Shown here piece after piece: positions 1 through 25,666 of a stretch of DNA of 25,666 bases. The stretch lies in IMG/VR virus record IMGVR_UViG_3300017978_000037, positions 1-25,666 of that record. One strand, written 5' to 3'. The translations under genes were made by a program, and so were the position numbers. The DNA comes from a virus (taxonomy: Duplodnaviria > Caudoviricetes). Within the stretch, counting starts at the first letter, position 1, and each line of letters starts with the position of its first letter. The notes below the pieces were generated by a model. It was not told the DNA's origin. It worked only from the letters and a program-made list of their open reading frames with translations, and did not search any database.

Positions 1-532
1 CCTTGCAGTCTTTAACAGCCGCTGAAGCCCCATTACGGATGCTCACAGTAGGCCACTTGCTGCCTGTCATCTGATACGAAGCTAATGCGTCTAGTTCACC
101 TTCAACGATGGTGATGTACTTACCTTCCTTCTGAAACAAATTCTGTCCGAAAAGTGTCGCTTTCTGAAAGTTTCCGGCGATTGAGAATGTTTTGTTCTCT
201 ACGCTACGAATCTTCTCAGCTACCTTAGCACCTGTCTCGTCAAAGTAAGGGTAGTAGTGCTTACCATCAGCTTGTGTAACACTGAAGTACTCACAAGTCT
301 CCCGTGAGATACCTCGATCCACGATAGCCTTAGCTTCCCCTGTTGTTTTCATCTGAAATACTTTCACTTGTTGTTGTTTTGTTACCACAGGCTCATCTCC
401 TGAGCCATTGACGTAGGTGTTACATCCGAAACAGTACTCATGACCATCATCATAAAGTGAGTTAGCATCGCTAGAGCCACACTTAGCGCACTCTACGTGC
501 TTGATGAACTTACTTGCTACTTTAAGATTCAT
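1..532 (-). CDS. T7 gp4-like DNA primase(/helicase), N-terminal part (runs off the window start)
   Basis: Not in ORF track. Manual translation from ATG at 532: MNLKVASKFIKHVECAKCGSSDANSLYDDGHEYCFGC (Cys4 zinc ribbon) ... DRGIS ... LFGQ ... IVEGELDALA (TOPRIM). ATGA overlap with the upstream ORF. Confidence 0.93.
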   Translation of the reverse strand, partial: MNLKVASKFIKHVECAKCGSSDANSLYDDGHEYCFGCNTYVNGSGDEPVVTKQQQVKVFQMKTTGEAKAIVDRGISRETCEYFSVTQADGKHYYPYFDETGAKVAEKIRSVENKTFSIAGNFQKATLFGQNLFQKEGKYITIVEGELDALASYQMTGSKWPTVSIRNGASAAVKDCK

Positions 533-741
533 GCTTCACCTCTTGCTCGGATTGCGTCAGCACAATCAACACCCGTATAAAGCGCCATGTTCTCGCATAA
601 ATTGGCACACGCTTTACGTTCTTTATTTGCTACTAGCTTGGCAAAGCTTTCAAGGTGAAAAAGCGCAGATGGATGAAGTGGTTTTCCGTCATCAATTGCG
701 TATGCTTTGTTTGCCATCTCAATGATTTCATCTTGTTTCAT
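529..741 (-). CDS. hypothetical early protein
   Basis: 70 aa, ERKACANLC...CADAIRARG pattern typical of small phage proteins; coupled to neighbours. Confidence 0.75.
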   Translation of the reverse strand: MKQDEIIEMANKAYAIDDGKPLHPSALFHLESFAKLVANKERKACANLCENMALYTGVDCADAIRARGEA

Positions 742-928
742 TGTTCAGCCTTTCACAAATGTCAATATCCATCTCATATACCCTGAGTTGCAGTAGCTTC
801 TTCTTAGCATGGTACACCTCACGTTTACGAGCGTTAGCCCTCTCAATAGTCTCCTGTTTAAAGACCCTACGATTAGGGGTTTCATACTTGTAAGGCCAGC
901 ACCCTTCAATGTGTACACTTTTAATCAT
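728..928 (-). CDS. hypothetical basic early protein
   Basis: 66 aa, ATGA overlap with upstream ORF. Confidence 0.65.
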   Translation of the reverse strand: MIKSVHIEGCWPYKYETPNRRVFKQETIERANARKREVYHAKKKLLQLRVYEMDIDICERLNNETR

Positions 929-1266
929 AATGTCTTTCCTATTTCTGCTGCTGCTCTTACGATTGCTCGGCGGGTGGCTGCGTATGGGTCGTTGTTTACT
1001 GAGCTATGGTAAACAACGGTTTCGTCTGGTACTTCATAACCATCTGGCGTATATGTTCCAAAAACACTTGCATACGAACTATAAACACCAACAATTAAAT
1101 GCAGCCTCACAGCCAATCGAAGCGCATCACCATCGTCTGTTAGTGGGTTCCAACGCTTAGACATATCTTTGTCATGCGAAAGAGTTGCACCATTCATAAA
1201 TGCTTTGTAAGCCAGTTCTAGCAGTTCACGGTCATGCTGACCTTCTTTATCAGAGGTAGTCGTCAT
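925..1266 (-). CDS. phage ABA-sandwich / NinX-like protein
   Basis: WNPLTDDGDALRLAVRL and DPYAATRRAIVRAA motifs; GGAG SD upstream. Confidence 0.65.
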   Translation of the reverse strand: MTTTSDKEGQHDRELLELAYKAFMNGATLSHDKDMSKRWNPLTDDGDALRLAVRLHLIVGVYSSYASVFGTYTPDGYEVPDETVVYHSSVNNDPYAATRRAIVRAAAEIGKTL

Positions 1267-1522
1267 TGATTAACTCCTGAGTAGCCCCACAATCGTCACA
1301 CTTGCCGTAGTTCCAATGAGCCGCTGAGTACATAGGTCCACCGCATACGTCACAAGTCCATTCTTCTTCTGAGTGGTCAATATCGTCATCATCATGCTCG
1401 TGTTCGTGTTCATTCATTGCTTTGTCCTTCTTGTTACCAAAAATGAGATCCCAATTATCCCGGACCTTACTTGCGTCTTCCTTACGCCTTCCTGATCCTT
1501 TACCACCATCACCGTGTGTCAT
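1250..1522 (-). CDS. hypothetical protein: GGKGS..NWDxIF peptide fused to acidic His-rich linker and CxxC-CxxC zinc ribbon
   Basis: ORF translation; GAGGAG SD; second in-frame ATG at 1417 with AAGGA SD. Confidence 0.7.
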   Translation of the reverse strand: MTHGDGGKGSGRRKEDASKVRDNWDLIFGNKKDKAMNEHEHEHDDDDIDHSEEEWTCDVCGGPMYSAAHWNYGKCDDCGATQELINDDYL

Positions 1523-2097
1523 GTGTTCTCCTCAGTGATGCCGTGAGCGGCTTCAGTTTGGTAAATCACAAATTCAACCGCATCTAAATACTCTCCCACC
1601 CAATCAAAATTTGAGGCGCGGTGTGCGATTGTTAGCCTCTGCTCATCCGTCAGCAGTTTGCGTTGTTGTGGTGTGGTGTAGAACTTTGTGCCTTCTGGGA
1701 ATGGTAAATCTTGAGTTACAGGACACCACATTCCAAATGATTGGTCGTCAGTTTGTGACTTGTAGCAAAGTTCACCGTGATATACCTTCAGCACCACAGG
1801 CTCACCCTGCTCTTGCTTTAACGATTCAAAGAATTCATCATTGTCAATTTGGCCTTCCCACTTTTTCTTTGGCTCACCCTGCTCTTGCTTTTCTAATTCT
1901 GTCGAATTCGACGGGATTAGATTTTCTTGCTTGGCTAGTGCTTCTTCTAGGGCTTTGATGGCGTCATAAGCAGAATTCAGGCATTCTTGCTCCCATACAC
2001 CTTCATTAAAATACACGCCGCTCACACTAAAGCCTCCAGCAGCATCGGTCAATTTATTCAACGCCTCAAGCGCCAGCTTCATTGCTTCTGTACTCAT
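1519..2097 (-). CDS. modular hypothetical early protein with repeated KQEQGEP linkers
   Basis: 192 aa, AAGGA SD, ATGA overlaps at both ends. Confidence 0.8.
   Translation of the reverse strand: MSTEAMKLALEALNKLTDAAGGFSVSGVYFNEGVWEQECLNSAYDAIKALEEALAKQENLIPSNSTELEKQEQGEPKKKWEGQIDNDEFFESLKQEQGEPVVLKVYHGELCYKSQTDDQSFGMWCPVTQDLPFPEGTKFYTTPQQRKLLTDEQRLTIAHRASNFDWVGEYLDAVEFVIYQTEAAHGITEENT
1799..1891. repeat. perfect 21-bp direct repeat GGCTCACCCTGCTCTTGCTTT (1799-1819, 1871-1891)
   Basis: Read directly; encodes KQEQGEP twice on the minus strand. Confidence 0.9.
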
Positions 2098-2333
2098 GGC
2101 GTTTCCTTAATAGATACATTAATTCCAATTAATTCACAAGGTTGAAAAGATTCAACAACAACAGTTTTTCCTTCTAATTCTTTTTCTGGCATTTCATCAA
2201 AATCAGCATTTACGGTTAAATCAACCATCAATGTTTGACCAGCGTACATTTTTGGCTCATCAGTTTCAATAACTTTGCAAATGCTAGTCAATCTATCTTC
2301 ATCAAATTTTTTTACAAATAAAACTGTTGTCAT
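2094..2333 (-). CDS. hypothetical protein (start reassigned to ATG 2333, MTTVLFVKK)
   Basis: ATGA overlap with upstream gene stop; the longer ORF-track start lies inside the upstream gene. Confidence 0.7.
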   Translation of the reverse strand: MTTVLFVKKFDEDRLTSICKVIETDEPKMYAGQTLMVDLTVNADFDEMPEKELEGKTVVVESFQPCELIGINVSIKETP

Positions 2334-2497
2334 AGCGGAGCCTCTGGCAGTTGTGCGCGTTGCGATTGTTGATACGCTTGTTCTTGTGCTTTTGTCCACG
2401 GTGTTGGTGGATGTTGCGGAAAAGGCCACGGATTTACAGCTTGGCCTTGTGGTGGAAATAGATCAGCCGCTATTGCAGCAAGTGCGTCATCAAACAT
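2330..2497 (-). CDS. WPFP...PEAPL mini-protein (paralog 1)
   Basis: ATG 2497 with GGAG SD; similar to 3804-3947. Confidence 0.7.
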   Translation of the reverse strand: MFDDALAAIAADLFPPQGQAVNPWPFPQHPPTPWTKAQEQAYQQSQRAQLPEAPL

Positions 2498-2729
2498 CAA
2501 TACGCTCCAATGCAAAGTCAATTGCTACAAGTGCAGCTTCTTCAACTTCAAAGTTTGGATGCCCAATGTTTGTTTCTGTGTAAGACAAGGCTTCACGCGC
2601 CAAGATTAAGATTTCTTTTAATTCTTTTTTTTCTGCTTTTAGTTCATCAAGTCTTTTACAAGCCGATTCCATTGCTTGATGTGCAAGTCGAATTTTTGTA
2701 ATCGTGTCCAATGCTTCTGACTGTTTCAT
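2490..2729 (-). CDS. hypothetical coiled-coil protein
   Basis: 79 aa, GGAGG SD, ATGA overlap. Confidence 0.75.
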   Translation of the reverse strand: MKQSEALDTITKIRLAHQAMESACKRLDELKAEKKELKEILILAREALSYTETNIGHPNFEVEEAALVAIDFALERIDV

Positions 2730-2956
2730 AACTTAACATCCTCCCATTGTGACAAGTCTTGAATGATGTCAGCTAGAACGCTCTCAGACAGTCCTTTGTA
2801 CGCTGTGTACCCAAGGGTACTAGCCTTCAAAGATTCGAGCATTAAACAGGCATCTAAGCCCTTTAAAGCACACTTGTACGCAAAGACCTGCTCAGGTTTA
2901 GACAAGTCATAGGACAAAGTAGCAACACCTGCTAGTTTTTTATTCTTGAAGTTCAT
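2726..2956 (-). CDS. hypothetical protein
   Basis: 76 aa, GGAG SD, coupled overlaps. Confidence 0.75.
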   Translation of the reverse strand: MNFKNKKLAGVATLSYDLSKPEQVFAYKCALKGLDACLMLESLKASTLGYTAYKGLSESVLADIIQDLSQWEDVKL

Positions 2957-3174
2957 TTAATTTCTCCACAAAGTTGTTCAAGGAAAGTATTTGTAGTTCT
3001 CGCCATTGTAAAACCCATTTTAAAGGCATCACCTACATTAAAACCTACAATTTCCTCATAATCTTCGATTGAAGTGTAAGCATAATCACTGTCTTCAACC
3101 CACTCCTTGAATTGACGGAACGACCAATGACCTGTTTTAACCCATTCATACGCTTGTTTTGATGTTACTTTCAT
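2953..3174 (-). CDS. hypothetical protein
   Basis: 73 aa, AYEWVKTGHWSFRQFKEWV motif, coupled overlaps. Confidence 0.75.
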   Translation of the reverse strand: MKVTSKQAYEWVKTGHWSFRQFKEWVEDSDYAYTSIEDYEEIVGFNVGDAFKMGFTMARTTNTFLEQLCGEIK

Positions 3175-3227
3175 TTGAGTGACACCTTTACCAATGTTAA
3201 GACAAAGACAAACAAAGAGATTACCAT
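3171..3227 (-). CDS. 18-aa hydrophobic peptide MVISLFVFVLTLVKVSLK
   Basis: GGAGA SD; overlaps upstream stop and forms an ATGA overlap with the downstream gene; below ORF-track cutoff. Confidence 0.5.
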   Translation of the reverse strand: MVISLFVFVLTLVKVSLK

Positions 3228-3391
3228 TTCTTTTCTCCCATTGCTGCCCTTAAGTCAGACGTTACTTTATCCCATCCATACACGACAATCAATTCAACAA
3301 AAGCATTCATTGTATGGACATAATGAGCTTCTTCCATCATTAGAGTTTGATCTCTAACTTCTTCTTCATGTTTAGACATAGAATCTTTCAT
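3221..3391 (-). CDS. 56-aa hypothetical protein (MKDSMSKHEEEV...GEKKW)
   Basis: GAGGGG SD; fills the gap; below ORF-track cutoff. Confidence 0.65.
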   Translation of the reverse strand: MKDSMSKHEEEVRDQTLMMEEAHYVHTMNAFVELIVVYGWDKVTSDLRAAMGEKKW

Positions 3392-3405
3392 GTTATCCCC
3401 TCTTT

Positions 3406-3472
3406 ACTTTAATGATATTACTTAGTATGACTTTATTAAGTAGTATCTTTAATAGTGTATTTACATTAAAGT
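3406..3472. other. AT-rich nested inverted-repeat element
   Basis: Outer ACTTTAATG (3406-3414)/CATTAAAGT (3464-3472); inner 13-bp stem 3415-3427/3434-3446 with two G-T pairs on the plus strand. Confidence 0.6.
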
Positions 3473-3474
3473 TC

Positions 3475-3735
3475 TTAGACATCATAGTCTTCTCTAGAGT
3501 CTACTACATAGCTATATAGTGCATCAATGTCTTCTAGGGAATCCCCTGTGTCCATGTCGTCATCTATGGTGTCTAAGTCCTGCTCAGTTATCAGGTCTTT
3601 CCGGTCAATCACAGCCACGAATGGCTTGATGTCTTCAAAGCAAGTTTTACATAGGTCGATAAACTTGAACGTATGCGCGTCCTTTCGGGTTGCCTCATAG
3701 TCGGTCAATAGTTTGTCACAAGCTGTGCAATGCAT
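3475..3735 (-). CDS. zinc-finger protein with acidic C-terminal tail
   Basis: CTAC...CKTC, Asp-rich tail, AAGGA SD. Confidence 0.8.
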   Translation of the reverse strand: MHCTACDKLLTDYEATRKDAHTFKFIDLCKTCFEDIKPFVAVIDRKDLITEQDLDTIDDDMDTGDSLEDIDALYSYVVDSREDYDV

Positions 3736-3803
3736 TTTTAGTCCTTAGGTAGGTGCAGGTATTACCCTGCTGGTTTTAGAGCCTTCTAGACCCCTTTAAA
3801 GCC

Positions 3804-3947
3804 TCACATGGGTGCTTCAGGTGTCTTATCTCGTTGTTGTTTATTGTAATCCTCTTGTTCCTTAGGTGTCCATGGCTTAGGTGGACACTCAGCAGGGAAA
3901 GGCCATACGTACTGCGTACAATTATGAATGTGTTGTATTTTTACCAC
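3804..3947 (-). CDS. WPFP...PEAPM mini-protein (paralog 2), 47 aa
   Basis: GTG start with GGAG SD; MVKIQHIHNCTQYVWPFPAECPPKPWTPKEQEDYNKQQRDKTPEAPM; missed by ORF track. Confidence 0.65.
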   Translation of the reverse strand: MVKIQHIHNCTQYVWPFPAECPPKPWTPKEQEDYNKQQRDKTPEAPM

Positions 3948-4004
3948 AGATCATGCTCCAAGATTAGATCAACGCAATAGCACATAAGAATCGTTGTCAT
4001 AGGG

Positions 4005-4295
4005 TTAACTCCATTCAGGTTTAAAGTTTTCATGAGGTGGATAGCCATTGTTCAACCGACAGATATGCTCAATAGCCCATGCGAAGTCGTATAGCCGTGT
4101 GGCGTAATTGTCACTATGTTTCAAGCATTCGTCAATCTGACCTTTGGTTATCTCTACCCAAGGCTTACCTGCTTCACCAGTAAAGTAGATTTCCCCACAG
4201 ACCGTGCATTGTTTAGCATCAGTGAGTCCAATATTAGCCCAATCCCAAGCATCAGAGCCACATTTATAGCATTTATGCGTTGGACACTTATTCAT
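4005..4295 (-). CDS. zinc-ribbon hypothetical protein
   Basis: CYKC...CTVC; AAGGAG SD; ATGA overlap. Confidence 0.75.
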   Translation of the reverse strand: MNKCPTHKCYKCGSDAWDWANIGLTDAKQCTVCGEIYFTGEAGKPWVEITKGQIDECLKHSDNYATRLYDFAWAIEHICRLNNGYPPHENFKPEWS

Positions 4296-4609
4296 TGTTG
4301 TAACTCCTTTGGTATCTCGACGTAATCACCGAGTTTACTTGCAACATAACAGCGCATGGTTGCAATGAGTGGTGTTGGGCCTGACTGAATGAAGTTGTTC
4401 CCTCTGTCGCCTGTGCTTGCATCCCACACATTGCCAGAGCAAAACAAATCCAACTTCTCACGCTCAATAATCGGACCACCTTGCGCCCAATCGGTTGAGT
4501 ATTCTGTGAGCCAGTCAATGCGGTCAAGACACTCATTACCAGAAATTACACCTTCACATTTAGCCACCGCCCAGTCAAGCGCGGCACCCGTCAATTCGGA
4601 AGTTTTCAT
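4292..4609 (-). CDS. DUF2591 / NinX-family phage protein
   Basis: ELTGAALDWAVAK, YSTDWAQGGPIIERE and GPTPLIATMRCYVASKLG motifs. Confidence 0.85.
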   Translation of the reverse strand: MKTSELTGAALDWAVAKCEGVISGNECLDRIDWLTEYSTDWAQGGPIIEREKLDLFCSGNVWDASTGDRGNNFIQSGPTPLIATMRCYVASKLGDYVEIPKELQQ

Positions 4610-4890
4610 CGTGTCACCTCATGTAGTTTGTATTGTGTTTCACTATCAACCCCTAGATCATAGCTAATATTGTCTAAAGTGTCACCGAAGTTATCCCATT
4701 CAAGGAAAAAGTCTAGATCGTCAGTAGACGCTAACGTGCTAAGTACTGGTGAGTACTTTTCCATTACCTTTTTAGCCTCTTTTAGCAGGTAGATCAGTTC
4801 ATCACGTGTAGACACCAGTTCATCCGTCAATGGATTACCTTCACGCCACAATCGGCGTTCAAGGCTGATAAAGTCTTGATTGTTTAACAT
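4606..4890 (-). CDS. hypothetical protein
   Basis: 94 aa, GGAGG SD, ATGA overlap. Confidence 0.75.
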   Translation of the reverse strand: MLNNQDFISLERRLWREGNPLTDELVSTRDELIYLLKEAKKVMEKYSPVLSTLASTDDLDFFLEWDNFGDTLDNISYDLGVDSETQYKLHEVTR

Positions 4891-4892
4891 GG

Positions 4893-5147
4893 TTATTCCT
4901 CCGACAATTTATCGTGAAAGACAAAGACATAATCGCCATTCTTTAATTGACCCCCAAGCAATGGAGGGAAAGTGTCTTTATCCCATCCGAGATCAAACAA
5001 CAAAGCGTCAACGGCTGCGCGGTGGCAAGCTTGTCCTGAGAGACCATAAGGGTAACTGATTGTGACTGATCCAGCGGCCCAAGTGGCCTTGATACGTGCT
5101 CCACGTGAGTTCGTGGGTGATAGATACTTAGTTTGTATAGCTTGCAT
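4893..5147 (-). CDS. conserved phage early hypothetical protein (IQTKYLxPTNxRGARIKA type)
   Basis: Recognisable N-terminal motif; AAGGA SD. Confidence 0.8.
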   Translation of the reverse strand: MQAIQTKYLSPTNSRGARIKATWAAGSVTISYPYGLSGQACHRAAVDALLFDLGWDKDTFPPLLGGQLKNGDYVFVFHDKLSEE

Positions 5148-5196
5148 GATGATTCGATCCTTGAATAATTAAGTTGAATGGATAGTGTAGCAGGGA

Positions 5197-5319
5197 TTAC
5201 AGATAGATACCAAAGACGAAGGCAAATAGTCCCATAATGGCCACGAAGTACACAACGCCTAAGCATACATGCAAGAGAGCTGAGATGGCCAATTGTGCAG
5301 GTGTTTTGTTTTGATACAT
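5197..5319 (-). CDS. 40-aa membrane peptide MYQNKTPAQLAISALLHVCLGVVYFVAIMGLFAFVFGIYL
   Basis: AAGGAG SD at 5328-5333; long hydrophobic stretch; below ORF-track cutoff. Confidence 0.65.
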   Translation of the reverse strand: MYQNKTPAQLAISALLHVCLGVVYFVAIMGLFAFVFGIYL

Positions 5320-5342
5320 AATAAAGACTCCTTGATAGTTGA

Positions 5343-5543
5343 TTAAGACAGTAAGGCTTTGCAGAGTGCATCAGCTTCTTGCGAGTCGATAGCCGTGGTG
5401 AGCGCTTCTAGGTAAGCACTATACTGTGGGTGGCTAGGTTGCAGGTTCACACCGCCTGCTGTTCCGCCCTTTGAATGAACAACAATCCCCGCTTTAGGAT
5501 GATTAAAAGCGGTGTAGTTGGCGGATGTTTTGAAGAGTTGCAT
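5343..5543 (-). CDS. first early gene, hypothetical
   Basis: 66 aa, AAGGA SD, about 30 nt downstream of the predicted sigma54 start. Confidence 0.75.
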   Translation of the reverse strand: MQLFKTSANYTAFNHPKAGIVVHSKGGTAGGVNLQPSHPQYSAYLEALTTAIDSQEADALCKALLS

Positions 5544-5584
5544 GATTTGATCCTTAAATGATGCGTTGAAGATACAGTCTACTT

Positions 5585-5600
5585 AGCAGATACCGTGCCA
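5585..5600 (-). promoter_or_regulatory. sigma54 (-24/-12) promoter facing the early arm
   Basis: Minus strand TGGCACGGTATCTGCT versus consensus TGGCACGnnnnTTGCW (one mismatch); exact GG-N10-GC spacing. Confidence 0.75.
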
Positions 5601-5610
5601 GTCTATGTTT

Positions 5611-5689
5611 TGTAATACTCTAGTTTACATTGTAATCTTATAAGCCTTAAATGTAATACTAATATGTACAGTGTTGTACCATTACAACG
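5611..5689. promoter_or_regulatory. phased TGTAAT array and dyads, candidate activator sites
   Basis: TGTAAT at 5611, 5631, 5652; TGT-N13-ACA dyads at 5611-5629 and 5652-5670; GTTGTA-N4-TACAAC at 5673-5688. Confidence 0.5.
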
Positions 5690-5698
5690 CCACATGAA

Positions 5699-5756
5699 CG
5701 CTCCGCTTTAGTGCATGATTCCCTTATGTGGTGCATAGTTGCACCTTGATAGTGCA
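5699..5756. promoter_or_regulatory. three tandem NtrC-like binding sites
   Basis: TGCACCTTGATAGTGCA (5740-5756, full GCAC-N7-GTGC), TTCCCTTATGTGGTGCA (5719-5735), CGCTCCGCTTTAGTGCA (5699-5715); 20-21 bp spacing. Confidence 0.65.
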
Positions 5757-5762
5757 TTGAGT

Positions 5763-5778
5763 TGGCATGGAGTTTGCT
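5763..5778 (+). promoter_or_regulatory. sigma54 (-24/-12) promoter, rightward
   Basis: TGGCATGGAGTTTGCT, one mismatch to TGGCACGnnnnTTGCW. Confidence 0.7.
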
Positions 5779-5829
5779 TGATAGTCTACTGTTTAGGTTA
5801 CGTTATAGCCTGCTACATAGTCCCTCACT

Positions 5830-5866
5830 TGCTTACTTTTTAAGCATATTGCCTATTATTTAAGCA
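5830..5866. promoter_or_regulatory. tandem 17-bp dyads TGCYTA-N5-TAAGCA
   Basis: TGCTTACTTTTTAAGCA (5830-5846, perfect arms) and TGCCTATTATTTAAGCA (5850-5866), 20 bp apart. Confidence 0.6.
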
Positions 5867-5976
5867 CATAGGTGTTACTACGTAGGTATCTAGATAGTAA
5901 GCATACTTACCATTATAGTCTTGATAGGACTTGATAGGGGGGAGGGGGAGAGCTTGTGTGTTTACTTTTGTGGGAG

Positions 5977-6035
5977 CCTCTAAAGCATACAAAAAAGAAT
6001 ATGGGAAAGAGGACCTCTAAAGCACACAAAAAAGA
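5977..6035. repeat. 22-bp direct repeat CCTCTAAAGCAYACAAAAAAGA, period 37
   Basis: 5977-5998 and 6014-6035, 21/22 identical; just downstream of a G6-A-G5 tract (5937-5948). Confidence 0.85.
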
Positions 6036-6264
6036 TCATGGAAGAATAGATACTTAAAGACTAAAAAGCTAATAAAATCAATAGTGTTGCTTAAATACAA
6101 CATAGTAGACTGAATAGATACGTAATGTAGACTCTAATCTGGACACAGGAGCAATGCCATAGTGCTCTTGTGGGCTATGAAAGTGGACACAAGAGGTCTA
6201 TGAAGATAGGTGTAACATTGGAGACAGTACCTATAAAATAAATGTAAATAAATAAAGAAATGTC

Positions 6265-6292
6265 TTGACATTTAAGAAAAGAGGTATACAAT
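6265..6292 (+). promoter_or_regulatory. sigma70-type promoter upstream of structured RNA and terS
   Basis: TTGACA-N16-TACAAT with A-rich UP-like sequence. Confidence 0.65.
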
Positions 6293-6299
6293 GCTCTAT

Positions 6300-6457
6300 G
6301 AAGGTAATCCTTCCAAGAACTCAAATGAAGTCTAAGTAGACAAGCTGCTTAGTTAAATACAAGAAGTTCTTTATGAGTAGTCATTACTGACCTTAGTTTC
6401 ATTGAAGATGAACACAAGAGGTTGTATAAGTAAGTAACTACTTCATTTAGATTCTTG
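6300..6457 (+). ncRNA. candidate structured ncRNA or leader
   Basis: Several nested stems found by eye, starting at the predicted transcription start; G-U pairs favour the plus strand. Confidence 0.45.
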
Positions 6458-6558
6458 CTTTAATGTTAAATGTCTTAGTATCTCTAGAGTACTCATAGTA
6501 GTGGGTATCCCTATTGTTACCCCTTACTATTAATAGTCTATCTCCTTAAAGGACAAAG

Positions 6559-6972
6559 ATGACAACCCCAGAAGAGCCAGTTAAACGTAAGGCAGGAAGA
6601 CCCAAGAAGGGTGAGATAGTAGCCAAGAAGAAAGGCCATAGAGAGTTACGTGGTCGTCCAGCAGGGGACAAAGCTATCATGGATGAGTACAAAGCTAGGA
6701 TGCTTAACTCACCTAAGTCAGCTAGGGTCTTAGAGGCTATCTTCGATGCTGCCTTAGATCCTGAACATAAGGCTCAGTCAGCAGCATGGAAGCTTATAGT
6801 GGACAGGATCGTACCTGTGTCTTCATTTGAACAAGTTAAACAAGGCGGTGGTACTCCTGCTATTAGCATTAACATTACAGGGCTTACTCAAGCTAGTACT
6901 GTTATTGAGCAAGATGATGTCTCGTACGACAGCACGTCTTATGACATCTCGGATGTAGAGGCTAAGGAATGA
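6559..6972 (+). CDS. terminase small subunit (putative)
   Basis: Basic GRP motifs, helical core, ISINITG beta segment, acidic tail; ATGA overlap with terL. Confidence 0.75.
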   Translation: MTTPEEPVKRKAGRPKKGEIVAKKKGHRELRGRPAGDKAIMDEYKARMLNSPKSARVLEAIFDAALDPEHKAQSAAWKLIVDRIVPVSSFEQVKQGGGTPAISINITGLTQASTVIEQDDVSYDSTSYDISDVEAKE

Positions 6973-8243
6973 CCTCATTGAACTTTGAGCTACTGAAGTG
7001 GCAACAAGAGGTCTTCAAGGACACCCATCGCTTTAAAGTGGTTGCAGCAGGTCGTCGCTGTGGTAAGTCTAGGCTCTCCGCAGTGACCCTGCTCATTGAA
7101 GCTCTGAACTGTCCTGAAGGGTCAGCTGTGATGTACATAGCTCCTACCCTCGGACAAGCTAGAACTATTATGTGGGACTTACTGAATGACTTAGGTAGAC
7201 AAGTCATCAAGTCCTCCCATGTAAATAACTTGGAGATTACTCTTGTCAATGGAAGAAAGATCCTTGTTCGAGGGGCTGATAATCCCGATTCTCTTCGTGG
7301 TGTCTCTCTTACTTATGTCGTTCTAGACGAGTGTGCCTTTATTAAGGAAGACGTATGGCAGAAGATCATCCGAGCTTCCTTGTCAGATAAGAAGGGTAGA
7401 GCCTTGTTCATTTCCACTCCTAGTGGACGTAACTGGTTCTACGAGGTCTTCAAGCTAGGACAGGCAGAGGATGAGAGTCCCCAAGGGGACGTAGAGTGGC
7501 AGTCATGGCACTTCACCACTAGAGATAACGAGACTATCGATCCTAAAGAGATTGATGCTGCTGAACGTACTCTAAGCTCCTTTGCCTTCAAACAGGAATA
7601 CTTGTCTTCCTTCGATAACGCTGGACAAGAGGTATTCAAAGAGGAATGGTTAAAGACCTCAGAGGAGCCTCAGTACGGTGAGTACGTAGTAGCCATTGAC
7701 TTAGCTGGCTTCGAGGAAGTAGGTAAGAACCCCGGTGCTGCTAAGTCTAGACTTGATGAATCAGCTATAGCCATTGTCAAGATAGAAGACAACGGTAACT
7801 GGTGGGTCAAGGAGATCATAGCTGGTAGATGGGATATTAAGGCTACAGCAGCTAAGATCCTTAACGTAGTACGTGAGTATAAGCCTATCTCTGTTGGCAT
7901 CGAGAAGGGTGCTTTAAAGAACGCTGTAAGCCCTTACCTCAATGACTTGATGAGGAAGAACAACGTCTACTGTCACATCTCAGACCTGACACACGGTAAC
8001 AGGAAGAAGCAAGACAGGGTTGTCTGGTCTTTACAAGGACGTTTAGAGCATGGTCGTATCTCCTTCAACGAGGAAGAGGATTGGAAGGAAACCTTCGATC
8101 AGATCATGATGTTCCCTACAGCAGGGGTTCATGATGATAGGGTTGATGCTCTGTCTTACATTGACCAGTTAGCTGTCACTAGCTACCAACAAGATTACGA
8201 AGAAGATGATTGGGAACCTCTTGACTCAGTGTCAGGATTTTAA
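6969..8243 (+). CDS. terL: terminase large subunit
   Basis: Walker A AGRRCGKS, Walker B VVLDE, STP coupling motif, RNase H-fold IDLA and HDDRVDA. Confidence 0.97.
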   Translation: MTSLNFELLKWQQEVFKDTHRFKVVAAGRRCGKSRLSAVTLLIEALNCPEGSAVMYIAPTLGQARTIMWDLLNDLGRQVIKSSHVNNLEITLVNGRKILVRGADNPDSLRGVSLTYVVLDECAFIKEDVWQKIIRASLSDKKGRALFISTPSGRNWFYEVFKLGQAEDESPQGDVEWQSWHFTTRDNETIDPKEIDAAERTLSSFAFKQEYLSSFDNAGQEVFKEEWLKTSEEPQYGEYVVAIDLAGFEEVGKNPGAAKSRLDESAIAIVKIEDNGNWWVKEIIAGRWDIKATAAKILNVVREYKPISVGIEKGALKNAVSPYLNDLMRKNNVYCHISDLTHGNRKKQDRVVWSLQGRLEHGRISFNEEEDWKETFDQIMMFPTAGVHDDRVDALSYIDQLAVTSYQQDYEEDDWEPLDSVSGF

Positions 8244-8258
8244 TATCTAAGGATTTAT

Positions 8259-8756
8259 ATGTCGGATTGGATTAACCAGTACCTTCAATTTAAAGAAACA
8301 CCGTGGTCGCCTACAGTGTTGCCTGAAGCTGAAGAACAGAAGTTTAAAGATTGGTTGCAGAACACTCAGATCTTTAAAGCTACTAAGCAAGACATTGCAG
8401 CTGAGAACGGCATTCCTGCTGATAAGTTAGACAATCAGCGTCTCATTGAGATGATGCTTAAAAACTCTGATTACGACTATCGTGGAGCCTTTAAGGACAA
8501 CATGAAGGAGAGTATCAGCAAGGAAGACAACAGGCCACACATGCTGTCTTCTACTAGCACAGGTCAAATGTTGAAGGATCCTTCCCATCCGACTGCGTGG
8601 AAAGAGTTCTTCATGCGTCAGTACAAGGTCGATCCTGACACTATTGGCCTACATGACTTTGAGACTGCTAAAGGGTGGCAAGACCAGATTAACAATAATC
8701 AGCCTCAACCAGCTAATGTCTTTTACAAGGATCCTTTAGGCTTTACTATTAAATAA
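8259..8756 (+). CDS. hypothetical protein between terL and portal
   Basis: 165 aa, AAGGA SD; DYDYRGAF and LKDPSHPT motifs; ends YKDPLGFTIK. Confidence 0.8.
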   Translation: MSDWINQYLQFKETPWSPTVLPEAEEQKFKDWLQNTQIFKATKQDIAAENGIPADKLDNQRLIEMMLKNSDYDYRGAFKDNMKESISKEDNRPHMLSSTSTGQMLKDPSHPTAWKEFFMRQYKVDPDTIGLHDFETAKGWQDQINNNQPQPANVFYKDPLGFTIK

Positions 8757-8759
8757 AGC

Positions 8760-8788
8760 TTGACAAAGTAATTAAAAAGATGTATAGT
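8760..8788 (+). promoter_or_regulatory. sigma70-type promoter upstream of portal
   Basis: TTGACA-N17-TATAGT. Confidence 0.75.
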
Positions 8789-8820
8789 GCGTTTAACTAA
8801 TTAGAGAAAACCTAATACTT

Positions 8821-10842
8821 ATGGCAGAAAATATGGATAACAACGAAGGTACGAAGTGGGAAGAGCCCACAGAGTCCGACAAAGAACTCACGAGCTTCGT
8901 TGTTGAGCATTGTGACCGTTGGCGTGATTACCGTGATACTAACTTCCTAGACGCGTGGGAAGAGTATGAGCGTATCTTCCGTGGTCAGTGGGCCGCTAAC
9001 GATAAGACTCGTGAATCTGAGCGCTCTAAGCTAGTCTCCCCTGCTACACAGCAGGCTGTTGAGACTCGTCACGCTGAGATCATGGAAGCTATCTTCGGTC
9101 AAGGTGACTTCTTCGACATTGAGGATGATCTCCAAGATGTGAACGGTAATGAGATTGACGTAGAGCTTCTCAAGGCTCAGTTGATGGAAGACTTCTCCAA
9201 GGATAAGATCCGTAAGTCCATCGACCAAATCGAACTCATGGCTGAGATCTACGGTACAGGTATCGGTGAGATCGTGGTTAAGGATGAGATCGAGTACGTT
9301 CCATCTACTCAGCCTATCCCCGGCGTACAAGGCCAAGCAGCCATTGGCGTACAGGAAAGACCTCGTACAGCGGTGAAGATCGTACCTGTTAACCCTAAGA
9401 ACTTCCTGTTTGACCCTAACGGTACATCCATTGAAGAGTGTATGGGTATTGGTATCGAGAAGTACGTTTCGATGCACAAGATTGTTAAAGGTATGGAAGA
9501 CGGTATCTATCGCAAGGTAGACATTGGTCCTATGTACTCTGAAGACTCCCTTGAAGCTACCCAAGAGTCTACTCAGTTCAAGGACGACAAGGTTAAGCTT
9601 TTGACTTACTACGGCCTAGTGCCTCGTGAGTACTTGGAGCAGCTTGAGAATGACGGTGAGGAAGTTGTTGACTTGTTCCCTGAAGACTCTACCGCTGACG
9701 ACTACTCTGACTTGGTGGAAGCTATCATCGTGATCGGTAATGACTCCCTTCTCTTGAAGGCTGAGGCTAACCCTTACATGATGAAGGACCGTCCTGTTGT
9801 CTTGTATCAAGACGATACAGTACCTAATCGTTTGTTGGGTCGTGGGACGGTTGAGAAGGCCTACAACATGCAAAAGGCAGTGGACGCACAGATCCGTAGC
9901 CATTTGGATTCTCTAGCCCTCACAAGCGCTCCTATGATCGCTATGGATGCTACTCGTCTCCCACGAGGTGCTAAGTTCGAGGTGAAGCCCGGTAAGGCTA
10001 TCTTGACCAATGGTGCTCCAAGTGAGATCTTGTTCCCATTCACATTCGGTCAGACAGGCACCAACAACCTGACTACCTCTAAAGAGTTCGAGCGTATGCT
10101 TCTCCAAGCTACAGGTACTCTCGACTCCCAAGGCATGGTGTCTTCTGTGTCTCGTGATGCGGGTCAAGGCGGTATTTCGATGGCTGTTGCCTCGATTATC
10201 AAGAAGTACAAGCGTACCTTGACTAACTTCCAAGAAGATTTCCTGATGCCTTTCATTAAGAAGGCTGCTTTCCGCTATATGCAGTTCGATCCTGAGCGTT
10301 ATCCCTCAGTTGACATGAACTTTGTGCCTACAGCTACATTGGGAATCATGGCTCGTGAGTACGAACAACAGCAGTTTATCTCTCTGTTGCAGACTCTCGG
10401 CCCTAATACTCCTGTTTTGCCTGTTATCTTGAAGGGTATCGTCTCTAACAGCTCTCTGAGCAACCGTTTTGAAATGATGGCTGAGTTGGACAAGATGTCA
10501 CAGCCTAATCCTGAACAGCAGCAGATGCAAATGATGCAGGATCAGCTCAAGATGCAAGCAGCACAGGCTCAATTAGCCTTGTTGCAGGCTCAAACGGCTG
10601 AAAAGATGGCTAATGCACAGCAGACACAGGTTGAGACTCAGATGATGCCTGTTGAACTGCAAGCGAAGATGGTTACAGCAGCTTCTACTAACCTTAATCA
10701 AGGCGATGACTTCGAAAGACGCCTGAAATTGGCTGATTTGATGCTCAAAGAGAAGAATGTGAACCTGAAAGTAGCAGATATTGCCTCTAATGAGCGTATT
10801 GCTACTATGCAGATGATGAATAAGCAAAATAAATTACAATAA
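8821..10842 (+). CDS. portal protein (P22-like, C-terminal coiled-coil barrel)
   Basis: 673 aa after terL, YGTGIG motif, Gln/Met-rich helical C-terminus. Confidence 0.92.
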   Translation: MAENMDNNEGTKWEEPTESDKELTSFVVEHCDRWRDYRDTNFLDAWEEYERIFRGQWAANDKTRESERSKLVSPATQQAVETRHAEIMEAIFGQGDFFDIEDDLQDVNGNEIDVELLKAQLMEDFSKDKIRKSIDQIELMAEIYGTGIGEIVVKDEIEYVPSTQPIPGVQGQAAIGVQERPRTAVKIVPVNPKNFLFDPNGTSIEECMGIGIEKYVSMHKIVKGMEDGIYRKVDIGPMYSEDSLEATQESTQFKDDKVKLLTYYGLVPREYLEQLENDGEEVVDLFPEDSTADDYSDLVEAIIVIGNDSLLLKAEANPYMMKDRPVVLYQDDTVPNRLLGRGTVEKAYNMQKAVDAQIRSHLDSLALTSAPMIAMDATRLPRGAKFEVKPGKAILTNGAPSEILFPFTFGQTGTNNLTTSKEFERMLLQATGTLDSQGMVSSVSRDAGQGGISMAVASIIKKYKRTLTNFQEDFLMPFIKKAAFRYMQFDPERYPSVDMNFVPTATLGIMAREYEQQQFISLLQTLGPNTPVLPVILKGIVSNSSLSNRFEMMAELDKMSQPNPEQQQMQMMQDQLKMQAAQAQLALLQAQTAEKMANAQQTQVETQMMPVELQAKMVTAASTNLNQGDDFERRLKLADLMLKEKNVNLKVADIASNERIATMQMMNKQNKLQ

Positions 10843-10857
10843 AGTAGTACTTAGGGG

Positions 10858-10886
10858 TTGACAAGTTCATTAAAGTACTATACAGT
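10858..10886 (+). promoter_or_regulatory. sigma70-type promoter
   Basis: TTGACA-N17-TACAGT. Confidence 0.7.
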
Positions 10887-10915
10887 ACACCCTTATTAAC
10901 TATTAGGACTCCATT

Positions 10916-11167
10916 GTGGAACAATCCTTAGAACGATTCTACGAAGATGCTTTTTCAATGATGTCCTCTCAAGGGTGGGCAGACTTAATGGAAGACATCG
11001 AGCGTGTAAAGAATAGCTACGACAAACTATCTGCTGTCACGGAAACACACCCATTAGACTTTCGTCGTGGACAGTTGGATATTTTGAACTGGTTATACGG
11101 CCTGAAAGGGCTGTACGAGAAGGCATACGAAGAACTTCAGAATCAACAAGAAGAGGAGCTACTTTAA
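10916..11167 (+). CDS. conserved post-portal hypothetical protein
   Basis: GTG start, AGGA SD; GW...RGQL motifs typical of this slot. Confidence 0.8.
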   Translation: MEQSLERFYEDAFSMMSSQGWADLMEDIERVKNSYDKLSAVTETHPLDFRRGQLDILNWLYGLKGLYEKAYEELQNQQEEELL

Positions 11168-11401
11168 ATGGCTCGTCGTATTTTTGAATTTGAGTGTGCT
11201 AACTCACATCGCGTGGAAGCTTTTGTTGACGACACAACGACACACCTACCTTGTAGTAAATGTGGTCAAGACGCAACAAGAGTCATAAGCGCAATCCGAT
11301 TGAATCTTGAAGGTTGCTCAGGCTCTTTCCCGACAGCCTCTGATTCATGGGTTCGTAAGCGATCTGAAAAGCTCGCCCAAGAACAAAAGCTGAACTCATA
11401 A
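11168..11401 (+). CDS. FmdB-like zinc-ribbon protein
   Basis: FEFECxxxH ... PCSKCG ... RVIS pattern. Confidence 0.75.
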   Translation: MARRIFEFECANSHRVEAFVDDTTTHLPCSKCGQDATRVISAIRLNLEGCSGSFPTASDSWVRKRSEKLAQEQKLNS

Positions 11402-11459
11402 GTTACTTAGTGACCGAGTTTATTTTAAAAGACTCCTAGAACCACATTAGTTGGCAGGA
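11393..11459 (+). promoter_or_regulatory. twin bulged hairpins in the scaffold translation-initiation region
   Basis: AACTC-ATAA-GTTAC-TTA-GTGAC-C-GAGTT and TCCT-AGAA-CCA-CATTAGT-TGG-C-AGGA. Confidence 0.5.
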
Positions 11460-11468
11460 AAGGGAAAT

Positions 11469-12233
11469 ATGTTAGTAGATGAAGAAGAGACGCAAGGTAA
11501 TTTCGATCAAGTTGAAGAACCCTCGCAAACCATTGAGCAACCTGTAGTAGAAGATACTAAGCCTGCTGTTCCTGAGAAATATCAGGGTAAAAGCGTAGAC
11601 GACATTATCCGAATGCACCAAGAAGCTGAAAAGCTAATCGGTAAGCAAGCTCAAGAAGTTGGTGAAGTTCGTAAACTTGCTGATGACCTTATCAAGCAGA
11701 ACCTCCAAACTAATCACAAACCTATTGTAGAAGAGCCTGAAGTAGATTTCTTTGAAGATCCTCAGAAAGCAATTCAGAACACGGTTAATCGTCATCCAGA
11801 TGTCTTGGCAGCTAAACAAGCCACCCAAGAGTTCAAACGGATGAATATTCAGCAGAAGCTGGCAGCAACACATCCTGACTTCCAACAGGTCGTTCAAGAT
11901 TCAGGGTTCACAGAGTGGGTAAAAGCCTCTCCTGTGCGTCTAAGTTTGTATGCTAAAGCAGATGGTGAATACGATTTTGACAGTGCTAATGAGTTGTTAT
12001 CCACCTATAAACAGTTGAAGCAAGTTCAGACTAAGCAAGTCGCTGCTGTTGATAATACGGCGCGTCAGCAGTCTCTCAAGGCAGCAAGTGTTGACTCAGG
12101 TGGTACTGGTGAATCTTCTAAAAAGATCTATCGACGCGCTGACCTTATTCAGCTCAGGATGCGTGACCCAGATCGTTATGAAGCCCTCCAACCAGAGATT
12201 ATGGCTGCATACGCTGAAGGCCGCATCAAATAA
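11469..12233 (+). CDS. capsid scaffolding protein
   Basis: Directly before the capsid gene; acidic N-terminus, PEKYQGKS, helical, ends AYAEGRIK; ATG 11469 has an AGGA/AGGG SD. Confidence 0.85.
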   Translation: MLVDEEETQGNFDQVEEPSQTIEQPVVEDTKPAVPEKYQGKSVDDIIRMHQEAEKLIGKQAQEVGEVRKLADDLIKQNLQTNHKPIVEEPEVDFFEDPQKAIQNTVNRHPDVLAAKQATQEFKRMNIQQKLAATHPDFQQVVQDSGFTEWVKASPVRLSLYAKADGEYDFDSANELLSTYKQLKQVQTKQVAAVDNTARQQSLKAASVDSGGTGESSKKIYRRADLIQLRMRDPDRYEALQPEIMAAYAEGRIK

Positions 12234-12268
12234 CTTTTGTTTTTATCTAATCATCAAGGACTTTTAAA

Positions 12269-13225
12269 ATGGCACTCGGTACTTCCCATGTAACCACCAC
12301 CACGGCAGCTAACTTCATTCCAGAAATTTGGAGTGATGAGATTGCTGCTGCGTATAAGAAAAACCTCGTTGCTGCGAACCTCATCAAGAAGATGTCGTTC
12401 AAGGGCAAGAAAGGTGACACCGTTCACATTCCAGTTCCTACCCGTGGTACTGCGTCTGCTAAGGCTGCTTCGACTCAAGTAACATTGATCGCTGCAACTG
12501 AAGGCGTTGTGGACATCTCCATCAACAAACACTATGAATATAGCCGTTTGATCGAAGATATCGTCGAAGCTCAAGCTTTGTCTAGCCTGCGTTCGTTCTA
12601 CACTGACGACGCTGGTTACGCACTCGCTAAGCAAATCGACACTGATATCATCCAGTTGGGTCGTTTGGCTAACGGTGGCAGCACTGGCGCTCGTTACGGT
12701 TCCGCCTACATCGGTGGCGACGGTACTACAGCGTTTGACTACACTGCTAACACCAACACTGGTAACGCTTCTGCTTTGACTGATGCTGCTATCCGCCGCA
12801 CTATCCAACGCTTGGATGATTCTGACGTTCCTATGGACGGTCGTTTCTTCATCATCCCTCCTTCAAGCCGTAACACCTTGATGGGTTTGAGCCGCTACAC
12901 TGAACAAGCCTTCGTTGGTGAGTCAGGTTCGGGCAACACCATCCGCAACGGTGAAGTTGGTAACTTGTACGGCATGGGCGTGTTTGTGTCTAGCAACGCT
13001 GATAGCGCTTCTGCTACTTCTGCTTACCCAGCTTCAGGTACTGCTATCGCACGTGTCTGTTTGATGGGTCACAAGGACAGCTTCGCTTTGGTTGAGCAAG
13101 TCGGTATCCGTTCACAAACTCAGTACAAACAAGAATACCTCGGTACTCTGTTTACTGCTGACACATTGTACGGTGTTGGCGAGTTGCGTGACTACGGCGC
13201 TGTTGCCTTGGTTGTGCCAGCTTAA
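12269..13225 (+). CDS. major capsid protein (HK97 fold)
   Basis: FIPEIWS, KGDTVHIP, LDDSDVP, ADTLYG motifs; strongly biased codons. Confidence 0.93.
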   Translation: MALGTSHVTTTTAANFIPEIWSDEIAAAYKKNLVAANLIKKMSFKGKKGDTVHIPVPTRGTASAKAASTQVTLIAATEGVVDISINKHYEYSRLIEDIVEAQALSSLRSFYTDDAGYALAKQIDTDIIQLGRLANGGSTGARYGSAYIGGDGTTAFDYTANTNTGNASALTDAAIRRTIQRLDDSDVPMDGRFFIIPPSSRNTLMGLSRYTEQAFVGESGSGNTIRNGEVGNLYGMGVFVSSNADSASATSAYPASGTAIARVCLMGHKDSFALVEQVGIRSQTQYKQEYLGTLFTADTLYGVGELRDYGAVALVVPA

Positions 13226-13228
13226 TAG

Positions 13229-13276
13229 CTAGACTGAAGGGGCTATCTGCAAAGGTAGCTCCTTTGGCCTGTCTAG
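13229..13276 (+). terminator. post-capsid stem-loop (GCAA tetraloop), weak U tract
   Basis: AAGGGGCTATCT-GCAA-AGGTAGCTCCTT, extended by CTAGAC/GTCTAG. Confidence 0.6.
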
Positions 13277-13291
13277 TGAGGTAGAAAATAA

Positions 13292-13480
13292 ATGGCTAAA
13301 TTTAAATGTATTGTTAGCGGTAACGTGATTGAGTTCACTAACCAAGTAGATATTGACTCTATGGTTGGTCACGAAGGTTACATCAAGCTTGAAGAACAAG
13401 AAGCACCTAAGGAAGTTGTAGTAAAACCTACAGCAGCTAAGAAGACCACCAAAGCAACCACTCAAGTAGAGGCTGAATAA
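13292..13480 (+). CDS. small post-capsid hypothetical protein
   Basis: 62 aa, GAGG SD, Lys/Thr-rich tail. Confidence 0.75.
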   Translation: MAKFKCIVSGNVIEFTNQVDIDSMVGHEGYIKLEEQEAPKEVVVKPTAAKKTTKATTQVEAE

Positions 13481-13482
13481 CT

Positions 13483-15099
13483 ATGGCTATTTACAGAGGT
13501 CCGGGTGGCGCAGGTGATGCCACAGGTGACGCTACCAATGCTTCAGCTCTAGCTTTAGCTGCAAGGGATGAGGCTCAAGCGTCAGCTACCTCAGCTTCCT
13601 CTTCTGCCACCGCAGCTGCTAACTCAGCCACAGCCGCTGATACTTCCGCTGATGCTGCGGCTACTTCAGCCACCAACGCAGCAGGTTCAGCTACTACGGC
13701 CTCCACAGCAGCCACTAACGCATCGACATACGCTACTAACGCTGCTTCTAGCGCAACTACAGCGGCCTCTGAAGCCTCTGATGCAGCCGATAGTGCCACA
13801 GCTGCTGCCTCTAGCGCCACTAGCGCATCAACTAGTGCTTCTACAGCTACAACTAAAGCAAGCGAAGCAGCTACGTCCGCAACTAACGCAGCCTCTAGTG
13901 CTACTTCAGCTTCTACAAGTGCTTCCGAAGCAGCAGCCAGTGCAGCGTCTATTAGTAACCGTGTTATCTCTGTTACCGACAACACTAACGCAGCTCTGCG
14001 TATCACTCAGCTTGGTACAGGCAATGCTTTGTTGGTTGAAGATGACACTAATCCTGATTCTTCACCGTTTGTTATTGATGCAAGTGGTAAAATTATCAAA
14101 GGATATACAAGCACTTTTACAGGCCTTCCCGCAACTTCTGCTGAATACACACAGCTAGGTTCTGTTGGCTTTATGCAGAATGGGCGATACAATGCCGCCG
14201 CAAGTGGCCCTGCCTACAACACAATGAAGTCTCGCTCGACTACTGTTGGGTCATGGTCTGCCGCAGTATCAAACGATGCTATTGGAGCTTATCGCTTTTG
14301 GGGCGACGATGGCTCAGCTTTTGTTGAGGGGGCACGAATTGAAGCCGTTGTAGACGGCGCACCCGGCACAAACGACATGCCCGGTCGCCTTGTCTTCAGC
14401 ACAACTGCTGATGGTGCAAGCTCTCCTACTGAGCGCATGCGTATTGACTCATCTGGTCAAGTCGGTATTGGAGCTACCGCCGCCGCTGGTACTAATTTAC
14501 GAATTGCAAAAACGCTTACTGGTTCAACATCCGCTTACGGCATTTTGATGAACGGAGCTATTCAGTCTGATGTAACTTCACAATCAAACTCGTTCACATC
14601 GCAGCCATCCACTGCCGCAGCAGCCTTCACTTTGACCAGCTTGCGTCATTATCTTGCTACGCAAAGCACGATTGGAGCAGGGTCAACGGTAACAAACCAA
14701 TATGGTTTTAATGCTGCAAGCACTTTGACAGGCGCAACAAACAACTATGGTTTCTACGGTGACATTGCTTCTGGTGCAGGTCGTTACAACTTCTACGCTG
14801 CTGGTACTGCTAATAACTATTTCGCAGGTAACGTAGGTGTTGGTGTAACTTCTCCGGGTTATAAAGTAGATGTTTCTGGTGATGTAAACATTACAGGAAA
14901 CTTCTATAAGAACGGAACAGTGTTTTCAGGGGGCGCTAAAGGCGGTGGCTCTGATGCTGTGTTTTATGAAAACGATCAAACAGTCACCACAAGCTACACA
15001 ATAGGTACAAATAAAAGCGCTATGTCAACAGGCCCAATTTCAATATCTTCAGGCGTCTCCGTTACAGTGCCATCTGGTAGCCGTTGGGTTATCCTCTAA
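13483..15099 (+). CDS. fibre protein with Ala/Ser/Thr-rich stalk
   Basis: Stf-like AST low-complexity region; DMPGRLVFST..ERMRIDSSGQVGIG and GNVGVG repeats; C-terminal FYEN...GPI...GSRWVIL domain. Confidence 0.85.
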   Translation: MAIYRGPGGAGDATGDATNASALALAARDEAQASATSASSSATAAANSATAADTSADAAATSATNAAGSATTASTAATNASTYATNAASSATTAASEASDAADSATAAASSATSASTSASTATTKASEAATSATNAASSATSASTSASEAAASAASISNRVISVTDNTNAALRITQLGTGNALLVEDDTNPDSSPFVIDASGKIIKGYTSTFTGLPATSAEYTQLGSVGFMQNGRYNAAASGPAYNTMKSRSTTVGSWSAAVSNDAIGAYRFWGDDGSAFVEGARIEAVVDGAPGTNDMPGRLVFSTTADGASSPTERMRIDSSGQVGIGATAAAGTNLRIAKTLTGSTSAYGILMNGAIQSDVTSQSNSFTSQPSTAAAAFTLTSLRHYLATQSTIGAGSTVTNQYGFNAASTLTGATNNYGFYGDIASGAGRYNFYAAGTANNYFAGNVGVGVTSPGYKVDVSGDVNITGNFYKNGTVFSGGAKGGGSDAVFYENDQTVTTSYTIGTNKSAMSTGPISISSGVSVTVPSGSRWVIL

Positions 15100-15113
15100 T
15101 AAGGAAATAATAT

Positions 15114-15521
15114 ATGGCATACGGTTCAGTTTTAACAGATACAGTGCAGTCAAGCTCTGCTGCCACCGCGCCTGTCTTCAAAGACGGCAACGGCACTCAA
15201 GTGGGTACGCTGTGTCGTGCTTGGGTGAACTTCAACGGTTCAGGCACTGTTGCTATTCGTGCATCGTTTAACGTATCAAGCATTACTGATAACGGTGCAG
15301 GTGACTACACCGTGAACTTCACTACTGCGTTATCTGATACAAATTATGCTGTTATTGGTACAGCGAAATATGTTGCTTCCGCAGAAGGTCAAAATTTCCG
15401 TGTAGGAACTGCGGCGTATGGGACTACTGTGACAACATCTTCAGTAAGAATTAACATTACAAACGGTGGAAACGCTGCGCAAACAGATTCTGAAATGGTC
15501 AACGTGTCAGTCTTCCGTTAA
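15114..15521 (+). CDS. small fibre-associated protein (AWVNFNG..NVSSITDNG domain)
   Basis: Motif; paralog of 16076-16468. Confidence 0.8.
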   Translation: MAYGSVLTDTVQSSSAATAPVFKDGNGTQVGTLCRAWVNFNGSGTVAIRASFNVSSITDNGAGDYTVNFTTALSDTNYAVIGTAKYVASAEGQNFRVGTAAYGTTVTTSSVRINITNGGNAAQTDSEMVNVSVFR

Positions 15522-15534
15522 TAGGTGAACCAAC

Positions 15535-16092
15535 ATGACAACAATTATTAACGCATCCCCTACAAACGGTTTAGTCCAGACTGCCGATGGCTCTGGTGTT
15601 ATGTCCGTTTATTGGTTGCGTTGCGCTGAACATACAGATATGTTTAGCCAAGGGTATGTTGGAATTACTAGGCATGGTCGTGAGAAACGTAGGTTTCGGG
15701 AACACAAGACTGTTGGTCAAAACGCTCACCTACGCAACGCGCTGAACAAATATGAAGTAGTGCAGGAAATCTTGCTGATTGCTGACAAAGACTATTGCAA
15801 AGAGATTGAGCAAAAGTTGCGCCCAGAAGCAAACATTGGTTGGAACATTGTCGCTGGTGGTGGATTACCGCCCAGCTTTAAAGGCAAGAAGCGTTCTGCT
15901 GAGTTTGTTGAGCGTTTGAGGCAACAAGTTCAATCTGCTGAAACCAGAGCAAAGCGTTCTAAATCAATGTTAGGCAATCAAAACGGCGTTGGTCGTAAAT
16001 TAACAGAAGAACAGAAAAAAGCCATATCAATCAGAATGAGCGGCGATAATCATTACAGCAGAAAGAAGGTAAATAATGGCAAGCATAATTAA
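15535..16092 (+). CDS. GIY-YIG homing endonuclease with NUMOD3-like repeats, fused to 22 aa of the host gene
   Basis: SVYW..GYVG, RRFREH, KEIE, GWN catalytic pattern; SAETRAKRSKSMLG and LTEEQKKAIS helices. Confidence 0.88.
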   Translation: MTTIINASPTNGLVQTADGSGVMSVYWLRCAEHTDMFSQGYVGITRHGREKRRFREHKTVGQNAHLRNALNKYEVVQEILLIADKDYCKEIEQKLRPEANIGWNIVAGGGLPPSFKGKKRSAEFVERLRQQVQSAETRAKRSKSMLGNQNGVGRKLTEEQKKAISIRMSGDNHYSRKKVNNGKHN

Positions 16093-16141
16093 CGCCAGCC
16101 CAACTAACGGAATTGTGCAGACCGCTGACGGTAGTGGTGTT
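15601..16141 (+). mobile_element. 541-bp homing element: endonuclease, SD and recoded 5' end of the target gene
   Basis: Removing 15601-16141 restores one in-frame gene; 15535-15600 and 16076-16141 encode 19/22 identical residues. Confidence 0.8.
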
Positions 16142-16468
16142 CTTAAATGTCAAGCAAACGGCGTGACCACCAACGCTTTGGCTTGGGTGAACTTTAACGG
16201 CACTGGCACAGTGGCTATTCGTTCAAGCTACAACGTCAGCTCTATTACTGATAACGGAACTGGTGACTACACGGTTAATTTTGCTACTGCTTTAAGTGAT
16301 GCCAATTATTCAATGACTGCTTCAAGCGGAACACCCGGAACTACTGCTGGCTATATAACGTATAACACAACAACCCCTTCAACAACAGCGTTAAGACTAG
16401 CTGCTGTTAGTTCTTTGGGAACGCTTTTTGATGCTAGTTATGTATCAGTAACAATTCACGGTAATTAA
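16076..16468 (+). CDS. small fibre-associated protein, target of the endonuclease insertion
   Basis: AWVNFNG domain; SD GAAGGT lies inside the endonuclease 3' end. Confidence 0.82.
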   Translation: MASIINASPTNGIVQTADGSGVLKCQANGVTTNALAWVNFNGTGTVAIRSSYNVSSITDNGTGDYTVNFATALSDANYSMTASSGTPGTTAGYITYNTTTPSTTALRLAAVSSLGTLFDASYVSVTIHGN

Positions 16469-16477
16469 GGAAAACCC

Positions 16478-16939
16478 ATGCAAGTAATCATCTTCACAAA
16501 CGACAACGGCGGTGTATCCGTTTGTATCCCCACAGGCGAACTAGACATCAACGCTGTCAAGGCTAAAGACACACCTAGCCACTCCATCATCGTGGACACA
16601 ACAAACCTGCCTCAAGAAGACAACGACTTCTTCAACGCATGGGAAATTGCTGATGGTGTTGTATCTGTCAACTTGACCAAAGCTAAAGAAATCACTAAAG
16701 CCCGTCTACGCACCGAGCGTGAGCCTTTGTTGGCTGCTCAAGATGTGTTGTTCCAACGCGCTCAAGAGACAGGTGCTGACACTGCTGCAATCGTGGCTAA
16801 AAAGACCCGTCTGCGTGACGTAACAGGTTTAGTGGACGGCTGTACTGCTACAACTCAGCTTCGTCAACTAACCCCCACAAGCACAGAAGTTCCTGCTTTA
16901 CCTGTTGTTGAGACACCAGCTCCTGCCGAGGTGGTCTAA
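16478..16939 (+). CDS. tail fibre assembly chaperone-like protein
   Basis: FFNAW, LRTEREPLL..DV, K.RLRDVT motifs; position in the fibre cassette. Confidence 0.65.
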   Translation: MQVIIFTNDNGGVSVCIPTGELDINAVKAKDTPSHSIIVDTTNLPQEDNDFFNAWEIADGVVSVNLTKAKEITKARLRTEREPLLAAQDVLFQRAQETGADTAAIVAKKTRLRDVTGLVDGCTATTQLRQLTPTSTEVPALPVVETPAPAEVV

Positions 16940-17445
16940 TGAGTATCGTTTTAGACGGTTCAAACCTAACAACTACTGGAGTGATTAACTCCAAGACTGC
17001 TGTTGCATCCACATCTGGCACTAGCATTGACTTCAACAGTATTCCTGCTGGTACTAAGCGTATCACTGTGTTGCTTAACGGTGTGTCTACAAGCGGCACA
17101 AGTCCGATGCAGCTTCAAATTGGCGCGGGTTCTGTAACCACGTCAGGCTATACAGGAAGTTGTACTGGCGGCGGTGGAGGTGTTGCAACCACAAGTAACT
17201 CTACTGGTTTTGTTGTGACATATGTGAACGTAGCTGCTACTGCTTATTCAGGGATTGTAACAATTGCAACGCTAGGAAGTAATGTGTGGATTGAGTCAGG
17301 TACATTAGGTGGCGCAACAACAGGTGTTTTTAACGCATCGGGTGGAACATTAACCATAGGCGGTACTCTAGACCGTGTACGAATCACCACAGTTAACGGC
17401 ACAGACACCTTTGACGCTGGTTCAATTAACATTCTTTACGAATAA
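16939..17445 (+). CDS. small fibre-associated beta-rich protein
   Basis: TSGTSIDF..IP..DRVRIT..FDAGSINILYE pattern; TAATG overlap. Confidence 0.75.
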   Translation: MSIVLDGSNLTTTGVINSKTAVASTSGTSIDFNSIPAGTKRITVLLNGVSTSGTSPMQLQIGAGSVTTSGYTGSCTGGGGGVATTSNSTGFVVTYVNVAATAYSGIVTIATLGSNVWIESGTLGGATTGVFNASGGTLTIGGTLDRVRITTVNGTDTFDAGSINILYE

Positions 17446-17447
17446 GT

Positions 17448-17666
17448 ATGTCAGAGCATCTAACAACGGAGACAGGAGTAGCTCTGTTAACTAAAGCAGC
17501 GCCTCCAGTGACAGTAAGTTTAGCTACTGTGGCTGGATATCAAGTATCGGAGTTGGTTCTATGGGCTACTTTGATCTATACGGCTTTGATGATTGGACAT
17601 AAAGTACTCCAAATATACAAAGATATTACAGATAAAGCATTCAAAAGTATTGACAAACCTGAATAA
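17448..17666 (+). CDS. holin-like small membrane protein
   Basis: 72 aa, hydrophobic helix LVLWATLIYTALMIG, charged C-terminus. Confidence 0.55.
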   Translation: MSEHLTTETGVALLTKAAPPVTVSLATVAGYQVSELVLWATLIYTALMIGHKVLQIYKDITDKAFKSIDKPE

Positions 17667-17678
17667 ATAGAGTAGGAT
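17650..17678 (+). promoter_or_regulatory. sigma70-type promoter
   Basis: TTGACA-N17-TAGGAT. Confidence 0.6.
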
Positions 17679-17686
17679 ACGCGACT

Positions 17687-17878
17687 ATGGCAACTAAGAA
17701 ACAACAATCAGCTAAAGTAGGTAAAGTTATGGGGGAGTACAAAGAAGGTACTCTCCATAGCGGTAAAGGCGGTCCTGTCGTTAAAGACAAGAAACAAGCC
17801 ATCGCTATTGCCATGAGTGAGGCTAAGATGCCCATGCGTGGCTCTCGTACAGCTAAGAACAAGGCTAAGAAGAAGTAA
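17687..17878 (+). CDS. small basic DUF6496-like protein
   Basis: KVMGEYKEGTLHSG..QAIAIAMSEA motif. Confidence 0.75.
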   Translation: MATKKQQSAKVGKVMGEYKEGTLHSGKGGPVVKDKKQAIAIAMSEAKMPMRGSRTAKNKAKKK

Positions 17879-17880
17879 AT

Positions 17881-18222
17881 ATGGGTCGTTTATTATCAGT
17901 AGGTAAAAACCTAGTAGCTAATACTGAGACAGTTGTTTACACTGTTCCTCAAGGCTATTACGCTGTTTGGAACCTACTATACGCTCATAATGCTACAGGG
18001 ACAAATAAGTCTCTTACGGTAGATTGGTACGATACAAGTGCAGGCGTTCATGTAAATATTTTAGACGCTTATAACTTTGTTACTAAAACTTACTTTCAAT
18101 TCTCAGGTAATGGTTCAGGTGTTGTCATGGAAGAAGGCGACCAAGTTCACATGACTTCAGAGACAGGTTCTACCTTTGGTGTTATCTGTACCTTTGAGCT
18201 ATTCAAGAAAGAAGGATTCTAA
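17881..18222 (+). CDS. small beta-sandwich virion protein (putative)
   Basis: VYTVP ... VMEEGDQV pattern; position in the module. Confidence 0.7.
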   Translation: MGRLLSVGKNLVANTETVVYTVPQGYYAVWNLLYAHNATGTNKSLTVDWYDTSAGVHVNILDAYNFVTKTYFQFSGNGSGVVMEEGDQVHMTSETGSTFGVICTFELFKKEGF

Positions 18223-18225
18223 TTC

Positions 18226-18876
18226 ATGTCTACTTATTTAGAGACAGTCAATAACGTACTTCGCAGGCTTCGTGAGCCTACGGTGTCTAGCGTCAATGAG
18301 TCTAATTACTCAGCTATGATCGGTGTGTTTGTCAATGATGCTAAACGTGAAGTAGAAGATGCTCACGATTGGAACGTACTGTCTAATACCCTTACAGCTA
18401 ACACCTCAGCTGGTATCTTCAACTATGTCTTAACTGGCTCAGGTAATCGTTTCCGTGTCATTGATATCTTGAATGATACTAACGATACTGAGCTTCGTTA
18501 TGCCCCTACTAAGTGGATGAACAAGCAGTTCTTATTGACTCAATCTCAATCAGCTGCTCCTCTGTTCTATAACTTCAACGGTGTAGACAGCAACTACGAC
18601 ACACAGGTAGATATTTACCCTATCCCTGATACCGTCTATGCTCTGCGTTTCAACTTGATTATCCCTCAGGCTGATCTGACCTCAGACGGTACTCGTATCT
18701 TAGTTCCCCCACATCTCGTGTCTATGTTGGCTTACGCTAAAGCTATTGCTGAACGCGGTGAAGATGGCGGTAACTTGTCCTCTGAAGCTTATGCTTTGTA
18801 TAAGATGTCTCTAGCTAACGAAGTAGCAATTGAGCGTAATCGTTACGAAGAAGAGATGAATTGGGTGGCTCCTTAA
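18226..18876 (+). CDS. head-tail adaptor (tail tubular protein A-like)
   Basis: YLETVNNVLRRLRE, VNDAKREV..HDW, YPIPD; position before nozzle. Confidence 0.8.
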   Translation: MSTYLETVNNVLRRLREPTVSSVNESNYSAMIGVFVNDAKREVEDAHDWNVLSNTLTANTSAGIFNYVLTGSGNRFRVIDILNDTNDTELRYAPTKWMNKQFLLTQSQSAAPLFYNFNGVDSNYDTQVDIYPIPDTVYALRFNLIIPQADLTSDGTRILVPPHLVSMLAYAKAIAERGEDGGNLSSEAYALYKMSLANEVAIERNRYEEEMNWVAP

Positions 18877-18877
18877 T

Positions 18878-20416
18878 ATGGCTGAACAGATTGTAGCCTC
18901 CTCCATTGCAGCTCCCGGCTTCATGGGAGTGAACACTCAGGATAGCTCTGTTACCCTTGAGTCAGGCTTTGCTACGCAGGCTCTCAACTGTGTCATCGAC
19001 AAGTTTGGTCGTATCGGTGCTCGTAAAGGCTGGACAGCTAAGCATACAACCAATTCTGACTTAGGTTCAGGCTCTATTAAAGCCATCGGAGAGTTGATTG
19101 GTAATGATGGTACTTCTTACACTATCGTAACTGGTAACAATAAGCTTTTCAAGTTAAGTGGTTCTACCCTTACTATGTTAACTTATGGCGGTGGTGGTAC
19201 AGCTCCTACGATCACAGACAGTAACTGGCAGATGGCTGCTCTGAATAATGTCTTGTTCTTGTATCAAGCTGGTCATGATCCTCTTGTGTTTGACCCTTCT
19301 GTGTCAGATACTACTTTCCGTAGAGTTTCTGAAAAGACAGGTTACTTGGGTACAGCGGCTCAGAATAACTGTGTCATAGCAGCTTACGGACGTACATGGA
19401 CAGCTAATAACTCAACAACTAAGAGCACCATCCAGTTCTCTGACCTCCTTGCTGGTCATGTGTTGACTACAGGTACTGCTGGTACTCTGGATGTTTCTCA
19501 GGTATGGCCTAACGGTTCAGATGAAATCACTGCCTTAGCTGCCCATAACGGCTATCTATACGTCTTTGGTCGTAGACAGATCCTGATTTATAAAGGTGCT
19601 AGAGATCCTTCATCTATGTCTCTAGAAGACCATATCAGCGGTATTGGATGCTGTGCTCGTGACTCAGTTGTAGTTACAGGTACTGATGTCTTATTCCTGT
19701 CTGATTCAGGTGTACGTTCAATGGCTCGTACAGTGCAAGAGAAGTCAGCACCCATGCGTGATATCAGCGCTAACGTGCGTGATGACTTAGTGCGCGATAC
19801 GAAGCAGGAAACCTTAGCTAACATCAAGGCCGTGTACTCAGATGTTAATGCTTTTTATTTAATTACGTTCCCCTCATCATCTACGACATATTGTTTCGAT
19901 ACTCGTAAAGCTCTCCCAGATGGTTCAGCCCGTGTGACTACTTGGAGCTTGATTCCTACGGCTATGTTCTCTAACAGAGCTAAAGAGCTTCTCACAGGAC
20001 ATGCTGGCTATGTGGGTAGCTACTTAGGTAACCGAGACCGTACAAGCACTTACCGTATGGCTTACTACTCCAACCACTTTGACTTAGGAACTCCTAGCTC
20101 AGTCAAGATGTTGAAGAAGGTGGGTTTTACTATTGTAGGCGCTTCAGGCGTAGGTTTAGCTTTGAAGTATGGCTTTGACTATACCAACGCATATCGCTCA
20201 TTGCCTTTCTACTTGGGTACGTCTAATCCTGATGAATATGGTATTGCTGAGTACGGTATCGCTGAATATGAATCAGGTATCGTCTTTGATAACCAGAAGA
20301 TTCAAGCTGGTGGAAGCGGTAATGTGCTTCAAATTGGCCTTGAAGTAGAGATTAACAATTTTGAAATTAGCGTTCAGAAGCTGGACGTATTCTGTAAGGT
20401 AGGACGAACACGATGA
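18878..20416 (+). CDS. tail nozzle / DNA stabilisation protein (tubular B or P22 gp10-like)
   Basis: 512 aa beta-rich; N..ID..G.I..RKG, IGC....S, FLSDSGVRS motifs. Confidence 0.82.
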   Translation: MAEQIVASSIAAPGFMGVNTQDSSVTLESGFATQALNCVIDKFGRIGARKGWTAKHTTNSDLGSGSIKAIGELIGNDGTSYTIVTGNNKLFKLSGSTLTMLTYGGGGTAPTITDSNWQMAALNNVLFLYQAGHDPLVFDPSVSDTTFRRVSEKTGYLGTAAQNNCVIAAYGRTWTANNSTTKSTIQFSDLLAGHVLTTGTAGTLDVSQVWPNGSDEITALAAHNGYLYVFGRRQILIYKGARDPSSMSLEDHISGIGCCARDSVVVTGTDVLFLSDSGVRSMARTVQEKSAPMRDISANVRDDLVRDTKQETLANIKAVYSDVNAFYLITFPSSSTTYCFDTRKALPDGSARVTTWSLIPTAMFSNRAKELLTGHAGYVGSYLGNRDRTSTYRMAYYSNHFDLGTPSSVKMLKKVGFTIVGASGVGLALKYGFDYTNAYRSLPFYLGTSNPDEYGIAEYGIAEYESGIVFDNQKIQAGGSGNVLQIGLEVEINNFEISVQKLDVFCKVGRTR

Positions 20417-21162
20417 CCGATTATACAAAAACCACGGACTTTGCAGCTAAGGATGCACTGTCTACAGGTAACCCTTCTAAGATTGTCAAAGGCACTGAGA
20501 TTGACGATGAATTGGTAGCCATTAGCGGTGCTATCTCTTCTAAAGCTGACAAATCTAGCCCTACGTTCACAGGCACTCCAGCGGCTCCTACAGCCTCTTC
20601 GGGTACGTCTACGACACAGATTGCCACTACTGCCTTTGCTACAGGTGCAGCGGCTCTTGTGATGCCTTCTGGTGCTTTGCTCCAATGGCCTACTGCTACA
20701 GCTCCTACAGGCTTCTTGCTTTGTTCAGGCGCAGCTGTTAGTCGTACTATCTACGCTGCCTTGTTCGCTGTCATTGGTACTACCTTTGGCGCTGGCGACG
20801 GTACTACGACATTTAACCTCCCTGACTTCGATAACCGATTTGCTGTAGGCGCGGGTGACTTGTACACTGTAGGCGCTACAGGTGGCTCTAAAGACGCTGT
20901 TGTCGTATCGCACAACCACAATAGTGGCGTCACAGGTTCCACAACAATTACAGGTTCGTTTAACACAGCAGCACAGTCTCCCGGCGGTTCTGGTGTATTT
21001 AGCGCAGGTAGCGGATATAGCGGTAACGGTGCTGATCCAATGACAAACTACCCAATTAATTTATCTGCTCCGCACACTCACACTATTGCCTCAGAAGGTG
21101 TGTCAGGCACAAATGCTAACTTGCCTCCATACTTAGGTATTTACTTTATCATTAAAACGTGA
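20413..21162 (+). CDS. short tail fibre with phage tail-collar domain
   Basis: SPTFTGTPAAPT repeat; APTGFLLCSG..VSRT.YAALFAVIGTTFGAGDGTTTFNLPD; NLPPY...FIIK end. Confidence 0.9.
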   Translation: MTDYTKTTDFAAKDALSTGNPSKIVKGTEIDDELVAISGAISSKADKSSPTFTGTPAAPTASSGTSTTQIATTAFATGAAALVMPSGALLQWPTATAPTGFLLCSGAAVSRTIYAALFAVIGTTFGAGDGTTTFNLPDFDNRFAVGAGDLYTVGATGGSKDAVVVSHNHNSGVTGSTTITGSFNTAAQSPGGSGVFSAGSGYSGNGADPMTNYPINLSAPHTHTIASEGVSGTNANLPPYLGIYFIIKT

Positions 21163-21168
21163 TATAGT
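21140..21168 (+). promoter_or_regulatory. extended -10 sigma70-type promoter directly before the GNAT gene
   Basis: TTTACT-N17-TATAGT with TGn. Confidence 0.55.
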
Positions 21169-21174
21169 GTTTGA

Positions 21175-21600
21175 ATGAATATAGACACAATCACTGTTGA
21201 AAAAGCTTCTGTACAAGACCTTTCAAGTTTCACAGATTTAATTGAAGAGCATTGGGCAAGTTTTCAGAATAAGCCTCCTACATTGAATGAGAACATTCTC
21301 GGTAACTTCAGTGTAGTACAAGCTAAAGATAAAGGTAAGATAGTAGGATATGTTTTCTACGCGTTGTTCTTATCGCCTTATTATGAAGAGATTTGGTCAC
21401 AAGTAGATATGTTCTATTTACAACCTAGATATAGAAAACAAGGAATAGGGAAAAAGATGTTCTCATTAGTGGAAGAAGACGTAAAAAGTCAAGGCGCTTC
21501 TAAATTAATATCAAGTTTTAACCTTAAACAACCTCTAGAAGGTTTTTATCATAGTATGGGTTTTAAACCTACCCACATCGCAGTAGCAAAGGAATTCTAA
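21175..21600 (+). CDS. GNAT-family acetyltransferase
   Basis: FYLQPRYRKQGIGKKM (acetyl-CoA motif A) and FYHSMGF (motif B). Confidence 0.9.
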   Translation: MNIDTITVEKASVQDLSSFTDLIEEHWASFQNKPPTLNENILGNFSVVQAKDKGKIVGYVFYALFLSPYYEEIWSQVDMFYLQPRYRKQGIGKKMFSLVEEDVKSQGASKLISSFNLKQPLEGFYHSMGFKPTHIAVAKEF

Positions 21601-21601
21601 T

Positions 21602-22591
21602 ATGCCAGTAACCGCAGCATTAATCGGCGGAGGTGCAGTTCTTGCTGGAGGCCTGATCTCTGGGAATGCAGCCTCAAAAGCAGCAGCACAACAGGCTCAA
21701 GCTCAGCTCGAATCAGCACGTATTGCAGCAGAGGCTCAGAAGTTTCGTCCTGTAGGTGTAACCTCTAGATTTGGTACTTCTAACTTTGGATTTGATGACA
21801 ACGGTTATCTTTCCTCAGCTGGTTATACAGCCTCTCCTGAGCTTTTAGGGTATCAGAACTTCCTATCAGGTCAAGGCCCACAGACACAGCAGGACGTATC
21901 AGGCCTCCTGAGCTTAGGTCGTGGGTACATAGGTGAAGACCCTGCTGCTATTCGACAACGGTATATTCAACAACAGAATGCTTTGTTGGCTCCTGAGAAT
22001 GAACAGGCTTTGGCAGGTATCCGTAACAACTTGTTCCAGACAGGTCGTGGTGGTCTAGCTACAGGCGCTACTGAGGCTGGTGGCATGGCTGCTACTAACC
22101 CTGAAATGGCTGCTTACTACAACTCACTGGCTAAACAAAATGCTGCTTTGACTGCTGGTGCTGACCAAGCTGCTCAACAGCAAGTCACGTTCGGGCAAGG
22201 TTTGTTGTCTAGCGCTTACTCACCATTGCAGACTAACGTAGGCTTGAACGCTACCTTTGAACAACTTGCTCAGTCTCCGTTGGATATTGGTGCTCAGTTG
22301 GGTGGTCGTGCTGCTACAGCTGGTGCTCAAGTTGGTCAGACATTGATGCAAGGCGGCACTAACGCAGCTAACGCTATGTTTAAAGCTAACGCGCAATCTC
22401 CTTGGGGTAACGCTATCTCCAGTGCTGGATCTAATCCACAGCTACAAGCAGCTTTAGGTCAATGGTTTACACCTCAGCCCGGCTCTTCCATGAACTCTTA
22501 TGATGCGTCTGGATATGGCATGGGTAGCGGTGGTATGGGTACAACTGATACAGCGGATTATGGCGGCGCTTTTGGTCCTTCTATTCGCTAA
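21602..22591 (+). CDS. ejection (DNA transfer) protein 1
   Basis: Gly/Ala hydrophobic N-terminus, Gln/Ala helical body; position. Confidence 0.75.
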   Translation: MPVTAALIGGGAVLAGGLISGNAASKAAAQQAQAQLESARIAAEAQKFRPVGVTSRFGTSNFGFDDNGYLSSAGYTASPELLGYQNFLSGQGPQTQQDVSGLLSLGRGYIGEDPAAIRQRYIQQQNALLAPENEQALAGIRNNLFQTGRGGLATGATEAGGMAATNPEMAAYYNSLAKQNAALTAGADQAAQQQVTFGQGLLSSAYSPLQTNVGLNATFEQLAQSPLDIGAQLGGRAATAGAQVGQTLMQGGTNAANAMFKANAQSPWGNAISSAGSNPQLQAALGQWFTPQPGSSMNSYDASGYGMGSGGMGTTDTADYGGAFGPSIR

Positions 22592-22607
22592 ATAAGGAAA
22601 GACATAT

Positions 22608-23639
22608 ATGGCTACAGATTCAGTAATGGGGTTATTCCAAGACCCTCAGCAGTACCAGCAACAACAGTATCAACAGGTACTAGACCGTAACATCCGACTT
22701 GCTCAGCTTGATCCTTTTGAGAGAGCTAATGCCATGATCGGTACAGGTGCTTATCAGCTGGCAGGTGCAGTTGGTGGTGCTTTGGGTGGTCAAGACCCTC
22801 AGTTGCAAATGGCTACACTTCGTCAGCAAGTGCTACAAGGTTTAGATCCTAATGATTCTGCGGCTATTAATAAGGCTGCTCAGGCGTTATCTCAAGCCGG
22901 GGATCAACAAGGAGCTATGCAACTGGCTCAACGCGCTTTAGAAATCCGTAACGTAGAGTCTCAGATCTCAGGTCGTACCGAAGAGAAGCAAGCTCAGCGT
23001 GAGACACAGCTACAGATAGCGCGTGAGAAGATTGCAGCTCAACTTGAAGCAGCTAAAGAACGTGGAGCTACTCAACTTCAGATTGCTCAGATGGCCCAAG
23101 AAGGCCGTATGCAGTTGGCTGCTATTGCTCAAGGCACTAAACAGACTGCTGCTGACGAAAAAGCTGCCGCAGCAGATCAACAACGTGTAGGCGCTGTTGC
23201 TTCTTTTAACGATGCTTTGACTACCCTTGATGTTTTGAAAACACATCCCGGTAAAAGCGCTGCTGTAGGTTTTGGTGGCGGCGCTGCTTCTATGGTTCCC
23301 GGTACAAACGCTTACGGTTTTGGTAAACAACTTGAAACATTTAAAGCTCAAACCTTTATACCTATGGTGTCTGCTCTTAAAGGCATGGGTGCTTTGTCTG
23401 ATGCTGAAGGTAAGAAACTTACAGATTCAGTTGGCGCACTCGATCAAGGCATGAAACCTGCTGAATTTGATGCTCAAGTGACAGCCATTGAAAAGAAGCT
23501 CAAAGCTGCTAAAACACGCGCTGAGACAATGGTAAAAGACAAGGCTTTACTTAAACCTTTTGAGCAAACTGGAACACCAGAAGCACCTAAAGCTACTCGT
23601 CGTTGGAACCCTCAAACTAACTCTTTTGAAGCGATCTAA
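22608..23639 (+). CDS. ejection protein 2
   Basis: Gln/Ala helical, KGMGALSDAEG motif. Confidence 0.75.
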   Translation: MATDSVMGLFQDPQQYQQQQYQQVLDRNIRLAQLDPFERANAMIGTGAYQLAGAVGGALGGQDPQLQMATLRQQVLQGLDPNDSAAINKAAQALSQAGDQQGAMQLAQRALEIRNVESQISGRTEEKQAQRETQLQIAREKIAAQLEAAKERGATQLQIAQMAQEGRMQLAAIAQGTKQTAADEKAAAADQQRVGAVASFNDALTTLDVLKTHPGKSAAVGFGGGAASMVPGTNAYGFGKQLETFKAQTFIPMVSALKGMGALSDAEGKKLTDSVGALDQGMKPAEFDAQVTAIEKKLKAAKTRAETMVKDKALLKPFEQTGTPEAPKATRRWNPQTNSFEAI

Positions 23640-23641
23640 TA

Positions 23642-25144
23642 ATGGCTCAATACATTGAAGTGAACGGTGAAACAGTTGAGTTTCCTGATGGGATGTCAGA
23701 TGCTCAAATTGCTTCAGCTATTAAAGGCTCTTCTCAAGCGACGCCGCCTCCTGCACAGCCAAACTCAGTTCCTCAAGAGTTAGCTCGTCAAGTTGGTTTA
23801 ACAGGGCGAGCAGCTTACACAGCTTTAACAGCCCCTGCTACAGCTGTTTTAGAGGCTGGTCGTGGGTTATATAATGCAGGTGCTAATTTAATTGGCTCTG
23901 AGAGCCGTATCCCTAGTTTTTCACAGGCTCAATCTCAGGTGCTATCTAATGTTGGTGTACCAGAGCCTAAAAATACTCAAGAACGAGCAGTACAGGCTGC
24001 AACAGAAGCAATGGCTTCAACAGGAGGAATAGCTAAGCTTGCTCCTCAAATCCCTGCGTTAGCTTCTAATTTAGTTCAACAGATCCCTGCTGCCGCTGCT
24101 GGCGCTGGTGTATCTCAGTTAGCTTCTGAAACTGTTGCTCCTCGTGTAAAAGAAATTACTGGAAGCGATACTGCGGCCACCTTAGCTTCTTTAGGTCTTG
24201 GCGCTATTGCAGCAGGAGCTACTGGTAAAGCAGCCGGTAATTTAACTGCTGAAGCTCCTAAGCTCTCTACTATGCAGGAAGTCAAACAACGTGCTTCTCG
24301 TGCTTACGGAGCTATGGACGAAGCCGGTGTTATGTTGAAGCCTAAGAGTACTTTAGACATGGTAGATAACATTAAAGTTAAACTTGATGAAGCTCGCATG
24401 GTTCCCGGTACAGACCAAGCCAAAGAAGTTAACGCTCGTCTAAACGAGATCAATAACATGATCGGTACAGAGCGAGTATCGTTCACTAAGCTTGATAAGA
24501 TGCGCAGTATGCTTAACGACTTAAAAGGCAGTAAGGACGCGGATGTACAACGCTTAGGTAAAGTAGCTGTTGAACAAGTGGACAATTACATAGCTAATCT
24601 GACAGGTAAAGACATCATGGCTGGTAAGGGCGGTCTTGATAAGGCTGTATCTAGTGTGATGTCTGCTCGTAAAGATTGGCGTAATGCTAGTCGTGCTGAT
24701 GTTTTGAACGATGCTCTTGATGTGGCTTCAGCTAAGGCTTTAGACAGTAAAGCATCTGAATCTGAACTTATTCGTAGAGGTTTTATCAATATTGCTGCCA
24801 ACAAAGACAAGATGAAACTGTTTAATCAAAATGAACAAAACATTATTAAATCAGTGGCTAAAGGCGGGACATTAGATCCTTTGTTGACTTTTGCTTCTCG
24901 GTTCAACCCTGAGCGTCCCGGTATTGCCATGATTGGTACGGCAGGCATCGCAGCAGGTAATCCAGCTCTTGCAGGGACTATTGCCGCTGGTGGCTACGCA
25001 GCAGATAAAGCTCAAGCAGCTATGCGTCGTGCTGCTGCTGAAAAGGCTGCTAAGCAGATTGCCTCCGGTGTACAGGTCAATGAACAACCTAATTACGGTT
25101 GGCGTGGTTTGTTCCAAGGTGCAATGAAGACTCCACAGCAGTAA
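23642..25144 (+). CDS. ejection protein 3
   Basis: VEFPDGMSDAQI N-terminus, Gly/Ala hydrophobic segments. Confidence 0.75.
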   Translation: MAQYIEVNGETVEFPDGMSDAQIASAIKGSSQATPPPAQPNSVPQELARQVGLTGRAAYTALTAPATAVLEAGRGLYNAGANLIGSESRIPSFSQAQSQVLSNVGVPEPKNTQERAVQAATEAMASTGGIAKLAPQIPALASNLVQQIPAAAAGAGVSQLASETVAPRVKEITGSDTAATLASLGLGAIAAGATGKAAGNLTAEAPKLSTMQEVKQRASRAYGAMDEAGVMLKPKSTLDMVDNIKVKLDEARMVPGTDQAKEVNARLNEINNMIGTERVSFTKLDKMRSMLNDLKGSKDADVQRLGKVAVEQVDNYIANLTGKDIMAGKGGLDKAVSSVMSARKDWRNASRADVLNDALDVASAKALDSKASESELIRRGFINIAANKDKMKLFNQNEQNIIKSVAKGGTLDPLLTFASRFNPERPGIAMIGTAGIAAGNPALAGTIAAGGYAADKAQAAMRRAAAEKAAKQIASGVQVNEQPNYGWRGLFQGAMKTPQQ

Positions 25145-25666
25145 TGCCTCTCCTGATCCTTGCTGGTGCTCTCAAGGCTGTTGAGGCTATCCAGCAGGGA
25201 TGTGACCTATACAAAGAGTATAAAGGTACTGTTCTCAAAGCTAAGAAAACCTTCGATGAAGTTAAAGGTATAGCTGTAGAAGTCTCAGATGTCGGTACAG
25301 GTATCTGGGACTTTATCAAGTCTAAGTTGTTTCCGTCAGAAGCTGCTCCTACGCATATAGTACCGGAAGCAATCCCTGCAAAACCTGCGGTGAATAAGGA
25401 GTCTAATCTCCGCATAGCAGACGAGCATAGTGAACAGAACATCAAGGCTGAGTTAGTTAAGAACTTAAAGGTGTTCTTCAAGGCCATGATAGCTATCAAT
25501 AAGAGGATAGCTGAGCAGCAGTTACGTATAGACACTCAGTATATTGAGCCTGATGAGCTTCTAGATGTCTCCCTTGACTTAGTTATAGCTAAGAAGGAGA
25601 TGGAGAAGGCCCAGAAGGAGATCAGAGAGGTAATGATCTATCAGAGTCCTCCTGAGCTAGGTGCTC
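25144..25666 (+). CDS. hypothetical helical protein, truncated by window end
   Basis: TAATG overlap; open frame MPLLILAGALKAVEAIQQGCDLYKEYKG... to the end. Confidence 0.8.
   Translation, partial: MPLLILAGALKAVEAIQQGCDLYKEYKGTVLKAKKTFDEVKGIAVEVSDVGTGIWDFIKSKLFPSEAAPTHIVPEAIPAKPAVNKESNLRIADEHSEQNIKAELVKNLKVFFKAMIAINKRIAEQQLRIDTQYIEPDELLDVSLDLVIAKKEMEKAQKEIREVMIYQSPPELGA

Follow-up and report, generated by a model that had tools for sequence, protein, structure and literature searches.

The early and late genes of an uncultured aquatic phage diverge from a short control region in which two sigma54 promoter elements face outward. A sigma54 promoter is silent until an activator acts, and the question raised by this locus is what turns the early genes on. 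The window, by which we mean the whole 25.7-kb stretch of DNA analysed, derives from a podovirus-like phage of roughly 37–38 kb. Its minus strand up to position 5543 carries a primase/helicase and small early genes (early arm), and its plus strand from 6559 carries terminase, portal, capsid, and tail genes (late arm). An earlier note on this DNA had proposed that host activators, bound to two repeat arrays between the elements, gate early transcription.

Relatives were gathered with the terminase large subunit (TerL; 6969–8243, plus strand) as the anchor. Among the best 80 of 278 loci, 33 with less than 1.5 kb of upstream DNA were excluded and 47 were used. Relatives occur in one lake and one estuary metagenome (X1, X2), and the unpublished genome G094 was counted in genome tallies only. 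DnaA, sigma70, and IHF sites were called by their consensus motifs. No isolated phage matched the window at the DNA level. Because the nearest isolates were distant (TerL, <40%; primase, 47%; capsid, likewise distant; DNA polymerase of G001, 43% to Pelagibacter phage HTVC103P), no host was assignable by homology. A TerL search of genome contigs found nothing, and NinX-like matches, mostly to Pseudomonas and Bordetella phages, gave a weak hint of the host.

The complete relatives additionally encode DNA polymerase A, a class II ribonucleotide reductase, ThyX, and nucleases. Neither an integrase (PF00589) nor an HTH_3 repressor (PF01381) was found in four complete relatives, and the controls were positive; a repressor and an integrase flanking divergent promoters, as in a lambda-like lysis/lysogeny switch, were not detected. 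Among 47 ORFs of G001 and G003 scanned against Pfam, none matched an RNA polymerase. The PF00940 search also gave no match, its controls were likewise silent, and hence it is no proof that an RNA polymerase is absent. Elsewhere in the window, at 15114–16468, a homing-endonuclease-like ORF (15535–16092) lies between two paralogous tail-fibre-like genes.

Two outward-pointing sigma54 elements

The left element (TGGCACGGTATCTGCT; 5585–5600, minus strand) scored 21.7 bits and the right element (TGGCATGGAGTTTGCT; 5763–5778, plus strand) 22.6 bits. The matrix was built independently of the phage from 32 consensus-filtered Burkholderiales elements of glnA and pilin promoters. These were the best two sigma54 scores in the window, the third-best site reaching 11.6 bits, and none of 5000 dinucleotide shuffles of 5544–6558 gave even one such site. 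The pattern TGGCAYRN5TGCW matched seven times in the window and four complete relatives, each time within the promoter slot. Both elements carry GG at -25/-24 and GC at -13/-12 at fixed spacing in a TGGCAC-N-TTGC context. Transcription from sigma54 promoters starts 12 bp after the C and depends on RpoN and an activator; the predicted +1 positions are near 5574 (left) and 5789 (right).

The left element headed the early arm in 28 of the 47 relatives among the best 80 of 278 TerL loci and was lacking in 19. The right element was also present in 6 of these 28, and right-pointing elements alone in 4 of the 19 others. Since this tally uses the sigma54 motif itself, a non-circular retrieval was added with a 21-base pattern that covers the centre of the GTGCA array and neither promoter. 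It returned 24 loci, two of them unrelated, and all 22 remaining phage loci (type A) carried both elements with GG and GC intact. The 22 loci comprise 20 distinct ones with a mean identity of 66%, and some are the same contigs as TerL loci. GG and GC were intact in 21/21 distinct type-A sequences (the window and 20 relatives), while the five bases after TGGCAYR varied (7 left and 11 right variants). Because the GG and GC are kept while the inner bases vary, these results support selection on both elements.

The distance from the left to the right element was 167 bp in 18 and 168 bp in 2 distinct relatives, and 178 bp in the window. The alignment places an 11-bp insertion, one helical turn, at 5698–5708 of the window only, and the GTGCA boxes described below stay on the same helix face. 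A constant length despite sequence drift between the left promoter and the boxes would be expected for a looped enhancer. The coordinates of both elements in the earlier note proved right, and two of the checks that it had proposed, scoring against shuffled intergenic DNA and conservation of GG/GC and spacing in related phages, both came out in favour of the elements.

The left element is intergenic and is followed by a short leader. The first early-arm gene (5343–5543, minus strand) encodes a protein of 66 aa that belongs to no family and gave no usable match in a homology search; its ribosome-binding site (RBS), AAGGA, lies at 5551–5555, and the leader from the predicted +1 is 31 nt long. 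An RBS and ATG were found 26–51 nt past the predicted left +1 in 22 of 27 distinct loci with a left sigma54 element. The left element is likely to be the main early promoter. The RNA data covered were contigs throughout (24 runs, with seven different runs compared with the window); RNA-library contigs of a relative, from X19, cross the promoter region and show neither start nor expression. A second, internal sigma54 element was observed in the early arm 2.8–5.5 kb upstream of TerL in L013, L052, and L068 (minus strand) and L008 (plus strand), and in the window there was none.

NtrC-type boxes and the left promoter

GTGCA half-sites occur at 5711, 5731, and 5752, with spacings of 20 and 21 bp, and all three were kept in 20/20 distinct relatives. 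They are the right halves of 17-bp dyads. The accessible text of PMC8743547 gives the NtrC consensus as a 17-bp dyad, TGCACCAnnnTGGTGCA. An independent control was drawn from 32 Burkholderiaceae glnA loci. In the 12 of these with a sigma54 element, a palindrome search without a seed yielded nGCACCAnnnTGGTGCn. Across the 25.7 kb, this blind motif placed the three boxes at ranks 1, 2, and 4: box 3 (TGCACCTTGATAGTGCA; 5740–5756) scored 16.8 bits (rank 1), box 1 (5699–5715) 13.7 bits (rank 2), and box 2 (5719–5735) 11.3 bits (rank 4). The cluster scored 41.8 bits, the runner-up 19.1 bits, and 0/1000 shuffles gave its equal. The array thus has the make-up of an NtrC enhancer, namely several helically phased copies of a 17-bp dyad.

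Boxes 1, 2, and 3 are centred at -133, -153, and -174 of the left promoter, within the host range and within the 80–200 bp upstream at which activators of sigma54 usually bind. Measured from the right promoter, the same boxes are centred at -82, -62, and -41, which is borderline. Boxes of at least 9 bits were present in 21/27 distinct left-sigma54 loci versus 3/19 loci without a left sigma54 element (Fisher p 6e-5, a value inflated by kinship). The match to the published consensus and to the blind glnA motif supports the GTGCA array as a putative host-type enhancer of the NtrC type, as the earlier note had supposed of a host activator in general. The note had also held that the window encodes no sigma54 activator, and none (PF00158) was found in four complete relatives with positive controls; an unrelated phage activator would escape PF00158.

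We consider it probable that the early arm is started by NtrC of the host or a close paralogue, a protein that is active under nitrogen shortage and that, from the three boxes, would activate the sigma54 holoenzyme at 5585–5600. Nitrogen shortage would place active host NtrC on the boxes at 5699–5756, from which it would loop over 133–174 bp to the left promoter. The left element would then fire as the main early promoter, and infection would start only, or much faster, in nitrogen-limited cells. NtrC is named here from the motif, which other activators could share.

The proposed circuit resembles glnAp2-type NtrC-activated sigma54 promoters (E. coli; Burkholderiaceae glnA), which according to the accessible part of PMC8743547 combine a -24/-12 element with several 17-bp TGCACCAnnnTGGTGCA-type boxes 100–200 bp upstream. 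Some glnA hosts (L469, L499) also have promoter-proximal boxes. Unlike these promoters, the phage region is carried by a virus, has no detected activator, heads an early arm in place of nitrogen genes, shows no IHF consensus, and is joined by a second element that points outward. The IHF consensus occurred between enhancer and left promoter in 4/27 loci against 6.2 expected, and was thus not enriched. An IHF site between enhancer and sigma54 promoter is common, not obligatory.

Several observations concern the candidate hosts. No sigma54 element precedes glnA in low-GC Burkholderiaceae (L470, L473–L477, L483, L484, L491, L498), and about half of the high-GC ones have one. Not every candidate host therefore uses the glnA sigma54 circuit, and low-GC Burkholderiaceae may be excluded as hosts of NtrC-type phages. 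P-II upstream regions contained few sigma54 elements and were left out of the analysis. Loose pattern scans returned mostly chance or coding repeats, with a sigma54 element nearby in 4/121 genome and 7/120 viral loci. L225 was rejected as a host NtrC array since it lies within a reading frame.

The right element and the TGTAAT array

No plus-strand ORF of at least 50 aa occurs between the right element and position 6559. The RNA downstream of the element folds no better than shuffles (z -1.1) and has no Rfam match above the cut-off, so that the element points at neither a gene nor a defined RNA. The late arm has a sigma70 promoter of its own, TTGACA-16-TACAAT (6265–6292, plus strand), which scores 11/12, is matched in 38/49 loci, and precedes the terminase and structural genes. 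The two-way switch that the earlier note had entertained, read as one between early and late transcription, is supported by neither result. We read the right element as an accessory of one subtype, a second holoenzyme site that shares the boxes. Most likely it adjusts the enhancer, through competition or cooperation at box 3, or yields a short non-coding transcript toward the genome-end region.

Paired sigma54 elements are known from bacteria. The divergent pair zraP-zraSR of E. coli shares one activator. In the VnfA1 targets of Azotobacter vinelandii, back-to-back -24/-12 elements flank one set of activator boxes, as described in the accessible text of PMC9542535. The window is like these systems in having two outward elements around one box set. 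It differs in that the boxes are strongly off-centre, at -133 to -174 of the left promoter and at -41 to -82 of the right, and in that the right element is geneless, so that only one of the two elements heads a gene.

A stronger role for the right element is conceivable, although we regard it as rather doubtful: NtrC could drive it as a genuine promoter, with a non-coding transcript that runs through the genome-end region and primes or opens replication or packaging, the task of DnaA boxes in other subtypes. Among the 21 NtrC-type loci, 6 had the right element and no DnaA box, 14 had DnaA boxes and no right element, and 1 had neither, a distribution in favour of this reading. TTGATAG repeats follow the right element, and L051 has a left-pointing element with boxes at -42, -61, and -82, a geometry like that of the right element. 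However, the subtypes stem from a small number of independent lineages, L040 and L048 combine a right element with DnaA boxes (and have sigma70 on the left), 2/21 type-A sequences have a one-mismatch DnaA box, and the effect of box 3, at -41, may be to block and not to activate. This reading is compatible with NtrC-driven firing of the left promoter and differs from it on the right element only.

Several further features were noted in and around this region. In L040, L048, L057, and L058, a left sigma70 promoter is accompanied by right-pointing sigma54 elements, either single or as a tandem with a 41-bp interval; in L057 and L058 their distances to the left of the G-run are 117 and 76 bp. Two to four DnaA boxes (TTATCCACA), often 19–20 bp apart, occur in the early control region of sigma54 and non-sigma54 relatives (L001, L010, and L078, at -59 to -152 of the left +1; L013, L027, L029, L049, and L052; L061, L064, L067, and L069), and none was found in the window. 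An element conserved clade-wide (AATAGGTGCTACATCGCCCTCAC-like; 5805–5828) is shared by sigma54 and sigma70 types, and the G-run GGGGGGAGGGGG (5937–5948, plus strand) is a landmark in nearly all relatives of any promoter type. Both are candidates for a genome-end or packaging signal; contig ends gave no genome-end placement. Tandem imperfect repeats flank the G-run at 5977–6041 (28 bp, 37-bp spacing) and 5829–5868 (20 bp, 20-bp spacing). Past the late sigma70 promoter, a long leader (6293–6400) contains a conserved motif (GAAGGT.ATCCTTCCAAGAACTCAAATGAAG..T..GTAGAC..GCT.CTTAG) with hairpins, also present in L001, L003, L010, L012, L028, L041, L052, L053, and L062. It is possibly a structured RNA or leader element, and the sole Rfam match was weak, below threshold, and on the opposite strand.

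The second array consists of TGTAAT at 5611, 5631, and 5652. The earlier note had described two arrays of the same 20/21-bp phasing; the positions are exact, but the arrays are not equivalent. In contrast to the GTGCA copies, the second TGTAAT copy is poorly conserved (with its G in 10/20 relatives), and the first and third are retained in the form TGTARTAC. Copy 1 forms an imperfect palindrome (TGTAATACTCTAGTTTACA; 5611–5629) at -37 to -55 of the left promoter, with the clade consensus TGTARTACTnnAGTAYTACA, and the third TGTARTAC unit (5652–5670) lies 41 bp from the first. The array always adjoins the left -24, and its presence does not follow that of the right promoter: the half-sites persist in 17/21 relatives without a right element (shuffle mean 2.5, maximum 7). 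They are missing in the other 4/21, and phased DnaA boxes substitute in 3 of these 4. The palindrome was not enriched in Burkholderiales, the one order sampled (9/201 genomes, below the reversed control). HexR, considered as its binder, was rejected; the genome search was negative, and the accessible text of PMC5343134 gives no motif. The TGTAAT array thus belongs to the left promoter and not to the right one, as a candidate operator, bending site, or weak sigma70 promoter.

The last of these options bears on whether the left promoter is a gate. Copies 2 and 3 form a possible weak leftward sigma70 promoter, ATTACA-17-TACAAT (5629–5657, minus strand; 9/12), which could give activator-independent transcription. 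Early genes would then be read from this promoter or from elsewhere, and sigma54 with NtrC would add strong transcription in starved cells or act as a roadblock when the activator is off. The promoter accounts for the 21-bp TGTAAT spacing, the same register is the best match in 12/21 type-A sequences (variants TATAAT, CATAAT, and TATTAT), and unactivated RpoN holoenzyme can repress according to the accessible part of PMC8743547. Nevertheless, the mean sigma70 score of 8.4 compares with a shuffle mean of 7.8 and maximum of 8.4, the shared register may reflect shared ancestry, and the slot promoters of sigma70-type relatives are far better (11–12). We therefore judge a boosting rather than gating role to be unlikely.

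It is improbable that the sites act chiefly as decoys or end-protecting sites, on which sigma54 holoenzyme, NtrC, DnaA, or further host proteins would be titrated or held close to the genome end, with transcription from the sites of little importance. The geneless right element, the right-only or tandem elements without usable boxes (L040, L048, L057, L058), and the DnaA boxes and orphan activator boxes of the region would suit such a role. The left element, however, stands in promoter position before an RBS and replaces a sigma70 promoter, its spacing to the boxes is fixed while the spacer sequence drifts, and two or three sites make a poor sponge. The idea is plausible for the right element only. 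Least probable is the criss-cross arrangement, in which two host activators form a two-way switch, TGTAAT driving the right promoter and GTGCA the left and each protein blocking the near one: the TGTAAT units do lie 120–178 bp upstream of the right +1 and type A keeps both promoters a constant distance apart, but the array persists in loci that lack the right element, its second copy is poorly kept, its palindrome leads to no host regulon in the 201 Burkholderiales genomes, and the right element heads no gene while the late arm has its own promoter.

Activation of the left promoter from the NtrC-type boxes is the reading that we favour. The gate by host activators of the earlier note is supported in part: by the selected elements, the NtrC-type GTGCA array, and the lack of a detected phage activator in four complete relatives, and not with regard to TGTAAT as the enhancer of the right promoter. 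Its proposal that each protein activates the far promoter and sits on the near one fits the geometry of the GTGCA array and lacks support for the TGTAAT array.

Apparent exchange of the promoter module among relatives

The 27 distinct left-sigma54 loci carried three kinds of upstream box: NtrC-type boxes in 21, TGTC-N8-GACA arrays at about -88/-131/-150 in 5, and GGCAAAWWTTGCC boxes 21 bp apart in 1. A strong sigma70 promoter occupied the slot in 7/19 relatives without a left sigma54 element versus 0/25 loci with one. L063 has TGTC-N8-GACA boxes yet no sigma54 element; this locus and the 3/19 loci with NtrC-type boxes but no left sigma54 element indicate that some boxes are not tied to the left promoter.

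A search for tandem TGTC-N8-GACA gave a match in 1/151 Burkholderiales genomes and none in controls; a sigma54 element and then a gene of prepilin type lie downstream of it. Homologues of this gene gave 30 loci, of which 26 had sufficient upstream DNA and 15 a sigma54 element. The box was present in 10 of these 15 (9/14 without the seed; shuffle mean 0.8), compared with 0/12 glnA and 2/24 type IVa pilin regions. Two known motifs were rejected as its equivalent: that of type IVa pilins is TGAC-N6-GTCA, and that of PEP-CTERM genes, as given in the accessible text of PMC1569441, is one base longer. The PEP-CTERM motif was read by eye and with a regular expression; an unseeded search converged on base composition. 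The prepilin-type Burkholderiales family (L572, L603–L632) is itself of note as a set of sigma54 promoters with a TGTC-N8-GACA enhancer; its member in L572 is transcribed away from a neighbouring gene for a sensor-like membrane protein.

In a TerL tree with 48 rows, loss of the left sigma54 element required 4 changes against a shuffled mean of 15.1, and the paired type required 5 changes for 7 rows against 6.7. L001 has a TerL identical to that of the window and a different cassette. From these change counts and from L001, the cassette appears to move by recombination.

A broader proposal, to which we give somewhat less than an even chance, is that in one lytic podovirus clade the slot of the early promoter serves as an exchangeable sensor through which the phage reads the host's condition. 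By replacement of about 200 bp in cis, the start of infection would come to depend on nitrogen limitation (NtrC boxes), a pilin-gene activator (TGTC-N8-GACA boxes), other activators or DnaA, or, with sigma70, no such input. Given that a sigma54 promoter is silent without its activator, such phages would wait in the cell for the signal without a repressor, integrase, or sensor of their own.

Host regulators serve phages elsewhere. The accessible text of PMC9437464 describes CtrA-dependent 'lytic deferment', Spo0A in phi29, and LexA-controlled prophages as ways in which phages read the host state. Those cases modulate ordinary promoters, whereas a promoter of the window's sigma54 type needs its activator to fire at all; unlike in those cases, the input module is exchanged between close relatives. 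Pseudomonas phage YuA, which has no RNA polymerase of its own, has a mapped sigma54-like promoter, P015; in the accessible part of PMC10914365 it is one among many promoters, with no activator or enhancer assigned, and the two phages are unrelated. Our literature search, which covered few subscription journals, found no description of an NtrC enhancer on a phage early promoter. This analysis adds the blind host-motif match, the test of the criss-cross arrangement, and an inventory of the enhancer modules that are exchangeable within one clade.

If the proposed mechanism is true, a lytic phage can tie the start of infection to host nitrogen status with no more than DNA sites, and its close relatives change the input through exchange of a short cassette. 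In aquatic bacteria, lytic infection has long been noted to be delayed or to fail when nutrients are limiting, and the circuit would offer a concrete mechanism for this link that can be tested. The 250-bp region is open to reporter assays in any laboratory strain with rpoN and ntrC mutants and without phage culture. The box types also hint, from sequence, at the identity of the host, and they form a natural collection of compact sigma54 promoters. Five relatives with neither a sigma54 element nor a strong sigma70 promoter (L063, L065, L067, L069, L077) carry CTTAC-N6-CTTAC, a direct repeat with an 11-bp period, close to a weak -10 about 300–480 bp left of the G-run, a layout known for OmpR/PhoB-family activators.
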